In this document: positions 1 to 64,000 of the stretch, one piece after another
Layout of the letters: every line of letters begins with the position of its first letter
Numbering within the stretch: the stretch's first letter is position 1
Assembly: GCA_964484165.1 (NCBI GenBank)
Contig: CAZAFS010000001.1
Coordinates: forward strand, 763 to 64,762
DNA length: 64,000 nucleotides
Source of the DNA: an uncultured Opitutaceae bacterium
GTDB lineage: Bacteria > Verrucomicrobiota > Verrucomicrobiia > Opitutales > Opitutaceae
Direction of reading: 5' to 3'
Program-made: the position numbers and the translations under genes
Notes under the pieces: generated by a model
The model's database searches: none
What the model was told of the DNA's origin: nothing
Seen by the model: only the letters and a program-made list of their open reading frames with translations

Positions 1-638
1 GCGTCCATGACCGTGCGGGCGCCGGCCGCGGTGTCGAAGTGGTAGGCCGGCAGCTCGGTGCAGGCGCGGCCGGCACAAAAGGCGTGGAGCGCGTGGAGTG
101 CGGTCTGCTCGTGCGGCGCGGCGCGCCACGCGGCGGGCGCCCCCTCCATCACCAGCACCTCGGACGGGTCGAGCGCGGCGAGCACCGGCAGCAGGCTCTC
201 GATGTGCGTGTCGGTGGCGATCCGGAACTCGCCGGTCGAGAGGTCGAGCCAGGCCGCGTGCAGGACCGCGCGGTCGAGCGAGACAGCGCACAGGTAGTGG
301 TTGCGGCCCGCCTCGAGCTGGTTCGGCGCCAGCGTGGTGCCGGGGCTGAGGATGCGGATGAGCGAACGCTTGACCAGCCGGCCGGGGCGGGCGGGCTCCT
401 GCTGGTCGCACAGCGCCACCTTTCGGCCGGCGGCGAGGAGGCGGTTCACGTAGGTGTCGACCGCGTGGTAGGGAATGCCCGCCATGGGCGCGTCCTGGCG
501 CTTGGTCAGCGTGAGGCCGAGCAGGCGCGAGCCGGCCTCGGCATCCTCGTAGAACATCTCGAAAAAGTCGCCCAGCCGTAACAGCAGCAACGTACCGGGC
601 GGCAGGCCGCGCTTGACCTCGAAATACTGCTGCATCAT
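1..638 (-). CDS. mutS: DNA mismatch repair protein MutS, N-terminal mismatch-binding part; the gene continues past the left window edge
   Basis: It is absent from the ORF track because it has no stop codon in the window. The reverse complement from 638 reads ATGATGCAGCAGTATTTCGAG, giving MMQQYFEVKRGLPPGTLLLLRLGDFFEMFYEDAEAGSRLLGLTLTKRQDAPMAGIPYHAVDTYVNRLLAAGRKVALCDQ. This is the MutS domain I signature. The + ORFs 39..581, 58..297 and 98..349 are its antisense shadows. Confidence 0.9.
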   Translation of the reverse strand, partial: MMQQYFEVKRGLPPGTLLLLRLGDFFEMFYEDAEAGSRLLGLTLTKRQDAPMAGIPYHAVDTYVNRLLAAGRKVALCDQQEPARPGRLVKRSLIRILSPGTTLAPNQLEAGRNHYLCAVSLDRAVLHAAWLDLSTGEFRIATDTHIESLLPVLAALDPSEVLVMEGAPAAWRAAPHEQTALHALHAFCAGRACTELPAYHFDTAAGARTVMD

Positions 639-685
639 TGGGGTTTGGTCTTTCATACCATACCCTCATACCACCCACGCCCGAA

Positions 686-1945
686 ATGAATCAATCGACC
701 AAGGCCGAGTGGCGCCGCACCACGATCCAAGGGCTCTACGAATACCGGCCGCGTGGCACGCCGGATACCGAGCGTGGGGTTTACTACTCCCGCTTCAGCC
801 TGAACGGCACCCGAACCTTTCGCTCTCACGAGACCAGTGTCTTTGAACATGCAAGGATTAGGCACGCAAAGCTTATGGTCGATGTCGAGAAAGACCGGCG
901 CCGGGGTGCGGACCTAGGCACCCCGTTCAAGACTCTGGGGAGCCTGCTCGCCGAGGTCGAAAGGCGTCTGGCCGCCATTGAAGTGGCCAAGGGGACCACT
1001 GTTGGCAGGCGGAACAACATCGCGCGTCTCAGGCAGCACTGGCGCCGGGGGAATTTCGACACCTTCCTGGCCCGGAACGTCACGGCTGACGTCATCAGCG
1101 AGCTGCGCGACCACCTGCTGAAGGAGGCGCCCTGGCATTACCATTTTGGAAGGAAGCGACGGGGGTTCAACCGTCGCGTGGTGAACATAACCCTGTGGGT
1201 GCTCAAGGTCATCATGGATCTCGCCGTCGAAAAGATGGTCGTCATTGAGAACCCGTTTCGGGTTTCCCGCGTGCTGCAGCAGCGGCTGACCGCTGGCGGT
1301 AAGGGTTCGAGGAAATCGGCCGAACCAGAACCCAAGCCGGCCATTCCTTCGCGCCCGGACATGATGCGCATCCTGGCCGAAATGCCGCGCGTCCCGGAGA
1401 ATTCGGAGAACTTCCGCCCCAATCCTGAACAGCGGCGGTACCTGGAGGTCCAGGCGGTGGAAATGGCCGATTTCGCGGAACTGCTGGCGTTTTCGGGGAT
1501 GCGCAAAGGCGAGGCCAAGCGTTCGACGGTCGCCGATGACTTGGGCGACGAATTCAAGATCCACGGCACCAAATCGGAAAGCTCCGAGCGCACGATTCCG
1601 GTGAATCCGATGCTGCGCTCGGTGCTTGATCGCATCAAGAGCCGGCGGATCGGCCCGCGGTCGCCGCTGGTCGTCACCTGGGAGCCGGGCGTGGCCCTGA
1701 AGCGCGCCTGCCGGCGGCTCGATCTGCCGCCGCTGCGCAACCACGATCTGCGGCACTTCTTTGCCTCGGCCTGCATCGCCAGCGGCGTTGACGTGCCGAC
1801 CGTCTCCCGCTGGCTCGGCCACGCCGACGGCGGTGCGCTCGCCATGAAGACCTACGGCCATTTGCTGCGCGATCATAGTATTGCGGCGGCGAAGAAGGTG
1901 GATTTCACCGGCAGCGGCAGCGCCGCTCGAGCGATTCCCGCGTGA
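686..1945 (+). CDS. Tyrosine-type site-specific recombinase (phage-type integrase)
   Basis: This is ORF 638..1945, with the likely ATG at 686 (MNQSTKAEW). The C-terminal catalytic box HDLRHFFASACIASGVDVPTVSRWLGHADGGALAMKTYGHLL shows the H-x-x-R ... H ... Y pattern. The upstream LLAFSGMRKGEA is the Arg-I region. Confidence 0.9.
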   Translation: MNQSTKAEWRRTTIQGLYEYRPRGTPDTERGVYYSRFSLNGTRTFRSHETSVFEHARIRHAKLMVDVEKDRRRGADLGTPFKTLGSLLAEVERRLAAIEVAKGTTVGRRNNIARLRQHWRRGNFDTFLARNVTADVISELRDHLLKEAPWHYHFGRKRRGFNRRVVNITLWVLKVIMDLAVEKMVVIENPFRVSRVLQQRLTAGGKGSRKSAEPEPKPAIPSRPDMMRILAEMPRVPENSENFRPNPEQRRYLEVQAVEMADFAELLAFSGMRKGEAKRSTVADDLGDEFKIHGTKSESSERTIPVNPMLRSVLDRIKSRRIGPRSPLVVTWEPGVALKRACRRLDLPPLRNHDLRHFFASACIASGVDVPTVSRWLGHADGGALAMKTYGHLLRDHSIAAAKKVDFTGSGSAARAIPA

Positions 1946-2237
1946 TGAGCACCCGCCGGGTTCCGCCGATCCGTTTGAGGTTCCCGAGAATCAGTTCCTT
2001 GTAGAGGGAAGAGCGGGAGATCCCCCCGAGAAGGCGCCGCGCGGTCTTGCCGTCATACGCTTCCGGCAGAGCCGGCGCGGCCGATTCCGGCCGCTGCGCC
2101 TCTCCCTCCAAGCCCGCGCCAATGTGAAGGCAAAATTCATGGGCTTCCGTCTCGTCGGCGGCTTCCGACCACAGGCGACGCAAGCGGCCGTTGGCCGCAC
2201 GAATGGCAGAGAAGGTCTTGATGCTGGTCACGATCAT
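1905..2237 (-). CDS. Excisionase/AlpA-type helix-turn-helix protein with an N-terminal extension
   Basis: The ORF starts with ATG at 2237. The C-terminal part, DGKTARRLLGGISRSSLYKELILGNLKRIGGTRRVLITRESLE, matches the Xis/AlpA/MerR-like HTH pattern. It overlaps the integrase 3' end convergently by 41 nt. Confidence 0.5.
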   Translation of the reverse strand: MIVTSIKTFSAIRAANGRLRRLWSEAADETEAHEFCLHIGAGLEGEAQRPESAAPALPEAYDGKTARRLLGGISRSSLYKELILGNLKRIGGTRRVLITRESLERRCRCR

Positions 2238-2692
2238 TTTCTCAGCCGCGGGTCACCTTTTCCCGATTCCTTTGCAGCAGACGGCGCCCCATCACCGTAA
2301 GCACATGGCAATGCTCCATGTGACTATTCACCTGCGATGAGGATTCACGCCATCTGGTCATGCTTGGTGGCTATCATAAACCCATACGAACTCGAGAAAT
2401 TACCGCAGGTGAAGTGCCATGAAGTGTCTGAAACGGCTTCGTTCAGCTGTGGCGCGACCGACCAACCCTATCCGAATCAAATCATACTCGACACCCAGAT
2501 GAGCGACAGCCGTCGCCGCCGTCTACCTATACAATGAGGCACACGCCACCCCTAACGGTCGTTAGGCGCAGGTTGCTTCGCTACTGCTCTGCTGCTGCAT
2601 TTGTCCGGTGTCCGCACTGTTTCTGTTTTACTTGAACCCATACAAACGTATTATGCCGACAAAAGCCATCCTCCGACCTGCACGCCCGCTTG

Positions 2693-3043
2693 ATGGACGA
2701 CGCCCGGCGTTATGATCCGGCGGAGCACTCTCGCAGCCGGCTGGCGCCGTTACGAGACGTCCTGCTGATTTGGCGGGCCAAGGCCATGAGCTATGAACAG
2801 ATTGCGGCGGCCCTGACCAGGCATGGGCTCAAGACCTTACCGGCAGGCGTGGGCGCCTTCTGCCGCCGAACCTTGTCCAAGGCGGAGATCCTGCGGGAAC
2901 AGAACCGAATCCGGACGGAGACGCCCAACAAGCCGGTTGCGATCGCTTCGAGCTTCCAGGGGCTCTCCGCGGTCGCACCGCCAGTTCCGGCACCGCTGCC
3001 GCCGGGCCGCCGGGGACCAAGGATCGCCCGGGACAATTACTGA
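2693..3043 (+). CDS. Small hypothetical protein with a probable HTH (MSYEQIAAALTRHGLKT) and a Pro-rich tail
   Basis: This is ORF 2690..3043; the track start is TTG and an ATG follows at 2693. Its composition is coding-like and it lies inside the integrase module. No family was recognised. Confidence 0.4.
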   Translation: MDDARRYDPAEHSRSRLAPLRDVLLIWRAKAMSYEQIAAALTRHGLKTLPAGVGAFCRRTLSKAEILREQNRIRTETPNKPVAIASSFQGLSAVAPPVPAPLPPGRRGPRIARDNY

Positions 3044-3068
3044 CCAACGAGCGAGGCGGCGCCTGGAT

Positions 3069-3536
3069 TCAAGGCTTCCCGCCCTTGCGTGCCTTTCGGG
3101 CGGCCCACCCGCGAGGCTTCGGAGGGAAGGCGGCCAGGTATTTCCTTATCGCTGGCGCCAGGGCTTCGTCGTCGGGAGCAGCCCGCAGCAACGCGCGTAC
3201 GACAAACGCCCGGTTGGCCAGCATTAGCTTTTCTGCCAATTCGGTGACGACGCCGTCGAGTTTCTTCACCAAATCGGGCGACAAATCGACCGTCGGGTGA
3301 CCGGCCACGCAGTCAGCTTCCCTCGGCCCTCCCTTCCTTTCGTAGGTCTTGGCGAGCAGTACTGCGTGGGCGAACATCTCAGTGGCGGAGGTGAGGTGGA
3401 TCAGCGCGCGCAGCACCGTGCCCCCGCGCACCGGAAGTCCCCTCTGGCGCAGTCCGACCCTGCACGTGTTCAGCGCCTGCACGTCGGCGGGGTAGAACGT
3501 AAAGCTGACCTTGATGGACGCCGGGTCCGTACTCAT
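3069..3536 (-). CDS. Hypothetical DNA-binding protein with two ribbon-helix-helix-like repeats
   Basis: This is ORF 3069..3758 trimmed to the ATG at 3536 (MSTDPASIKVSFTFYPADVQAL). There are two beta-strand/helix units: KVSFTFYPADVQAL...GGTVLRALIHL and PTVDLSPDLVKKLDGVVTELAEK...NRAFVVRALLRAA. The tail is basic. Two palindromes lie 66-137 nt upstream. Confidence 0.5.
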   Translation of the reverse strand: MSTDPASIKVSFTFYPADVQALNTCRVGLRQRGLPVRGGTVLRALIHLTSATEMFAHAVLLAKTYERKGGPREADCVAGHPTVDLSPDLVKKLDGVVTELAEKLMLANRAFVVRALLRAAPDDEALAPAIRKYLAAFPPKPRGWAARKARKGGKP

Positions 3537-3601
3537 GGCGAAACCATATCCCCATACGCGAATCGTTGACAACGGCCAAAGCTCCGTGGGCGGATAGCCA
3601 A

Positions 3602-3673
3602 TTCCGCAGACCGTGTCTGCGAAATGCGCTGGGACCAGCCGGGACGCATTTCGGCAGACACTGTCTGCCGAAA
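3602..3673. promoter_or_regulatory. Pair of related palindromic operator-like sites upstream of the RHH-like gene
   Basis: Site 1 is 3602-3624, TTCCGCAGAC-CGT-GTCTGCGAAA. Site 2 is 3649-3673, TTTCGGCAGACA-C-TGTCTGCCGAAA, a perfect 12+1+12 inverted repeat. The shared core is GCAGAC...GTCTGC. Confidence 0.5.
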
Positions 3674-3797
3674 CTGGTGCGGCCCGGGCTGGGTGCGAAA
3701 TTCGAGGCGACGGTTCGGAAATACGACCGACCGCTGCCAGCCGGGAATTCCAAATCACTGATTCGAAAATTCGACTTAGCCGGACGCGCCGCTGGTT

Positions 3798-4271
3798 TTA
3801 CTCTGTCGCGCCGTTGCCACCGCTGCGCCAGCTGTAGGCGAGGAGCAGCCGGCCTTCTTTCATGCGCGTAAGTCCGGGCGACATGCAGTTCACTAATGCG
3901 TCCTTGTCGTCTACGACGACCCACGGCTTCGACCACGTTCGACCATCGTCGGCCGAAGTCATGCCGCTGATGCGGGCGTAGCCGTCATCGCCGGTCGGGT
4001 CGCATCGCAGCGGCGAGGGGGGCGGGCGCTCGGCGACCGGCAGGAGGTCTTCGCGAAGGAATTCCGACCAGAGGAGCAATAATCGGCCGTCCTTGAGCCG
4101 AATCACCGTTTGTTCGCCGTGCTTGGGCGCCTCGACGGTGGCCCGAACGATGATTTGTTTTTTGACGCCGGGTATTTCACGAAGCGCCGGAAGACCTTCG
4201 TCCCAGGCAGCGCTGACGGCCGGCACCAGGTGCGCGGCGAATAACGAGAACGCGACGGCGGAGTATTTCAT
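3798..4271 (-). pseudogene. BNR/Asp-box (sialidase-like) exported protein, N-terminal fragment only
   Basis: This is ORF 3798..4385 trimmed to the ATG at 4271 (MKYSAVAFSLFAAHLVPAVSAA, a signal peptide). It has one Asp-box, SADDGRTWS. It ends after about 157 aa at the edge of the integrase module, whereas this family is usually more than twice as long. Confidence 0.6.
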
Positions 4272-4388
4272 CGCGGTTGAGAAAAACGTTCGCTGCTCCG
4301 CGGGCAACGCAAGCAGTCCGGTTCTTTTCCTGCACCTTTGCTTCCAACTCGCGTAAGCACGAAGCGAAACTAGATAAGGCCGCACCCG

Positions 4389-6203
4389 ATGATGACGACT
4401 AGTGCCCCGGTTTTTGACTTAGTGGTCTATGGTTCGACCGCTCCGGGCATTGCCGCCGCGGTCCGCGCAGCTCGAGAGGGGTTGAACGTTGCGCTGATTG
4501 GCGCCAGCCAGATACTCGGCGGAAGCCTGCCGTCGCTCGGCGCGATCGAGACGCACTACCGCGGCAACCGGGCTCCGCTACTGCAGGAATTCGTCGACGC
4601 CGTGCAGTCCTATTATCGCGAACGATTCGGTGCCGACTCAGAGCAATATCGCGCCAGCACCGAGGGCAAGATGCTGACCTTTGAACCGCATGTAGCTGAA
4701 TCAGTGCTCGAGTCCATGGTGGCGGCGGAAATATTTCTCCGGGTTTGGCGCGGATTTGTGCCAGTGGCGGCGAACAGGGAAGGGGCAATGATCCGGGCCG
4801 TGGTGTTTCAGGGCGTGGAGACCGGCGAAAAGCTGCGCTTGGCGGCAGGGGCGTTCATCGAGGCAAGTTACGAGGGAGACCTGATGGCTTTGGCCGGCGT
4901 GGCTCATCGCGTCGGTCGGGAGGCGCGGGCTGAATTCGGGGAGCCAAGCGCGGGCCGGGTGTTCACGAAGTGGCTTACCGGTGTGTATCCGCGTGCCGCG
5001 GTCGAGGGGCGGCTGAACTTGATCACCGCCGGTGCGACCACCTCGGCGCCACAGCCCGGCAGCACGGGGGAGGGTGACGAAAACATCCAGTCCTACAGCT
5101 ACCGGCTGTGCCTGACCGACAATCCCGCGAACCGTCGATTGCTGGCTGCGCCGCCGCCGCGTTACGACCGCGTGAAGTATGCGCCCATTTTGTTGCCGCC
5201 GGTGGAGAAGGCAAAATTTCCCCTGCCGTTCCATCATCGTTTTCTGATCTACTCGTTGGGCGAAATGGTGGCGCGCGACCACATTTTCCACGGCCATCAG
5301 CTCCCCAATCGCAAGCGAAGCTGGAATGCCACCAACTTCACGGGGGCCGGCCGCGACTATCCCGCAGCGGATGCCGGCACCAGAAGGCAAATTGCCCGGC
5401 AACATATGGATCACGCCTTGGGTCTGATGTGGTTTTTGCAGACCGATCCGGCCATGCCGGCCGAATTGCGAGGCCAGGCCTGCGAGTGGGGGCTGGCGCG
5501 GGATGAGTTCACCGACAACGACAACCTCCCGCCCCAGCTCTATGTTCGCGAGGCACGGCGGATGGTGGGACGCAGTAATTTTACCGAGCATGATGCGCTC
5601 GCCGCGCCGGGAACGGAGCGCGCACACCTCCACGCCGACTCCATTGGCATCACGGAATTTTCCCTCGATTCGCTCGCTTGCACCACCGAGCGACAACCCG
5701 GCACTCTGTGCGACGGACAATTGTTCCAGATGGAAGAATCACGTCCGGGCCAAGTGCCATACGGCGTTGTGCTGGCCCGCGAGCTCGACAACTTGCTGGT
5801 GGTCACAACTGTGTCGGCGACACATGTCGGCTGGGGCACGATCCGCCAGACCCCAACGTTGATGCACTTGGCGGAATCGGTGGCGTGGGCCGTTGTGCTC
5901 GCGGCGCAAAAGAAAATCGCTCCGGCGAGCGTGAAAGTTGACGATCTCCAGCGCATCCTGGTCGCGCGCGGCGTGATGATTTCGTTTTTCAACGATTTCG
6001 ACATGGGTATCCGCGAACCGTGGGTGCCCGCTGTTCAATATCTTGGCCCGCGGGGATTCTTCACTTCCTATGACGCTCGGCCAACTGAGGCGCTTGACTT
6101 TGCGACGGCAACGGCATGGGCAAGCATCGCCGGCGTGCCGGCCGCAACGCTGGCTGGCCTCAACCGTGGCGCCGCGTGCTTGCGCTGCTTCGCCGCGGGC
6201 TGA
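4389..6203 (+). CDS. FAD-dependent oxidoreductase (FAD_oxidored-type, large)
   Basis: The N-terminus has a dinucleotide-binding fold, FDLVVYGSTAPGIAAAVRAAREGLNVALI. The ORF is a clean 604 aa and diverges from the BNR fragment. Confidence 0.8.
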   Translation: MMTTSAPVFDLVVYGSTAPGIAAAVRAAREGLNVALIGASQILGGSLPSLGAIETHYRGNRAPLLQEFVDAVQSYYRERFGADSEQYRASTEGKMLTFEPHVAESVLESMVAAEIFLRVWRGFVPVAANREGAMIRAVVFQGVETGEKLRLAAGAFIEASYEGDLMALAGVAHRVGREARAEFGEPSAGRVFTKWLTGVYPRAAVEGRLNLITAGATTSAPQPGSTGEGDENIQSYSYRLCLTDNPANRRLLAAPPPRYDRVKYAPILLPPVEKAKFPLPFHHRFLIYSLGEMVARDHIFHGHQLPNRKRSWNATNFTGAGRDYPAADAGTRRQIARQHMDHALGLMWFLQTDPAMPAELRGQACEWGLARDEFTDNDNLPPQLYVREARRMVGRSNFTEHDALAAPGTERAHLHADSIGITEFSLDSLACTTERQPGTLCDGQLFQMEESRPGQVPYGVVLARELDNLLVVTTVSATHVGWGTIRQTPTLMHLAESVAWAVVLAAQKKIAPASVKVDDLQRILVARGVMISFFNDFDMGIREPWVPAVQYLGPRGFFTSYDARPTEALDFATATAWASIAGVPAATLAGLNRGAACLRCFAAG

Positions 6204-6243
6204 GGATCGGCCGCCCAGGGTGATCACCGCCGGGATATTGCTT

Positions 6244-6999
6244 TCAAAACGGCTGGGCGGCGGGACGCAGTTGGACGTCGCACACCTGCACGCCGGGCGG
6301 TGCGGAGAGGATGTAGCGGACGGCCGCGACAATGTCCGTTGCCGCAAGCGGCGCGTAAGGGTAGGTGCCTTTCTGCGTGAGCAATCCGTTAGGTTTGGAA
6401 TGCCATGGAGTATCCACGAGGCCTGGCGAAACCAGGGCGACCTTTACGGTGAGTCCTTCTGCGAGTAGCTCGTTGCGCATGCCGTCGGTCAGAATGCGCA
6501 GGGCGTGCTTGGTAGCGGCATAGAGTGCCGGCGTGCCGGGAACGACCCTGTGCCCGGTCATGGACGAAACATTGATGATTGCGGCATCGGGCTTGCCGCG
6601 CATGCCCGCGGCGGCTTCCCGCATGCAGACGAGCGCCGCCCGCACATTGATGTCCAGGGCGGATTGGATTTCGTCCCAGTCGGCTTGAATTAGCGAGCGG
6701 CCGCCCAGAGATCCCGCGCTGTTGACGAGCACGTCAACGGTTCCCCAATGCGCCGCAACGCTGGCGAAGAAGCGCCGATTTGCTGCCACCTCGCGCTGGT
6801 CACCCACCAACACCAGCGCCTCCCCTCCGGCTGAGCGAACGGCGGCGGCGGTTTCGGCGAGCGCCGACTCGCGCCGCCCGGTCACCGCAACCTTCATTTG
6901 TAGCCGGCCAAAATCCTCGGCAATGGCGCGCCCGATTCCAGACGACGCCCCCGTGACGAGGGCGATTTTCCCGCGCCAACGTTCGGTATCTTGGACCAT
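6244..6999 (-). CDS. Short-chain dehydrogenase/reductase (SDR)
   Basis: This is ORF 6244..7119 trimmed to the ATG at 6999. The motifs are KIALVTGASSGIGRAIA (TGxxxGIG), NSAG and YAATKHAL (YxxxK). Confidence 0.85.
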   Translation of the reverse strand: MVQDTERWRGKIALVTGASSGIGRAIAEDFGRLQMKVAVTGRRESALAETAAAVRSAGGEALVLVGDQREVAANRRFFASVAAHWGTVDVLVNSAGSLGGRSLIQADWDEIQSALDINVRAALVCMREAAAGMRGKPDAAIINVSSMTGHRVVPGTPALYAATKHALRILTDGMRNELLAEGLTVKVALVSPGLVDTPWHSKPNGLLTQKGTYPYAPLAATDIVAAVRYILSAPPGVQVCDVQLRPAAQPF

Positions 7000-7102
7000 G
7001 GATTGAGCATCGCGAGGGTCTGGCTCCGGTTGCAATGGGGGATTGTGGTCCAATCTGCGCACCAGTCGATTGCCTTTGGACTGGACCGTGCACGGCAAAA
7101 CA

Positions 7103-7973
7103 CTACGGCGTGTCTTCAAACCCTCGGTAACTGAGTTTGAGGCCTGAGCGTCGTCGGAATGCCATGAACATCATTGAACGCTGGGAACTGCCGGAGCCGC
7201 TGTGGGACCGGCTTAAGAAATTAATCTGATCCGACGCCGCTATCGGCAGAGGGCAGAATGGCACAGGCGCGGCGGACGGCCGCCCAAGGACGATCGGATG
7301 ATGGTAACGGCGATGTGGTATGTCCTGCGCACCGGCCTGCCGTGGCGGGATCTGCCCGAGCGCTTCGGCCCGTGGAGTTCGGTGTACACGCGGTTTCGTC
7401 GTTGGTGCGGGTACGGCCTGTGGGCGCGCCTGTTCCGGCGAATGCGCTCCCACGCCTGGGACCAGATCCGCAGTCTGGACTGCTCGCACGGCAAGGTGCA
7501 TGCCGACGGGGCCAATCCTGCGGGCGGCCAAGAGGGCCAAGCGATGGGTCGAACCAAGGGCGGCCTCAACTCCAAGGTGGCCGCAACGGTGGATGCCTTG
7601 GGCCGACCGGTGCAACTGGCCGTGGCGCCTGGGCCGCAGCATGACTTGCTCGCCTGCGCGCCGTTGCTGCCGAGCTTGCGCGACTGCTGGTTGCTGGCCG
7701 ATCGCAGATTCGACGCCGACGACTTCCGCCAGCGGCTCGACGCTCAGGGGGTGCGGGCCTGCATCCCACCCCGGTCGGGCCGGCGCTGGCCCAGTCGGTT
7801 CAGCCGCCGACTGTACCGGCAACGCCACACGGTCGAAAACTTCTTCGCCCGGATCAAACGATACCGCCGCATCGCCACCCGCTATGAAAAACTCGCCGAT
7901 CATTTTCTTGGCTTCCTGCTATTCGCCGCCGTGCTCGATTGGCTCAAGTTTGGGGTTTGAAGACACGCCGTAG
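7103..7973 (+). mobile_element. IS5-family insertion sequence, apparently complete
   Basis: The terminal inverted repeats match at 21 of 21 positions: 7103-7123 CTACGGCGTGTCTTCAAACCC and the reverse complement of 7953-7973. The element is bracketed by C-TA ... TA-G, which is compatible with a TA duplication at a CTAG target. It carries the transposase described in the next feature. Confidence 0.85.
7164..7960 (+). CDS. IS5-family (DDE) transposase in two reading frames that need a -1 shift
   Basis: orfA is 7164-7229 (MNIIERWELPEPLWDRLKKLI*). The -1 frame is open from 7217 and reads ...RRRYRQRAEWHRRGGRPPKDDRMMVTAMWYVLRTGLPWRDLPERFGPWSSVYTRFRRW ... ENFFARIKRYRRIATRYEKL. The frames overlap for only 10 nt (GAAATTAATC) and I saw no canonical slippery heptamer there. 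Confidence 0.75.
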
Positions 7974-8049
7974 AGATGATCGGCGGCGGAGCCTCGGCGC
8001 GAGGAACGTAGGCCCCCTCTGCCTTCGGCAGCGGACCGCGACGGCTCGC

Positions 8050-9051
8050 TCAGGCGGGCGTGATGGGCTGGCAGAGTGCGGCCAAATTTTCGGGCGGAGT
8101 CGGCGCGGGAATCTCGCAACCGGCGTTGACCATAAAGGGCGCGCCGGCATCGGCATAACAGCGGCGGATGGCGGCGGCGATGCTTTCGGGCGATCCGCGC
8201 ATGACGCAAGCAACCGGATCGACGTTACCGGACAGGACGATTCGCGGCCCCAGCACGCGGCGGGCCTCGGCCAAGCTCACCATGTGGTCGATGTCGATGA
8301 CGTCGAGACCCAGCGTCGCGATGCCCGGCAGGAGATGCTTGATGTTGCCGCAAATGTGCAGCCGGACGTGCACGCGCATCTCGTGCAGCGTCGCCACGAG
8401 CCGCTGCTCGTGCGGCAGGATGAGCGTTTCGTATACCTTCGCCGACACTTGGCTGGCCACGGCATCGCCAATGCCGATCGTATCGGCGCCGGCGGCCACC
8501 TGCGGGCGGGCGAAATCGATCGCCGTTTCCACACAGCGGGCCATTAACGCGTCCGTGTAGGCCGGATCATCAAGCAGATCCATGAAGAAATTGGACACGC
8601 CGCGCAGATCGGCGGCCTCCGCGGCCGGGCCCTCCACCCAGCCCATGATCGAAAAGCGGTCGCCCGCCCGCGCCTTGTAGGCGCGCACAGCCTCGATGCG
8701 ATCGCGCATGCGCGGTGCCTGCAGCGGATCGGGCCGCGGCAATTTGGCGAGATCCGGATCCTCCTCCAGCGGCGGCTTGAGGCAAATGGGCACGCCATTG
8801 CGGGGAAACTCGATCGGCGCGCCGAAACCCGCTGTCTCCCGATAAGGATCGGACATGGTGTTGAGCTGATCGATGCCGAATTCCTCGGCGCAACGAAGAT
8901 TGGCCTCAACCAATACCCGATAGTCCGAAGCGAAGGCGCCGTAGTAGGAGCCAATGTGCTCGGCGGCGAACTGCATCAGGATCGGTAGCCGGGGCAGCAC
9001 GTCTGGTCGGCCGCCGTGCAGCACCGCCAAATAACGTTCACGCGGGGTCAT
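8050..9051 (-). CDS. mtaA: URO-D family methylcobamide methyltransferase (MtaA/MtbA-like MT2)
   Basis: This is ORF 8050..9072; the track start is TTG and an ATG lies at 9051 (MTPRERYLAVLHG). It is URO-D-like throughout. The MT2 zinc motif is present as VRLHICGNIKHLL (H-x-C) and VNAGCEIP (distal Cys). Confidence 0.8.
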   Translation of the reverse strand: MTPRERYLAVLHGGRPDVLPRLPILMQFAAEHIGSYYGAFASDYRVLVEANLRCAEEFGIDQLNTMSDPYRETAGFGAPIEFPRNGVPICLKPPLEEDPDLAKLPRPDPLQAPRMRDRIEAVRAYKARAGDRFSIMGWVEGPAAEAADLRGVSNFFMDLLDDPAYTDALMARCVETAIDFARPQVAAGADTIGIGDAVASQVSAKVYETLILPHEQRLVATLHEMRVHVRLHICGNIKHLLPGIATLGLDVIDIDHMVSLAEARRVLGPRIVLSGNVDPVACVMRGSPESIAAAIRRCYADAGAPFMVNAGCEIPAPTPPENLAALCQPITPA

Positions 9052-9097
9052 AAGTTGGAGAAGCGGTTCCAAGAAAGGGCTGACGGCCTCCCGAGCA

Positions 9098-9688
9098 TTA
9101 GTCCAGCTCGGCCGGCCGGGGGCCGGCGGCAGCCATGGCGCCGCGGGCGGAAGCCAGTTTGACCGCCAGGACGAAAATCCCGGTAAAGAGCAGATCCCCG
9201 AACAACGTGTTGCGGAAGAACCAGAGAGTGTTCGGGTATTCCGGGTGGCCGATGGTCAGAGCCTGGCACCAGCCGGCCAGCGATTTCGCATAAAAGGGAT
9301 CGGCAGCCCAGGCGACCGTGTTTGTGGCAAGGTAGAAAATGGCAGAGCTGGCCAGTGCACCGCCCAGAAGAGTGTACCCGTTGCGCCGGCGCGCCACGAG
9401 CCGGCCGACGCCCACGGCCGCGGCGAAGCAAAGCAGACGGAGGAAGATCTCATCCGACGACCATGCGAAGCCAAACCGTGTGGCATGGTAATGGTTAAGC
9501 CACAGGTCGGACAGCATGAGGGCGAAAAAGGGGACCAGCCACCACCGCCAGTCGTGGAAAAACACCGCGCCGCAAAACGCTAGCGCCGTGATCGGGGCCA
9601 CGTTGGAGAGCGACGGTTCAAACGCGCTCAGGACGCGCCAGAGGGCGGCTAGAAGAATCAGAATGAAGGCAAGAGTTGGGTTTTTCAT
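9098..9688 (-). CDS. Small polytopic membrane protein, possibly the DUF6580 putative-transporter family
   Basis: The ORF is 196 aa, starts with ATG at 9688 and has 5-6 hydrophobic segments. The N-terminal NVAPITALAFCGAVFF resembles the DUF6580 signature as I recall it. It lies inside the mta-like operon. Confidence 0.65.
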   Translation of the reverse strand: MKNPTLAFILILLAALWRVLSAFEPSLSNVAPITALAFCGAVFFHDWRWWLVPFFALMLSDLWLNHYHATRFGFAWSSDEIFLRLLCFAAAVGVGRLVARRRNGYTLLGGALASSAIFYLATNTVAWAADPFYAKSLAGWCQALTIGHPEYPNTLWFFRNTLFGDLLFTGIFVLAVKLASARGAMAAAGPRPAELD

Positions 9689-9706
9689 GAGAAGATCAGG
9701 AAGGGC

Positions 9707-10288
9707 TTACACTAAATCGACCACGGCGCCCGGAGCCGAGGCTGCACTGCGCATCGAGGCGCAGTGGATGCCCGGTGGAGTCGGCCTCGCGACGACGCGG
9801 TCGGCAAGCTCGAGCAGGACCATCTGAAAAAGTGACAGGGCTTGCTCCTGCAGGGCTTTCATCCAAGCCCGGTCCAAGCAGACGACCAGTTTGCGCGGCC
9901 AGCCGAGAACGCAATCAAACTCCGCTACCAAGGCCGCGGCCGCCATGGCTGGCACTTCGACAAAAAGCGAGTCGGTGCTACCCGCTGCCACCAGCGCGCG
10001 CAGCGCTCCGGGCAGGTCGGCCAGAATGGGGCAGCAGATACAGGGCAGAAGAATCCGCCGCACGGTCACGCTAGGGTTGTCCTTGGCAAATTCCTCCATG
10101 CGCGTAGGCCTTTCCTCCGCCAGCAGGACCGCGCAACGCGCATCGGGCTGATTCACCGTGATGTCGCGGATTTGCTGCTGCAACCAGCGGATCTTGCCGG
10201 CGTCGCGTGGTCCGGTCACAAACACACAGTGCGGCAGAGTTTTCGGAGCGGAGGTCGCGCGCCAGGAGGGTGAAGGCTTAGCCTGCAT
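9707..10288 (-). CDS. Degenerate CobW/G3E-family P-loop protein (short form)
   Basis: VFVTGPRDAGKI is a Walker A with the Ser/Thr replaced by Ile. LLPCICCP retains the CobW CxCC metal motif. SLFVEVPAMAAAALV resembles the IETSGLADP block. The NEFGE-type switch is not conserved. Confidence 0.6.
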   Translation of the reverse strand: MQAKPSPSWRATSAPKTLPHCVFVTGPRDAGKIRWLQQQIRDITVNQPDARCAVLLAEERPTRMEEFAKDNPSVTVRRILLPCICCPILADLPGALRALVAAGSTDSLFVEVPAMAAAALVAEFDCVLGWPRKLVVCLDRAWMKALQEQALSLFQMVLLELADRVVARPTPPGIHCASMRSAASAPGAVVDLV

Positions 10289-10309
10289 GGGTCCGCCGTT
10301 TCAGGTCAT

Positions 10310-11686
10310 TTAGAGTCCGTACTCCACCGGGAGATATTTAGCCGGGTCGGCCAGTGACATCTGCCGGTCGATGAAGCTGGCCTCATCGGACGGCAACTCG
10401 TCAAGTTGCGCGGTCATCGAGTCAAGGAAGCCGAGTTCGCGCCGGACGATCTTGAGCGAACCCGTGGCGTGGCTAGCGCGCAGGAGATCGATGGCACAGC
10501 GCGCCGCAGCGACGCCTGCATGGTAATGGTCTGGCGCATCCACGATCACGCGGCCGATGGCGATGACGCTTTCCGGGGCCAGCACCCAAGCCTGTGGATC
10601 GAGCCCCGCGTCGGACTCGACCAGCCAGCGCCGCAGGGTGAGGGCGGCGGCCTTCCCCTCGGCCAGAGCCCGATTCATCAACCGGCAGTCGTAGATCAAC
10701 TGTTCCATGTAGCAGGTCGGGGCCATGCCGGCGAGGAGCCGGACGTTCTGCACCGACTCGTTGGACCAGGTGTCGGCGTAGGCTGAGGCGATGTTGCCGA
10801 GCGGGCTGAAATGCGCACAGGCGGAGGTCTTGCCCTCCATGGCCACAGGATAGCCGGTTATGGCCTTGAGGTAGGGATTTTCGTAGGCACAATCCTTGCC
10901 CGGGCCGACGGCGCCATGTTCGTACGCCACGAGCGTGCGCACCGCCGTGACGGCGCGCACGACGGCGGCAAAGACCCGGGGAATCATCTTCTGCTCGGCC
11001 AGCACCATCGCGGTGTTGCCAAAGCCGCAGGCGGTGTCGCCCGCGCAGATGACGCCGTGGCGCCGCGCGATGACGGCGCGCTGTTTCCACAGGAATTCCA
11101 TGTCGCGTACGCCGAGCACGCATAGGGAGAAGATCACCTGTCCCAAGTCGCAGTTCATCAGCGCCTCGTCGTGCAGCTCCTTGCCGCCCACCGATTCGAT
11201 GCTCAGCAACTCGGCGCCGGCGCGGGCCGAGCCTTCGAAGAGCTCCAGCATCCGCTCCCAATGCTCACCCGAGCGCATGACCGGCGGGCGGGCGAACTCC
11301 CGGTTGTCGTTGGGCGTCATGCGCAGCGCCGTGGGCAGACCATACTGGCGGCGGGCTTCCGCCATGCCGGCGAGGAGCACCTGCACGATCTCGAGGCCAA
11401 AGGCCGGCGTGGCGGTCATGGGCGGTACAGTCTCGAATTCGATCACCACGCCGGGCGCCTCGAGTTCGGCCGCACGCCGCAGCGCATCCTTGATGATCTC
11501 TTGGTAGTGGCGGACCACAACGGGCATCGTCGCCGCCGCTACCTCCATAGTGGGTAGCGTAAAATTGAGTTCCGGATAAACCAGCCCGCCGCCCAGGCTC
11601 AGCCCTTGGCGGGTCACCAGCGGCTTGGGCGCGGTGCCGAAAAGCAGGTCGTCCGGGTTCGTGATCGCAAGGTATCGGAATCTCAT
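10310..11686 (-). CDS. mtaB: MtaB-family methyl-donor:corrinoid methyltransferase (methanol:corrinoid MT1-like)
   Basis: This is ORF 10310..11713; the track start is TTG and an ATG lies at 11686 (MRFRYLAITN). The blocks LLSIESVGGKE, ICAGDTACGFGNTAM, LVAYEHGAVGPGKDCAYENPYLKAITG, MEGKTSACAH, WSNESV and YDCRLMNRALAEG align with Methanosarcina MtaB from memory. The Glu/Cys/Cys zinc-ligand positions are among them. Confidence 0.9.
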   Translation of the reverse strand: MRFRYLAITNPDDLLFGTAPKPLVTRQGLSLGGGLVYPELNFTLPTMEVAAATMPVVVRHYQEIIKDALRRAAELEAPGVVIEFETVPPMTATPAFGLEIVQVLLAGMAEARRQYGLPTALRMTPNDNREFARPPVMRSGEHWERMLELFEGSARAGAELLSIESVGGKELHDEALMNCDLGQVIFSLCVLGVRDMEFLWKQRAVIARRHGVICAGDTACGFGNTAMVLAEQKMIPRVFAAVVRAVTAVRTLVAYEHGAVGPGKDCAYENPYLKAITGYPVAMEGKTSACAHFSPLGNIASAYADTWSNESVQNVRLLAGMAPTCYMEQLIYDCRLMNRALAEGKAAALTLRRWLVESDAGLDPQAWVLAPESVIAIGRVIVDAPDHYHAGVAAARCAIDLLRASHATGSLKIVRRELGFLDSMTAQLDELPSDEASFIDRQMSLADPAKYLPVEYGL

Positions 11687-11752
11687 GAGCAAAAAAGGGG
11701 AGGCCGGTTCCAATGGCCGCCGGTGCGACCGCAGGTAAGGGCGAAATCAACC

Positions 11753-12388
11753 TCACACCACGCCGGCGAGCGTCTTGGCCTGGTCTGCGGCCGACGCGGC
11801 GTCCGGGGCGTAGCCGTCGGCGCCAATCTCGTCGGCATACTGCTGACTGATCGGCGCGCCTCCGACCATAATCTTGACCGGCGGGCAGCCGCTGGTGCGG
11901 ATGGCGCGCAACGTTTCAACCATGGCCGGCATCGTCGTGGTCAGTAGGGCGGACAGGCCGACCACCTGAGGCCGATACTCGTTGATCGCGCTCACGAATT
12001 TGGCAGGGGCCACGTTGGTGCCCAGGTCGATGACGCGGAAATTGGCCCCCTTCCACATGACAGCGACCAGATTTTTGCCGATATCGTGCAGGTCGCCCTG
12101 CACCGTGCCGATCACGGCGGTGAATTTGGGAGTGATGCCGGCGGCGAGCAGCCGCGGCTCCAGCACGGTCATCGACTCCTTCATCGCCCGCGCCGCCACG
12201 AGCATCTCGGGGACGAAGATCTCGTTGTTCTTGAACTTTTCGCCCACAGCGGCCATCGCGGGCACTAGCGCCTGGTCCACAAGTTCACCGGGCTTGGCCC
12301 CCTCGTCGAGAGCCCGTTGCGTGAGGGCCCGGGCGTCCTTGCTTTTTCCGGCGGCGACGGCTTGGGAGAGTAGTTCGAGCGTGGTCAT
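11753..12388 (-). CDS. mtaC: Corrinoid (cobalamin-binding) protein, MtaC/MtbC-like
   Basis: This is ORF 11753..12418; the track start is TTG and an ATG lies at 12388 (MTTLELL). It has a B12-binding helical cap plus a Rossmann domain. GDLHDIGKN is the DxHxxG motif, followed by GLSALLTTT and MVGGAP. Confidence 0.9.
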   Translation of the reverse strand: MTTLELLSQAVAAGKSKDARALTQRALDEGAKPGELVDQALVPAMAAVGEKFKNNEIFVPEMLVAARAMKESMTVLEPRLLAAGITPKFTAVIGTVQGDLHDIGKNLVAVMWKGANFRVIDLGTNVAPAKFVSAINEYRPQVVGLSALLTTTMPAMVETLRAIRTSGCPPVKIMVGGAPISQQYADEIGADGYAPDAASAADQAKTLAGVV

Positions 12389-12414
12389 GATGGAGGCGGT
12401 GGAAAGGAAATAGT

Positions 12415-13656
12415 TCAAAGCCTAGCAGAAGCCGGGGCGACCAGCTTGGACGGCGGTGCTTTTGTTTGGGACTTTGATGCGGCCCGCGGATGGCCATGGC
12501 GGTAGTCGCCGGGCGTTCGGCCCATGCGTTTGCGGAACACCCGCGTGAAGTAGCTCTGGTCGCCAAAACCGCACTCAAGGGCGATCTGCGCCAGCGGAGT
12601 GTCAGTGCGGACCAATAGCTGGCAGGCGCGATCCACCCGCAGCCAAGTTAGCAGCTCGGTGAACGACCAGCGGGTTTTCGCCCGCATCAGGTGCGAAAAG
12701 TGGCTGGGCGAGAGGCCGGCCACGCGCGCGGTCGGCTCGCGCGTGAGGTCGTCGGCCAGGTGTGCCTCCATGAACTCCAGTCCGCCCGCGAGCAGGACCG
12801 GGCTGGGGCGCCCGTTGTTGGCTTCGATCGCGTCGATGAGCTGTTCGAGCATGTCGCACAGCCAGACCGCCAGGGCCTCCTGGTCGGCGACGTCTGCCAG
12901 CGCAGTGCGCGACTGGTAGTTGAGGCCGAGGATCTTCGAGGGATCGCCGCCAGCCTACACCGCTGCCCGGGTCATCATGACCACCAGTTCCAGCGCCAAG
13001 CTCTTGAGCAACTCGGTGCGGGCTTGGCCGACGGCGTAAATGGCGGTCAGCACGCGGTTGATGATGCGCCGGGCCTCGGTGCGCTCTCCGCGCCGGATGG
13101 CGGCCAGCAGCTCCGGCTCCTCGTGCAAATAGATGTTCCGGATATCGTCGTGCAGCCGGTCCTTCAGGGTATGGAGCGCCTCGGCCTTTTCGCTCTTGCG
13201 TCGCGCCGCGCGGCGACGCTCGCCCAGCAGCGCGGCGTTGGTGAGATTGCGTTCGGTGGCCAGCGCGAGCAGGCGGGCGCAGGCACCGAGAATCCGGCGG
13301 TCCAGACTGCCGGCGCGCCTGGGCCGTTTGAGAACGACGCCAGCCACGATCAGGCCGCCGCAGAATTGCTGGTTGTTCATGACCGGAACGGCCCACAACG
13401 CCCGGTTGCAGGCACAGCATAAGATGCAGGGCTCGCCCCAACGCAGCGCTTCGGCCACCGCCTGCGCTCGAAACAACCGGCACGCCTCGTTTCGCGCGCA
13501 GGCGGCCACGCCGGGCCCCCCGCGCAGGAAGCGACCCGCGGCGTCGACCGCGGCGAGCACGAAACCCGTCGCCCGCCGGTGGCGTCGGGCCAGCCGGTCG
13601 AATCCGGAGGCGTCAAGCAGGCCGGGAAACACGTCGAGGGTGGCGCGCGCGGTCAT
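12415..13656 (-). pseudogene. PocR-sensor / AraC-type HTH transcriptional regulator interrupted by an in-frame TAG
   Basis: ORF 12955..13836, from the ATG at 13656, contains a PocR-like Cys-rich sensor (CILCCACNRALWAVPVMNNQQFCGGLIVAGVV). ORF 12415..12852 contains the AraC dual HTH (IALECGFGDQSYFTRVFRKRMGRTPGDY). Both are in the same frame. The read-through gives ...LVVMMTRAAV*AGGDPSKILGLNYQSRTALADV..., with the TAG at 12955-12957. Confidence 0.8.
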
Positions 13657-13657
13657 G

Positions 13658-14330
13658 TCAGGGCAAGACCAGTTGGTCGATGCAGGCGTCTTCGAATCCG
13701 GGCTGCAGGTTGAGTTCGATCGCCTCCATGGTGCGGCACGCCACCGCCATTTCCTCGAGCAGGCTGCGGTCGTGCAAGGCCAGAAAGGCGCTCCCGAGCG
13801 AGGTGTTGCCGACGACTTGGATCTGTTCGAACGCAAAGCCCGGGAGCAGACCGCAGCCTATGGCGTGCTCCAACGAGAGAGGCATGCCGAAACCGCCGGC
13901 GAGATGGAGCCGCTTCACATCGCGTGGCGCGGCGCCGAGCAGATGCAGCAGCGTTGAGATGCCGGCCGCCAAGAACTGCACGGTTGCCAAGTGGCGTTTG
14001 ACAATGTGGTGCCTTGGTCGGCGCCGGATGAACACGACCACGTCGCGCCAAGAGCTGCTGCGCGATTTTCGATCATGAAGATGCAGATCCCGTCGAAGCC
14101 GTAGATTGTTTCTTCGTAAGCTAATTGGCGGTAGCACGCAAGCGCTCGCAATCAGGGTGACGGTGCAGCTCATCGGGGTTCCTCCGAATTCCCGGCATGG
14201 CGTTGGGCGCTCACCCGTCGAGATGCAGTAAGCCGTTGCCGGCCTCGGTCGAGGCAAGTTTCACTTTTCCTTCGACCAAGGACCCTGGAAATGCCTAAAT
14301 CGACCGCCAATGGATCGTTACCATGGCAAC
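13658..14330 (-). pseudogene. RACo-type corrinoid reductive activase (ASKHA/DUF4445), C-terminal stump with frame breaks
   Basis: The C-terminus reads ...VKRLHLAGGFGMPLSLEHAIGCGLLPGFAFEQIQVVGNTSLGSAFLAL, which is the RACo C-terminal pattern. Upstream pieces lie in other frames: LAVDLG... and VEGKVKLASTEAGNG, which resemble the DxGTNGE ... STAAGPA block. The 2Fe-2S domain and the first half of the ASKHA domain are absent. Confidence 0.6.
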
Positions 14331-14443
14331 TCCCCGTCTGTATCTCAGGGTTTGCAGACAATCTGCCAATGGCAGCAATGCCAATTCGGTGAAGTCAACA
14401 TGAAGTCCATTTTCACGAAATGATAGATGGCCCCGGAATTGCC

Positions 14444-15022
14444 ATGAGCTATTTCAGCGATTATACCACGGCCGTGTTTTCCCGCCTGCAATCCGTGGTG
14501 GCGACGGACGAACGGGGGAAAATCCTCGAGATCCAGGCGGCGTTCGACCGCTGGTGCCACCTGACGACCGCCGCGCAGAACGGAGGCCGCTCACATTATT
14601 TCATTGGCAACGGGGCCAGCGCCACGATGGCAAGCCATATGGCGCTTGATTGTGCGAAAAACGCCGGCATTCGGGCTCTGGCATTCAACGATCCCGCATC
14701 GCTCACGGCCTTGGGCAATGACGTCGGTTTCGACCAGTGCTTTGCCCAGCCGTTGCGCTGGCATGCGCGTGCGGGCGATATTTTGGTCGCAATCTCGAGT
14801 TCCGGGCGGTCGCGCAACATTCTCGTCGCGCTTGAGGCCGCCCGGACGATTGGCTGCAACGTTGTAACCTTGACGGGGATGGGCGAGGACAATCCAACTC
14901 GCAAGGGCGGCGGTCTCAACTTTTACATCCCTGCAAAGACCTACGGTGCGGTGGAGTGCGCTCATCAAATCCTGCTCCATTGCTGGTTGGACCAGCACAT
15001 GGAGCTCGAGGAGTGGGGTTGA
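14444..15022 (+). CDS. SIS-domain sugar-phosphate isomerase (GmhA/phosphoheptose-isomerase-like)
   Basis: This is ORF 14420..15022; I prefer the ATG at 14444 (MSYFSDYT). The motifs are FIGNGASATMASHMALD and VAISSSGRSRNIL. Its stop overlaps the start of the next gene (TGATG). Confidence 0.8.
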   Translation: MSYFSDYTTAVFSRLQSVVATDERGKILEIQAAFDRWCHLTTAAQNGGRSHYFIGNGASATMASHMALDCAKNAGIRALAFNDPASLTALGNDVGFDQCFAQPLRWHARAGDILVAISSSGRSRNILVALEAARTIGCNVVTLTGMGEDNPTRKGGGLNFYIPAKTYGAVECAHQILLHCWLDQHMELEEWG

Positions 15023-15984
15023 TGAGCTGCCATTATCTCGGTTTTGAGAGTGGTGGGACAAACCTGCGGGCGGTGCTTTGCGACGAGAGCGAGCAATGCG
15101 TTGGCAGCGCGGAAACCACGCGGCCGGCGGGTGCGACGGCGCGGGACACACTGATGCATCTGGCGGAGCTTGGGCACGGTCTCCGGCGCCGCTGTGTGCC
15201 GAAGGACTCAGCGGTGACTGCGATCGGATGGGGGTTCGGCGGCCCGGTCGATCGGGAGAATAATCGCCCGGTACTCAATTACCACGAAGCGGGTTGGGAC
15301 CGGCTGGATCCCGCCGGGCAGCTGGGTGAGGTGTTTGGTGTTCCGGTCTTCATTGAGAACGACTGCAAGCTCGCCGGCCTCGCCGAAGCGTTGCAAGGGA
15401 CGGGTGTCAAACGCGGGCTCATGGTCTACATTACCCTTGGGAGCGGGGTGGGCGGGGGGTTGATCTGGAACGGCGAAATCGTCGCCTCGGGCCGCTATGG
15501 CGAAATGGAAGTGGGCCACCTCGAGGTCGTCCCGAATGGCGCCATCTGCGCCTGTGGGAAGAAAGGCTGCCTTGAGGCCTATTGCTCGGGTTGGGGCCTA
15601 GGGGAACGCGCTTACGAGACAGCCCGGCCTCATGCTGCGACGAGCGACGTAGCCCGCGCCATCCTGGAATGTCCGCCCGTGGAGCGCTCACGCCGGCTGT
15701 TCGCGGGTTGGCCGCACGACGATTTTGCCCGGGAGCGGGTCGCCGATTTCCTGGAAAAACTGGCCCAGGTCTGTGCGCAGTTGATCCAAATTCTTGCGCC
15801 GGCCCGGATCGTCCTCGGCGGCGGGGTTGCGGGGAACGCTTGGCTCGCGGACGAACTGGGAAAGGTGGTGGTGCTGCGGCTCCCCGAGCGCTTTCGGGGA
15901 GTCTCGGCTTTCCATCTTGGGAAGTTGGGCCCTCTGGCCGTGCCTTTGGGCGCGGCGATTTACGCGAAGAAACAGTTCTGTTAG
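15022..15984 (+). CDS. ROK-family sugar kinase
   Basis: This is ORF 14956..15984 trimmed to the ATG at 15022 (MSCHYLGFESGGTN). The motifs are NDCKLAGLAE, LGSGVGGGLI and the ROK zinc motif GHLEVVPNGAICACGKKGCLEAYCS. Confidence 0.85.
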   Translation: MSCHYLGFESGGTNLRAVLCDESEQCVGSAETTRPAGATARDTLMHLAELGHGLRRRCVPKDSAVTAIGWGFGGPVDRENNRPVLNYHEAGWDRLDPAGQLGEVFGVPVFIENDCKLAGLAEALQGTGVKRGLMVYITLGSGVGGGLIWNGEIVASGRYGEMEVGHLEVVPNGAICACGKKGCLEAYCSGWGLGERAYETARPHAATSDVARAILECPPVERSRRLFAGWPHDDFARERVADFLEKLAQVCAQLIQILAPARIVLGGGVAGNAWLADELGKVVVLRLPERFRGVSAFHLGKLGPLAVPLGAAIYAKKQFC

Positions 15985-16039
15985 AATTTTACTGGATGGG
16001 TTCCTGTAGTGGTCGATCCGTCAATACGTTTCTACATAC

Positions 16040-17438
16040 GGCGTCCCATTCAATCTCTCATACTCAAGCTGTACCGCTGCTCTCAGGGGGCTCTGAGAAG
16101 TTGGCGAAGGGTCGAATCCGGGCTGCCAAGGCGAAACGGCGTCAGATCCGATTTCGTGGCTCGAACGAAAGGCTCGGCCCACCGCGGATGATTCGAGCAG
16201 AGCACGGTGTCATTTGGTCCGTTGGTCAAGGCCAGCTGCCTCGAATCCTGATAAAGAGACCCGATGCTCATGACTTTGTGCGACCAAGACGAATTCCAGC
16301 CAGCCGCACACTGTGCTGCGCGGGATGCGCGCGGCGATTTTGCGAGCATTGGCGTCCATCGACCGGTCGCGCAGCGCGTCGAAGCGAGCTCGGTCCGCGA
16401 GACACCGGCACGGGTCCCGCAGGTTTTCGCCTACCAGTTCAAAGTCAAACAGGCGATCGCCCAGCAGCACGGCATAATGCGGCCGCTTGGGTGTCAGCTT
16501 GCTCCACTTGCTTCACGATTCCACACCGCGGCCTGTTGGCCGGTGGTACGTCCAAACGGACGATACCCCAGTGCGCTGCAACGATCCCGACGAGCCGCAC
16601 GGCGGCACGAGTCAAGGCTGGCTCTGGGTGCTCAGTCGCCCCGACGGCGACGTCGTCTTCGATTGGCGGCTGCCGTGGCGGCATGGGGAGTTGGCCTCGC
16701 TACCGGCCGGCTATCGCGGTGTGCTCCAGTCGGATGGTTACGAGGCGTATGCCGTCTTCGCCCAGCAGAACGCCGGCGTGACGTGGGTCGGTTGTTGGGA
16801 GCATGGCCGGAAGCCCAAGCGGAATCGCCGAAGGCGGTGCGCGTCGTGCTCAAGCTGATCGCGCGACTGCATCGACTGGAACGCACCTGGGACGAGGCGG
16901 TCCTGACGGTCCCGGCCGAACGGGCGCAGCTACGCACCGCGGGTTTTGCCCGCGCGCTCGCGTGGCTTCATCGACTGGCGCTGGCCTTGCGCGCACGCGT
17001 GCTGCCCAAGTCGCTCCTCCGCCAAGCCTGCACCTGTCTGCTCGGCCACTGGACGCCGCTGACCGCGCACCGGCGCCACCGCCAGACCCGACTCGACACC
17101 AACTTGGTCGAAAACGCCGTCCGCCCCTCGGCGGTGGGCAAGAACTGGATGTTCATCGGCCATCTCGACGCCGGTCAGCGCTCCGGGATCCTCTACTCGA
17201 TTGTCGTCTCCTGCCAGCGGCACGGCAAAAACCCTCTAGGCTACCTGCGCGACGTGCTGCGCCGCCTGCCAGCCATGACGAATCAGGACGACCTCGCTGC
17301 GCTCACTCCCGCTTGCCGGCAACCGGCTTCCTGATCAGATTGCGATCGGTCACCATCCGGAATCCGGTTAGTGACTATCAGTAATTACGAATAGTCACTA
17401 TTCGTAGCTGCCAACGAGGCACCCGAGCGGATGTTTAC
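16040..17438 (+). mobile_element. IS66-family element remnant; tnpC is a pseudogene and tnpA/tnpB are missing
   Basis: Fragments lie in several + frames: LLSGGSEKL, YVQTDDTPVRCNDPDEPHGGTSQGWLWVLSRPDGDVVFDW...GVLQSDGYEAYAVF...VGCWEH, and ...QTRLDTNLVENAVRPSAVGKNWMFIGHLDAGQRSGILYSIVVSCQRHGKNPLGYLRDVLRRL. The terminal motif AACGAGGCACCCGAGCGGATGTTTAC ends at 17438. The left boundary is approximate. Confidence 0.7.
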
Positions 17439-17829
17439 AATTGCCTCGTGCATCGCAGCGAACACCAACCGATCCCGATCGTTGAGCCGATCGACCACCC
17501 AAAACAGAGCCACCGAGATCCACGCTGCGCGGGGCAGCGTATCGGCCGTGGGGGATATGGGCGAAATGGTCGGGGTGGAATCCAACGACAGTGAACATAC
17601 ACATGGGACATGACAGGCGCAATAGGCGCGATGTGGTCCAAAATTCCAGCCACTCATCCCGGAAGAGGGACGAATCCGACTGCAAAAGCAGTTCCAAGTC
17701 GCGAATCTCGGGCAAGAATTGGGTGTAGCGGGTAGCGTCCGACCGGGTACCTACGTCGGACGTATTGCTGGTAACCAATAGTACGTCCATGTGGGGACCA
17801 TCGATACATTGTGATGCGGCGGTTGTCAT
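17439..17829 (-). CDS. Unidentified ORF coupled to the tpiA-like gene (ATGA overlap); its 3' end runs into the IS66 terminus
   Basis: ORF 17398..17829 starts 4 nt inside the tpiA-like stop. A second frame (17385..17657) also reads into IS66-derived sequence (…IVNIRSGASLAAT). The ORF is probably truncated or frameshifted. No family was recognised. Confidence 0.25.
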
Positions 17830-18656
17830 GGGGCCAAGCAGCGGCGGATGATTTCAACCAGCCCGTCCGCCTCCCACGCAGATCGGCCGATGAACAATCC
17901 ATCGCAACCGCCATGGTGCAGGATGGAGGCGGCGTTATCACGGGAAACGCTGCCGCCGTAGAGGACGGGCACCTGGGTGCCGGCTCTACCGAGTGCATCC
18001 CGCAAAACCTTCCGGATGTGCGCGACCATATCGCGCACGTAGTCGGGCTCGGCCGGAACGCCTTCCGCGCCGATGGCCCACACCGGTTCGTAGGCGATCC
18101 AGACGCGCGCTATGTCTGCTTTGGCCAAGCGGTTCACCGCGATGCGCACCTGGCGTCCGAGCGTTTCGCCCGAAACTCCGAACTGCTTATCGTCCGCTTT
18201 CTCCCCGACACACACGAGCGCGCGCAGTCCATGTTTCACAGCATTGAGCACCTTCTGGTTAATGCGCCCATCGGTCTCGTTGAAGTATTCGCGACGCTCA
18301 CTATGCCCGAGTTCGATGAGGTCGGCGCCGAGGTCCACCAGCATGGGAGCTGAAATTTCTCCGGTGAACGCGCCCCAGTCGCACCAATGCATGTTCTGTG
18401 CTCCGACGAGGCAACGGCCCAACGTATGTTCCTTGACGGCGGCGATTGCCGTGAAAGGCGGGACCAGAAAGACCTGGACCTGTTCTAAGCCCGTGATCGT
18501 GTCGAGTTGCCGCACCAGCGATTTGGCATAGTCGATGGCTTCGCGTACCGTCTTGTTCATTTTCCAGCTGGTGCCGATGTAATACTTGGCTGGGGAGATT
18601 GCCTTCCCCTTTTGCCCCACCGGGCGAGTGGGTTGGGATGAGGGGGTGTGGTTCAT
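17826..18656 (-). CDS. tpiA: Triosephosphate isomerase family protein (paralogue-like, with about 24 extra N-terminal residues)
   Basis: The motifs are GTSWKMNKT, GAQNMHW, ELGHSERR, IAYEPVWAIGAEG and LYGGSV. The ATG at 18654-18656 directly abuts the IS3 inverted repeat that starts at 18657. Confidence 0.9.
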   Translation of the reverse strand: MNHTPSSQPTRPVGQKGKAISPAKYYIGTSWKMNKTVREAIDYAKSLVRQLDTITGLEQVQVFLVPPFTAIAAVKEHTLGRCLVGAQNMHWCDWGAFTGEISAPMLVDLGADLIELGHSERREYFNETDGRINQKVLNAVKHGLRALVCVGEKADDKQFGVSGETLGRQVRIAVNRLAKADIARVWIAYEPVWAIGAEGVPAEPDYVRDMVAHIRKVLRDALGRAGTQVPVLYGGSVSRDNAASILHHGGCDGLFIGRSAWEADGLVEIIRRCLAP

Positions 18657-19938
18657 TGATCCGACTTACCTTTTGGGACCAGGGCTAGAGTCGTTCCGAA
18701 AGTGATGAGGTTGGGTTGTCGGTGGTGGTTTGTCCATTCTTGGCGGAGGGAGGGCGCAGCCCGACCGGAGCCAAAGAAGGAGGAAGTTGGGCGGCGAAAA
18801 GGGCTGGGCTTGGGTAACGCAGTTTGCTGTGCGGCCGGCGTGTGTTGTATTGCTGACGGAGGTCCTCGATCACGACGCGGGATTCCGAGAGGGATCACGG
18901 TTGCTCGGGGTTGAGGCACTTGTCGCGGAATCGGCTGTGAAAGCTTTCCACGAAGCCGTTTTGCCAAGGGCTTCCGGGGTCGATGTAGATGGTGCGGATG
19001 CGCTGTTCTGCCAGCCAGCGCTGGACGATGTCGGCGATGAACTCTGAGCCGGTGTCGGAACACAGGCACTCCGGGGCGTCGTGCGCCTGGATGGCCTTGT
19101 GCAGCCACTCCAATACGTCTTCAGAGCGCAGGGCCCAGTCCGCCCGCAGCACAACATGGCACTCGCGGGTAAACTCGTCTAGGATGGTCAGCATGCGCAG
19201 GGCACCGCCGCGCACGGTGGCGTCAGCGATGAAGTCCCAGATCCAGACGCGGCCGCGGTGCGTCGCCTTGGTGGGCAGTCCCGTCGGAGTGGCCGCGGCG
19301 GATGATCTTCCGCTTGGTCGGCGGTACCCGCAGACCCGCATGCCGCCGCAGCTTCTGGATCGAACGCTTGCCCACCGGCCAGCCTTTCTGGCGCAGTAAC
19401 GCCGCGATCCGGCGGTAGCCATACCGGGGATACTGCCCCGAGAGCTGCTCCCGCCGAGTCAGCAGCCGTTGCTGCCGGGGCGAAAGCCCGCGCTGGGGAT
19501 AATGGTAAGTCGAGCGTGCCAGGTGCAGGATTCGGCACACTGCCCGCCTGGAGCACACTCCGTCATGAACGGCGGCTTGCGTCGCCTGCTTCTTGTGCCC
19601 CGGGCTCATAATTTTTGCGCCCACGTACTCCAGCACCCACTTGGCCAGCAGGGCATCGGCGAGCATCTTCTTGAGCTCGGTGTTCTCCTTCTCCAGCTAC
19701 TTCAGCCGCCGGGCCTCGTTGAGGTCCATCTGGCCGAACTGGCGCTCCCAGCCGTGGAAGGTCACGTCCGAGATATTAGACTCCTTGCTCGTCTCCGTGA
19801 TGTTGCCGCGCTGATCGGCGTCCCGGAGGATCCGAATCTTCTCCTGGGTGGTGAAGCGTTTGCCCTTCATGGTCTGGGTTCCTTTCGTTTGAGCCCAGAC
19901 CAAGTCATCACCCGGTCCAAGAAAGGCGAGTCACGTTA
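18657..19938 (-). mobile_element. IS3-family insertion sequence, full-length but degenerate
   Basis: orfA is 19697-19903 (MKGKRFTTQEKIRILRDA... ending RRLK*, with LEKENTELKKML continuing in frame after a TAG). The orfB rve-type pieces lie in three or more frames: RYGYRRIAALLRQKGWPVGKRSIQKL, ILDEFTRECH...SDTGSEFIA...IDPGSPWQNGFVESFH and YNTRRPHS. The imperfect IRs are TGATCCGACTTACCTTTTGGGACC (18657-) and TAACGTGACTCGCCTTTCTTGGACC (reverse complement ending at 19938). Confidence 0.8.
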
Positions 19939-19981
19939 CGCAGATTGACAGCAGGCGATCCGCACCCAATCTTGCGCCGTC

Positions 19982-21076
19982 ATGACAATGCTGCCACGGC
20001 GGGATTCACTGGTCAGCCAGACCGTCAGCATTCTCGGGGAGGAAATTGGGAAAGGGACATGGTCTCATTGGCTACCAGGTGAGCGAGCACTTTGTGACAT
20101 GCTGCAGGTTAGTCGAAACACACTGCGTGCCGCCTTGATGCAGATGAAGCATAATGGTGTGATCCGGCCGGTGCCCGGTGCAGGCAACCAAATCTTGGCT
20201 ATTGTTCCGGCGAGGCAGCCAAGCCTGCAGTCGCAGGATGTGGCAATACTGACGCCGGATCCCCTGGAACAAATGCGTCCCAACCAGACTTTGTGGATCG
20301 ACGAACTGCGGGGGTTGCTAAGCGAACAAAGTTGCCGCCTTCACGTCTTTTGTGGGCGCCAGTATTTCCGCACGAATTCCGGTTTGGCACTACAAAAACT
20401 GGTCAACCGCAATCCGCACGGCTGCTGGATTCTGGTCCTATCGAACGAAAACGTGCAAAGCTGGTTCGCCAAGGCCGGATTACCCTGCCTTGTGGCAGGT
20501 TCGATCTACCCCGGGGTGGACTTGCCGTCCCGCGATCTCGATCATCGCGCCATGTGCCGGCATGCAGCTGGCGTATTGCTCGGCTTGGGGCATCGCAAAA
20601 TGGCACTAATCACGCGTAAATCCCACGGAGCGGGCGACGTGGAAAGCGAGGTTGGATTCATTGAAGGGGTGGCGCAATCTTCCCATGCCAATACAGAATC
20701 GGTAGTGGTCTATCACGAATCGACCCCAGCGAGCGTCTGCAACGTGGTGCACCGCCTTAGAGAACAACAGCATCCTCCCACCGCATTGCTTGTGGGCAAT
20801 CCGTATTGCTATCTCACGGTGACAAGTCGACTGGCGCAGATGGGTGTGCGTGTGCCGCAGGATGTGTCGGTCATTTCCCGCGACGAGGATGTATTTTTGT
20901 CCTTCCTGATGCCGACACCAGCGCGCTACGTCGTGAGCCCGCACACAATAGCCAAGACCCTGCTACGACCGGTGTGCGAGTTGCTCGAAGGCAAGGTGGT
21001 GACACAGCGGACGATCCGCATCATGCCGGATTTCATATTGGGAAGATCCGTGGCCCGACCGCAGGCTGCGCCTTGA
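19982..21076 (+). CDS. Transcriptional regulator with a GntR-type winged HTH and a periplasmic-binding-protein-like sugar sensor
   Basis: The N-terminus, LPGERALCDMLQVSRNTLRAALMQMKHNGVIRP, is a GntR-type HTH. The remaining roughly 280 aa are LacI/PBP1-like (ALITRKSHGAGDVESEVGF..., VPQDVSVISRDED). Confidence 0.75.
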   Translation: MTMLPRRDSLVSQTVSILGEEIGKGTWSHWLPGERALCDMLQVSRNTLRAALMQMKHNGVIRPVPGAGNQILAIVPARQPSLQSQDVAILTPDPLEQMRPNQTLWIDELRGLLSEQSCRLHVFCGRQYFRTNSGLALQKLVNRNPHGCWILVLSNENVQSWFAKAGLPCLVAGSIYPGVDLPSRDLDHRAMCRHAAGVLLGLGHRKMALITRKSHGAGDVESEVGFIEGVAQSSHANTESVVVYHESTPASVCNVVHRLREQQHPPTALLVGNPYCYLTVTSRLAQMGVRVPQDVSVISRDEDVFLSFLMPTPARYVVSPHTIAKTLLRPVCELLEGKVVTQRTIRIMPDFILGRSVARPQAAP

Positions 21077-21243
21077 GCAAACCGGGCGCGCGGGACACGG
21101 GCGCCGCGAGTGGTATTGAAAGGGCACCACGACAAAATCATTCCACTGGGAGATCGTAACCTTTAGGTAGGAAAAAAATGCAAGCACGAGCCCGAGAACT
21201 CCGGCATTCCGATTTATTATCCGCCTCCGTCGCACCCCGGGCG

Positions 21244-22056
21244 ATGAATCCGACTGAACTCAAAAAGGCTCTCAAATCCGGCCGGCGGGTCTACGGCACT
21301 TTGATCGTTTCGCCCTCGCCCCGGTGGCCCGACACGGTAGCGGGACTCGGGCTCGATTTCGTCTTCATCGACACCGAACACATCGCGCTCGACCGCGCCC
21401 AATTGTCATGGATGTGTCAGACCTATCGCGCACTAGGTCTGCCACCGTTGGTTCGCATCCCGGCGCCCGATCCTTCCCAGGCGTGCATGGCGCTCGACGG
21501 TGGCGCGGCCGGCATCATCGCCCCCTACGTTGAGACGGTGGAGCAGGTGCAGGCGCTGCGTGGGGCGGTGAAGTTTCGGCCGCTGAAGGGCGAGCGGCTG
21601 GCCGCCGCGCTGCGCGATCCTGGCGGGCTGGAGCCGAAGCTAGCGGCCTATCTCGAGCGGAACAACCGCGACAGCCTACTCATCATCAACATCGAGAGCA
21701 GACCTGCGCTGGAGCGGCTCGACGAGCTCCTCGCCGTGCCTGACTTGGACGCTGTGCAAATCGGCCCACACGACCTATCGTGCAGTCTGGGGATTCCCGA
21801 ACAGTATGCTCATCCGCTTTTTGAGGAGGCTGTGCGCACGATCATCCGCAAGGCACGCGCCCATGGGGTGGCGGCAGGCATGCATGCGTGGGTTGGGATT
21901 GAGCGTTTTGTCGAGTGGGCCGGTGCGGGGTTGAATTTTATCATCTACAGCGCCGACACCCTCGCGATGCGCGACAAGCTGACGGCCGACCTGCGCGAGT
22001 TGCGGGCCCGGCTGGGCGATACGCCGGCTGCCACCGGTGTGGCAGACAATATCTGA
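21244..22056 (+). CDS. HpcH/HpaI-family 2-keto-3-deoxy-sugar-acid aldolase
   Basis: This is ORF 21178..22056 trimmed to the ATG at 21244. The motifs are GLDFVFIDTEHIALD, PLVRIP, GIIAPYVETVEQV and QIGPHDLSCSLG. Confidence 0.85.
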   Translation: MNPTELKKALKSGRRVYGTLIVSPSPRWPDTVAGLGLDFVFIDTEHIALDRAQLSWMCQTYRALGLPPLVRIPAPDPSQACMALDGGAAGIIAPYVETVEQVQALRGAVKFRPLKGERLAAALRDPGGLEPKLAAYLERNNRDSLLIINIESRPALERLDELLAVPDLDAVQIGPHDLSCSLGIPEQYAHPLFEEAVRTIIRKARAHGVAAGMHAWVGIERFVEWAGAGLNFIIYSADTLAMRDKLTADLRELRARLGDTPAATGVADNI

Positions 22057-22069
22057 GACGCCGACCAGA

Positions 22070-22567
22070 CTAGCTTTTGTCTTCGTAGAACCAGCCGGTA
22101 GGCACGCGGGCCTGCTCGAGGTCGCGCCAGCTGGCGGCGGGATGGTCCAGATCCAACGCCAGGAATGCCTTTCGTGCCGCCGTCGCGTTGGGCTGCTCGA
22201 GTCCGCCCACGACATAAACGATACGACCGAGTAGCGCGCCCGTGTGCATTGCCAGCGGCATCGGCACAGGTGGCAGGTTTTTATTCGCGACCATTTGCCC
22301 GTACCAGCGTGCGAGTAGTACGCGGGTGAAAATTTCTGACGCATCGCCCCCGCCGATCAATAGCACGCCTTCGAGCATGGCGACCGACAGACCGTGACCG
22401 GCGGGGTGCGGCAACCGGCCGGCTGCGCGCCAGACATTCCCGAGTTTCTCCAAGACAAAGAGGGAATTGTGCCAGACCTTCGTGCAGCCCTCCCATGGAC
22501 GCAGGGCCGGTAAATTGGCGTCTCCACCGACTAGGAGCGCGCGGAGCGGCGGAATTCGGTTCCGCAT
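22070..22567 (-). CDS. Kelch-repeat (NanM/YjhT mutarotase-like) protein, probably a fragment
   Basis: Kelch-like units are present: GVLLIGGGDA..., GRIVYVVGGLEQPNATAARKAFLALDLDHPAASWRDL. The ORF is only 165 aa and has no signal peptide, whereas the family is usually about twice as long. Confidence 0.45.
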   Translation of the reverse strand: MRNRIPPLRALLVGGDANLPALRPWEGCTKVWHNSLFVLEKLGNVWRAAGRLPHPAGHGLSVAMLEGVLLIGGGDASEIFTRVLLARWYGQMVANKNLPPVPMPLAMHTGALLGRIVYVVGGLEQPNATAARKAFLALDLDHPAASWRDLEQARVPTGWFYEDKS

Positions 22568-22696
22568 ACTGGCCTTTAAAATGAACCACTTGTTCTTGCT
22601 TGAAGGAAGTCTTGGGCGCGGAAGATGACATTATGCGCTAAAAGCACGGCGTGCCGTGCGATGTACTCCAACACGGTTACCCTACCACCGCAGACT

Positions 22697-25600
22697 ATGA
22701 ATACACCCCGATTCCGTTCACGGTTTTCCCCCATTGTTGTATTGGCCTTGAGCCAGTTCGTTCCGTCATTGATCCTGGGTCAACCCAGCTCCCCCACAAA
22801 CTCGGCCGCATCCTCGGAAGACGACAAAATCGTCGTGATGAGCCCGTTCACCGTTTCGGCCGAAAGCGACCAGGGTTACCGCGCCACATCCACCCTGGCG
22901 GGGACACGTATCAACACATCGCTCCGCGATATCGGGACCTCGATCCAGGCTATCACGCCGGAGTTCCTCGATGACACGGGAATCACCAATGTCACGGAGC
23001 TGCTCCTTTACACCACCAGCACCGAGGTTACCGGTGGTGAGGGTGGGAATTTCACCAACGCCGCCGGTACGTCAGTCGCGCCCGCGTTTTTTTCGAGCGC
23101 CTACAACACCCGCCTCGAATCGGCTCCGACCCGCATCCGCGGACTCGCCAACGCCTCGATTTCGCGAAACCTCTTCGCGACGGTCATGCCCTTCGACAGC
23201 TATAACGTCAGCCGCGTCGAAGTGAACCGCGGAGCCAACAGCATCCTTTTTGGTCTCGGCTCCCCGGCCGGAATCATCAATTACAACCTGGCAGAGGTAA
23301 AATGGCGAAACGGTGGCAGTTACGAAGCGCGTTTTGACAACTACGGCAGCTTCCGCACCGTTCTCGACATCAACGAAGTGGTCGTGAAGAACAAACTCGC
23401 CTTCCGCGTTATCGGCCTGAGTGACAAGACCAAATACAAGCAGGATCCTTCTTATAATAACAACCAGCGCTATTTTGCCACGGTCTCGTACCGGCCGTCT
23501 AAAAACACCACCCTTTCGGCCAGCTTCGAAAAGGGCTGGATCAACTCCTCGCTACCCCGCCAGAGCCCTCCACTCGACTACCTGACACACTTCTTCACTA
23601 CGGGCATGGTAGGGGTGCCCAACAACACCGACTACCGCGACGCCTCGACAAATGCCGCCTACATTACCCTGGACAGCGGAGCAGGGGGCAATCTCCGCAT
23701 CTTCGACAGTCCGACCTCCAGCGGCACGAACGATGCCTTCATCCAATACCCTGACTCGACTCTCGGGAAGGGGGTGGTGAATCTTGCGGCGATCAACCCG
23801 GCCCGGGCCAATGATTTCCGCTACCGAAGGGTGGCCATGCAAAATGCCCAGAATTACGTCATCAGCGTCTACCACAACCCTCTCGGGTCTAGTGCCTATG
23901 CCCTTAACTTGATTGACCCGACAGTTTTCGATTTCTTCAACAACACTATCGATGGCACGGCCTCCACCCAGTACGGGCGCATCACGGCGGTCAATGTCTC
24001 GCTTCGTCAGGAATTCCTGAAAGGCAATGCCGGCATCGAGGTCAGCTACGACGCGCAGACTTACAATGACGGTTACTTTGACGCGCTGGACGGCATTCGA
24101 GGCAATGCTCTCATGCTCGACATCAGCCAGGGCCAGTTTGCCTATGCCACGCCCGGAAACCCGAGCTCGGGCTTGGCACTTAATCCGAACTACCTTCGGC
24201 CCAACGTCGGCTCCCGCAGCGCCTTCTCAAATCGCTTTAACGACGACCGGTCCGAGCGGGCGACCGCCTTTTTCCGCCACGACTTCACCCAACATTCGGG
24301 TGGCTTCCTGGCCAAACTGCTCGGTCGCCAGGACCTCACCATGCTGGCCTCCAGCTACCGGGCCGACACACATTCCCTATCCGGGCAGGGGCAAATCATG
24401 AACTACGACGACCTGCGCGCCATCGGCTTTTCCGATGCGGCTGCGAGGAACAACAGCGGCGTCGGCAGTCTCTTCTACCTCGGCGACTCAGTGGCCGGCC
24501 GGACCACCGCCCACGATCTCAATCTGACGGGGTACAAGGGCGGCTTCACCTTTGCGGATAGTGTGAACATCGGCTTTATCAATTCGGCAAACCAGATTCA
24601 GTCCGCCTCGGTTCGGGTGCTCAACCTCGACAATGAATCCCATGATCGGCTGGCCACAGGCGGAGCCATCGCCCGTGATACCCTCAATACCCTGGCCGGG
24701 GTCCTGCAGAGCCATTGGTGGGACGGCGTTTTCATAACCACGCTTGGCTGGAGGGAGGACACGGCGAAACGATACACCAACAGCGCATTTTCGACACGAA
24801 CGGATGGGACCATCATCTACGATTCATCCAAACTCAATACCGCCACGCCCCTGGCCTCGGCGAACGACAAGACAACCACCTACAACGGCGTCATTCGACT
24901 CAACAAGATTGTCGGTCGTCGCATGCCGGAAGGCGTCGATGTGGACTTTCATTACGGATATTCGGAGAACTTCCAAGGCCTATCGGGCGCGCGCAGCGTC
25001 AATGGCGGCTTTTATGAGGCCCCTATTGGCAATACGAAGGAACTCGGATTCAGCATGGATCTTTTCAATCAAAAGCTGTCCTTCCGCGCCAACTGGTTCG
25101 AGACCTCCCAGAAAAACTTGGCCGACACCGACATCGATGGGTCCATTAACACGATTGTATTTCAGCTTCCGAGTCGCCTCTACAAGCAGTACACGGTCGC
25201 CCAGCTCCAGGCAGCTGGCTTCGCCATGCCGCCGAGCGCCATCGCCTCCGGATGCTTCCAGCTCGGCCCTCCCAATGTAAACGGTTTCTCGGCGTATTCC
25301 CTCCTTTTTCAAGGTCAGGATATAGATTCGGCCGTCTCGAAGGGATTCGAACTCGAGATCAACTCCAATGTGACCAGCAACTGGCGCATGGCCGTCAACG
25401 TTGCCAAGGTGCAATGCGTCCAAAGTGGCAAGGGGCTGAACTGGGCGCCGACCGTCGACTGGGTGAATACGAACTGGTTCAAAAAACCGTCGGTGGCATC
25501 CCTTATCACCGGCGAGGGTGGATCACTGGATCCGGTTTCCGGGTGGGAGCAACGAGCGGTCGAAGACTTCATCAGCGCCCAGCAACGCGATGGAGCCTCG

Positions 25601-26044
25601 AATCCCGAGATTCGCAAGTGGCGCGTGAATGCGATCACCAACTACTCGTTTGCCCAAAACTCCCGTCTGAAGGGCTTCGGGGTGGGCGGTGGGGTCCGCT
25701 ACCAGGACCACGTCTTCCTTGGTTATCTCGGCAAGGTGAACCCGGCCAATCCCTCGGGGGCGTATATTGATGATATCACCAAGCCGACTTATGGGCCCAG
25801 CGAAACCGACTTCGATTTCTGGATCTCCTATCAGCGCCGTGTATTTAACGACAAGGTGCGCTGGAAGCTCCAGCTGAACATCCGCAACGCATTCACCAAC
25901 GACAAGCTGATTCCCATTAGGTCGCAACCAGTCGACGTCTATTCGCAGTACCCGGCTTTCGATGGATACAAGGCCAGTGGCTATATGCTTTATCGCATCG
26001 CCGCACCCCGCACGATCGAGCTGCGTTCGACGTTCGAGTTCTAA
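22697..26044 (+). CDS. TonB-dependent outer-membrane receptor (very large, PVC-type)
   Basis: This is ORF 22625..26044 trimmed to the ATG at 22697 (MNTPRFRSRFSPIVVLAL, a signal peptide). The plug region reads VMSPFTVSAESDQGYRATSTLAGTRINTSLRDIGTSIQAITPEFLDD...VEVNRGANSILFGLGSPAGIIN. The C-terminus ends ...ELRSTFEF, with a terminal aromatic residue. Confidence 0.9.
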   Translation: MNTPRFRSRFSPIVVLALSQFVPSLILGQPSSPTNSAASSEDDKIVVMSPFTVSAESDQGYRATSTLAGTRINTSLRDIGTSIQAITPEFLDDTGITNVTELLLYTTSTEVTGGEGGNFTNAAGTSVAPAFFSSAYNTRLESAPTRIRGLANASISRNLFATVMPFDSYNVSRVEVNRGANSILFGLGSPAGIINYNLAEVKWRNGGSYEARFDNYGSFRTVLDINEVVVKNKLAFRVIGLSDKTKYKQDPSYNNNQRYFATVSYRPSKNTTLSASFEKGWINSSLPRQSPPLDYLTHFFTTGMVGVPNNTDYRDASTNAAYITLDSGAGGNLRIFDSPTSSGTNDAFIQYPDSTLGKGVVNLAAINPARANDFRYRRVAMQNAQNYVISVYHNPLGSSAYALNLIDPTVFDFFNNTIDGTASTQYGRITAVNVSLRQEFLKGNAGIEVSYDAQTYNDGYFDALDGIRGNALMLDISQGQFAYATPGNPSSGLALNPNYLRPNVGSRSAFSNRFNDDRSERATAFFRHDFTQHSGGFLAKLLGRQDLTMLASSYRADTHSLSGQGQIMNYDDLRAIGFSDAAARNNSGVGSLFYLGDSVAGRTTAHDLNLTGYKGGFTFADSVNIGFINSANQIQSASVRVLNLDNESHDRLATGGAIARDTLNTLAGVLQSHWWDGVFITTLGWREDTAKRYTNSAFSTRTDGTIIYDSSKLNTATPLASANDKTTTYNGVIRLNKIVGRRMPEGVDVDFHYGYSENFQGLSGARSVNGGFYEAPIGNTKELGFSMDLFNQKLSFRANWFETSQKNLADTDIDGSINTIVFQLPSRLYKQYTVAQLQAAGFAMPPSAIASGCFQLGPPNVNGFSAYSLLFQGQDIDSAVSKGFELEINSNVTSNWRMAVNVAKVQCVQSGKGLNWAPTVDWVNTNWFKKPSVASLITGEGGSLDPVSGWEQRAVEDFISAQQRDGASNPEIRKWRVNAITNYSFAQNSRLKGFGVGGGVRYQDHVFLGYLGKVNPANPSGAYIDDITKPTYGPSETDFDFWISYQRRVFNDKVRWKLQLNIRNAFTNDKLIPIRSQPVDVYSQYPAFDGYKASGYMLYRIAAPRTIELRSTFEF

Positions 26045-26108
26045 AATCCGGCGCGGCGGCACACCTTCCCAAGTCCGCTTGGTGACAGCGAGGGGTTGTC
26101 ACCTTCGG

Positions 26109-26153
26109 GAGACGGAGTGGAATTTCGCGACATTCTCCACTCCGTCTCTTTCT
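26109..26153 (+). terminator. Rho-independent terminator candidate downstream of the TonB receptor
   Basis: A perfect 13-bp stem, GAGACGGAGTGGA (26109-26121) paired with TCCACTCCGTCTC (26136-26148), is followed by TTTCT. A second 7-bp hairpin precedes it at 26081-26103 (GGTGACA...TGTCACC). Confidence 0.6.
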
Positions 26154-26211
26154 GATCGAAAGGCACCTCAATCGCACCACGAAACAGCATCACTAAACCG
26201 GTGCTTACCCT

Positions 26212-27603
26212 ATGGCCTCCACCCTCACTCGTCGTCAGTTTCTTAAATCCGCGGGCGTCGTATCCGTAAGCACGCTCGCGTTTCCCTATGTGATGCGCAG
26301 CCAGCAAGGGCGGTCACCGAACAACAAACTCAACGTCGCCTGCATCGGTGTGGGCGGTCGGGCCAGGTCGGGCGCGGTCCAAGGCACCAAAGACGAAAAC
26401 CTCATCGCGTTTTGTGACGTCGATGAAGCGCGCGCGGCGGACACCTACACGTTGTTTCCCGACGTGCCGCGTTTTCGCGACTACCGCACGCTATTCGATA
26501 AACACGCCAAAGATATCGATGCCGTCGCCGTCACGACGCCTGATCACATGCACTATCCGATCGCGGTCGCTGCGCTGCGCCTGGGAAAACATGTATTCTG
26601 CGAAAAGCCGCTCACGCACACGATTTCGGAGGCGCGCCAGCTCGCGAAGCTCGCGCGCGAGAGCAAAGTCGCCACGCAAATGGGCAATCAAGGCCACGCG
26701 AGCGAAGGGATTCGGTTGCTCAAGGAATGGGTCGACGCCGGCGTGCTCGGCGACGTGCGCGAGGTTCATAGTTGGACCGACCGGCCGGCCGGCTGGTGGC
26801 CGCAGGGCAGCGTCGAGCGCTTGGAGCCCACGCATACCACGAGCAGTTCGTTCGTCAGCGCACCCGACCATTCGAAATTTATCCCGGTCGTACCACCGAC
26901 GCTCGATTGGGACTTATGGCAGGGCGTCGCACCCGCGCGCGCCTACGATCCGATGTATGTTCCGCACAACTGGCGCGGCTTCTGGGACTACGGCACTGGT
27001 GCGCTCGGCGATATGGGCTGCCACCTGCTCGACGGCGCGCACTGGGCGTTACAACTCGACGCGCCCACGCACATCGAGGCGACCAGCGCGTTTCATACCC
27101 AAGTCACGGGCCCGGCCTCGTCGATGATCACCTTCCAATTTCCGGCGCGCGGGAAGTTTGCGCCGCTGAAACTCCATTGGTATGACGGCGGTCTCATGCC
27201 GCCACCCCCACCGGAACTCGAGGGGAACCGTCAGTTGCCCGACAATGGCACTCTTTTCATCGGCACGAAAGCCACCGTGTTTGCGACGCTCTATTATCAG
27301 AGCGTGCGGATCATTCCGGAGACGAAGATGCAGGAACTCGCGCCGACGCTGCCGCCGAAAACGATACCGCGCATCGAGGGTGGAGATCATTTCGCCGAGT
27401 GGATTCGCGCGTGCAAGGGCGGCCCGGCGGCCGGCTCGAATTTCGAGGTCGCCTCGCGACTCACGGAGTTGTGCTTGCTTAGCAACGTTGCCGTGCGCGC
27501 GGGCCGCCCCGTCGAGTGGGACTCCGCCGCGATGAAGATCGCCAATCTGCCGGACGCGAACCAATATCTCACGAAGCAATACCGCCCCGGCTTCGGCGTG
27601 TGA
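26212..27603 (+). CDS. Gfo/Idh/MocA-family oxidoreductase with a TAT signal
   Basis: The TAT signal is MASTLTRRQFLKSAGVVSVSTLAFP. It is followed by the Rossmann region LNVACIGVGGRARSG and VTTPDHMHYPIAVAALRLGKHVFCEKPL. Confidence 0.9.
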   Translation: MASTLTRRQFLKSAGVVSVSTLAFPYVMRSQQGRSPNNKLNVACIGVGGRARSGAVQGTKDENLIAFCDVDEARAADTYTLFPDVPRFRDYRTLFDKHAKDIDAVAVTTPDHMHYPIAVAALRLGKHVFCEKPLTHTISEARQLAKLARESKVATQMGNQGHASEGIRLLKEWVDAGVLGDVREVHSWTDRPAGWWPQGSVERLEPTHTTSSSFVSAPDHSKFIPVVPPTLDWDLWQGVAPARAYDPMYVPHNWRGFWDYGTGALGDMGCHLLDGAHWALQLDAPTHIEATSAFHTQVTGPASSMITFQFPARGKFAPLKLHWYDGGLMPPPPPELEGNRQLPDNGTLFIGTKATVFATLYYQSVRIIPETKMQELAPTLPPKTIPRIEGGDHFAEWIRACKGGPAAGSNFEVASRLTELCLLSNVAVRAGRPVEWDSAAMKIANLPDANQYLTKQYRPGFGV

Positions 27604-27622
27604 GCCGTCATCTTTCAGCTTT

Positions 27623-28090
27623 TTGTTCGACATGAGCGATACTCCCGGTCCAGCGCCCGTTGCGCGCTGTGAATACAACGCTGCCTTTCTGTTGCTCCGC
27701 CTCTTTCTTGGGTTCCGCACGCTGCTGGCCGGCCTGGAGAAATTCGAGTCCGGCGGCGTCTACTCGCTCGCCAACTACACCAAGAACATGACGCGCATGG
27801 CCACGGGCATCACCGGTGCGTCGTTCCTGCCCTTGTGGGCCACGAAAACTTTCGCCTTGCCGCTCGGTTTCGTGCTGCTCGCTCTCGGCGCGGCCCTGCT
27901 GCTTGGGCTGAAGACCCGGACCACGCTCGTCCTCTCCGGCCTGCTCTACGTCGGCCTAGCTTTCGGCCTGATGGCCGTGCAGGACAACGACGGCATCGCC
28001 TGGCTGGGCGTCTATGTCGGACTGATCGTTGGCGCGCTGCTGCTGGTCCGCCACAACCGTTTCGCCCTCTGGCCCGACAGGTTCGAGTGA
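27623..28090 (+). CDS. DoxX-family small membrane protein
   Basis: It has four hydrophobic segments and the DoxX-like N-terminus LLLRLFLGFRTLLAGLEKF. Its stop overlaps the GTG start of the next gene (GTGA). Confidence 0.7.
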   Translation: MFDMSDTPGPAPVARCEYNAAFLLLRLFLGFRTLLAGLEKFESGGVYSLANYTKNMTRMATGITGASFLPLWATKTFALPLGFVLLALGAALLLGLKTRTTLVLSGLLYVGLAFGLMAVQDNDGIAWLGVYVGLIVGALLLVRHNRFALWPDRFE

Positions 28091-29496
28091 ACGCCCCGTC
28101 CCCCTTCCTCTCCGGCCCGGCCGAGGTCACCCGACGGAATTTTCTCGCAACCGGCGCCAAGCTCGGCGCCGCGATGCTCGCCGTGCCTTACGTCGCCCGG
28201 GCCGCCCCTGGCAGCGGCGGCGCCGACCGGCTCAACGTCGCCCTCATCGGCTGCGGCGAGCAGGGGCGCGTGCTCCTCAATTCCGCGCTCAAGATCCCCG
28301 ACGTCCGGTTCAAGGCCGTCTGCGACATCTGGCCCTACCACTGCACCTACGGCGAGCGGCTGCTGAAGAAGTTCGGCCATGACGCCCGGCCGTTCGAGGA
28401 TTACCGCGAGATGCTGTCCGCCGTACCGGAGCTCGATGCCGTGCTGGTGGCGACGCCGGACTTTATGCACGCGGAGCACACCAATAACTGCCTCCGCGCC
28501 GGCAAGCACGTCTACTGCGAGAAGCTCATGTCGAATACCGTCGAGGGCGCCCGCTCGATGGTGCGCACCGCCCGCGAGACCGGCAAACTCCTCCAGATCG
28601 GCCACCAGCGCCGCAGCAACCCGCGCTACCAGCACGTGCGGGAGAAGATCCTCGGCGAGGGGCGCCTGCTCGGCCGGATCACGAACGTCAACGGCCAATG
28701 GAACCGCGCGGTCAGCGACGATTTCGGCTGGCCGGAGCGCTACGTGCTGGCCGAAAGCGTGCTGCACAAATACGGTTACGCGAACATGCGCGAATTCCGG
28801 AATTGGCGCTGGTTCAAAAAATACGCCGCTGGCCCGATCTCAGATCTCGGTGCCCACCAGATCGACATCTACAACTGGTTTCTCGGCGCCAACCCCTGCG
28901 CGGTCCTCGCGGGCGGCGGGACTGACTTCTACACCGCCCACGAGTGGTATGACAACGTCATGGCGATCTACGAATTTGCAACGCCGGCCGGCGTCGTGCG
29001 CGCCTTCTACGAGGTCCTCACCACGACCAGCGCCGGCGGCGGCTACTACGAATATTTCATGGGCACGGAAGGCGCGTTGAAGATGTCGGAGAATCCGAAA
29101 TACACGCAACTCTTCCGCGAAGCCGCCGCGCCCGACTGGGCCCAGTGGGTCCAGCGTGGCTTCGTCCGCCGGCCCGGCGAGGTCGATGAAGGCACCGGGC
29201 CGCCCAAACCCTGGGAGAAGGAACAGCGCCCAAAGTTCACGCTCGCGCCGCCGCGTGCCTCGGTCGTCGACGTGCGCGAAACCGTCGCTTTATCTACGTG
29301 GGAAATTCCTGTGACGCTCGCCGAGCCCATCCACCAACCCCACCTCGAGAATTTCTTCGCCGCCATCCGTGGCCGGGCGCCGCTCAACTGCCCAGCCGAA
29401 ACCGGGTTTGCCTCCGCCGTGACCGTCCTCAAGGTCAACGCCGCCGTGGCCGCCCAGAAAATGCTGCCATTCGCGCCGGAGGAATTCACTGCTTAA
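28087..29496 (+). CDS. Gfo/Idh/MocA-family oxidoreductase with a TAT signal
   Basis: This is the frame of ORF 27835..29496. The likely GTG start is at 28087 (VNAPSPFLSGPAEVTRRNFLATGAKLGAAMLAVPYVARA). The motifs are LNVALIGCGEQGR and VATPDFMHAEHTNNCLRAGKHVYCEKLM. Confidence 0.85.
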   Translation: MNAPSPFLSGPAEVTRRNFLATGAKLGAAMLAVPYVARAAPGSGGADRLNVALIGCGEQGRVLLNSALKIPDVRFKAVCDIWPYHCTYGERLLKKFGHDARPFEDYREMLSAVPELDAVLVATPDFMHAEHTNNCLRAGKHVYCEKLMSNTVEGARSMVRTARETGKLLQIGHQRRSNPRYQHVREKILGEGRLLGRITNVNGQWNRAVSDDFGWPERYVLAESVLHKYGYANMREFRNWRWFKKYAAGPISDLGAHQIDIYNWFLGANPCAVLAGGGTDFYTAHEWYDNVMAIYEFATPAGVVRAFYEVLTTTSAGGGYYEYFMGTEGALKMSENPKYTQLFREAAAPDWAQWVQRGFVRRPGEVDEGTGPPKPWEKEQRPKFTLAPPRASVVDVRETVALSTWEIPVTLAEPIHQPHLENFFAAIRGRAPLNCPAETGFASAVTVLKVNAAVAAQKMLPFAPEEFTA

Positions 29497-29518
29497 CCTC
29501 AAATCAATCGTTCAGTCC

Positions 29519-30283
29519 ATGAAATCATATGCCTGTTTGCTCTCGTTCTTGTGCCTCGTCGCGTCGGTTTCCGCCGCCGAAACCGCATCCGCCGGTTTGC
29601 CTCCACCGGAAGCGACCGAACAGTGGACTCCTGTGCCGGCATTGGTCGCGACCTTGGCCGATGGAATTCCCTCCGACGCCGTCATGCTGTTCGATGGCAA
29701 GACCCTCGAAGGCTGGGAGTCGGTCAAGGGCGGCCCGGCGCCTTGGAAACTGGAGGATGGTGCGGTGATCGTGGTGGCTAAATCCGGCGACATCCGCACG
29801 AAGGCAGCGTTTGGCAGTGTGCAGCTTCATCTCGAGTGGCGCACGCCAGCCGAGGTCAAAGGCGCCGGTCAGGGTCGGGGGAACAGCGGCGTCATCTTCA
29901 TGGGCCTCTACGAACTGCAAGTTCTCGACTCCTACGACAACCCGACCTACGTCAACGGGCAGGCTGGGGCGATTTACAAACAGCACGCGCCGCTCGTGAA
30001 CGCCGCGCGCCGGCCGGGGGAGTGGCAAACCTACGACGTTATCTGGGTGGCGCCGCGCTTTGGCGCTGACGGCAAACTGATCAGCCCGGCGCGCGTGACG
30101 GTCTTCCACAACGGCGTGCTGGTGCAGCACGACGTGATCGTGAAGGGCCCGACGAGCTACCGCGGCGAGCTGCCCTACGCCGCCCATGCGGCCAAACTCC
30201 CGCTGATACTGCAAGAACACAACAATCCCGTGGCTTTCCGCAATATCTGGGTGCGCGAACTGGCCCTGCCTGAGGCGCATTGA
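29519..30283 (+). CDS. DUF1080 (3-keto-disaccharide hydrolase family) exported protein
   Basis: It has a signal peptide (MKSYACLLSFLCLVASVSA). The DUF1080 blocks are MLFDGKTLEGWES...WKLEDGAVIV, NSGVIFMGLYELQVLDS, GAIYKQHAPLVNA, EWQTYDVIW and LILQEHNNPVAFRNIWVREL. Confidence 0.85.
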   Translation: MKSYACLLSFLCLVASVSAAETASAGLPPPEATEQWTPVPALVATLADGIPSDAVMLFDGKTLEGWESVKGGPAPWKLEDGAVIVVAKSGDIRTKAAFGSVQLHLEWRTPAEVKGAGQGRGNSGVIFMGLYELQVLDSYDNPTYVNGQAGAIYKQHAPLVNAARRPGEWQTYDVIWVAPRFGADGKLISPARVTVFHNGVLVQHDVIVKGPTSYRGELPYAAHAAKLPLILQEHNNPVAFRNIWVRELALPEAH

Positions 30284-30333
30284 GCTGCGCCAGGCGGAAC
30301 CGCCGGTTGACCCGTTTGCCACCTTCCCTCGTC

Positions 30334-30993
30334 ATGAAACATTTCCTTGTCTTCGGCGCCGTCTTCCTCGCGCTCGCTGCTTGTGTCCTCGCAGAGGACA
30401 AGGTGCCACTCAAGCTCGACCTGCCCAAGCCGCTGTTCGTCGGCACGCCGCGCCCGCTCGAATTGCCCAATCTCGAGAAACCGCGCGCTGGCAAGCGCCC
30501 CGACCTGCTCGTGCCCGCCGGCACCATCCTGCTCTCCAAGGGCAAGTCAGTGACCAGTAGCGATAATTTCCCCGTCATCGGTGAGTTGTCATTCATCACG
30601 GACGGCGACAAGAAGGGCACCGAGGGCACCTGGGTCGAGCTGGGGCCCGGCCTGCAATGGGTGCAGATCGATCTCGAGGCGCCCGCCACGCTTGCAGCGA
30701 TCGCGGTCTGGCATTTCCATGCCCAGGCCCGGGTCTACCACGACGTGGTCGTGCAGGTATCCGAGGACCCGCAGTTCAAGACCGTTGTGCGCACGCTCTT
30801 CAACAACGACGTCGACAACTCCTCCGGCTTGGGCGCCGGCACCGACCCCGCCTACGTGGAGACCTTTGAAGGTCGGCTGATCGACGCCAAGGACACCCGT
30901 GCCCGTTATGTCCGGCTCTACTCTGCCGGTAACACGACCGACGAACTCAACCACTATGTTGAAGTTGAGGTCTACGGGCGTCCGGCGAAATAG
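30334..30993 (+). CDS. Exported discoidin (F5/8 type C) domain protein
   Basis: This is ORF 30280..30993 trimmed to the ATG at 30334 (MKHFLVFGAVFLALAACVLA). The discoidin-like region reads WVELGPGLQWVQIDLEAPATLAAIAVWH...ARYVRLYSAGNTTDELNHYVEVEVYG. Confidence 0.7.
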   Translation: MKHFLVFGAVFLALAACVLAEDKVPLKLDLPKPLFVGTPRPLELPNLEKPRAGKRPDLLVPAGTILLSKGKSVTSSDNFPVIGELSFITDGDKKGTEGTWVELGPGLQWVQIDLEAPATLAAIAVWHFHAQARVYHDVVVQVSEDPQFKTVVRTLFNNDVDNSSGLGAGTDPAYVETFEGRLIDAKDTRARYVRLYSAGNTTDELNHYVEVEVYGRPAK

Positions 30994-31136
30994 CCCGGCA
31001 GGCCATTTCCACCTATTATACCGCCGTCAGACCGGGAATCGATCTTCCTTGGGCTCCGGCTTCGGCGCGGCCGGCGGCGGCCCAGTTCCCGCGACACGAG
31101 TGGTAAGCCGGTGCCACCCTTGACCACAATTCCCCT

Positions 31137-32669
31137 ATGCAAAAAGAAACCCGCCTCCTCGTCGCATGCATCGTCGCGATCGTCACGACCTCATTTGGGT
31201 TCATTGTCCGCGCCTTCCTTATCAGTGAATGGGGCCAGCAATACAACCTGAGCGATACCCAGATTGGCGCCCTGCAGGGTGCCGGGTTGTTCCCGTTCGC
31301 CCTGAGCATCATCCTCTTTTCGTTCTTTATCGACCGGCTCGGCTACGGGCGGTCGATAGCCTTTGCCTGGGGCGGGCACGTGGCCTCGGCGGTGATCACC
31401 ATGACCGCCACCGGGTACACCCAGCTTTACGTCGGCACGTTTCTCTTTGCCTTGGCCAACGGCATCGTCGAGGCGGTGACGAATCCCGTGGTGGCCACGG
31501 TTTACGCGAAAAGCAAAACGCATCACCTTAACATGCTGCATGCCGGCTGGCCGGGCGGTCTCGTGTTGGGCGGTGTGCTGGCGCTCGCGCTGGGCGGCCT
31601 CGAGTGGCGGTGGAAGATCGGGCTGTTCCTGCTGCCGGCCATCGCCTACGGGCTCCTGCTGCTGCGCTGCGAGTTTCCTGTGCAAGAACGCGTTGCGGCG
31701 GGGGTCTCCTATCAGGATATGCTCAAGGAGTTCGGCTGGGCAGGCTGCCTGATCGTCTGCTATTTCGTCGCGGCGGCGTGCGACGAGGTGGCGCGCGGCA
31801 TTTTCCACACCTCCCTGCCGGCGGCGGCCTTTTGGCTGATCACCCTTGTGCCGACCGTGATCTTTGCGGCAATGGTGCGGAGTTTCGGCCGGCCCGTGTT
31901 CGTCATCCTGCTGCTGGTGATGATCCTGTTGGCGACCACCGAATTGGGAACGGACAGCTGGGTGTCGGCACTCATGACTCCGGTGCTGGCCGATCTTGGC
32001 GCCCATGCCGGCTCGTGGCTGCTCGTCTACACCTCGGCTATCATGTTCGTGCTCCGTTTCTTTGCCGGCCCGCTCGTGCATCGCTTGTCCCCGCTGGGTG
32101 TGCTCGCCTGCGGCGCGGTGCTGGCGGCGTTTGGCCTCACGGGACTGGCGCACGCCGGTGCGGTGGGCTGGGCGATTTTCGTCGCCGCGACCCTTTACGG
32201 CGTGGGCAAGGCGTTTTTCTGGCCCACGACGTTGGGCGTCGTATCGGAACAGTTCCCCAAGGGCGGCGCGCTCACGCTCAACGCGATGGGTGGGATGGGT
32301 ATGATCGCGGTGGGCGTGCTCGGCGCACCGTTCCTCGGCGTGATGCAGGACACGAATTTTGAGAAGGTGCTAGCCGCGCAACATCCGGCGCTATACGCGC
32401 AGGTGGCGGGTGCGCAGGAGTCCAAATACGGCATGGCCTACCATCCGCTCGAAAAGCAGAAGATCGCCGCCCTGCCCACCGCGGCGCGCACCACCGTCGA
32501 GAACGTGCGCAACGCCAACAACCAATTGACGCTGGCCAAGATGGCGCTACTGCCGGCAATCATGGCGGTGTGCTACGGCGGGCTGATCTGGTTCTACCGG
32601 AGTCGCGGCGGCTACAAGCCGGTCGAATTGGCGGCCGCGGGGGCCGGGGGTGGACCGGCTTCGGCTTAG
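31137..32669 (+). CDS. MFS-type transporter (about 510 aa)
   Basis: About 12 hydrophobic segments run throughout. The N-terminal half contains an MFS-like loop, FFIDRLGYGRS. Confidence 0.8.
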   Translation: MQKETRLLVACIVAIVTTSFGFIVRAFLISEWGQQYNLSDTQIGALQGAGLFPFALSIILFSFFIDRLGYGRSIAFAWGGHVASAVITMTATGYTQLYVGTFLFALANGIVEAVTNPVVATVYAKSKTHHLNMLHAGWPGGLVLGGVLALALGGLEWRWKIGLFLLPAIAYGLLLLRCEFPVQERVAAGVSYQDMLKEFGWAGCLIVCYFVAAACDEVARGIFHTSLPAAAFWLITLVPTVIFAAMVRSFGRPVFVILLLVMILLATTELGTDSWVSALMTPVLADLGAHAGSWLLVYTSAIMFVLRFFAGPLVHRLSPLGVLACGAVLAAFGLTGLAHAGAVGWAIFVAATLYGVGKAFFWPTTLGVVSEQFPKGGALTLNAMGGMGMIAVGVLGAPFLGVMQDTNFEKVLAAQHPALYAQVAGAQESKYGMAYHPLEKQKIAALPTAARTTVENVRNANNQLTLAKMALLPAIMAVCYGGLIWFYRSRGGYKPVELAAAGAGGGPASA

Positions 32670-34218
32670 GCCGGAGCTTGCGTCGCTGCGGTGCCTTGCG
32701 TTCTCCTCCATCATTCTGAGCGCAGCGAAGAATTCAGGTTATGCTAGTCGGTGGCGCGGCTCGCCCCCCACGTGGTTGCCCGCGTTGGGTGTGGTGCTGG
32801 TGGTGGCGGCCGCCCTCTGGCTGCGCACGCACGACCTCGCCGCGCGGCCGATGCACTTCGACGAGGCGAACCAAGCCGTGAAGTTTGGCCAACTGCTCGA
32901 ACACGGCAACTATGCGTTTGATCCGCGCGACCACCACGGCCCGACACTGTATTACCTAACGCTGCCCGTCGCTTGGGCGCGCGGGCAACGCACCCTGCCG
33001 GCACTCGATGAAACCACCGTGCGCCTGCTGCCGGCGCTGGCCGGTACGCTGAGTGTCGTGCTCATGTGGCTGCTGGCGCGACCGCTCGGAACCGGCACGG
33101 CGTTGGCGGCGGCCCTCCTGTTGGCCGTGGCGCCGGCGGCGGTCTACTACAATCGGTACTATGTGCAGGAATCGCTGCTGGTCTTGTTCACGCTCGGGGC
33201 ATTCATCTGCGGACATCGATGGTGGCTCGGCCGGGGCCGAGGCTGGGCTCTGGCCACTGGCGTCTGCGCCGGCCTCATGCTCGCCACCAAGACCAGTGCG
33301 CTGCTCTTTGGATTCGTAGCGGTCGCGGCCTTGGCGACGGTGGCGCGCGGATCGCGCAGATTCCTGACGCACCCGCTGACGGCCGTCGCGGCGGCGGCCG
33401 CGGTCGCCGTGTTGTTTTATTCGTCGTTTCTCACCCACCCGGTGGGGTTGCGCGATGCGTTCGCCAGTCTCGGATCGATGGCGGACCGTGCGGCCGGCGG
33501 CACCGGTCATGACAAGCCGTGGTGGTATTACGCGAGCCTGCTCGTTTTTCGTCGCGATGGCGGCTACCTCTGGGATCAGTCCCTGTTTCTGGCGATGGCG
33601 GTTGCCGGATTGGTCGTCGCGTGGCGTGGACCGCGGCGGATGCCGCGTTTGTTCGCTCTCTATGCGGTGGTCGTGGCCATCGCGCTGTCGCTGACGCCCT
33701 ACAAGACGCCTTGGATCGTTGTTAATCTCGTGCCCGTGCTGGCGGTGCTCGCGGCCCTCGCCTGGTCGGCGCTTGCTGGCCTCCGCGTGTGGGGCGGCGT
33801 GGCGGCGGTGGGGTTGGGGCTCGCTGTCATTGGAGAACTGGCGTGGCAGACCAGACAGGCCGTCTTCCGACTGCCGGCCGACCCGCGCAATCCGTATGCG
33901 TACGTGCACAGTTCACCCGATGTGCTCAAGGTCCGGGCATTGGCCGAGGCGGCGCTCGCGCGGGATTCGTCCGGATCGATCAAGATCATCAGCGAGGAAT
34001 ACTGGCCGTTGCCGTGGTATCTGCGCGGCTACCCGCATGTGGGGTACTGGAATGTGGCGCCGGCCGATTGCGATGGCGCGCTGGTGATTTCATCCGCCAG
34101 CCTGGCCGGTGCCGTGCGCGCCCGATTGCATGGCGCCTATCGCGAGAGTTATCTCGGCCTGCGCCCGAATTTCCTGCTCGTCGTCTTTGAGCCCGCGCCC
34201 GCTGGTGCGGAGCATTAA
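32650..34218 (+). CDS. GT-C-fold membrane glycosyltransferase (ArnT/PMT-like; resembles the TIGR03663/Agl23-like family)
   Basis: The region LRTHDLAARPMHFDEANQAVKFGQLLEHGNYAFDPRDHHGPTLYYL is followed by many TM segments. The start codon is uncertain because the track start overlaps the MFS 3' end. Confidence 0.7.
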   Translation: MDRLRLRPELASLRCLAFSSIILSAAKNSGYASRWRGSPPTWLPALGVVLVVAAALWLRTHDLAARPMHFDEANQAVKFGQLLEHGNYAFDPRDHHGPTLYYLTLPVAWARGQRTLPALDETTVRLLPALAGTLSVVLMWLLARPLGTGTALAAALLLAVAPAAVYYNRYYVQESLLVLFTLGAFICGHRWWLGRGRGWALATGVCAGLMLATKTSALLFGFVAVAALATVARGSRRFLTHPLTAVAAAAAVAVLFYSSFLTHPVGLRDAFASLGSMADRAAGGTGHDKPWWYYASLLVFRRDGGYLWDQSLFLAMAVAGLVVAWRGPRRMPRLFALYAVVVAIALSLTPYKTPWIVVNLVPVLAVLAALAWSALAGLRVWGGVAAVGLGLAVIGELAWQTRQAVFRLPADPRNPYAYVHSSPDVLKVRALAEAALARDSSGSIKIISEEYWPLPWYLRGYPHVGYWNVAPADCDGALVISSASLAGAVRARLHGAYRESYLGLRPNFLLVVFEPAPAGAEH

Positions 34219-35036
34219 GCGGTTCCGCTGGTGGCTCCGTGCCAGGCGAGCACGCCGTCTTCTGTCGCCAGCACCGCGCCGCAGTCGGGGCACCCCGCGC
34301 AAAACTGCGCCACCTCGGCGTCCGACATGACGAAGAACGCCGTTGACAGGGCGTCGGCCTCGGCACCGCTCGCGGCGAACGACCAAACCGGAGCGGTGCG
34401 CGTGGCCGGCCGGCCGGTGCGCGGATCGATCAAATGCCACCCTTTGACCGCGACGCCTGAGCCGCTGATCGCGCGGTGGGCGAGCATCACACTGGCATTG
34501 GCGAGCATGGCGACCCAGCCGGCGGCGCCGGGCGGCGGCGCCAGCGCGAGCATGGTGCTGCCGCCGCTCTGCAGGCAGGCGGATTCGATGCTCCAGTCGC
34601 GCAGCACCTCCGTCATGCTGTCGAGGGCATAGCCCTTGCCCACGGCGCCGAGATCGAGGTGCAGTCGTGAACACAGGGAAGTGAGCGTGTGCGCGATGGG
34701 ATCGAGCGCGAACAGCGGGGCCTCGCCTTGCTGTCCAGGTGCGCGCTCCGAAGCGTAGGCCGGGTCAAAGGCCCGCCCGGTCGCGGCCAAGACCTCCACC
34801 GCCTTCACCAGGCACTGCAACGCATCGTCGCCGATCGCAGTCGTCTCTCCCGCCGCGAGTCGGTTGGCCCGCGCGATGTCACTCGACTCCACGTAGCGGC
34901 TCAGCTCGCTTTCGAGCCGGTCGAGTTCGCGCCAGGCCGCTGCGGCGGCCTGGCCGGCGTAGGACGCGGGTTGGTCAGCGACAAAAATCTGAAAAGTCGT
35001 CGCCATCGCCTCATGGGCAAAAACGAGATGGCTCAT
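34215..35036 (-). CDS. apbE: FAD:protein FMN transferase (ApbE family)
   Basis: This is ORF 34215..35270 trimmed to the ATG at 35036 (MSHLVFAHEAMATTFQI). The motifs are SDIARANR, FDPAY, LDLGAVGKGYALD and GWHLIDPRTGRP. It starts 2 nt after the GT2 stop. Confidence 0.85.
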   Translation of the reverse strand: MSHLVFAHEAMATTFQIFVADQPASYAGQAAAAAWRELDRLESELSRYVESSDIARANRLAAGETTAIGDDALQCLVKAVEVLAATGRAFDPAYASERAPGQQGEAPLFALDPIAHTLTSLCSRLHLDLGAVGKGYALDSMTEVLRDWSIESACLQSGGSTMLALAPPPGAAGWVAMLANASVMLAHRAISGSGVAVKGWHLIDPRTGRPATRTAPVWSFAASGAEADALSTAFFVMSDAEVAQFCAGCPDCGAVLATEDGVLAWHGATSGTA

Positions 35037-35038
35037 GC

Positions 35039-35854
35039 TCACCTTCGCGAACGGCAGCGCCACCAGAGGACCACCATCTCGCAGAAAGGCCGCCACCAAA
35101 GCTTCCGCAATCCGTAGTGGGGGCGCCCGAAAACGCGCGCATGATGCCTCACCGGCACTTCCGACACCCGAAAGCCAGCCCGCGCCACCATCGTCGGCAG
35201 GAATGCCTGCAGCAGCGGTCCCGGCGTCAGTGCCGCAATTACCTCGCGGCGGAAGACCCTTAGTTGGCAACCAGCATCATGCATCCCGTCACGGAACACG
35301 AAACGGCGCACGGCGTTGGCTAGGCGCGACAGGAACCGCTGCGACCATGGGTCGTGACGGTCCTGCCGCCAGCCGCCGGCGAGGTCGGCACGGTCGTTTT
35401 CCACCAGCGCCAGCAGGATGGGGAAGTCGCGCGGGTCGTTCTGCCCGTCGCCGTCCATCGTCAGGATGATCGCGCCGCGCGCCGCCTGCAGACCGGCCAG
35501 CAGCGCCCCGGCCTGTCCGATATTCCGAGGCAGGCTCATCAACCGGAATCTTGGTTCGGCGGCGCACGCGTTCCGCAGTTCGTCGGGCGTGGCATCGGTG
35601 CTGCCGTCGTCCACCAGCACTACCTCGAAATCGGGGGTATGGGCTTCAAGGATCATGCGCACCGCTGCCAACAACGGCGTGGCATTGCCTGCTTCGTTGT
35701 TGAAAGGAATGACGAGTGAATACCGGGGCGCGTTCACTGCGCGCCCATGATCGTGGCTGGCGGACGCACAGGCAAGCCTGCGGCGGATTGCGTCCCGCTG
35801 CACGGCGAGCGCGGGCCCCATCGCCAGAGGATCGCCCGACCTGGTCTGGGACAT
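35039..35854 (-). CDS. GT2-family polyprenyl-phosphate glycosyltransferase (ArnC/DPM1-like)
   Basis: The motifs are YSLVIPFNNEAGN, EVVLVDDGSTD, RNIGQAGAL and ILTMDGDGQNDP (DxD). Confidence 0.85.
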   Translation of the reverse strand: MSQTRSGDPLAMGPALAVQRDAIRRRLACASASHDHGRAVNAPRYSLVIPFNNEAGNATPLLAAVRMILEAHTPDFEVVLVDDGSTDATPDELRNACAAEPRFRLMSLPRNIGQAGALLAGLQAARGAIILTMDGDGQNDPRDFPILLALVENDRADLAGGWRQDRHDPWSQRFLSRLANAVRRFVFRDGMHDAGCQLRVFRREVIAALTPGPLLQAFLPTMVARAGFRVSEVPVRHHARVFGRPHYGLRKLWWRPFCEMVVLWWRCRSRR

Positions 35855-36125
35855 CGGATCGGAATTGGAGGTCGGGTGGTTTCACATTCCTTGCGGCGAT
35901 GCAATCAGGCTTGAGTCGGCGGGCGTTCTCGGCGCATCCTGATGCCCGGAATCGCTGGCGTGTGCGCGAGGATTTTCCCGTTTCTTGTCCCATGGGGAAG
36001 TCAACGCGTTTACCCGGCTGATTCTCGCCTGTTTCTTTGATTGCTCGGTGCCTGGCCATTTGCAGAACCGGCTCTCCAGCCCGCGCGGTTGGCGAGGCTG
36101 GATTCTGCCCAACCCCCGTTCATCT

Positions 36126-36318
36126 ATGGCCCGTCCTGGCACGCTGTTCACCGGCCTATGGGCCGGCCTGCCGCTGGAAAAACTGGCTCCGCCCGTCAAA
36201 CGCATGGGCTACGGCGGCGTGGAACTCGCCTGTTGGGACGACCATTTTGATCCCAAAGCGGCCATCTCCTCGAAAGAATGCGTTCGTGAAAAATGGGATC
36301 TGCTGCAGGCGCGAGGAA
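36126..36318 (+). pseudogene. Xylose-isomerase-like TIM-barrel (sugar-phosphate isomerase/epimerase) gene, N-terminal fragment
   Basis: MARPGTLFTGLWAGLPLEKLAPPVKRMGYGGVELACWDDHFDPKAAISSKECVREKWDLLQA is followed by an abrupt switch to antisense RT sequence at about 36318. Confidence 0.5.
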
Positions 36319-36700
36319 GTCGAAGGTCTGTGGTTTATTTCCGTTTCTGCAAGAATGCCGGAAATCCACGATCGGGGTTTTCTCCGGATGGATCGTCAGT
36401 TCGTAGCTTTGGAAACGCATGGGCACTTGCTCCAGTAGAGGCTCGGCGTCCTCGCGTTTCTCGCAAATCACCACGTAATCGTCCGCAAAGCGGATCAACT
36501 CCACCTTGCCGCGCAATTTCGGTTTGATCTCTCGCTCGAACCAACAATCCAGTACCTCGTGCAGCCCATGACGGGCGATACCGCCGATCCTTGCGGCGTG
36601 CCCGCTTCCGGGTAGATCACCTGCCGGCTTCCCAAACTCCGGCCTTCAACCATTTGTCTATCAACCGATCACTCCCTCCCTCCCTGACGGTACCGGCATT
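36318..36700 (-). pseudogene. Group II intron-type reverse transcriptase fragment, frameshifted and truncated at both ends
   Basis: The pieces are LIDKWLKAGVWEAGR*, then (shifted) VIYPEAGTPQGSAVSP, then HEVLDCWFEREIKPKLRGKVELIRFADDYVVICEKREDAEPLLEQV...LTIHPEKTPIVDF...FDFL. These correspond to RT blocks 4-7 with a FADD (YxDD-type) motif. I saw no intron RNA domains. Confidence 0.6.
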
Positions 36701-36967
36701 GATTGTCAGCCGCTGCGCGTCGGTGGCGCGCACGGCATAAACGTTGCAGCTGTCGCAATAGAGGTAGACGCCGTCTTCAAGCAGATTGCAGGAACCCACG
36801 GCTATGGATAAGAATCGGGAGGTCGAAAGGTTGCCGCATTAAAACGAGGGCAATGATTGCTAGGGTCCACACTTTAGCCGTGAAATTCCACGCATACGGG
36901 TTGGGCCGAGTGGTCAAGAAGTGCGGAAGGCTGAACCCGATATAGGCGAGTCTCGTCGGTTCAGCAG

Positions 36968-36987
36968 CTAGGGAGTGTCTTCAAACT
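36968..36987 (+). repeat. Solo IS5-type terminal inverted repeat
   Basis: CTAGGGAGTGTCTTCAAACT matches the IRL of the IS5 element at 7103 (CTACGGCGTGTCTTCAAACC) at 17 of 20 positions. It directly abuts the fucosidase TAG stop (36988-36990). Confidence 0.45.
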
Positions 36988-38469
36988 CTAGTCATTCACC
37001 AACAGCGGAATCTTGAAGACAAATGCATGTTCGCATGGCTTCGCGTTACTCAACTCGCTGGGTACATTCACCTTCAAGCCCGCCGTTTCTTGGCTCCATT
37101 TCAGCGGTAGCTTGCTGCCTAGCATGGTAATCTCGCCGCCCGGTCGTGCCCTAACACCGTGAAACGTAATGCTTCCGGCCGGCCAATCAAAACAGATTGC
37201 GTAAAGCTCAGTCGAGTCCTTGCTGCGCGTAAAAAAAACGCGGGGGCCATCATCGGCCCGTTCCCACGGCCGCGTGCCATAAATTGCCTCCCCATTTATG
37301 GAGAGCCAGCGCCCGATTTCGGATAGCCGGGCCCGCTGCAATTCGGGCAGGGCACCTTCGCCGTCCAGATTGACAACAAGCAGCAGATTGCCATTGCGGG
37401 CAACAATCGTCGCCAGCATGTGGACTAGTTCGGTTGCTGCTAAAACACTTGTTTCTGTGTCATTGCGGTTGTAGCCGAACGACTGGCCGATTCCCCGGTT
37501 CTCCTCCCATTTGTGGCTGCGCCCTTTAGCGAGATCAAAGGGCTTCCCTTCAACCTCCCCGTACTCGCTCGTATAGAAGTCGCCAACTTCGCTCCTGGTT
37601 TTCCCAAGACGATCGTTAACGGCAACCTCCTTGCGCCCAATGGCGTTGTTGTAGTAGGCGGCGACAATCGAATATGTGCCGAACGCCTCTTGAGTCTCGG
37701 TCCAATCTCCGTCGAACCAAAGAAGATCGGGATCATATCGCTTAATGAACTCCAAAGTTTGCGGCACGATATAGTCCTCAGCATAGTCGCGCACAGGCCG
37801 TTTGCCGATGATCCTCCCTCTCAGAAATCCTTCGTCATATGGTTCGATTACCGTAGTTCCCTTTTCCGGATTCCAAATGCGCATTTGGAGCCGGCCGCCG
37901 TCGGTGAGCGTCGGAAATTCCCATTCCTCCAGCGACTGATAGAATCCGAACTTAAGGCCTGCTTTCCTGCAAGCGGCCACCAGAGGTTGAATCAAATCAC
38001 GTTTCGGCCCCATTTTCATAGCGTTTCTGTCGGTAAGTGAACTGGGCCAAAGGCAAAATCCATCGTGATGTTTGCAGAAGGGAACGATATATTTCATCCC
38101 GCTCTCCTTTGCTATGGTGGCCAAGAGGTCCGGGTCGTATTTTGTGGCCATAAAGAGGGGGATGAAGTCGTCACGAGTAAATCCGGCGCCCCAGGTTTGC
38201 GCGTGATACGCCTTAAATATTTCATCAACGTACATCCGGTGCAAATACCAGTCCGGATATGTTGCACCTCGCTCACGCGGCGGAGCCCAACCCGCCACGG
38301 AGTACAGACCCCAGTCGATAAACATGCCAAATTTGGCGTCCTCATACCACTCGGGAACTTGGTGTGTCGAAATCGATTCCCTTGTGGGTTTATACAGATT
38401 TGAAGCTCTTACTTCCGGGATGACAGCGGCAAGCAATGCGGCGAATCCGAAAGCAAGGATCGTCTTCAT
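36988..38469 (-). CDS. GH29 alpha-L-fucosidase (exported)
   Basis: This is ORF 36988..38565 trimmed to the ATG at 38469 (MKTILAFGFAALLAAVIPEVRA). The motifs are PEWYEDAKFGMFIDWGLYSV, YIVPFCKHHDGFCLWPS and LWFDGDW. The gene is visibly AT-richer than its surroundings. Confidence 0.9.
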   Translation of the reverse strand: MKTILAFGFAALLAAVIPEVRASNLYKPTRESISTHQVPEWYEDAKFGMFIDWGLYSVAGWAPPRERGATYPDWYLHRMYVDEIFKAYHAQTWGAGFTRDDFIPLFMATKYDPDLLATIAKESGMKYIVPFCKHHDGFCLWPSSLTDRNAMKMGPKRDLIQPLVAACRKAGLKFGFYQSLEEWEFPTLTDGGRLQMRIWNPEKGTTVIEPYDEGFLRGRIIGKRPVRDYAEDYIVPQTLEFIKRYDPDLLWFDGDWTETQEAFGTYSIVAAYYNNAIGRKEVAVNDRLGKTRSEVGDFYTSEYGEVEGKPFDLAKGRSHKWEENRGIGQSFGYNRNDTETSVLAATELVHMLATIVARNGNLLLVVNLDGEGALPELQRARLSEIGRWLSINGEAIYGTRPWERADDGPRVFFTRSKDSTELYAICFDWPAGSITFHGVRARPGGEITMLGSKLPLKWSQETAGLKVNVPSELSNAKPCEHAFVFKIPLLVND

Positions 38470-38589
38470 CGGGCCAAAATGAGCTTTGGGGGGATTGATG
38501 GCAACCCTGTTCCGTAGAATCTCTGGGGTGCCGAAGAGAAACGAAAGCGGTCTGCCATCAAGCACCGTTAGGTAGTTCGGATCTTTGGG

Positions 38590-39109
38590 CGGGCATGACC
38601 CCGGCCGAGCGTGCGCCTCTGTGCTCGGCGCGGTTTGCCTGCCCGCTCGCTCGGCTGCACCGCGTCGCCCAAGGGCTGCGAGAACGTGCGCTGCCCAAGT
38701 CGCTTCTCGGTCAAGCCTGCATCTATCTGCTCGGTCACTGGATCCCGCTGACCGCGCAGCTGCGCCACGGTCAGACCCGGCTCGACACCAACTTGGTTGA
38801 AAACGCGATCAGACCTTCGGCCGTCAGATAGAAAAACTGGCTGTTCATCGACCATCCCGACTCCGGCTTGTGCTCGGCCATCCTCTACTCGATCATGGTC
38901 TCCTGCCAGCGGCACGGCAAAGACCCGCTCGCTTATCGCCGCGATGTGCTGCAGCGCCTGCAGGCGATGACTGACCAAGACGACCTCGGCCCCTTGCTGC
39001 CAGCCAACTGGCGCGAAAGGCGATAGCCTTCGTGGCCGCCAGCTGTTTGATCGCCTGCCGATTGGTCACCATCCGCAACTGTCAATGAGGCACCCGGCCG
39101 GACATGTAC
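38590..39109 (+). mobile_element. IS66-family transposase 3' remnant (second copy)
   Basis: It reads ...LPKSLLGQACIYLLGHWIPLTAQLRHGQTRLDTNLVENAIRPSAVR*KNWLFIDHPDSGLCSAILYSIMVSCQRHGKDPLAYRRDVLQRL, with an in-frame TAG at 38829-38831. The terminal motif AATGAGGCACCCGGCCGGACATGTAC ends at 39109 and matches the copy ending at 17438. Confidence 0.7.
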
Positions 39110-39189
39110 GTTCAACACGAGGAGTTGGTGCCGCAGAGCCAAGTTCTCGAGCAGGAGTTGGCGGCGCGGTTGGAAGGCTGCGCCCAGAC

Positions 39190-41604
39190 TCAACGCCCAC
39201 GAACGTAGGCACGAACTGCCTCAAACTGACTGTCGCCGTCGAGGCCTGCCTCTGCCATTACGATGGCTCCGGAGCCGCTGCCGAGGAAGTGTCCGTGTCG
39301 GAACGGATGGAGCGAGTGGGCACGGCCATAATTCGAGCGCACCCAGCGGGCCATTGTCGCCAGCGTGAAGTCGGTGATACCCATCGCCTCGAGCTGGTGC
39401 GCCTCCGGAAAGATGCGGTCGCGTTCGGCTGAGGGCTGTAGATCGAACAGTTCGCAGGAAGTGACCACGTAGACATTGAGGTCGATGTCTTCACGCTCTA
39501 AGAGTGGCAGTGCCTTGGTCACAAATGCATAGGTGACACCAGTGCCTTGCAGCACGATGGTGCCTTGCCCGTGCCCGCGTGCAGCACGCAGGCGGTAAAC
39601 GCCCTGTGCCGCGCTGGCTGCGGGAGGCAACCCGAGGGCTTCGCGATCCAGCACAACTTCCGGCGGACGCGTAACGAACGGAGCGATCACCGTTGGCCGC
39701 TTCGCGAGTGCGGTCGAAACCAAAAACCAGATTTCCTGCGGATCCCACGGCGTGAGTGTGATCATCGTCCCGACCGGGAAATTATCCTGCAGCAACTGGA
39801 GGGATTGCGGGTCGGCATGCGTCGGACCATCTTCGCCAGTCTTGAGTCCCACGTGGGCGCACACGAGAAAGAAGGGGCGGTAGGCGCCACCCGCAACCGA
39901 CACGCGCGCTTGGTTGCCGATAGCGTGGAGCCGCGCGGCGATGTGCCCGAGCGGCGCGCTGAAGGCGCCATAAGATTACCCGGCGCCGATGTGGCTACCG
40001 AACGACGCGATTCCCGAGAGCATGGCGGTCATCGCGTCTTCGCAGATGCCACCGATCGAGAGCTGCCGGGCCTCAGGATTCGTATAACGGTTGTAGAAGC
40101 CTGGCGGAAAACCATCGCCGACCTTGCTGATGCTCGTCGAGGCGAGGAGATCAGCCGCAGCAACCACGATTGCGCCGCCGCTCGCGCGATTGTAGTAGTT
40201 CAGCACGCGCCCGAGTTCATCGCGCAGCGTGGTTTTTGTTCCCGGCTTGAGCGCGAGTTCGGCTGGTGCTTGCTCGCTCGTGCGGACCGCGATTTCGTAA
40301 ACGGCTTGAATGCGGGGCGCGCCCGTCCGGGGCTGGCGCCGCCGGCTCTCAAGCCGCAGCTTCGCGACGCGAAGCTGCGCGGCCAGCGCTACGGCGGTGG
40401 GCCTTCGCGCCTCCAATGCGCCGCGAATGGTGCCGAGCGTTTCCCAGTAACACTGCTCAATGACACTCGCATCGGCGCCGCAGCGCTGGGGAATTCCGTC
40501 GCAGCACGGCAGGTGCACCGCGTCCTTGGGCAGCAGCGGCGCCACGGCTGCGAAAAAGCCGGCCGAGCACAGAGCGTGGCCGGCACCATGGGATGCGCGA
40601 CCTTCGATTCCATATTGCCAGCCTTTCACCGTGCGGTAGACGATCGCCGTGGGCTGGCCGTTCTCGAGTGCGAGCGCGGTGCGCTGTGCTGTCGTGATCT
40701 GCTGCCAGTCAAATCCATCCGGAACCAGGATCACGTTCCAATCATGGAGGTAGGCGAGCTCTGCCGGAGTCCACTGAACGTAATCGCCCGGCGTCTCCCC
40801 ATCGCGGCACACGCGGTTCGAATCGATCGAAGCTTGGTTCCAGTCCACGTGCAGCACTACATTCCCAAGCGAGGCGGTGCCCGCCGCCGCGAGCGCCTCG
40901 GCCACACGGCCCGGCGTCATGCCGCCCTCGCCCTCGATGATATGCACGCGCGGCGCGTCCTTTCCGTAGAGGTCAGCCGCCCCCCACGCCAGTCCGAGTG
41001 AGGCCGGAACGCCCACGCCCGACGCGCCCGTTGAAAGTCGCACGAACGGCGTCGCCGGGGTGGGATGGCCGTCGAGCGCCTTGGCGCGCAGTTGTTTGAA
41101 GAGAGGTGTCTTGGCGGCCGGGTTGCGGCGGAAGCCGAGCAGGTCTTCAAGCCTGAGCTGGAACTTCTCGTCGCGCGGCAGCAGCTCCGGGGCCGCGATG
41201 CGCGCCACTTCGTTGCGCAGCGCCCAGATTGCGTAAAGACCGAGCGCCTTGTGCCCCGCCGCGTAGGAGATGATGTCTGCGTCCCGACGCTCGGGGCGCG
41301 CGAGATCATAGTCCATCAGGTCAAACAGCAACGAGGTCACAAAGCGTCCGGACGAGATCGACCCGCCTGGATGGCCCGAGAGCGGCACATAATTATACAT
41401 TACCGCACATAGCGAACGGTAGACGAGGTCGAACGTATCGAAGTGCCCAAGGGTCGCAGCGTCGAGAGGCCTGCCCTCCACCGCCACGCGATCGGCCGCA
41501 TTGAGGAACACGCCGCGGCGCGGCCCGAACGTAATCTTCGCCGCTGGCACACGGCCAGACGAGGCTTCCATTGAAATCTGGTTCTTTACCATCATGCTAT
41601 TCAC
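39190..41604 (-). pseudogene. Transketolase-family (ThDP-dependent) enzyme split by an in-frame TAA
   Basis: ORF 39976..41604 contains the ThDP and pyrimidine-binding parts (SGHPGGSISSGR, GEGGMTPGRVAEAL, HVDWNQASID). ORF 39190..39903 contains VCAHVGLKTGEDGPTHADPQ plus the C-terminal domain. Both are in the same frame. The read-through gives ...GSHIGAG*SYGAFSAPLGHIAARLHAIGNQARVSVAGG..., with the TAA at 39976-39978. Confidence 0.8.
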
Positions 41605-41641
41605 GGTTTAACCGTGATCGTTTGAAGAATTTTGGTCTGGT

Positions 41642-42490
41642 TGACCTTCCTTATTCGCTCCGTAAGCTCAAGCTGATTCCGGTTGGCACACTCGTATCTG
41701 ACAGGCGTAATCTGCGGTCTACCACTGCCCAGCTAAACACGGTGACTGAGAGGGACGCCGGAACTAAGCCAAGGGTAGTATCAGCCAGAGACGTTGATGT
41801 ATGGTTGTTTCGGTTGCGGTTGGCAATCCCGGGCGGAGGGAAAGCCCGGCTCGGCGGGCCTGACCGGAGCCAGGGATGGAAGTAAACTCGCGGCGCGGAT
41901 GGCAGGGCTTTGGCAGCCAAGATTACTGTACGGACGGAATTGGTTGTATCTGTTTCTGTAGTCTTCGATCACGACGCGGGATTCGATCAGAGTCCATAGT
42001 TGCTCGCGGTTCAGACACTCGTCGCGGAACCCGCCATGGAAGGATTCCACAGAACCGTTTTGTCAGGGACTTCCCGGCTCGATGTAGATAGTTTTGATGT
42101 GGTTCACAGCCAGCCAGCGCTGGAGTTCCTTGGCGATGAACTCCGAGCCATTATCCGAACGGATATACTCCGGCGCGCCATGCTGGGCGATTGCTCCCTT
42201 GACCAAGTCGCTCACATTGCCGGATTTCCGAGCCCGATCAGCCCTCAGTACGTGACACTCCCGGGTGTGCTCATCGAGGACCGTCAACATCCTCAAGGCA
42301 CCGCCGCGCACCGTCGCGTCGACGATAAAGTCCTGGGTCCAAACATGGTTTTTATGAGTCGCTTTCGTTGGCAGTCCTGTCGAGTGGCCGCGACGAGGGA
42401 TTTTCCTCTTGGTTGGCGGCACTCTCAGCCCTTCCAGTCGGCGCAGCCGCCGCACCCGGCGGTTACCCACGTTCTCGTGGTTCAAGGAAA
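41642..42490 (-). mobile_element. IS3-family element, 5'-truncated second copy (orfB part only)
   Basis: It contains LRVPPTKRKIPRRGHSTGLPTKATHKNHVWTQDFIVDATVRGGALRMLTVLDEHTRECH...SDNGSEFIA...IEPGSP, and in another frame ESFHGGFRDECLN...YNQFRPYS. The IR-like end TGACCTTCCTTATTCGC starts at 41642. orfA is absent. The right boundary is approximate. Confidence 0.75.
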
Positions 42491-42591
42491 GAACCACGGA
42501 ATCCATGTTGCATCCCGCTTTGCACTATGGGCTGGTTCGAAGCCGGCAACGAGTGACTTGGCCAATCTTTGACAGCTGGCGTAATTGTAAC

Positions 42592-44532
42592 ATGACAATC
42601 AGGAATGCCGTTCGAAAATTAGTTATAGTACAGTTCGTGACTGCGATCGTCTCCAGCATTGCTGGAGCGGCGGCGTCAGACCAGTGGGTTGCTCCGATCG
42701 CGCCAGGCAGAGTTACGAACTTCAGTCTCACCCAAGTGCGGCTGCTCGACAGTCCGTTCAAGCAGGCCCAGGAGCTGGACCGGCAGTATCTGTTGTCGCT
42801 GGATCCGGACCGCCTGCTGCTCATGTTTCGCGTCACGAGCGGTCTCTGGAGTTATGGCCCCGCCACTCCGGCCTTGGGCGGCTGGGAGAGTCCCGGCTGC
42901 GGTTTGCGCGGGCACACCCTAGGACATTACCTGTCCGCCTGTTCGCTGATGTATGCGTCCACAGGCGATGAGCGATTGAAGGCCCGCACGGCCCTGCTCG
43001 TAGCCGAGCTGGCGAAGTGCCAGGACAAGATGGTCGAGCAGGGTTATCACGCCGGCTACCTGTCGGCCTTCCCCGAATCCTTCTTTGATCTCGTCGACGC
43101 CCAAAAGCCCGTGTGGTCGCCGTGGTACACGATGCACAAGATCATGGCCGGACTGCTCGACGTGCACGTGCACACCGGCAACGCGCAGGCCCTGGACGTG
43201 CTGAAGCACCTGGCCGAATGGGTGAAGTTCCGCGTCGACCGCCTCACGCTTGAGCAGATGCAGGAGGCGCTGATAACCGAGTACGGAGGAATGAACGAGG
43301 TGCTCGCCAACCTGTATGCGGTGACCGGCAATCCCGATCACCTGCGGCTGGCGCAGGCGTTCAACCACCAGGCGATGTTCGCGCCGCTGGCGCGCGGCGA
43401 GGACCGACTCGATGGCCTGCACGCCAACACGCAAATCCCCAAAATCACCGGCGCAGCCCGCGAATACGAGCTGACCGGCCGGGAGGAATACCGCGACATT
43501 GCGCGCTTTTTCTGGCGGCAGGTGGCGCTGGAGCGCTCCTACGCGATCGGCGGCGACAGTGACGACGAGCACTTCTTCCCCGTCACCGATTTTGCCAAGC
43601 ACCTCAGCCCGGTCACGGCCGAGACCTGCAACACTTACAACATGCTCAAGCTCACGGAGCATTTGTTCGCTTGGGAACCGTCGGTCGAGATCATGGATTT
43701 CTACGAGCGGGCGCTCTACAACCACATCCTCGCCTCGCAGGATCCGCGCACGGGTATGTTCACCTATTTCATTTCGATGAAGCCGGGGCTCTTCAAAACC
43801 TACTCGACGCCGGACAACTCGTTCTGGTGCTGCGTCGGCACCGGGATGGAAAACCACGCGAAGTACGGTCAAATGATTTATTCCCATGACGCTGTTTCGC
43901 TTTATGTAAATCTTTTTATCGCCTCCGAGCTTAATTGGTCGGAGCGCGGCGTCGTCGTCCGGCAGGAAACGGATTTTCCGGACGGAAACGTATCCCATCT
44001 CCGCCTTCAATTGGTGAAGCCGCAGACGTTCGCCTTGAAGGTCCGCAGGCCGGCTTGGTGCCAGACTGCCGTGACAATCAAAGTAAATGGCGCGGTTGCC
44101 CACGCGAGTCGGGACGGTTCCGGCTACCTTACGCTCGAACACGAATGGGAAAATGGCGACTTGATCGAGGTCACGCTGCCGATGTCACTCCGGACAGAAG
44201 CGCTGCCCGACGATCCCAAGCATATAGCGTTTTTTTACGGGCCGATCCTGCTCGCGGGAGCTATGGGGACCGATGGAATTCCGCCAGAAGGGCAATACGC
44301 GAACTATGAAAAGCAATACACGGGTTGGCCGGCGCCGCCGGAACCGGCCCTGACTGGAGAACCGGCCGCAATCCTTAACGCACTCGAGGTCGTTCCAAAC
44401 GAACGGCTAACCTATCGGACGCAGGGAATCGGACATCCTCGCGATTATACGCTAATACCATTTTTTCGTCTGCACCACCAACGCTACACCGTATATTGGC
44501 TTGTAAATCCGCCGCCTCACGGCGCCCCGTGA
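42592..44532 (+). CDS. GH127 (DUF1680) beta-L-arabinofuranosidase-family glycoside hydrolase
   Basis: This is ORF 42409..44532 trimmed to the ATG at 42592. The motifs are GHTLGHYLSA, YTMHKIMAGLLD, EYGGMNEVLANLY, LHANTQIPK, ETCNTYNMLKL and FWCCVGTGMENHAKYG (Cys-rich zinc site). Confidence 0.9.
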   Translation: MTIRNAVRKLVIVQFVTAIVSSIAGAAASDQWVAPIAPGRVTNFSLTQVRLLDSPFKQAQELDRQYLLSLDPDRLLLMFRVTSGLWSYGPATPALGGWESPGCGLRGHTLGHYLSACSLMYASTGDERLKARTALLVAELAKCQDKMVEQGYHAGYLSAFPESFFDLVDAQKPVWSPWYTMHKIMAGLLDVHVHTGNAQALDVLKHLAEWVKFRVDRLTLEQMQEALITEYGGMNEVLANLYAVTGNPDHLRLAQAFNHQAMFAPLARGEDRLDGLHANTQIPKITGAAREYELTGREEYRDIARFFWRQVALERSYAIGGDSDDEHFFPVTDFAKHLSPVTAETCNTYNMLKLTEHLFAWEPSVEIMDFYERALYNHILASQDPRTGMFTYFISMKPGLFKTYSTPDNSFWCCVGTGMENHAKYGQMIYSHDAVSLYVNLFIASELNWSERGVVVRQETDFPDGNVSHLRLQLVKPQTFALKVRRPAWCQTAVTIKVNGAVAHASRDGSGYLTLEHEWENGDLIEVTLPMSLRTEALPDDPKHIAFFYGPILLAGAMGTDGIPPEGQYANYEKQYTGWPAPPEPALTGEPAAILNALEVVPNERLTYRTQGIGHPRDYTLIPFFRLHHQRYTVYWLVNPPPHGAP

Positions 44533-44689
44533 CAAATCCGCATTGTGCCCACATTAAGCCGAATTTTGCGGCTGGCCGGCTCGTCGTTCACCGCATGTTT
44601 TGGGCGATCGCAGTCATCACATCCCGTCCAGGCGTCGTTACCCAGTCGTTTGAAATGCGAGCTGCGCGACGACGGCGAGATCTTCCCGG

Positions 44690-45178
44690 TTGGAAGCATT
44701 TATGACACATTCTGCCATGAAAGTCGCGATAGATAGTGACGACGCCGGCCTTGGGCTGAAAAAAGCGATTCTTGAGTTTCTTCGGACAAAAGGAGCGGAT
44801 ATTTATGATCTGGACTATACCTCCCGCAAAAGCGGTGCCTTCTATCCAGAAATCGGATATCATCTGGCGCTCAAGGTGAAGAACCATGAATATGACAGAG
44901 GCATCCTAATTTGCGGCACAGGCTTGGGCATGTGTATGATCGCCAACAAAGTCTCCGGCGTTTACGCGGGGGTGTGCCATGACGTATATTCTGCCGAGCG
45001 CCTCGTTAAGAGCAATGATGCGCAGGTCATTACCCTCGGTGCGCGTGTGATCGGCATAGAACTTGCCAAAATGATTGTGACCGCTTGGCTCGAATCTGAA
45101 TTCCAGAAAGGCTCGTCTTTACCAAAGGTGCGTCAAATGCGGCAGTTGGAGCGGCAATCGTTTCATTCTCTACGCTAG
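44690..45178 (+). CDS. rpiB: RpiB/LacA/LacB-family sugar-phosphate isomerase
   Basis: The motifs are MKVAIDSDDAGLGLKKAI, RGILICGTGLGMCMIANKV, GVYAGVCHD, SAERLVKSNDAQVITLGARVIG and LESEF. Alternative ATG starts lie at 44702 and 44717. Confidence 0.85.
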   Translation: MEAFMTHSAMKVAIDSDDAGLGLKKAILEFLRTKGADIYDLDYTSRKSGAFYPEIGYHLALKVKNHEYDRGILICGTGLGMCMIANKVSGVYAGVCHDVYSAERLVKSNDAQVITLGARVIGIELAKMIVTAWLESEFQKGSSLPKVRQMRQLERQSFHSLR

Positions 45179-45218
45179 TTGATACAAACAATAACCACAA
45201 AAACCGGAGAGATTACAG

Positions 45219-46226
45219 ATGGTCATCATTCAATCATACGGACTAGCTGTCGTTTTGCTGTTTATCGGCATGCTCGCCTGGGGTTCGTGGCCCAACACCC
45301 TTAAACTGGCGGACAAGGAATGGAAGTTCCAACTCTTCTATTGGGACTACGCCGTTGGGGTTTTACTTTTCGCTTTGGGAATGGCCCTCACGCTGGGCAG
45401 CCATGGCACTGCGGGCCGGAGTTTTATTGCCGATTTGCAGCAGATCAGCGGCCAGTCGCTGATGCTCGCGCTGCTCGGAGGGTTTGTTTTCAATTGTTAC
45501 AACTTGCTGCTGGTCAGCGCGCTGGACATTGCTGGTATTGCCGTTGCATTCCCGATCGGAGTCGGTGTCGCCTCGGCCCTAGGCACCTTGGTCAATTATG
45601 TGTTTAAGCCAGAAGGCAATCCGGTGCTAGTGTTCTCGGGGATTGCCGCGATTGTCTTGGCGGTGGTTTTTGACGCGCTCGCTTATAGAAAGATTCCTTC
45701 GGCGAACCAGCAATCCAGCACCAAAGGTATCGTGCTTTCCTTGGCGGCAGGAATCTTCGGTTCCTTCTTTTTCCTGCTTGTGCAAGCAGCCATGGTTCAA
45801 AACGAGACGGCGCAGATTCTTGAGGCAGGGAAAGTGACCTCTTACACAGCGGTGGTTTTGTTCGCGGCCGGCTTGGTATTGTCGAACTTTATCCTTAACA
45901 GTTTTCTGATGATGCGCCCGTTTGCCGGTGACCCGATCCCCTTTGGCGATTATGTCAAAAAGGGGACGTTGAAAATGCACGCGATCGGCATTGTGGGCGG
46001 CCTGATCTGGTGCATTGGGATGTCCTTTAGCAACCTGGCCTCGGGCGCCGCTGGGCCTTCGATTTCTTACGGCTTGGTGCAGGCCTGCACGATGATCGCC
46101 GCGATATGGGGCGTGTTTGTTTGGAAAGAGTTCAAGAATGCGCCGCCGGGAACAGGCAAGTTAATTGTTTGGATGTTCATGGCGTATTGTATAGGAATCG
46201 CGCTCCTGATCTTGGCTAAGAGGTAA
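45219..46226 (+). CDS. DMT-superfamily (GRP/RhaT-like) sugar transporter
   Basis: The ORF is 335 aa with about 10 hydrophobic segments. The N-terminus reads LAWGSWPNTLKLADKEWKFQLFYWDY. The region is AT-richer than most of the window. Confidence 0.65.
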   Translation: MVIIQSYGLAVVLLFIGMLAWGSWPNTLKLADKEWKFQLFYWDYAVGVLLFALGMALTLGSHGTAGRSFIADLQQISGQSLMLALLGGFVFNCYNLLLVSALDIAGIAVAFPIGVGVASALGTLVNYVFKPEGNPVLVFSGIAAIVLAVVFDALAYRKIPSANQQSSTKGIVLSLAAGIFGSFFFLLVQAAMVQNETAQILEAGKVTSYTAVVLFAAGLVLSNFILNSFLMMRPFAGDPIPFGDYVKKGTLKMHAIGIVGGLIWCIGMSFSNLASGAAGPSISYGLVQACTMIAAIWGVFVWKEFKNAPPGTGKLIVWMFMAYCIGIALLILAKR

Positions 46227-46276
46227 AGATAATGGATGCGATATTATAAGAACCCTGTCTGATAAAACAAAGAGTC

Positions 46277-47704
46277 ATGGCGAAGGAAACGCATATGAAA
46301 AAAATCACATTTGCGGTAGTTGTTGGGAACCGAGGGTTTTTCCCTGCGGTTCTAGCCAAGGAAGGCCGAGAAAAACTGCTGGGTGTGCTGAAAGCAATGG
46401 GTTATGAAGTGGTAGCCTTGACGCCCGAGCAGACTAGGCATGGTTCGGTGGAAACATTTGCTGATGCCCTCAAGTGCGCGACGTTGTTCGCGACCAAGGC
46501 GGGTGAGATTGATGGAATCATCGTGACTTTGCCCAACTTTGGCGATGAAAAGGGCGTTACCGAGTCGATCAAGCGCTCCGGCTTGAAAGTGCCAGTGCTG
46601 ATCCACGCAGAGCCCGATGATTCCGGCAAAATGACAAGCGCTCACCGACGGGATTCGTTTTGCGGCAAGATTAGCGTCTGCAACAATCTAAACCAGGCCA
46701 GGATTCCTTATACGCTGACACGCTCCCACACCGTGGGCGTGGCTTCTGCTGAGTTCGCAGAGGAGGTGAAGGATTTTGCCGCGGTGTGTTCCGTGGTTAA
46801 GGGCATGCGGAAAAATGTGCGTTTAGGCGCCGTGGGCGCTAGGACGGGCGCGTTTAACACAGTCCGTTACAGTGAAAAACTGCTCGAAGCGGCGGGAATT
46901 GCGGTCGAAACCATCGACCTGTCCGAGATCTTGGGCCGAGTGGGAAACCTGAAGGACAACGACGAAGGAGTGCAGAAGAAGCTGGAGGCAATCAAGAACT
47001 ACGTGTCTGTGAAAGGGATTCCCAATGCAGCTTTGGTGAAGATGGCGAAGTTCGGCTCTGTGCTAGACCGCTGGATAGAGGATTTGCATTTAGCCGGGAC
47101 GGCCATCCAATGCTGGACGAGTTTGCAGCAGAATTTCGGGATCATGCCGTGTGCGCTGATGAGCATGATGGGCGAGATGGGTTTACCGAGTGCTTGTGAG
47201 GTCGATGTGGCCGGCTTGCTGGGGATGTACATCCTACAGCTGGCAGGAAGCACGCCCAGCGCATTGTTGGACTGGAACAACAATTATGGCGATGAACCCA
47301 ATAAATGCGTGGTGTTCCATTGCAGCAACCTGCCGAAGTCGTTTTTTGAAACCGTGAAGATGGACTATAATGAAATCATCGGCAGCATCATGGGGCAGGA
47401 AACATCATACGGCACTGTGGTGGGCAAGCTGAAGGCCTGCAGGGCCACCTATTTCCGAGTATCTACCGATGACACCCGGGGCGCGATCCGTGCCTACACC
47501 GGCGATGGCCAATTTATGAAGGCCGATATTGAATCCTTCGGGGGCTATGGCGTGATGGAAATCCCCAACCTACAGGGACTGATGCGATATGTTTGCGAGC
47601 AAGGTTTCGAGCATCATGTGGTAGTGAACGTGAGCGCGAAAGCGGCGGTGATTCACGAAGCGCTGAAGAAGTACTTAGGCTGGGATATTTATTTACACCG
47701 GTAG
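46277..47704 (+). CDS. L-fucose/L-arabinose isomerase-family protein (about 475 aa type)
   Basis: The N-terminal domain reads KITFAVVVGNRGFFP...GIIVTLPNFGDEK. The C-terminal FucI-type domain contains GLPSACEVDVAG, VFHCSNLP and GFEHHVVVNVS. Confidence 0.8.
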   Translation: MAKETHMKKITFAVVVGNRGFFPAVLAKEGREKLLGVLKAMGYEVVALTPEQTRHGSVETFADALKCATLFATKAGEIDGIIVTLPNFGDEKGVTESIKRSGLKVPVLIHAEPDDSGKMTSAHRRDSFCGKISVCNNLNQARIPYTLTRSHTVGVASAEFAEEVKDFAAVCSVVKGMRKNVRLGAVGARTGAFNTVRYSEKLLEAAGIAVETIDLSEILGRVGNLKDNDEGVQKKLEAIKNYVSVKGIPNAALVKMAKFGSVLDRWIEDLHLAGTAIQCWTSLQQNFGIMPCALMSMMGEMGLPSACEVDVAGLLGMYILQLAGSTPSALLDWNNNYGDEPNKCVVFHCSNLPKSFFETVKMDYNEIIGSIMGQETSYGTVVGKLKACRATYFRVSTDDTRGAIRAYTGDGQFMKADIESFGGYGVMEIPNLQGLMRYVCEQGFEHHVVVNVSAKAAVIHEALKKYLGWDIYLHR

Positions 47705-47918
47705 CGGATTGTTGCGAACTGAGGAAACGCCGTCGGCCAGAGATGGGCGACAATGGGCAGGTTTATATCCCCCGCTTATATCGTTGCTGCACTGCAATCT
47801 CTTTTCCAACGAGCGTTGCGTTAAGTGATACAGATGAAGGCTGGTCTTATTGCGCAGTGAAAGGCCTTGCTGAAGGGGCGATCTGGGAGCAATGCGAAAA
47901 CCTGAAGCTGAGCGTTCC

Positions 47919-48917
47919 ATGAAAAAACTCATTAATAACCCCAATAATGTCGCCCTAGAGTCCATCGAAGGACTGGCTGTAGCTTTTCCGAATCTACTTA
48001 GAAAACTCGACAAATGGCAGGCGGTCGTGCGTCGCGACTCTCCCATACTGAAGAAGGTCGCAGTGCTGACCGGCGGCGGCAGCGGCCACGAACCTATGTT
48101 CGCCGGTTATGTCGGCGCGGGCTTGGCCGACGGCAGCGTTGCCGGCAACGTGTTCACATCGCCGCCGCCGCCGCCGATCATCGCGACGGGCAAAGCTATC
48201 CATGGCGGCCGGGGGGTGCTATTTCTCTATGGGAACTACGCGGGCGATGTGCTGAACTTCGACGTTGCAGCCGAGGAGCTCCAAGCGGACGGCATCTCTG
48301 TGAATACTGTGCGGATCGCCGACGACGTGACTTCAGCGCCCAAGGAGCACGAGCAGGAAAGGCGCGGGGTTGCGGGGGACTTGTTCGTGATCAAGATCGC
48401 TGGCGCGGCGGCCGCCGAGGGCGGCGATCTGGCGGCGGTCACCGCGGCGGCGCAGAAGGCCGAAGCCAATACCCGCAGCATGGGCGTGGCGCTCAGCTCT
48501 TGCGTGATTCCCGCGTCTGGCAAACCGATCTTCGAGCTAGGCGAACGAGACATGGAAATCGGCATGGGGTTGCACGGCGAACCTGGTGTCCAGCGCGGGA
48601 TACTCGCGCCGGTTGACTCTGTCGCTGAGATGCTGCTTGGTCGGATCCTCGATGACATGCCAGTGTCCGTCGGCAGCGAGGTCGGAGTCCTCGTCAACGG
48701 GTTCGGCGCCACACCTTTGGCGGAGTTGTTCGTCTTGTTCCGCGCCGTCCACCGTCTCCTCGGCCAAGCTGGCATTGCCATCTTGCGTGCTTACGTCGGC
48801 AATTATGCCACCTCAATCGACATGGCTGGCGGATCGGTGACGCTGATCAAGCTCGACCCGGAACTGAAGCGCTGGCTGCTCGCCCCATGTCATAGCGCTG
48901 CTCTCACGCAGATCTGA
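47919..48917 (+). CDS. dhaK: Dihydroxyacetone-kinase family, DhaK (substrate-binding) subunit
   Basis: This is ORF 47892..48917 trimmed to the ATG at 47919 (MKKLINNP). The motifs are VAVLTGGGSGHEPMFAGYVG, FTSPPP and YGNYAGDVLNF. Confidence 0.9.
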   Translation: MKKLINNPNNVALESIEGLAVAFPNLLRKLDKWQAVVRRDSPILKKVAVLTGGGSGHEPMFAGYVGAGLADGSVAGNVFTSPPPPPIIATGKAIHGGRGVLFLYGNYAGDVLNFDVAAEELQADGISVNTVRIADDVTSAPKEHEQERRGVAGDLFVIKIAGAAAAEGGDLAAVTAAAQKAEANTRSMGVALSSCVIPASGKPIFELGERDMEIGMGLHGEPGVQRGILAPVDSVAEMLLGRILDDMPVSVGSEVGVLVNGFGATPLAELFVLFRAVHRLLGQAGIAILRAYVGNYATSIDMAGGSVTLIKLDPELKRWLLAPCHSAALTQI

Positions 48918-48939
48918 CGCAGTAACGAGCTTCACTCGC

Positions 48940-49563
48940 ATGACTGCCGACAATCTGCGCGAGGCGCTCTCTTTCGCCGCCGCCCGCTTTCAAAAGGAGG
49001 AGACACGCCTCTGTAGCCTTGACGCCGCGATCGGCGACGGAGACCACGGTATCACGATGCGCATCGGTTTCGATGCCATCAATGCCGCCCTCGCAGACCT
49101 CGACGTCACAGCCGGAATCCACCAGGTGCTGCACGCAGCGGGCAATGCATTCATGGATGCCACGGGCGGAGCCATCGGCATCATCTTTGGACGCATGTTT
49201 ACCACCGCGGGCCGCGCGCTCAAGGGTCAGACGGCGCTCGATGCCGCACAATTTATGACGATGCTACGAGCCATGGAGAGTGGGGTCGTCAACGCGGGGA
49301 AGGCCCAACCAGGCGACCGAACCGCACTCGACGCCATACATGCTGCAGCAAATGTGACCGTCCAGGCAGACTTGCTATCCGTTATCAAGGCGAGTGCCGC
49401 CGCCGCCGAAAACGCCGCCTCCGATACTGCCCGGATGCAATGCAAAATTGGGCGCGCCAGCAAGCTGGGCGACCGGGTCCTTGGCCACCCCGATCCGGGA
49501 GCAACCTCCTTTGGGATCTTTCTCCGGGCCTTGGCCGACTGGGCGGAAATACACGGTCCATAG
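48940..49563 (+). CDS. dhaL: Dihydroxyacetone-kinase family, DhaL (nucleotide-binding) subunit
   Basis: The motifs are LDAAIGDGDHGITM, GGAIGIIFG, KAQPGDRTALD, GRASKLGDRVLGHPDPGA. Confidence 0.9.
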   Translation: MTADNLREALSFAAARFQKEETRLCSLDAAIGDGDHGITMRIGFDAINAALADLDVTAGIHQVLHAAGNAFMDATGGAIGIIFGRMFTTAGRALKGQTALDAAQFMTMLRAMESGVVNAGKAQPGDRTALDAIHAAANVTVQADLLSVIKASAAAAENAASDTARMQCKIGRASKLGDRVLGHPDPGATSFGIFLRALADWAEIHGP

Positions 49564-49578
49564 CCCTGCTCCTCTGGG

Positions 49579-49640
49579 TGACGTGACTCGCCTTTATTGG
49601 ACCGGGTGATGAGTTGGCCTGGGGCCAAAACGAAGATATT
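49579..49640 (+). repeat. Solo IS3 terminal fragment (orfA-proximal end), inverted relative to the copy at 18657-19938
   Basis: TGACGTGACTCGCCTTTATTGGACCGGGTGATGAGTTGGCCTGGGGCC closely matches the reverse complement of 19891-19938 (TAACGTGACTCGCCTTTCTTGGACCGGGTGATGACTTGGTCTGGGCTC). No transposase sequence follows it. Confidence 0.65.
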
Positions 49641-50204
49641 CTCTCGGTTTGAAAGTCTTTTTGAAACCGTTCAACTTGACCATAGCGACAGATAGCTCGG
49701 GATCGTCACGTTCGACTCCGCACATCATCGCCTCATGGGCGCGGATGGCGCCGGCGCCTTCGGCGACGAGGACGGTCCGGCCGTCTGTTTCCAGCGGCGG
49801 GAAGGCGGCGTAGGGGCTCAGAATCTCTCCGTCCTGGGTTTGGACGTAGTCGGGGAAATCCGCACGCAGACCCGGATTCGATTTCCAGACGGCATCATAG
49901 ACGGTGACCGGACTCGCTTTTTCGAGCCACCGAAAGTGAGAGTCTGGGCGGATGGTTGAGGTTGGTGGGGAGAGGGGAGTTTGTCCATGCCCGGCGACGG
50001 GAGCCCGAAGGGCGACCGGAGCCGGGGAGAGAAGCCGTTGACCCGCGAAGCAAGCGGGACGGACGTCGCCGAGTTGGCTGTGGGGACGGCGATGGCCCCG
50101 CCAATGTCGCCGGACGCTCCGGTCATGAATGCAATCGTGCGCCGCCAGCGACCGAGGCATTCATGAAGGGGGTCTTTGGCGCCGGGCAGGACGGCAGCTT
50201 TCAT
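49641..50204 (-). pseudogene. Unidentified gene coupled to the lactonase-like gene; frame-broken and 3'-truncated by the IS3 end
   Basis: The start at 50204 overlaps the upstream stop (ATGA). The N-terminus is in one frame (MKAAVLPGAKDPL...FMTGASGDIGGAIAV). The plausible C-terminal part is in another (SHFRWLEKASPVTVYDAVWKSNPGLRADFPDYVQTQDGEILSPY...LVAEGAGAIRAHEAMMCG...). The reading frame then runs into the IS3 remnant. Confidence 0.3.
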
Positions 50205-51070
50205 TGTTGCAGTGATGGAGTATGTTGGCGGTCGGATGCATGGTGCAGGCCGTAAAACTTGGCGCAGTTCTCGCCGAGGATCCCCGTACGGACCGTCAAT
50301 GGAAATCGCTGCACGTAATCAATGACGATCTGCATGGCGGCCCCGTAGTCGCCAGATAGCGTGCAGACCGGCCAGTCGGAGCCGATCATCACCCGTTCTG
50401 GTCCGAATGCTTCCATCACGATGTCGAGATAGCGTTCGAAATCACTCGCCTGCCACTGTCGCCATTGGGCTTCAGTGAGCATCCCGGACAGCTTGCAGTA
50501 CACCTGGCGGAACTTCGCCAACTCGCGCAGATCCTCTCTCCAAGGAGAAATCCGCTTTTCGGCGATTGCCGGTTTGGCGATATGATCGAGCACAAAAGGC
50601 TGATCGGGAAACTCTTCCACTAGTTTAAGCGCCACTGGCAGATGCCTCGGGAAAAGCAGTAGGTCATAGGTCAGATCATACGACCGGAGCTGTGCGATCC
50701 CACGCCGAAACTCCACCCCAAGCATAAAACAATCGTCGGCCTCGTCATGTACCACATGTCGCACGCCGACAAGCTTGGGCTCGCGCGCGAACATCTGCAA
50801 TTGTTCGGGCAATCGCGGCGAGCGCAAATCCACCCAACCCACCACTCCCGCGATGAAGTCGTACTGATCGGCGAGTTCCAACAGCCAGCGGGTTTCTTCC
50901 AGATTTTGCCTCGCTTGCACGGCGATACAGCCATCGAAATCAAACGACTGTAACAAGGGTTTGAGGTCAAGTGGAAGGAAGTCACGCTTGAGCCCAGCCA
51001 TCTGCTCCGTCATCCAAGTGTGCTCAAGCAGTTCGTATCGCCAGAAATGCTGATGGGAATCTAGTCTCAT
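50201..51070 (-). CDS. Amidohydrolase-2 family sugar lactonase (L-fucono-1,5-lactonase-like)
   Basis: This is ORF 50201..51184 trimmed to the ATG at 51070 (MRLDSHQHFW). The motifs are VQARQ, GVVGWVDL, FVLDHIAKP, CKLSGM and IGSDWPV. Confidence 0.85.
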   Translation of the reverse strand: MRLDSHQHFWRYELLEHTWMTEQMAGLKRDFLPLDLKPLLQSFDFDGCIAVQARQNLEETRWLLELADQYDFIAGVVGWVDLRSPRLPEQLQMFAREPKLVGVRHVVHDEADDCFMLGVEFRRGIAQLRSYDLTYDLLLFPRHLPVALKLVEEFPDQPFVLDHIAKPAIAEKRISPWREDLRELAKFRQVYCKLSGMLTEAQWRQWQASDFERYLDIVMEAFGPERVMIGSDWPVCTLSGDYGAAMQIVIDYVQRFPLTVRTGILGENCAKFYGLHHASDRQHTPSLQQ

Positions 51071-51116
51071 AGTGGATCTGTATTCATTGTTCGACGAACG
51101 CCGCCGATTGCACCGG

Positions 51117-52145
51117 TCAGGCGATAGCGACGATTGCTTTGATAACGCCGGTCTCTGGCTTGAGCCACATGGGAAAATCGCCAATCAACGTGTCGAACGT
51201 GCCGCGATGGGTGATCCATGGCTTGGTGTCGACCATCCCCCCTTCGATAAGGCGAATGATGCGATCGAAATCGCCCGACAGCGCATTGCGCGAACCTAGG
51301 ATAGTGAGTTCGCGCCGGTGGAGTGCGGGTGCGTGCGGCAACGAAAGCTCATGCTGCGTGATGCCCACATAGACCAGCCGGCCGCCAATCGCGCAGTAAT
51401 TCAGCGCTTGGCTCATCGACGTGCTATTGCCCGTGGCGTCGATTACCACGTCGGCGAGTTGGCCGTGAGTGATATCCTTAAGCGTCTTCAAGGCGGAGCC
51501 GTCGTCTCGAGCTAAAATGGTGTATGGCACGCGCAGGATGTTTCTGCAGAACGCGAGTCGACTTTCGAGCACATCAAGCACGGTGCAGTTTGCTCCAGTG
51601 ACTTTCACGAACTCGATCGCGGAAAGCCCGATCGGTCCGGCACCGATCACGAGAACGTTGTCACCGGCCTTCACGCCGCCGCGCGCCACGGCGTGGCAGC
51701 CAATCGCGAGAGTCTCAACCAACGCGAGCTGCTCGTAACTCAACGTGCTCGCGAGGTGTAGTTTCCGCGCCGGAAGAATCATCCGCTCCCGGAGACCGCC
51801 GTCGCACATCACGCCAAGCGTTACGTTCGACTCGCAGCAATTGGTAAGACCACGCCGGCATGCGTAGCAGCGCTGGCAATTCATGTAAGGCTCCACCGAG
51901 CAGCGGTCGCCCGGGCGCACATTGTCCACCCCTTCGCCGATCGCGAGCACCTCGACGCCGAGTTCGTGCCCGGGGATGCGCGGGTAAGAGTAGAATGGCA
52001 TCTTACCGAGGAACCCGCCGTAGTCCGTGCCACAGATGCCAACGCGGTGAATCCGCAATAGCACCTCACCTGCGCCGGGCATGGCGGGCTCGACAATGTC
52101 GATGGCGCGGAACGCGCGAGGCTTTTCGAGTTGGATGGCTTTCAT
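51117..52145 (-). CDS. Zinc-dependent medium-chain alcohol/sugar dehydrogenase (MDR)
   Basis: This is ORF 51117..52274 trimmed to the ATG at 52145 (MKAIQLEK). The motifs are GICGTDYG, GHELGVEV, the structural-zinc Cys cluster CQRCYACRRGLTNCC and VLVIGAGPIGL. Confidence 0.9.
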   Translation of the reverse strand: MKAIQLEKPRAFRAIDIVEPAMPGAGEVLLRIHRVGICGTDYGGFLGKMPFYSYPRIPGHELGVEVLAIGEGVDNVRPGDRCSVEPYMNCQRCYACRRGLTNCCESNVTLGVMCDGGLRERMILPARKLHLASTLSYEQLALVETLAIGCHAVARGGVKAGDNVLVIGAGPIGLSAIEFVKVTGANCTVLDVLESRLAFCRNILRVPYTILARDDGSALKTLKDITHGQLADVVIDATGNSTSMSQALNYCAIGGRLVYVGITQHELSLPHAPALHRRELTILGSRNALSGDFDRIIRLIEGGMVDTKPWITHRGTFDTLIGDFPMWLKPETGVIKAIVAIA

Positions 52146-52168
52146 GCGTTGGCGCGGCGATGGACCGC

Positions 52169-53101
52169 TCAGTTGTTTTCGGGGAGGCCTTCGAGGTGTC
52201 CGATGTTTTTCACCGGGGCAAAGATGGCCTGCACCTCTGCAAGCAGTTCGCGGTCGATCGGGTCCGCGGCCCACTGCGCCCAGTTACGGATGTTCTGCGG
52301 ATTCGCACTGCCTGCGATCGTGGTGGCGATGGCTGGATGCGAGAGGGAAAATTGAAGCGCGAGTTTCGCGATATCCACGCCTTTCTTGGCACAATGCGCG
52401 GCGGCGGCGCGCGCGGCAGCCTTGACCGGCTCAGGCTCCTTCAACCAAGCGGGCAACGGCGCGTTCGTCAGCAGCCGCGCGCTGAAAGGGCCGGCATTCA
52501 TCGCACCAACCTCCTTAGCCTCGAGAACAGGCATGATCTCGTCGGCAAACCGCGTGTTCTGCAGCGTATATTGGTTGTAACTGAGCACGCAGTCCACACT
52601 GGTCTGATTGAGTATAAAACGAAAGATCTTCATCGGGTAGCCGCTAACGCCGACGTAGCGGACCTTGCCGGTTTTTTGGATCCGACGCAGTGCCGGCAGT
52701 GTTTCATCGACGATTTGTTGCGTCGGCACGAACTCAATGTCGTGGCACAGCACAATATCGAGGTGGTCTGTGCCGAGACGATGCAGCGAGATATCGACGC
52801 TCTCTGCGACGCGCCGCGCCGAAAAGTCGAAGTGTTGGAGATCGTAGCGCCCAATCTTCGTGCAGAGAAGATAGCTCGCGCGCGGCACACCCTTGAGCGC
52901 GATCCCCAGCAGCACTTCGCTCATGCCCCGGCCGTAAAAAGGCGACGTGTCAATGAGCGTGAGCCCCAGATCGAGCGCAACGCGCACGCTGTGCAGCGCT
53001 TCGTCGAGCGTGATGTTGCGATACTCGGCGCCGAGCGAGCTAGCGCCAAAACTGAGAAGGGGAACCTCAAGGTCGGTCTTTCCGAGGCGGCGGGTTTGCA
53101 T
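52169..53101 (-). CDS. Aldo/keto reductase (aldose 1-dehydrogenase-like)
   Basis: The motifs are RRLGKTDLEVPLLSFGASSLG, LIDTSPFYG, CTKIGR, HRLGTDHLDIVLCHD and VRYVGVSGY. Confidence 0.9.
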   Translation of the reverse strand: MQTRRLGKTDLEVPLLSFGASSLGAEYRNITLDEALHSVRVALDLGLTLIDTSPFYGRGMSEVLLGIALKGVPRASYLLCTKIGRYDLQHFDFSARRVAESVDISLHRLGTDHLDIVLCHDIEFVPTQQIVDETLPALRRIQKTGKVRYVGVSGYPMKIFRFILNQTSVDCVLSYNQYTLQNTRFADEIMPVLEAKEVGAMNAGPFSARLLTNAPLPAWLKEPEPVKAAARAAAAHCAKKGVDIAKLALQFSLSHPAIATTIAGSANPQNIRNWAQWAADPIDRELLAEVQAIFAPVKNIGHLEGLPENN

Positions 53102-53108
53102 GCGAAAG

Positions 53109-53556
53109 TCAGTCTCTGTGGCAGCCGATCGTGAGGAGCACGTTAGCCCAACACGATTGGTCCGCAGTCAGGATCGTGAGGGCGAGATTCAACGTCTTCA
53201 CCTGGTCGTAGAAATCTCATTTCATGAGTGGCTCGAGCTGCAGTTTGCTACCGGCATCGGACAGGATTCTTCGATACTCCCGCCAAACTTGGGGGCTCGA
53301 CCTCGATTGCATTGGGATCGTCGGGTGGGATTCCCATCGTGTTGACGCGTTCGATCGGCACGGCGTTGAGCAGGGTTCGCAGCACTTGAGCGATGGTGAC
53401 AATGCCGGGCGCAAGGTTCAGGCAGACCAGCTCGGCGCTGGGACCACGTTTCGTCGGGGCGGGATGATTGCCGTCGGCGATGAGGATCTGCGCGTGGTGT
53501 CCCGTGCGGGCGAGCACTCGCAGGATTTCAGGATGAGTGAGAGGCGTCTTGAGCAC
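53109..53556 (-). pseudogene. fucU: RbsD/FucU-family mutarotase with one homopolymer frameshift and one in-frame TGA
   Basis: Frame 1 reads MLKTPLTHPEILRVLARTGHHAQILIADGNHPA...VPIERVNTMGIPPDDPNAIEVE. The frame shifts within the G5 run at 53291-53295 to PQVWREYRRILSDAGSKLQLEPLMK. A TGA follows at 53217-53219, then the in-frame DFYDQVKTLNLALTILTADQSCWANVLLTIG. Together these cover a full-length FucU. Confidence 0.7.
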
Positions 53557-53565
53557 AGGGATGGA

Positions 53566-54384
53566 TTAGGGTGCGATTGTCGCGGCGCGAAACGCGATCA
53601 TCGTTTGCGCTCCAGCCGTCGTTGAGTCTGGTAGCGGTAGGACCTCCGCCGACAAATAGCCGTGGTAGCCGATGGCGCGCAATGCCGCCACGACCGAAGC
53701 GATCGCCGTGTGCCCGAATCCGACGGCCCGGCGATTCGAATCGGCAAAGTGAACATGGCCGATGAGCGGTCCGGCCCCGCGCAGCGCCGCCGCCAAGTCC
53801 GCCTCCTCAATGTTCATGTGAAAGAGGTCAGCGAGAATCTGGATATTGCGCGTGTGCAGTGTTCGAAACCACTCCGCCGTGTCGCCGAGGCGGTTAAACA
53901 GATTCGTTTCGTAACGGTTGAGGGGCTCGAAGAGGAGGGGTAACCCGCGCCGTGACGCGTGCTCGCCGAGATCCTCCAGCGCCTCCGTCAGCATAGCGAG
54001 GGCCTCGGTTCGCGTTACCGCGGCATCATGTCTGCCTTGCATCGACCCGATAATCGCGGGCGCCTCAAACTCCGCCGCAACATCTATTATGCGACGGATG
54101 AACTCCCGGGCCGCCCGACGAATGTCTGGATGGACGTGCGTCAGCGTCAGCCCGTACCGCACCGAGCCGCCGCCGGTCGCTACTGCAGCCACCGCTAGCC
54201 GGCTACGCGCGAGCATGGCGCGCGTCGCCGCTACGTCGATGGCCCGCGCGTCTGGTGGGAAGATTTCGACGGCGTCGAAGCCTAGTTCAGCCGCCGCTTC
54301 ACAACCGAGTTCCAGACCCTCCCAAAACACAAATGGCCCGCCTCTCGCTTCGGGCACCAGGGAAATCGTGACGGCGGATCGCAT
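53566..54384 (-). CDS. Xylose-isomerase-like TIM-barrel sugar-phosphate isomerase/epimerase
   Basis: This is ORF 53566..54399; the track start is GTG and an ATG lies at 54384. The motifs are GFDAVEIF, LLFEPLNRYETN, ILADLFHMNIEE, HVHFADSNR and GYHGYLSAE. Confidence 0.85.
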   Translation of the reverse strand: MRSAVTISLVPEARGGPFVFWEGLELGCEAAAELGFDAVEIFPPDARAIDVAATRAMLARSRLAVAAVATGGGSVRYGLTLTHVHPDIRRAAREFIRRIIDVAAEFEAPAIIGSMQGRHDAAVTRTEALAMLTEALEDLGEHASRRGLPLLFEPLNRYETNLFNRLGDTAEWFRTLHTRNIQILADLFHMNIEEADLAAALRGAGPLIGHVHFADSNRRAVGFGHTAIASVVAALRAIGYHGYLSAEVLPLPDSTTAGAQTMIAFRAATIAP

Positions 54385-54806
54385 GGCGGAGTTTCTCACC
54401 GTAGGCTGGGCCGTAGCAACGGGAACTGGACGCCAACGCTGGGGCCGGAGAAATGAAGAAGAAGGCGGGCGTCACGCGGGCTCTTGTTATCGGTCGCAAA
54501 CGTGGGTGGGCGGCGCGTTTCACCCCCACCTACCAGTGCTTCCAAAGCGATTCCCTTGAGGCCGGCGTTGTACAGTCTCAGGTGGTCAATCGCGTGGAGG
54601 CGTTTGCGTTTCGTGGCGGTGAGTGGGACGGCCATGATCGACCCGGGAATAGTGGGAGAGTCGGTCAAACGGGATGACGCTGCCGCTACTTCGGTGGTGC
54701 CACTCCTAAAACATATCATAGCACGCCACGGGCTTGTCGCACCTACGGCATCGAGTTTCCCATCAAGTACAGGTATTAAAACAGAACTCACTGCCATGGA
54801 ATTGCT

Positions 54807-54975
54807 CTAAAGTATGTTTTCAAAATCGATGAGTGAGCCAATCGACAACGGCAGCAAGTTGGACCAAGCCAAGAAACACGATGGCGAGTCTGTCGTAATG
54901 CGTGCCGACGCGGCGATAGCGTTTGATGCGACCGAAGAAGTCTTCGACCTGTGCCAGCAGCGATGATCGCTGCGG
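54807..54975 (-). mobile_element. IS5-family transposase C-terminal fragment with its terminal repeat
   Basis: ...LLAQVEDFFGRIKRYRRVGTHYDRLAIVFLGLVQLAAVVDWLTHRF* parallels ENFFARIKRYRRIATRYEKLADHFLGFLLFAAVLDWL of the intact IS5. The end sequence (reverse complement of 54807-54826), ATTTTGAAAACATACTTTAG, resembles GGTTTGAAGACACGCCGTAG. Confidence 0.6.
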
Positions 54976-55017
54976 TGAAAAGCGACCGACCAGCGGCGCG
55001 TGCGCTTGGGTGGGATG

Positions 55018-55294
55018 CAGACACGCGTGCGCTGCTGAGACCCTCGCCTGGCACTCGGCCCCCGTTGGCCGCCTCGGTGGTCGAGGCGAACCAGCGTTCA
55101 TCGATGCCCCCGCCGGGCGCGCCGAAGGCATAGAGATCATCCGGGTGCAGTTTGCGGCGCTTGCCCGACTGCAGGAATGACCGCGCCACACAGCAGGGTG
55201 CCACCCGCAGCAGGCCGCCGGTGCGGGCCAGCTCGGCCGCGACTGCGGTAGGCAGATTTTTGCCCAGAAGACGTAGTTCACGAATGGTTTTCAC
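55018..55294 (-). pseudogene. N-terminal fragment of an unidentified (possibly cupin-type sugar isomerase) gene, cut off by the IS5 fragment
   Basis: MKTIRELRLLGKNLPTAVAAELARTGGLLRVAPCCVARSFLQSGKRRKLHPDDLYAFGAPGGGIDERWFASTTEAANGGRVPGEG is followed by a loss of coding character. It lies 20 nt downstream of the ABC binding-protein gene on the same strand. The family assignment is a guess. Confidence 0.3.
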
Positions 55295-55313
55295 GGTAGA
55301 GTTCGCTTCCCCG

Positions 55314-56267
55314 TTATTTCAGGAAAGCCTGGACGTTTTCGGCGGTGACCAGCCGGAAGGGGATCAGCACCTTTTGGCCCGGCGCCCCGCCGCGGGCGAG
55401 TGCGACGGCTACCTCGACGGCGGCCGTGCCCTGGGCCTTAGCGTCTTGAAAGACGGTGGCATCGAGCCGGCCGGCTTGCACAGCGGCCACGGCGTCGGCG
55501 ATGGCGTCTACGCTGACGACCAAGATGCGCTTCTTCAGGCCCGCCTGCTCAAGGGCAATCACCGCGCCCATCCCCATTTCGTCGTTCTGGGCGAAGACGG
55601 CGTCGATCGCACTGCCGTGCGATTGCAGCCAGTTTTCCATCAGGCTGATCGCCTTCGCGCGGTCCCATTCGGCCGTTTGCTCGGCAATGAGTTGCAGCCC
55701 CGGGTTTTTCGCCAGAACTTCACGCGCCCCTTGGTCGCGCTTCACCTGCGCGGCCTGCCCCATGAAACCGTGCATCATGACCACCCGGCCGTGTCCGTGC
55801 AGCCGGTCCACGAGATAGCTCATCGCAATGCGGCCGGACTCCTCGTCGTCGGAGCCGACGAAGGCATCGGGTGCGGCCCGGGTTTCGGAATTGACGTTGA
55901 CGATCGGAATCCGCGCCGCTCGGGCGCTCTCGACCGCAGGGGAGCTGGCGTCGACTTCACAGGGATTCAGGATGATGGCCGATACGCGGCGCGCGACAAA
56001 GGCCTCGACCTGCTGCACCTGCTTTTCCGGGTTACGTTGCGCGTCGTTGACGATCAGAATGACGCCCAGCTCCTTCGCTTTCGCCTGCATCGCCTGGTCG
56101 AGCATCACGATGAATTCCGAGGAGAGGTTCATGAGGGAAACTCCTACCACGATGCCGCCGCCGGGATTCGGCGCGGCGGGATCGCTCTTCCGGGTGCAGC
56201 CCGCGGTGACGATCGCGAGCGCGAGAACCAAGGCCAGGGAGCTCCGTCCACCTCGTGGCATATTCAT
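55314..56267 (-). CDS. Sugar ABC transporter substrate-binding lipoprotein (RbsB-like)
   Basis: It has a lipobox, ALAIVTAGC. It is PBP1-like: GVSLMNLSSEFIV, VNDAQRNPEKQ, VFAQNDEMGMGA. Confidence 0.9.
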   Translation of the reverse strand: MNMPRGGRSSLALVLALAIVTAGCTRKSDPAAPNPGGGIVVGVSLMNLSSEFIVMLDQAMQAKAKELGVILIVNDAQRNPEKQVQQVEAFVARRVSAIILNPCEVDASSPAVESARAARIPIVNVNSETRAAPDAFVGSDDEESGRIAMSYLVDRLHGHGRVVMMHGFMGQAAQVKRDQGAREVLAKNPGLQLIAEQTAEWDRAKAISLMENWLQSHGSAIDAVFAQNDEMGMGAVIALEQAGLKKRILVVSVDAIADAVAAVQAGRLDATVFQDAKAQGTAAVEVAVALARGGAPGQKVLIPFRLVTAENVQAFLK

Positions 56268-56275
56268 AGGGAATG

Positions 56276-57244
56276 TCAGTCCAGATTGCGCCGGTCGAAG
56301 CAGACCGCCGCGATGATAATGATGCCCTTGACGATGAGCTGGTAATACGAGGGCACATTGAGCAGATCCAAGCCGTTATTGATAACGCCGATCAAGACCA
56401 CCCCTAGCACCGTGTCGTGGATCTGGCCGACGCCTCCGGCCAAGCTCGTTCCGCCGATGACGGCCGCCGTAATGGCATCGAGTTCATAGCCCACGCCGGC
56501 GTTGGGTTGGCCCGTCGTGATGCGGGCGGCCAGGACCACGCCCGCCAATCCGGCCGCGAGCCCACAGATCGTATAGGCCAAGAGTTTGATATTGGCGACG
56601 CTGAGCCCGGACGCGCGCGCGGCGTGCTCGTTGCCCCCGACCGCGTAGATGTAGCGACCGAGCCGGAAATTCTTCAGGAAGAGGTGGGCAGCGAGGGCCA
56701 CCGCGGCGAAAATCACCACCGGCACCGGCACCCCCAAGACGGTAGTGCTGGCCATGCTGGTGAAAGTTCGGTCGAGATGGGAGACCGGGCGCCCATTGCT
56801 GACCACCAACGCCAAGCCGCGGGCGGCGGTCATCATCCCCAACGTGACGATAAACGGCGCGACCCGAGCGCGCGTGATCACCAGCCCATTGACCGCGCCG
56901 CACACCCCGCCGGTCAGGACTCCGGCCAGAAGCCCCAACCCCAGCGGCCACATTCCACCGGATTGGGCCGAGCCTGCCGCCACCACGCCGGCCAGGGCGA
57001 CGATGGAGCCGAGCGACAGATCCACGCCTCCGGTGAGAAGGACAAACGTCACCCCGACCGCCAGGATGCCGTTGATGGCAATCTGCCGGATGACATTCAG
57101 CAGATTGGCCGGGGCCACGAATTGCGGCTGCATGACCGCTAGCAGGCCGCTGATCGCCAACAGCGCGAGGAGCAGCATGTAGGTGGCAAGCCATCGACGC
57201 CAGCGTTGTGCCCAGAATTCGGAAATGGCCGGGGACAAGGACAT
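56276..57244 (-). CDS. Sugar ABC transporter permease (RbsC-like)
   Basis: The ORF is 322 aa and hydrophobic throughout. The motifs are LTGGVDLSLGSIVAL and GGTSLAGGVG. Confidence 0.9.
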   Translation of the reverse strand: MSLSPAISEFWAQRWRRWLATYMLLLALLAISGLLAVMQPQFVAPANLLNVIRQIAINGILAVGVTFVLLTGGVDLSLGSIVALAGVVAAGSAQSGGMWPLGLGLLAGVLTGGVCGAVNGLVITRARVAPFIVTLGMMTAARGLALVVSNGRPVSHLDRTFTSMASTTVLGVPVPVVIFAAVALAAHLFLKNFRLGRYIYAVGGNEHAARASGLSVANIKLLAYTICGLAAGLAGVVLAARITTGQPNAGVGYELDAITAAVIGGTSLAGGVGQIHDTVLGVVLIGVINNGLDLLNVPSYYQLIVKGIIIIAAVCFDRRNLD

Positions 57245-57247
57245 GGT

Positions 57248-58756
57248 TCAGTTTGCCAGGGCGTACCGGACGATCTCGTCCTGTGTGGTTCGCTGCGGGT
57301 CGAGTTCCGCCACCAACGCGCCCTCGCGCAGCACGAGCAAGCGGTCGCACAGCAGCAGCAACTCCGGCAGTTCCGACGAAACCATAATGACCGCCCGCCC
57401 TTCCTGCGCCAGGCGAACGATTAGGGCATAGATCTCCATCTTCGCCCCGATGTCGACTCCCCGCGTCGGCTCATCGAGGATCAGGATCTCCGGCTCCGTG
57501 AAAAGCGCCTTCGCCAGGACCACTTTTTGCTGGTTGCCACCGCTCAGCCGTTTGACCGGCTGGTCTCGGTGTGACACCTTGATTGCAAAGCGGGCGATCA
57601 GGTCGTCGGCACTGTCCTGCTCCTGCCGGCGACGGATCCAGCCGCCGCGGGAGCACCGCCAGAGACTGGTCAGCGTCAGGTTGTGCTCGACCGACATGCC
57701 GAGCACCAGCCCTTCCCGCCGGCGATCCTCGCTGACGAGGCCGATCCCGCCCCGGATCGCCTCCGCGGGCCGCGTAATGCGGGCGGGCCTCCCGCGGAGG
57801 CGAATCTCGCCGGCATCGGCGGGATCCAGGCCGTAGATGGCGTTGACCACCTCGGTGCGCCCGGCACCCATCATGCCTGCGAGGCCCAAGATTTCGCCGT
57901 GGCAAACCTGGAAGCTGATATCGCGAAACTTTCCCCGCTTGGTCAGGCCACGAACCGACAGGGCCTCGGTCCCGCGTTCGATTTTCGGCTTGTCGATTGT
58001 CATCGTCAGCTTCCGTCCGGCGATGCGCGCGATCAAGGTCGCCGCGTCCAGGTCCGCCGCCCGGTCCGACGAAACATGCCGTCCGTCGCGCAACACCGTA
58101 ATCCGGTCCGCAATCCGGTAAATCTCGTCCATCTTGTGCGAGATGTAGAGGATGGCCACGCCGCGCCGGCGCAGGTCCGCGATGAGCCGGAAGAGCGTGG
58201 CCACCTCCTGCGCCGAGATCGCCGAGGTCGGCTCGTCCATGATCAGCACATCGGCTCCGATGGACACCGCCTTGGCGATTTCGATCATCTGCAGCTCGGA
58301 AATCTTCAGGTCGCCCGCAAGGGTCTGCGGCGAGAGCGGCAGGCCCAGTTCCTCGAGCAACTTGCCGGCGTCGGCTATCATCTTCGCTCGCGCGACCGCC
58401 CCTGGCATGCGCGATCGCGGCTCTCGCCCGATGAAAATGTTCTCGGCCACCGAGAGGTTTCGAAAGGGCATCAGTTCCTGATGGATCATCGCAATGCCCG
58501 CCGTGATGGCGGCGTGCGGATCCACGAAACGGCGCGGCTGGCCCCGGAACAGGATCTCACCGGAGTCCGGCTGCTCCAAGCCGGCCAGCATTTTCATCAG
58601 GGTCGACTTCCCCGCTCCGTTCTCGCCCATCACGGCGTGCACTTCGCCCGCAAAGACGGCGAGGTGGACGTCATGCAGCACCCGAATCCCGGAAAAGGAT
58701 TTCGAGAGGCGACGTACCTCTAAGATCGGAGACGACAACTGAGCGGCACTACTCAT
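57248..58756 (-). CDS. Sugar ABC transporter ATP-binding protein with two ABC domains (RbsA-like)
   Basis: It has two Walker A sites (GENGAGKST, GMMGAGRTE), two signature motifs (ISELQMIE..., LSGGNQQK) and Walker B motifs (LIMDEPT, ILDEPTRGVD). Confidence 0.9.
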   Translation of the reverse strand: MSSAAQLSSPILEVRRLSKSFSGIRVLHDVHLAVFAGEVHAVMGENGAGKSTLMKMLAGLEQPDSGEILFRGQPRRFVDPHAAITAGIAMIHQELMPFRNLSVAENIFIGREPRSRMPGAVARAKMIADAGKLLEELGLPLSPQTLAGDLKISELQMIEIAKAVSIGADVLIMDEPTSAISAQEVATLFRLIADLRRRGVAILYISHKMDEIYRIADRITVLRDGRHVSSDRAADLDAATLIARIAGRKLTMTIDKPKIERGTEALSVRGLTKRGKFRDISFQVCHGEILGLAGMMGAGRTEVVNAIYGLDPADAGEIRLRGRPARITRPAEAIRGGIGLVSEDRRREGLVLGMSVEHNLTLTSLWRCSRGGWIRRRQEQDSADDLIARFAIKVSHRDQPVKRLSGGNQQKVVLAKALFTEPEILILDEPTRGVDIGAKMEIYALIVRLAQEGRAVIMVSSELPELLLLCDRLLVLREGALVAELDPQRTTQDEIVRYALAN

Positions 58757-59013
58757 AGATCCAACCGTGGCAGCATGGGCCTGTATTCACGAACCGCCGG
58801 CTTCAGCTCTGATCTTCAGAACCCACGCATGTTCGCATGGCCAACTGCTTTCATCCTGCAACCGCAGCGGAAATTTCACAACGGGAGCATGGCACACGGC
58901 CGCGGCCCGGGGCAATCCGCGAAGGTGGTTCGGACATGGGGCCACTTGTTTCGGTTTGAATAGACCGGCGGGATCGCGGTCGACTGGCGGGCGTCGCTCC
59001 GCTATGCTGAAGT

Positions 59014-59796
59014 ATGGAACCGACCCCTCTTCCCATGAGCAAAGAAGTCCCGCGATTATCCGATGGCGAACTGCACGAGCTCAGGCGGTGGAACACACCC
59101 ACGATCTACAACGGCTGGGAGCAGATCACGAAGCACAACGCCGCGCGCGATGCCTTCAATCTCGAACCGGTGCGCGACTACATGCCGCACATGGGCCCGA
59201 TGGTCGGCTACGCTGTGACCATGGTCTGTGAGCCGGGCAATCCGCGCCACCCGAAGAAAAATCCCCAGGCGTGGAGCCAATACCGGCGCTACCTTGCGTC
59301 CATTCCCGGCCCGAAGATCGTGGTGGTGCAGGATCTCGACAAGCCGCGCATGATTGCCGCGTTCTGGGGCGAGGTGACCAGCAATTTCCACCGTGCCCTC
59401 GGCTGCGTCGGCACGATCATCGATGGCGGCATTCGCGACCTCGACGAGATGAACGCAGCCGGCTTCAAAGCGCTCGCGCGCGGTGTGTGCGTGGGCCACG
59501 CACATTCGTGTCCGGTGTGCTGGGGGGTGACGGTCGAGGTCTTCGGCCGGAAAATCCGACCCGGCCAGTTGATCCACGCCGACAAGCACGGGTTCCTCGC
59601 CGTGCCGTTCGGCGAGGAAGCGGGGTTGCTCGAGGCGGCGAAGTTCATGGACGCCAGCGAATGCCGCACCTTGATTGCCGCCGCGCGCGACATTGCCGGC
59701 CGGACGCCGGAACAGATTTGCGCTGCGCTCGACCGGGCAGGTGTGGCGTTCAAGCAGGCCGCGAAGAAGCGGTTCGGTCACAAGGGCGAATGGTAG
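59014..59796 (+). CDS. RraA-family protein (HMG/oxaloacetate aldolase-decarboxylase-like)
   Basis: The motifs are VVVQDLDKPRMIAAFWGEVTS, GTIIDGGIRDLDEM, PVCWGVTVEVFGRKIRPGQLIHADKHGFLAVP. An alternative start lies at 59035. Confidence 0.8.
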   Translation: MEPTPLPMSKEVPRLSDGELHELRRWNTPTIYNGWEQITKHNAARDAFNLEPVRDYMPHMGPMVGYAVTMVCEPGNPRHPKKNPQAWSQYRRYLASIPGPKIVVVQDLDKPRMIAAFWGEVTSNFHRALGCVGTIIDGGIRDLDEMNAAGFKALARGVCVGHAHSCPVCWGVTVEVFGRKIRPGQLIHADKHGFLAVPFGEEAGLLEAAKFMDASECRTLIAAARDIAGRTPEQICAALDRAGVAFKQAAKKRFGHKGEW

Positions 59797-60371
59797 CCCG
59801 GACGCTCCAATTCGTCGGCGGACACAAACGCTGGCTGATCGTCACTATGCTGGCCGGGTTCGGTGTCGTGAACTATCTCGACCGGCAGGCGCTCCCCGTT
59901 CTGGCGCCGCCTCTGCGCAAGGAGCCTGTCATCTCGACCGAGCAGTATTCCTATATCGGCAGCACTTTTCCTACGGCCTCCGTGATCGGCTACGCGATCT
60001 CGGGTCGGATGCTCGACCGCATCGGCGTGAAGCTCGGGCTGGCGCTCGTGGCGGCGCACACCTCGCAGACGTGGCTGACCGTGACGGTCGTCGCCCTTTT
60101 GGTGGCGGCCCACGGGTGCTGGGGTGTAAACAAGCCCACACTGGCCTCCGAGATTGTTCCGCGGGGTCAGGTGGCGAGGCTCGTGTCGCTGGCCGGCATT
60201 GCCGGCAGTATCGACGGCGTGCTGTCGACGCTGCTGGCCGGCCGTCTCATCACCTCCGCCGGCTGCGTGCCGGTGTTCACCGGCCTGGGATTCCTGCACT
60301 CGGCGGCGTTTGTTGTTCTCCGGTTGACGTTGCGGCGCAGCATAGCCGGCGCGGGGAAGGCGAGGGCATGA
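59790..60371 (+). pseudogene. MFS (hexuronate/ACS-type-like) transporter with a large internal deletion
   Basis: The MFS N-terminus (RWLIVTMLAGFGVVNYLDRQALPVLAPPL...GYAISGRMLDRIGVKLG) is joined directly to C-terminal helices (...LASEIVPRGQVARLVSLAGIAGSIDGVLSTLLAGRLI...). The total is about 193 aa, against an expected length above 400 aa. Its start overlaps the RraA 3' end and its stop overlaps the next ATG. Confidence 0.55.
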
Positions 60372-61651
60372 CGACAGTGCCGCCAGACCACGGCGAGAGG
60401 GTGAGGCAGGCCGCCCGTGAGATCCGCATGCACTTGGAACAGGGCATCATCCCGTTCTGGCGTGACCATGCCGCGGACCGGGAGTGCGGAGGTTACCTGA
60501 CATGGTTCGACGAGCAGGGGCGCTCGCTAGGCACGCAGGAAAAGTATCTAAACAAACAATGCCGGCTGCTCTGGTGGTTTTCGACGCTGGCCCGCCGTTA
60601 TCCCGCTCAGGCCGAATTCAGGACGCTGGCGCGGCGCGGCCTAGAATTCATCGAACGACACTTTTGGGACCATGAGCATGGGGGTTGGTATTGGAAAGTG
60701 CGCCGCGATGGCGGTCGGATTGACGATGGCAAGGTGGTCTACGGGCAGAGTTTCGCCATTTATGCGCTGGCGGAATATTTTCTGGCTACCCGCGATGCGC
60801 AGGCCCTCGAGCTCGCCGAGCGGACCTTCGATTTGCTGCAGATCCATTGTGCCGACACGGCACACGGCGGTTACCTGGAGAATCTGGAGCCTGACTGGGT
60901 GCTATCGGCAGCGGGCTTCCATGCCGGCGACCGCAAGTCGCTCGACACGCACCTGCACCTGCTGGAGTCATTCACGGTGCTGTTACCTGCGTCACGACGG
61001 GAACTGCATCGCCGCAAACTGCTCGAGGTCGCGGCGCTCATTCGGGCGCACATGATCGATCCGGCGACGGGTTGTGGACGCAACCAATTCGATATTGCGT
61101 TCAATCCGATCCCGGCCATTGCCATCCGCCGCACCTGGAACGCCGAGCGGCAGGGCAAAGCTCCGGCCGTGCCGACGGACACCACATCCTACGGGCACAA
61201 CCTCGAACTGGCCTGGTTGCTGCGGCGCGCGATCGAAACGGCGGGTGCGGATGTCGCGCCCTGGCGGGCCACGATGCGCGGGCTGCTGGAGCATGCGGTG
61301 ACCCACGGCATCGATCGGGAGTTTGGCGGCGTCTTTCGGGACGGGACCGCGACAGGCGGGCCGCTGGTGTTGGAGAAGGAATTTTGGCAAAATGCCGAGT
61401 CGCTGGTGGGCCTGCTCGATGGCTACGAGTTGTTTGGCGATGGGCGGTTTCTAGAGGCGTTTTTCAACGTATGGGCGTTCGCGCGCGATCATTTCGTCGC
61501 GCCCTGCGGCGAGTGGCGGATTTTGCTTGACCGGCAGGGGCGTGCGCTGGACGCGAACGTCGGCAACGACTGGAAGGCCGTTTATCATACGGGCCGGGCC
61601 ATGCTGGAATGCGTCGAGCGCCTGAAGCGTTTGTCGGACGACCGCGCGTGA
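60368..61651 (+). CDS. N-acylglucosamine 2-epimerase (AGE) superfamily protein
   Basis: This is the frame of ORF 59675..61651, with the ATG at 60368 (MTTVPPDHG). The motifs are IIPFWRDHAADRECGGY, QCRLLWWFS, GKVVYGQSFAIYALAEY, SYGHNLELAWLL and FWQNAESLVGLL. Confidence 0.85.
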   Translation: MTTVPPDHGERVRQAAREIRMHLEQGIIPFWRDHAADRECGGYLTWFDEQGRSLGTQEKYLNKQCRLLWWFSTLARRYPAQAEFRTLARRGLEFIERHFWDHEHGGWYWKVRRDGGRIDDGKVVYGQSFAIYALAEYFLATRDAQALELAERTFDLLQIHCADTAHGGYLENLEPDWVLSAAGFHAGDRKSLDTHLHLLESFTVLLPASRRELHRRKLLEVAALIRAHMIDPATGCGRNQFDIAFNPIPAIAIRRTWNAERQGKAPAVPTDTTSYGHNLELAWLLRRAIETAGADVAPWRATMRGLLEHAVTHGIDREFGGVFRDGTATGGPLVLEKEFWQNAESLVGLLDGYELFGDGRFLEAFFNVWAFARDHFVAPCGEWRILLDRQGRALDANVGNDWKAVYHTGRAMLECVERLKRLSDDRA

Positions 61652-61766
61652 ATGCGGGCAGCAGCTTGATCACGCGTGGCGATCGCGGCGCGGGCGTGGA
61701 GGGACGGGCCGGTTCCTCGAGCATGGCTCGCGGTATCAAGCGGCGCCGCCCCTGGCGTCTGGCAGG

Positions 61767-62027
61767 TCAGATGGCGTCGTCATGAAGCGATTTGACCGGC
61801 ACGCGCGCGAGCATGAGTTCGCGGCCGCCGCCGAGGACCGGGCTGCGAGTGTAGTGAATCAAGGCGTCGTCACTATGAAACGCCACACCGGGATAGGACC
61901 ACTCGTAGTTGATATCGTCCTCGATCACCGTGGGGAGCTCCCAGGACGTGCCGCCGTTGCGACTGACCGCGCACAGGAGCAGGCAACGAGACACGGCCCG
62001 CCCAGCCAACGATGCCACGCGAGCCGG
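61767..62027 (-). pseudogene. BNR/Asp-box (sialidase-like) protein, C-terminal fragment only
   Basis: It reads ...AVSRNGGTSWELPTVIEDDINYEWSYPGVAFHSDDALIHYTRSPVLGGGRELMLARVPVKSL, with an Asp-box (SRNGGTSW). The frame is closed by a stop at 62028-62030, only 10 nt below the upstream URO-D gene. Confidence 0.55.
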
Positions 62028-62036
62028 TCAGGCATT

Positions 62037-63053
62037 CTACCATTTGAACTCCACGAACGCCTCGTACATCGCGCGGATGTTTTCGAGCGGGACGTCCTCA
62101 GAGATCTCGCCGCAGGCGATGATGCCTCCTTCACTCGTACCGAGATCGTGGAGGAGCTGGTTGATGTATGCCTTCACCTCGGCGGGCGAGACGAACGGCA
62201 GGACGTTCTGGCGATCAATGTCGGTACGGAAACAGACCTTGCCCGCGAACTGTTTCAGCCGCTTTCGATCCATCACCGACGCCTGGCAGTTCAACACGAC
62301 CACGCCGAGTTCGATCAGGTCAGGAACGATCTCGATGATGTTGCCGTCGCTGTGATACCATACATCGATACCTGCCTCCTTGACCTTCGAGAACATCGCA
62401 CGGTACATCGGCTTGAAGAACGAGCGCCATTTCTCGGGCGCGATCATCAGGCTCTGTTGCGTTCCCCAGTCGTCGGCGAATTGCAGGCCCTGGTATTCCT
62501 TCTCCAGCCAACGATCTATAACCTTGAGCTGGAATTCAAGAAGCTCGTCGCGCAAGCGGTAAATCTCAGGGCGGTCGCTCACAACGTCCATGAGCGTGGC
62601 GTCCCACCCGTGCAGTTGCTGGAGTTGCTCAAAAAACGTGATCCATGCGCCGCGCGCGTAATATTCCTCGGCCTTACCAGCCATATGGCCGCTGTAGAGG
62701 CGATACTTCGGTACGCCGACCGTGAACACCGCCGGCCAGCGGTATTCGCTGTAATTGCTCCAGTCCTCCGCGATGGGGAACCCAGTGGGAATGCCGCAGC
62801 GTCCCGCGACTGTGACGTGCCACGTTGTTCCGAAATCGTCCTTATTGATGCCCAATTTGTAGAGCGGCGGCAGTTTCTCCTTCGGCAGATCGGGTAGCAG
62901 CCCCCAGCCGAAATCCTCGGGTACCGAGTCGGTAATTACCTGGAGCGTGTCGCCGTATTGGTACTGAGCCGCCGGCAGAATCGCATGCGAAATCGGCGGA
63001 CGGTCGGGGTTTTGGAAACGAATCGACCGAACCACCCTTTCTCGATTCGACAT
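62037..63053 (-). CDS. URO-D-family protein (second copy; variant metal motif)
   Basis: This is ORF 62037..63119; the plausible ATG at 63053 gives MSNRERVVRSIRFQNPDRPP. It is URO-D/MT2-like, but the H-x-C position reads WYHSDGN (H-x-D). The distal IIACGEISEDVP retains the Cys. The gene is AT-richer than its neighbours. Confidence 0.75.
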   Translation of the reverse strand: MSNRERVVRSIRFQNPDRPPISHAILPAAQYQYGDTLQVITDSVPEDFGWGLLPDLPKEKLPPLYKLGINKDDFGTTWHVTVAGRCGIPTGFPIAEDWSNYSEYRWPAVFTVGVPKYRLYSGHMAGKAEEYYARGAWITFFEQLQQLHGWDATLMDVVSDRPEIYRLRDELLEFQLKVIDRWLEKEYQGLQFADDWGTQQSLMIAPEKWRSFFKPMYRAMFSKVKEAGIDVWYHSDGNIIEIVPDLIELGVVVLNCQASVMDRKRLKQFAGKVCFRTDIDRQNVLPFVSPAEVKAYINQLLHDLGTSEGGIIACGEISEDVPLENIRAMYEAFVEFKW

Positions 63054-63267
63054 CCCTGAATGCCTGGTTTGCTTGTTCATTGTCGGTTCGTCTCCATCGT
63101 TCGATTGTTTTTCATTCATTTGCTGCTATCCTCCATCGATATTTGGGCTTGCCTCGGGAAAGTGGACACCAATTTAGGCGGTGACCGGACTCACTTTCCC
63201 GAGCCACTCGGAGTGTTAGATGACGTGAAGCCGACAGGCGGCGGTAAAACAGCCAACCTGTCGGCCG

Positions 63268-63504
63268 ATGAACTCTAACGAAGATCAAAATCACACAGAG
63301 CGTGCTTCCGTCACGACGGAAGTGATCATCAAGGTGGGACTGGATGTGCATGCGGAGAAGATTGCGGTGTGCGCGCAGGTGGACGGAGCGACGCCCCAAC
63401 CTGCGCCGCTGGTTGCGCGGACGGGTTTGCTCGCTTGGCTGGCAAAGTTGCGGGCGAGGCATTCGGGAGTGTCCGTGGTGAGTCGTTATACCAATGTCCC
63501 TTAA
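63268..63504 (+). mobile_element. IS110-family transposase N-terminal fragment
   Basis: KVGLDVHAEKIAVCAQVDGATPQPAPLVARTGLLAWLAKLRARHSGVSVV matches the IS110 DEDD N-terminal pattern (GiDvhk..., ...l..wl). It stops after 78 aa. Confidence 0.55.
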
Positions 63505-63528
63505 TAATTAGACTATGCAATCCGGGCG

Positions 63529-63876
63529 ATGCTGCCATTGCTCAAAAGGAGTCCGCACGCACGCGTAGTGAACATTTCTTCCGGCGCCGGCTCCTTGACC
63601 CACCGCCCGACGAAGCGCGTACAACCGGCCTACAGCATTTCCAAGGCGGCCCTTTACATGTTGACCCAACGCGCGGCGCAGGATCTGGCGCCCTGGGGTG
63701 TCATTACCGTGGCCATATCGCCGGGCTGGATCAAAACCGACATGGGTGGTGCCAATGCCGACTTGTCGGTGGAGGAAGCCACCGCGGCTCTCGCCACCAC
63801 CATCGAAAACCTGCAAGCTCAACACAACGGACTCTGGGTTGACCGGTTCGGCCAGCCGTCCGAATATGCCTGGTAA
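63529..63876 (+). pseudogene. SDR-family oxidoreductase, C-terminal part only
   Basis: It contains VVNISSGAGSL, YSISKAALYMLTQ (YxxxK) and ISPGWIKTDM. The N-terminal TGxxxGxG half is missing, and the fragment lies next to the IS110 fragment. Confidence 0.6.
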
Positions 63877-63879
63877 ATT

Positions 63880-64000
63880 ATGAACTCCCTCCACCTCATG
63901 TCTATACTCACCCTCGGCCTCACCGCCCTGAACGGCTATGCTGGGGCCGACTCCGTTTTCGCCCTGCCCGCCGCCCCGCTCGAACTCGTGACCGACGAAG
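63880..64000 (+). CDS. Start of an exported protein; it continues past the right window edge
   Basis: The ATG at 63880 gives MNSLHLMSILTLGLTALNGYAGADSVFALPAAPLELVTDE. This looks like a signal peptide. It is open to the window end and is not in the ORF track. Confidence 0.35.
   Translation, partial: MNSLHLMSILTLGLTALNGYAGADSVFALPAAPLELVTDE

What the first reader, a model, noticed from the sequence alone, without database searches (positions are those of the whole stretch)
8050..14330. MtaB/MtaC/MtaA-type corrinoid methyl-transfer operon with two embedded extra genes, in a glycan-degrader context
Tightly spaced, co-directional minus-strand genes form the operon:
- An MtaC-like corrinoid protein, with GDLHDIGKN, SALL and GG.
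- An MtaB-family MT1, with LLSIESVGGKE, ICAGDTACGFGNTAM, GPGKDCAYEN, MEGKTSACAH, WSNESV and YDCRLMN. As far as I recall Methanosarcina MtaB, the Glu/Cys/Cys zinc-ligand positions are conserved.
- A CobW-like P-loop gene and a small membrane gene.
- A URO-D/MtaA-type MT2, with HICGN and GCE.

Upstream on the same strand are a PocR-AraC regulator and the stump of a RACo-type activase. MtaABC is textbook for methylotrophic methanogens and is known in some acetogens. Here it is surrounded by TonB-receptor, GH29, GH127 and fucose genes and IS elements in a GC-rich genome.

The methyl donor is undefined; candidates are methanol released from methyl-esterified glycans or O-methylated sugars. The acceptor is also undefined; it may be tetrahydrofolate, since coenzyme M chemistry is not expected in bacteria. 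This could be an undescribed glycan-linked demethylation or methanol-scavenging module.
Basis: partly seen in the sequence, partly recalled or inferred. Interest (0 to 1): 0.85.

Follow-up and report, generated by a model that had tools for sequence, protein, structure and literature searches.

The report
Bacterial methanol–corrinoid methyltransferase operon, partly damaged
This is a real vitamin-B12-dependent operon for taking the methyl group off methanol. It belongs to a widespread but biochemically untested bacterial clade, it resembles the acetogen system except for a methanogen-style last enzyme, and in this genome three of its helper genes are broken.

Summary
Window 8050-14257 (minus strand) carries a tight operon:
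- a RACo remnant
- a PocR-AraC regulator
- the corrinoid protein MtaC
- MtaB (PF12176, 538 bits, all three zinc ligands conserved)
- a short CobW/COG0523 GTPase
- a DUF6580 membrane protein
- a URO-D-family methyltransferase with the His-x-Cys…Cys zinc triad

The module is not glycan-linked: its flanks are not conserved, and an intact IS5 element bounds it.

The closest characterised system is the acetogen mta operon (Eubacterium). It has 52% MtaB identity, the same MtaR-type regulator, a short CobW and RACo. The CobW gene is therefore a known accessory.

The clear difference is the second methyltransferase. No pterin-binding (tetrahydrofolate) MT2 occurs in the window or in 80 related loci. 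Instead there is a methanogen-type URO-D enzyme, and 15 of 80 relatives carry a stand-alone homocysteine S-methyltransferase. This points to a thiol acceptor rather than tetrahydrofolate.

DUF6580 recurs beside corrinoid genes and is probably a corrinoid transporter.

In this genome:
- the regulator has an in-frame TAG
- RACo is truncated and DUF1638 is absent
- the CobW P-loop is mutated

Bacterial mtaB in these phyla has already been reported in metagenome surveys. Interest is moderate.

The parts
8050..9072 (-). MT2: a URO-D-family methylcobamide methyltransferase of the MtaA/CmuA type, with the H239-x-C241…C319 zinc triad. The likely true start is 9051.
   Evidence: Pfam URO-D E 1.3e-62. 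NCBIfam TIGR01463 mtaA_cmuA scores 161.8 bits, below the 235 cut-off. The best PDB hit is M. mazei MtaA 4ay7, E 4e-21, with HxC and C aligned. Relatives at 82-92% identity lie in Opitutaceae loci.
9098..9688 (-). DUF6580 small membrane protein (196 aa, predicted to be all-helical). Candidate corrinoid transporter.
   Evidence: Pfam PF20221 E 7.8e-29. It lies downstream of MtaB in 19 of 80 loci across phyla. The AF2 model has pLDDT 86.8. The best fold match is an ECF S-component, 5edl, TM 0.48, E 0.9, which is weak. Distant homologues sit next to a PduO-type adenosyltransferase (L085, L086) or a URO-D/pterin-binding pair (L088).
9707..10288 (-). Short CobW/COG0523 GTPase (N-terminal domain only). 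CxCC is present, but the Walker A motif is mutated in this genome.
   Evidence: Pfam cobW 26.4 bits. C83-x-C85-C86 is invariant in 16 of 16. The window reads GPRDAGKI where 15 of 16 relatives read GPRGAGKT. The counterpart in the acetogen operon is at L089 5944-6549.
10310..11713 (-). MtaB, the methanol:corrinoid methyltransferase (MT1). The homology-supported start is 11686.
   Evidence: PF12176 538.5 bits. PDB 2i2x E 6.5e-88 with Glu/Cys/Cys aligned and invariant in 80 of 80. It is 52% identical to Eubacterium maltosivorans MtaB. There is no excess change at conserved sites.
11753..12418 (-). MtaC-type corrinoid protein (B12 cap plus Rossmann domain, DxHxxG). The homology-supported start is 12388.
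   Evidence: Pfam PF02310 and PF02607. Motifs are invariant in 58 of 58. It is 92% identical to L081 MtaC and 44% identical to Eubacterium MtaC2.
12415..13656 (-). MtaR-type PocR-AraC regulator: one gene with an in-frame TAG at 12955-12957 (a probable pseudogene).
   Evidence: tblastn with the 423-aa L081 regulator gives one 413-aa alignment in one frame at 87% identity. It shows '*' opposite Gln and the codon gtg TAG gct. It is homologous to Eubacterium MtaR, E 1e-32.
13658..14257 (-). Remnant of the RACo corrinoid reductive activase. Only about the last 105-140 codons (13661-14086) are homologous.
   Evidence: Pfam RACo_C_ter profile positions 147-250 only. It aligns to residues 412-543 of the 543-aa L081 protein. 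Full-length RACo is present in 33 of 80 loci and DUF1638 in 32 of 80; DUF1638 is absent from the window.
7103..7973 (.). IS5-family insertion sequence bounding the operon, 77 nt downstream of the MT2 stop codon.
   Evidence: Perfect 21-nt inverted repeats at 7103-7123 and 7953-7973. The transposase carries DUF4096 and DDE_Tnp_1. The same junction appears on metagenome contig L084.

Best explanation
This is a bacterial methanol:corrinoid methyltransferase system. It belongs to a clade shared by Verrucomicrobiota, Planctomycetota, Acidobacteriota and Armatimonadota.

Proposed mechanism, with each step marked as shown or inferred:
1. Regulation (inferred). The MtaR-type PocR-AraC activator switches the operon on in response to methanol. 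The inference comes from homology to E. limosum MtaR.
2. Cofactor supply (inferred). DUF6580 brings in a corrinoid to load MtaC. The inference rests on gene association and a weak fold match.
3. Metal loading (inferred). The short CobW/COG0523 GTPase supplies zinc to the two zinc enzymes. The inference comes from the family's known role.
4. Activation (inferred). RACo plus DUF1638 reduce Co(II) to Co(I) using ATP.
5. First transfer. [quoted passage not shown] Family membership, the metal ligands and acetogen-like active-site motifs are shown. The activity itself is inferred.
6. Second transfer (inferred). The URO-D MT2, whose His-Cys-Cys zinc site is of the kind that activates thiols in methanogen MtaA/MtbA, passes the methyl group to an acceptor. 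That acceptor is more likely a thiol than tetrahydrofolate, and its identity is unknown. Homocysteine is the leading candidate in those relatives that carry a stand-alone homocysteine S-methyltransferase.

In this genome three accessory genes are damaged: MtaR has a stop codon, RACo is truncated, and the CobW P-loop is mutated. DUF1638 is also absent. The five-gene core is intact, but it may be poorly expressed or depend on copies elsewhere in the genome.
For: - Family assignments and ligands.
- Active-site motifs are near-identical to Eubacterium MtaB: GDTACGFGNTAM vs GDSACGFANTAM, ELNFTLP vs EINFTLP, and YDCRLMN identical. The E. limosum mtaB/C2/A genes are genetically required for methanol use, and MtaR is a PocR-AraC activator (PMC13602510).
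- The operon parallels the acetogen operon and its regulator.
- The partners are conserved in 80 species-level genomes.
- COG0523 is linked to the zinc-dependent mtaA/mtaB genes (PMC2770081).
- RamA plus DUF1638 are predicted to act as the cobalamin reactivation pair (PMC12478193).
- There is no pterin-binding homologue in the window or the 80 loci. PF02574 homocysteine methyltransferases sit inside operons in 15 of 80 loci, for example L063 MtaC-MtaB-URO-D-HcyMT-DUF1638-RACo.
- DUF6580 is associated with corrinoid genes in three independent contexts.
- The core genes show no excess substitutions at conserved sites.
Against: - No activity or expression data exist for this clade in the window's lineage.
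- The regulator's nonsense codon, the loss of about 75% of RACo plus DUF1638, and the CobW T33I/G29D changes suggest the locus may be inactive here.
- URO-D proteins of the MtaA/CmuA family can also act as MT1s (CmuA, MtsA). The window's URO-D could therefore be a second methyl-donor enzyme rather than the MT2.
- The window-type URO-D and the Hcy methyltransferase co-occur in L078 and L073, so they are not simple substitutes for each other.
- PurU lies next to the Hcy methyltransferase in L039 and L049. This hints at a folate link in some relatives.
- The DUF6580 fold match is not significant (E 0.9). One of four distant homologues has no B12 neighbour.
- The window covers only 64 kb, so a pterin-binding MT2, a second RACo or MetH elsewhere in the genome cannot be excluded.
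Confidence: 0.7

Rival explanations
1. The locus is a decaying remnant in this genome. It was mobilised or rearranged by IS activity, is no longer regulated or reactivatable, and is therefore functionally silent even though five reading frames are still open.
For: - In-frame TAG in MtaR where relatives have Gln.
- RACo is reduced to its last 105-140 codons and DUF1638 is missing, while close relatives (L081, L003, L017) keep both.
- The window alone has the Walker A Thr-to-Ile and Gly-to-Asp changes in CobW.
- An intact IS5 lies 77 nt from the operon end. IS66 and IS3 copies and an integrase are nearby.
Against: - MtaB, MtaC and DUF6580 carry 1, 0 and 0 changes at positions conserved in at least 95% of relatives. 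That is no more than the median relative.
- MT2 keeps its zinc triad.
- In E. limosum, mtaBC2A alone restored methanol use, and the accessory mtaW/X/Y genes were dispensable (PMC13602510).
- Other RACo or activator copies may exist outside the 64-kb window.
- The single TAG could be a sequencing or population variant.
Confidence: 0.3
2. This is a methanol-fed methionine synthesis or thiol methylation module. MtaB plugs methanol-derived methyl groups into a split-MetH-like core (corrinoid protein, thiol methyltransferase, RACo, DUF1638). The product is methionine or another methyl-thioether, not methyl-tetrahydrofolate.
For: - Stand-alone PF02574 proteins (best NCBIfam matches are the Hcy-binding modules of YitJ, BHMT and MetH) lie in 15 of 80 loci, several of them contiguous with MtaC-MtaB.
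- DUF1638 and RACo are the accessory pair predicted to recharge cobalamin for the split methionine synthase. In that system an alternative MT1 (MtgB) shares the corrinoid protein (PMC12478193).
- The window's MT2 has the thiol-activating zinc triad.
- No pterin-binding gene is present.
Against: - The window itself has no PF02574 gene.
- Its URO-D is not a homocysteine-binding fold.
- URO-D and HcyMT co-occur rather than replace each other.
- No experiment links any URO-D enzyme to homocysteine.
Confidence: 0.2
3. This is the first reader's idea: a glycan-linked demethylation module. MtaB and/or the URO-D enzymes would remove methyl groups from O-methylated sugars or cyclitols, or scavenge methanol released from methyl-esterified glycans by neighbouring enzymes.
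For: - A sub-clade of Opitutaceae operons (L002, L004, L005, L009, L011, L012) adds three genes in the same transcription unit: a Sugar_tr transporter, a second URO-D, and a fusion of a FA-desaturase-like domain, a MocE-type Rieske domain and a reductase domain. From memory, such fusions resemble the rhizopine O-demethylating MocDEF.
- The window holds a second divergent URO-D gene inside a sugar-utilisation cluster, 62037-63119.
- The host is a glycan degrader.
- Methanol derived from pectin is a common substrate (PMC13391211).
Against: - None of the window's glycan genes recurs next to mtaB in 80 loci.
- The window's operon lacks the transporter and oxygenase genes.
- MtaB active-site motifs match those of methanol-using Eubacterium.
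- Verrucomicrobial genomes are so rich in GH genes that proximity is expected by chance.
Confidence: 0.1
4. This is an acetogen-like route. The methyl group ends on tetrahydrofolate, through an MT2 encoded elsewhere or through the URO-D enzyme itself. It is then oxidised to formate/CO2 or used for biosynthesis.
For: - MtaB, the regulator and the short CobW are closest to the acetogen system.
- PurU (formyl-THF deformylase) lies inside two related loci.
- A formate dehydrogenase-like gene and a hydrogenase/formate-hydrogenlyase-like gene set follow the cluster in L081.
- One DUF6580 homologue sits beside a URO-D plus Pterin_bind pair (L088).
Against: - No pterin-binding homologue lies within 10 kb of mtaB in 80 loci or in the 64-kb window, whereas acetogens keep it adjacent.
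- The bacterial MtaA/MtqA proteins used as references in PMC13222342 were grouped with AcsE and MetH (from memory, pterin-binding MT2s), not URO-D.
- I know of no URO-D enzyme shown to methylate tetrahydrofolate (from memory).
Confidence: 0.2

Closest known systems
[quoted passage not shown]
   Same: - MtaB is 52% identical, with near-identical active-site motifs.
- The regulator is an MtaR-type PocR-AraC protein (E 1e-32).
- A corrinoid protein with cap plus Rossmann domain lies beside MtaB.
- A short cobW-family gene sits inside the operon.
- The activase is the bacterial RACo type.
   Different: - MT2 is a URO-D/MtaA-CmuA-type zinc enzyme instead of a pterin-binding protein. No pterin-binding gene is nearby.
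- There is a DUF6580 membrane gene instead of MtaX/MtaY.
- DUF1638 accompanies RACo in relatives.
- There is one MtaC instead of two.
- The hosts are glycan-degrading Verrucomicrobiota and other non-acetogens, with no Wood-Ljungdahl context in the loci.
Methanogen MtaABC (Methanosarcina barkeri/mazei; PDB 2i2x and 4ay7)
   Same: - It has the same three-part logic: MtaB, MtaC and a URO-D-family zinc MT2.
- The MtaB Glu/Cys/Cys and MT2 His-x-Cys…Cys ligands are conserved.
- COG0523 genes cluster with mtaABC in Methanosarcina (PMC2770081).
   Different: - MtaB is only 38% identical.
- The NCBIfam methanogen equivalogs for MtaB, MtaC and MtaA are all far below cut-off: 398 vs 720, 107-114 vs 420-450, and 114 vs 400.
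- The activase is bacterial RACo rather than RamA.
- Coenzyme M is not expected in the host (inference), so the acceptor must differ.
Split methionine synthase / MtgBCDE system of Ruegeria and Phaeobacter (PMC12478193)
   Same: It is modular: a free-standing corrinoid protein is served by interchangeable methyl-donor enzymes, with RamA/RACo plus DUF1638 predicted to act as the reactivation pair. A stand-alone homocysteine S-methyltransferase module is found in 15 of 80 mtaB loci.
   Different: - The donor enzyme is MtaB (methanol), not MtgB (glycine betaine).
- There is no pterin-binding MtgD homologue.
- The window itself has neither the homocysteine module nor DUF1638.
Type 1 mlp gene clusters (URO-D-family coenzyme M methyltransferase homologues in non-methanogens; Kountz & Balskus preprint, PMC10418091)
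   Same: These are URO-D-family homologues of methanogen MT2 enzymes, found with a corrinoid protein and a RACE/RACo activase in organisms without coenzyme M. They lack a tetrahydrofolate methylase and are proposed to act in methyl-sulfur or methyl-selenide chemistry.
   Different: Those clusters have no MtaB, occur only in obligate anaerobes (73% Firmicutes), and carry two or three Mlp paralogues. Whether the window's URO-D falls in any Mlp clade was not tested.

Membership tests
MtaB (PF12176, methanol:corrinoid methyltransferase MT1) | Full-length match to the family profile above the curated cut-off | tested here: met
   538.5 bits against a cut-off of 25, profile positions 3-448 of 460.
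MtaB (PF12176, methanol:corrinoid methyltransferase MT1) | Zinc ligands Glu/Cys/Cys of the M. barkeri structure | tested here: met
   E173, C229 and C275 align with E164, C220 and C269 of 2i2x. They are invariant in 80 of 80 relatives. The ligand identities are recalled from the structure paper.
MtaB (PF12176, methanol:corrinoid methyltransferase MT1) | NCBIfam equivalog for methanogen MtaB (NF040651, cut-off 720 bits) | tested here: not met
   397.9 bits. The protein belongs to the family but to a separate bacterial clade: 38% identity to M. barkeri and 52% to Eubacterium.
MtaB (PF12176, methanol:corrinoid methyltransferase MT1) | Methanol:cob(I)alamin methyl-transfer activity | not testable with these tools
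   Needs an enzyme assay. Active-site motifs match the methanol-using Eubacterium enzyme.
MtaC-type corrinoid protein | B12-binding Rossmann domain plus helical cap, with DxHxxG, SxL and GG motifs | tested here: met
   PF02310 (93 bits) and PF02607 (77 bits). The motifs are invariant in 58 of 58. The methanogen MtaC equivalogs are not met: 107-114 bits vs 420-450.
MtaA/MtbA-type methylcobamide:thiol methyltransferase (URO-D family, TIGR01463) | URO-D fold and the His-x-Cys…Cys zinc motif | tested here: met
   PF01208 212 bits. H239, C241 and C319 align with M. mazei MtaA.
MtaA/MtbA-type methylcobamide:thiol methyltransferase (URO-D family, TIGR01463) | Score above the TIGR01463 / NF004889 subfamily cut-offs | tested here: not met
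   161.8 vs 235.4 bits, and 149.3 vs 244 bits. It is the nearest subfamily, but this is not a curated member.
MtaA/MtbA-type methylcobamide:thiol methyltransferase (URO-D family, TIGR01463) | Coenzyme M as methyl acceptor | not testable with these tools
   Only 64 kb of the genome is available, and no coenzyme M synthesis genes were looked for outside it. CoM is judged unlikely by inference.
Acetogen-type Mta system | Pterin-binding (PF00809) MT2 adjacent to mtaB/mtaC | tested here: not met
   It is present in the Eubacterium locus L089. tblastn with two pterin-binding proteins found nothing in the window or in 80 loci. It is also absent from the Pfam tally of operon-contiguous genes.
Acetogen-type Mta system | PocR-AraC activator (MtaR) heading the operon | tested here: met
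   25% identity over 361 aa, E 1e-32, to Eubacterium MtaR. However, it is interrupted by TAG at 12955-12957.
COG0523/CobW metallochaperone GTPase | CobW nucleotide-binding domain with the CxCC metal motif | tested here: met
   PF02492 26.4 bits vs 20.7. C-I-C-C at residues 83-86, with the three Cys invariant in 16 of 16.
COG0523/CobW metallochaperone GTPase | Intact Walker A motif GxxxxGK[ST] | tested here: not met
   The window reads GPRDAGKI. 15 of 16 relatives read GPRGAGKT.
RACo / RamA-type corrinoid reductive activase | 2Fe-2S ferredoxin domain, middle domain and complete ASKHA ATPase domain | tested here: not met
   Only profile positions 147-250 of the C-terminal domain remain. The remnant corresponds to residues 412-543 of a 543-aa relative.
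ECF S-component / BtuM-like vitamin transporter (for DUF6580) | Sequence or fold similarity to solved S-components | tested here: inconclusive
   There is no sequence hit in the PDB. Foldseek's best hit is the S-component 5edl (TM 0.48, E 0.92), with PanT 6zg3_C at TM 0.51, E 5. Gene association with corrinoid genes is seen.
Split methionine synthase (corrinoid protein + Hcy module + RamA + DUF1638) | Stand-alone PF02574 homocysteine-binding module in the cluster | tested here: not met
   Absent from the window. Present in 15 of 80 related loci.

The most novel reading that the evidence does not exclude
The mtaB clade shared by Verrucomicrobiota, Planctomycetota, Acidobacteriota and Armatimonadota defines a third kind of methanol methyltransferase pathway. 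It would be neither methanogenic (coenzyme M) nor acetogenic (tetrahydrofolate). Methanol-derived methyl groups would go from MtaC to a thiol: homocysteine, giving methionine, or another small thiol. The transfer would be made by URO-D-type or PF02574-type zinc enzymes in ordinary polysaccharide-degrading heterotrophs. DUF6580 would be a new corrinoid uptake protein.
Probability: 0.25. Interest if true: 0.75.

Novelty: new variant of a known kind. Interest (0 to 1): 0.5.

Why it matters
Methanol from pectin and other plant methyl esters is a major C1 flux in soils, peat and lakes. Its anaerobic consumers are usually taken to be methanogens and acetogens.

This clade puts a complete MtaB/MtaC system into abundant glycan-degrading phyla. 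At least 176 species-level genomes matched in one scan, and transcripts have been reported in peat (PMC10805028). Those organisms would compete with methanogens for methanol.

The missing pterin-binding enzyme, and the presence of thiol-type zinc methyltransferases, make the fate of the methyl group an open and testable question.

DUF6580 also becomes a concrete candidate for a corrinoid transporter family.

For this particular genome the practical message is caution. The core genes look intact, but the regulator, the activase and the metallochaperone are damaged.

Tried and rejected
- **Cobalamin riboswitch or other RNA.** An Rfam gathering scan of the whole window found nothing.
- **Sigma-70 promoter and terminator scan of 7800-14500.** Counts were at shuffle level and uninformative for this organism.
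- **DUF6580 as a recognisable BtuM/ECF S-component by sequence.** There was no PDB sequence hit. The fold search gave only a weak S-component top hit. I kept this as an inference from gene association only.
- **TAG in the regulator read as pyrrolysine.** Rejected: relatives have CAG (Gln) at that codon, so a C-to-T nonsense change is the simple reading.
- **PocR and AraC as two separate genes, or split by a frameshift.** Rejected: both parts are in the same frame, with a single stop codon between them.
- **URO-D MT2 as an acetogen-type tetrahydrofolate methyltransferase.** This was my initial recollection. It was corrected by the Eubacterium locus (Pterin_bind) and by PMC13222342.
- **CobW-like gene as a direct orthologue of acetogen MtaW.** Both match PF02492, but BLASTP found no pairwise hit at E < 0.01. 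I treat it as an analogous accessory, not a proven orthologue.
- **Literature searches.** Searches for DUF6580, for MtaB with Verrucomicrobia, Planctomycetes or Opitut*, and for corrinoid demethylation of methylated sugars found no functional study of this clade.
- **Contig look-up.** The look-up of the window's own contig returned only a 3.8-kb metagenome copy.

Full report
**Observation**

The minus strand of window 8050-14257 carries seven co-directional reading frames separated by 18-39 nt. Pfam assigns them as follows:
- URO-D, 8050-9072, E 1.3e-62
- DUF6580, 9098-9688
- cobW, 9707-10288, 26.4 bits (weak but above the cut-off)
- MtaB (PF12176), 10310-11713, 538.5 bits over almost the whole profile
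- B12-binding plus cap, 11753-12418
- AraC HTH, 12415-12852
- PocR, 12955-13836
- the last part of the RACo C-terminal domain, 13658-14257

The MtaB alignment to the M. barkeri structure 2i2x (E 6.5e-88) puts E173, C229 and C275 opposite E164, C220 and C269. I recall these as the zinc ligands. All three are invariant in 80 relatives. The corrinoid protein has DxHxxG, SALLT and GGAP, invariant in 58 relatives. The URO-D protein aligns best with M. mazei MtaA (4ay7) and keeps the H-x-C…C zinc motif.

**Corrections to the anatomy**

The PocR and AraC pieces are one gene. The 423-aa regulator of the closest long relative (L081) aligns in a single frame over 413 residues at 87% identity. The window has a stop codon where the relative has Gln: codon TAG at 12955-12957.

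The RACo stump corresponds to residues 412-543 of a 543-aa protein. The DUF1638 gene that precedes RACo in relatives is absent.

The CobW-like protein keeps the CxCC metal motif. However, it alone among 16 relatives has GPRDAGKI instead of GPRGAGKT in the P-loop.

By contrast MtaB, MtaC and DUF6580 show 1, 0 and 0 changes at positions conserved in at least 95% of relatives. That is no more than a typical relative.

An intact IS5-family element with perfect 21-nt inverted repeats (7103-7973) lies 77 nt beyond the last gene. The same junction is seen on an independent metagenome contig.

**Distribution**

A scan of one genome per species found 176 genomes with a relative. The best 80 are Opitutaceae (up to 92% identity), other Verrucomicrobiota, Phycisphaerae/Tepidisphaerales, Acidobacteriota, Armatimonadota and one Bacillota MAG. 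They include the cultured Geminisphaera colitermitum TAV2 and Nibricoccus sp. IMCC34717. Opitutus sp. ER46 also carries it.

In a library of 50%-identity clusters the whole MtaB family is small: 141 clusters at E ≤ 1e-30, many of them fragments.

A neighbour-joining tree (labels) puts all these phyla in one tight clade at ≥62% identity. The topology inside the clade ignores phylum boundaries, which suggests lateral spread. The clade lies next to other bacterial clusters, including the acetogen Eubacterium maltosivorans (52%). Hodarchaeota (38%), M. barkeri (38%) and Methanobrevibacter (33%) are more distant.

**Conserved partners**

I clustered all ORFs in the 80 loci and rescored them with profiles built from the clusters. 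The number of loci carrying each partner was:

| Partner | Loci (of 80) |
|---|---|
| MtaC | 61 |
| PocR-AraC | 51 |
| URO-D proteins | 43 |
| RACo | 33 |
| DUF1638 | 32 |
| DUF6580 | 19 |
| short CobW | 19 |
| stand-alone homocysteine S-methyltransferase (PF02574) | 15 |

Nothing from the window's glycan neighbourhood recurs. That neighbourhood is real: TonB-dependent receptor, GH29, GH127 and a fucose isomerase-like gene. I read it as the general make-up of an Opitutaceae genome, not a functional link.

**Comparison with the known systems**

The Eubacterium locus reads MtaR (PocR-AraC), MtaC1, cobW, two small genes, MtaB, MtaC2 and a Pterin_bind MT2, with RACo nearby. This matches the published E. 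limosum operon. In that operon MtaR activates the operon promoter, mtaBC2A suffice for methanol use, and mtaW/X/Y are dispensable (PMC13602510).

The window's regulator is homologous to MtaR (E 1e-32). Its MtaB active-site motifs are almost identical to the Eubacterium enzyme. This is why I favour methanol as the donor.

COG0523 clustering with the zinc enzymes MtaA and MtaB was already noted in 2009 (PMC2770081). The CobW gene is therefore an expected accessory.

The clear departure is the MT2. The bacterial MtaA/MtqA proteins are treated together with AcsE and MetH (PMC13222342), and the Eubacterium MT2 carries Pterin_bind. No such homologue lies in the window or in any of the 80 loci. The window's MT2 is instead nearest to the MtaA/CmuA subfamily of methanogen thiol methyltransferases, although it is below the curated cut-offs. 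Only 18 of 63 clustered URO-D proteins share its Cys third ligand. Most have His there.

**What the acceptor might be**

In relatives, PF02574 proteins sit inside the operons. L063 reads MtaC-MtaB-URO-D-HcyMT-DUF1638-RACo. L073 and L060 combine five or six URO-D paralogues with one HcyMT. The best NCBIfam matches of these proteins are the homocysteine-binding modules of YitJ, BHMT and MetH.

The combination of a corrinoid protein, a homocysteine module, a RamA-like activase and DUF1638 is that of the split methionine synthase. There an alternative donor enzyme shares the corrinoid protein (PMC12478193).

This makes a thiol acceptor plausible for the clade. It does not identify the acceptor of the window's URO-D enzyme, for three reasons:
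- The window-type URO-D co-occurs with HcyMT in L078 and L073.
- URO-D enzymes of this subfamily can act as donor-side enzymes (CmuA, MtsA; from memory).
- PurU lies next to HcyMT in two loci, and an FDH-like gene plus a hydrogenase gene set follow the cluster in L081. Both keep a folate/formate route possible.

**DUF6580**

All sources call it hypothetical, and I found no paper that mentions it.
- An AlphaFold model built from 33 sequences is confident (pLDDT 86.8) and all-helical.
- Its best structural match is an ECF-transporter S-component. The score is not significant: TM 0.48, E 0.9.
- Gene association is more telling. Besides the 19 mtaB loci, homologues at about 55% identity lie directly downstream of a PduO-type cob(I)alamin adenosyltransferase in two unrelated contigs. 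Another lies downstream of a URO-D/pterin-binding pair. One of the four has no such neighbour.
- An invariant Cys39 stands out in the alignment.

I infer a role in corrinoid uptake or handling.

Six close Opitutaceae loci place three extra genes in the same unit as RACo-MtaC-MtaB-CobW-URO-D:
- a Sugar_tr transporter
- a second URO-D
- an 820-aa fusion of a fatty-acid-desaturase-like domain, a MocE-family Rieske ferredoxin domain and an NqrF-like reductase domain

From memory, MocD/E/F are the proposed O-demethylating oxygenase of rhizopine (an O-methyl inosamine) catabolism.

The window also has a second, divergent URO-D gene in a sugar-uptake cluster (62037-63119).

These observations keep the idea of methylated-sugar or cyclitol substrates alive for URO-D paralogues. 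They do not apply to the window's operon, and they do not concern MtaB itself.

**Prior knowledge**

An Opitutus-like tundra bin was reported with mtaB, mtbA and mttC in 2016 (PMC4842900). The Stordalen Mire study found mtxB genes in about 1,700 bacterial MAGs of 19 phyla, and found mtaB expressed by Acidobacteriota (PMC10805028). A floodplain study found mtaB in 1.6% of MAGs (PMC11264602).

None of these examined the MT2, the acceptor or the accessory genes. I found no biochemical or genetic work on this clade.

**Verdict**

The finding is real and correctly identified at the level of gene families. It is a variant of the known methanol methyltransferase system, not a new kind of system. Its presence in these phyla is already on record.

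Three things are new or unresolved:
- the hybrid architecture: acetogen-like MT1, regulator and accessories, with a methanogen-like zinc MT2 and no pterin-binding partner
- the consequent question of the methyl acceptor
- the DUF6580-corrinoid association

In this genome the accessory genes are damaged, so activity here is uncertain.

Noticed in passing
window 12955-12957 (minus strand): A single in-frame TAG interrupts the 413-codon MtaR-type regulator at a position where relatives encode Gln (CAG). The rest of the gene is 87% identical to the intact L081 protein.
   Followed up: yes
window 10190-10210 (CobW-like residues 26-33): The Walker A motif reads GPRDAGKI, whereas 15 of 16 relatives read GPRGAGKT. 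The Mg-binding Thr is lost only in this genome.
   Followed up: yes
window 7103-7973: An intact IS5-family element with perfect 21-nt terminal inverted repeats sits 77 nt after the operon's last stop codon. An IS66 fragment (16264-17334), IS3-type ORFs (18650-19900) and a phage-type integrase (638-1945) are also nearby.
   Followed up: partly
window 62037-63119 (minus strand): A second, divergent URO-D-family gene (H-S-D instead of H-x-C). It lies in a cluster with an ABC transporter ATPase and a permease, a GlcNAc-2-epimerase-like gene and an RraA-like aldolase. It is 30% identical over its C-terminal part to the extra URO-D of the L012-type operons.
   Followed up: partly
L012 1829-12971 (also L002, L004, L005, L009, L011): An Opitutaceae sub-clade operon: URO-D (420 aa), Sugar_tr transporter, DUF1638, an 820-aa fusion (FA-desaturase-like + MocE-type Rieske + NqrF-like reductase), RACo, MtaC, MtaB, CobW, URO-D. 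This is a possible link to O-methylated sugars or cyclitols, or an electron supply for the activase.
   Followed up: partly
L063 7989-14459; L073 9992-18466; L060 6924-19303: Stand-alone homocysteine S-methyltransferase (PF02574) genes are embedded in mtaB operons (15 of 80 loci). Planctomycetota and Armatimonadota loci carry arrays of five or six URO-D paralogues around them.
   Followed up: partly
L085 5414-6585; L086 5401-6615; L088 1033-4930: Outside mtaB loci, DUF6580 lies directly downstream of a PduO-type cob(I)alamin adenosyltransferase (two contigs). In a third contig it lies downstream of a URO-D plus Pterin_bind pair. This links the uncharacterised family to corrinoid metabolism.
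   Followed up: yes
L081 12631-21386: In the closest long relative the mta cluster has no URO-D after DUF6580. It is followed instead by a molybdopterin formate-dehydrogenase-like gene, Fe-S and NAD-binding subunits, HycI and hydrogenase-4/complex-I-like subunits (a formate-hydrogenlyase-like set).
   Followed up: no
L039 7304-8140; L049 8088-9089: PurU (ACT + formyl transferase, formyl-tetrahydrofolate deformylase type) lies next to the homocysteine methyltransferase gene, between the regulator and MtaC, in two Verrucomicrobiota loci.
   Followed up: no
protein P0275 (1238 aa): A representative in which an MtaB domain (36% identity) occupies residues 778-1237 of a much longer protein, that is, a fusion.
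   Followed up: no
L082 8095-11377 (Opitutus sp. ER46); L034 (Nibricoccus sp. IMCC34717): The cultured carriers have minimal modules. ER46 has regulator-MtaC-MtaB with no MT2, RACo or DUF6580 within 10 kb. In Nibricoccus no MtaC was detected next to MtaB.
   Followed up: no
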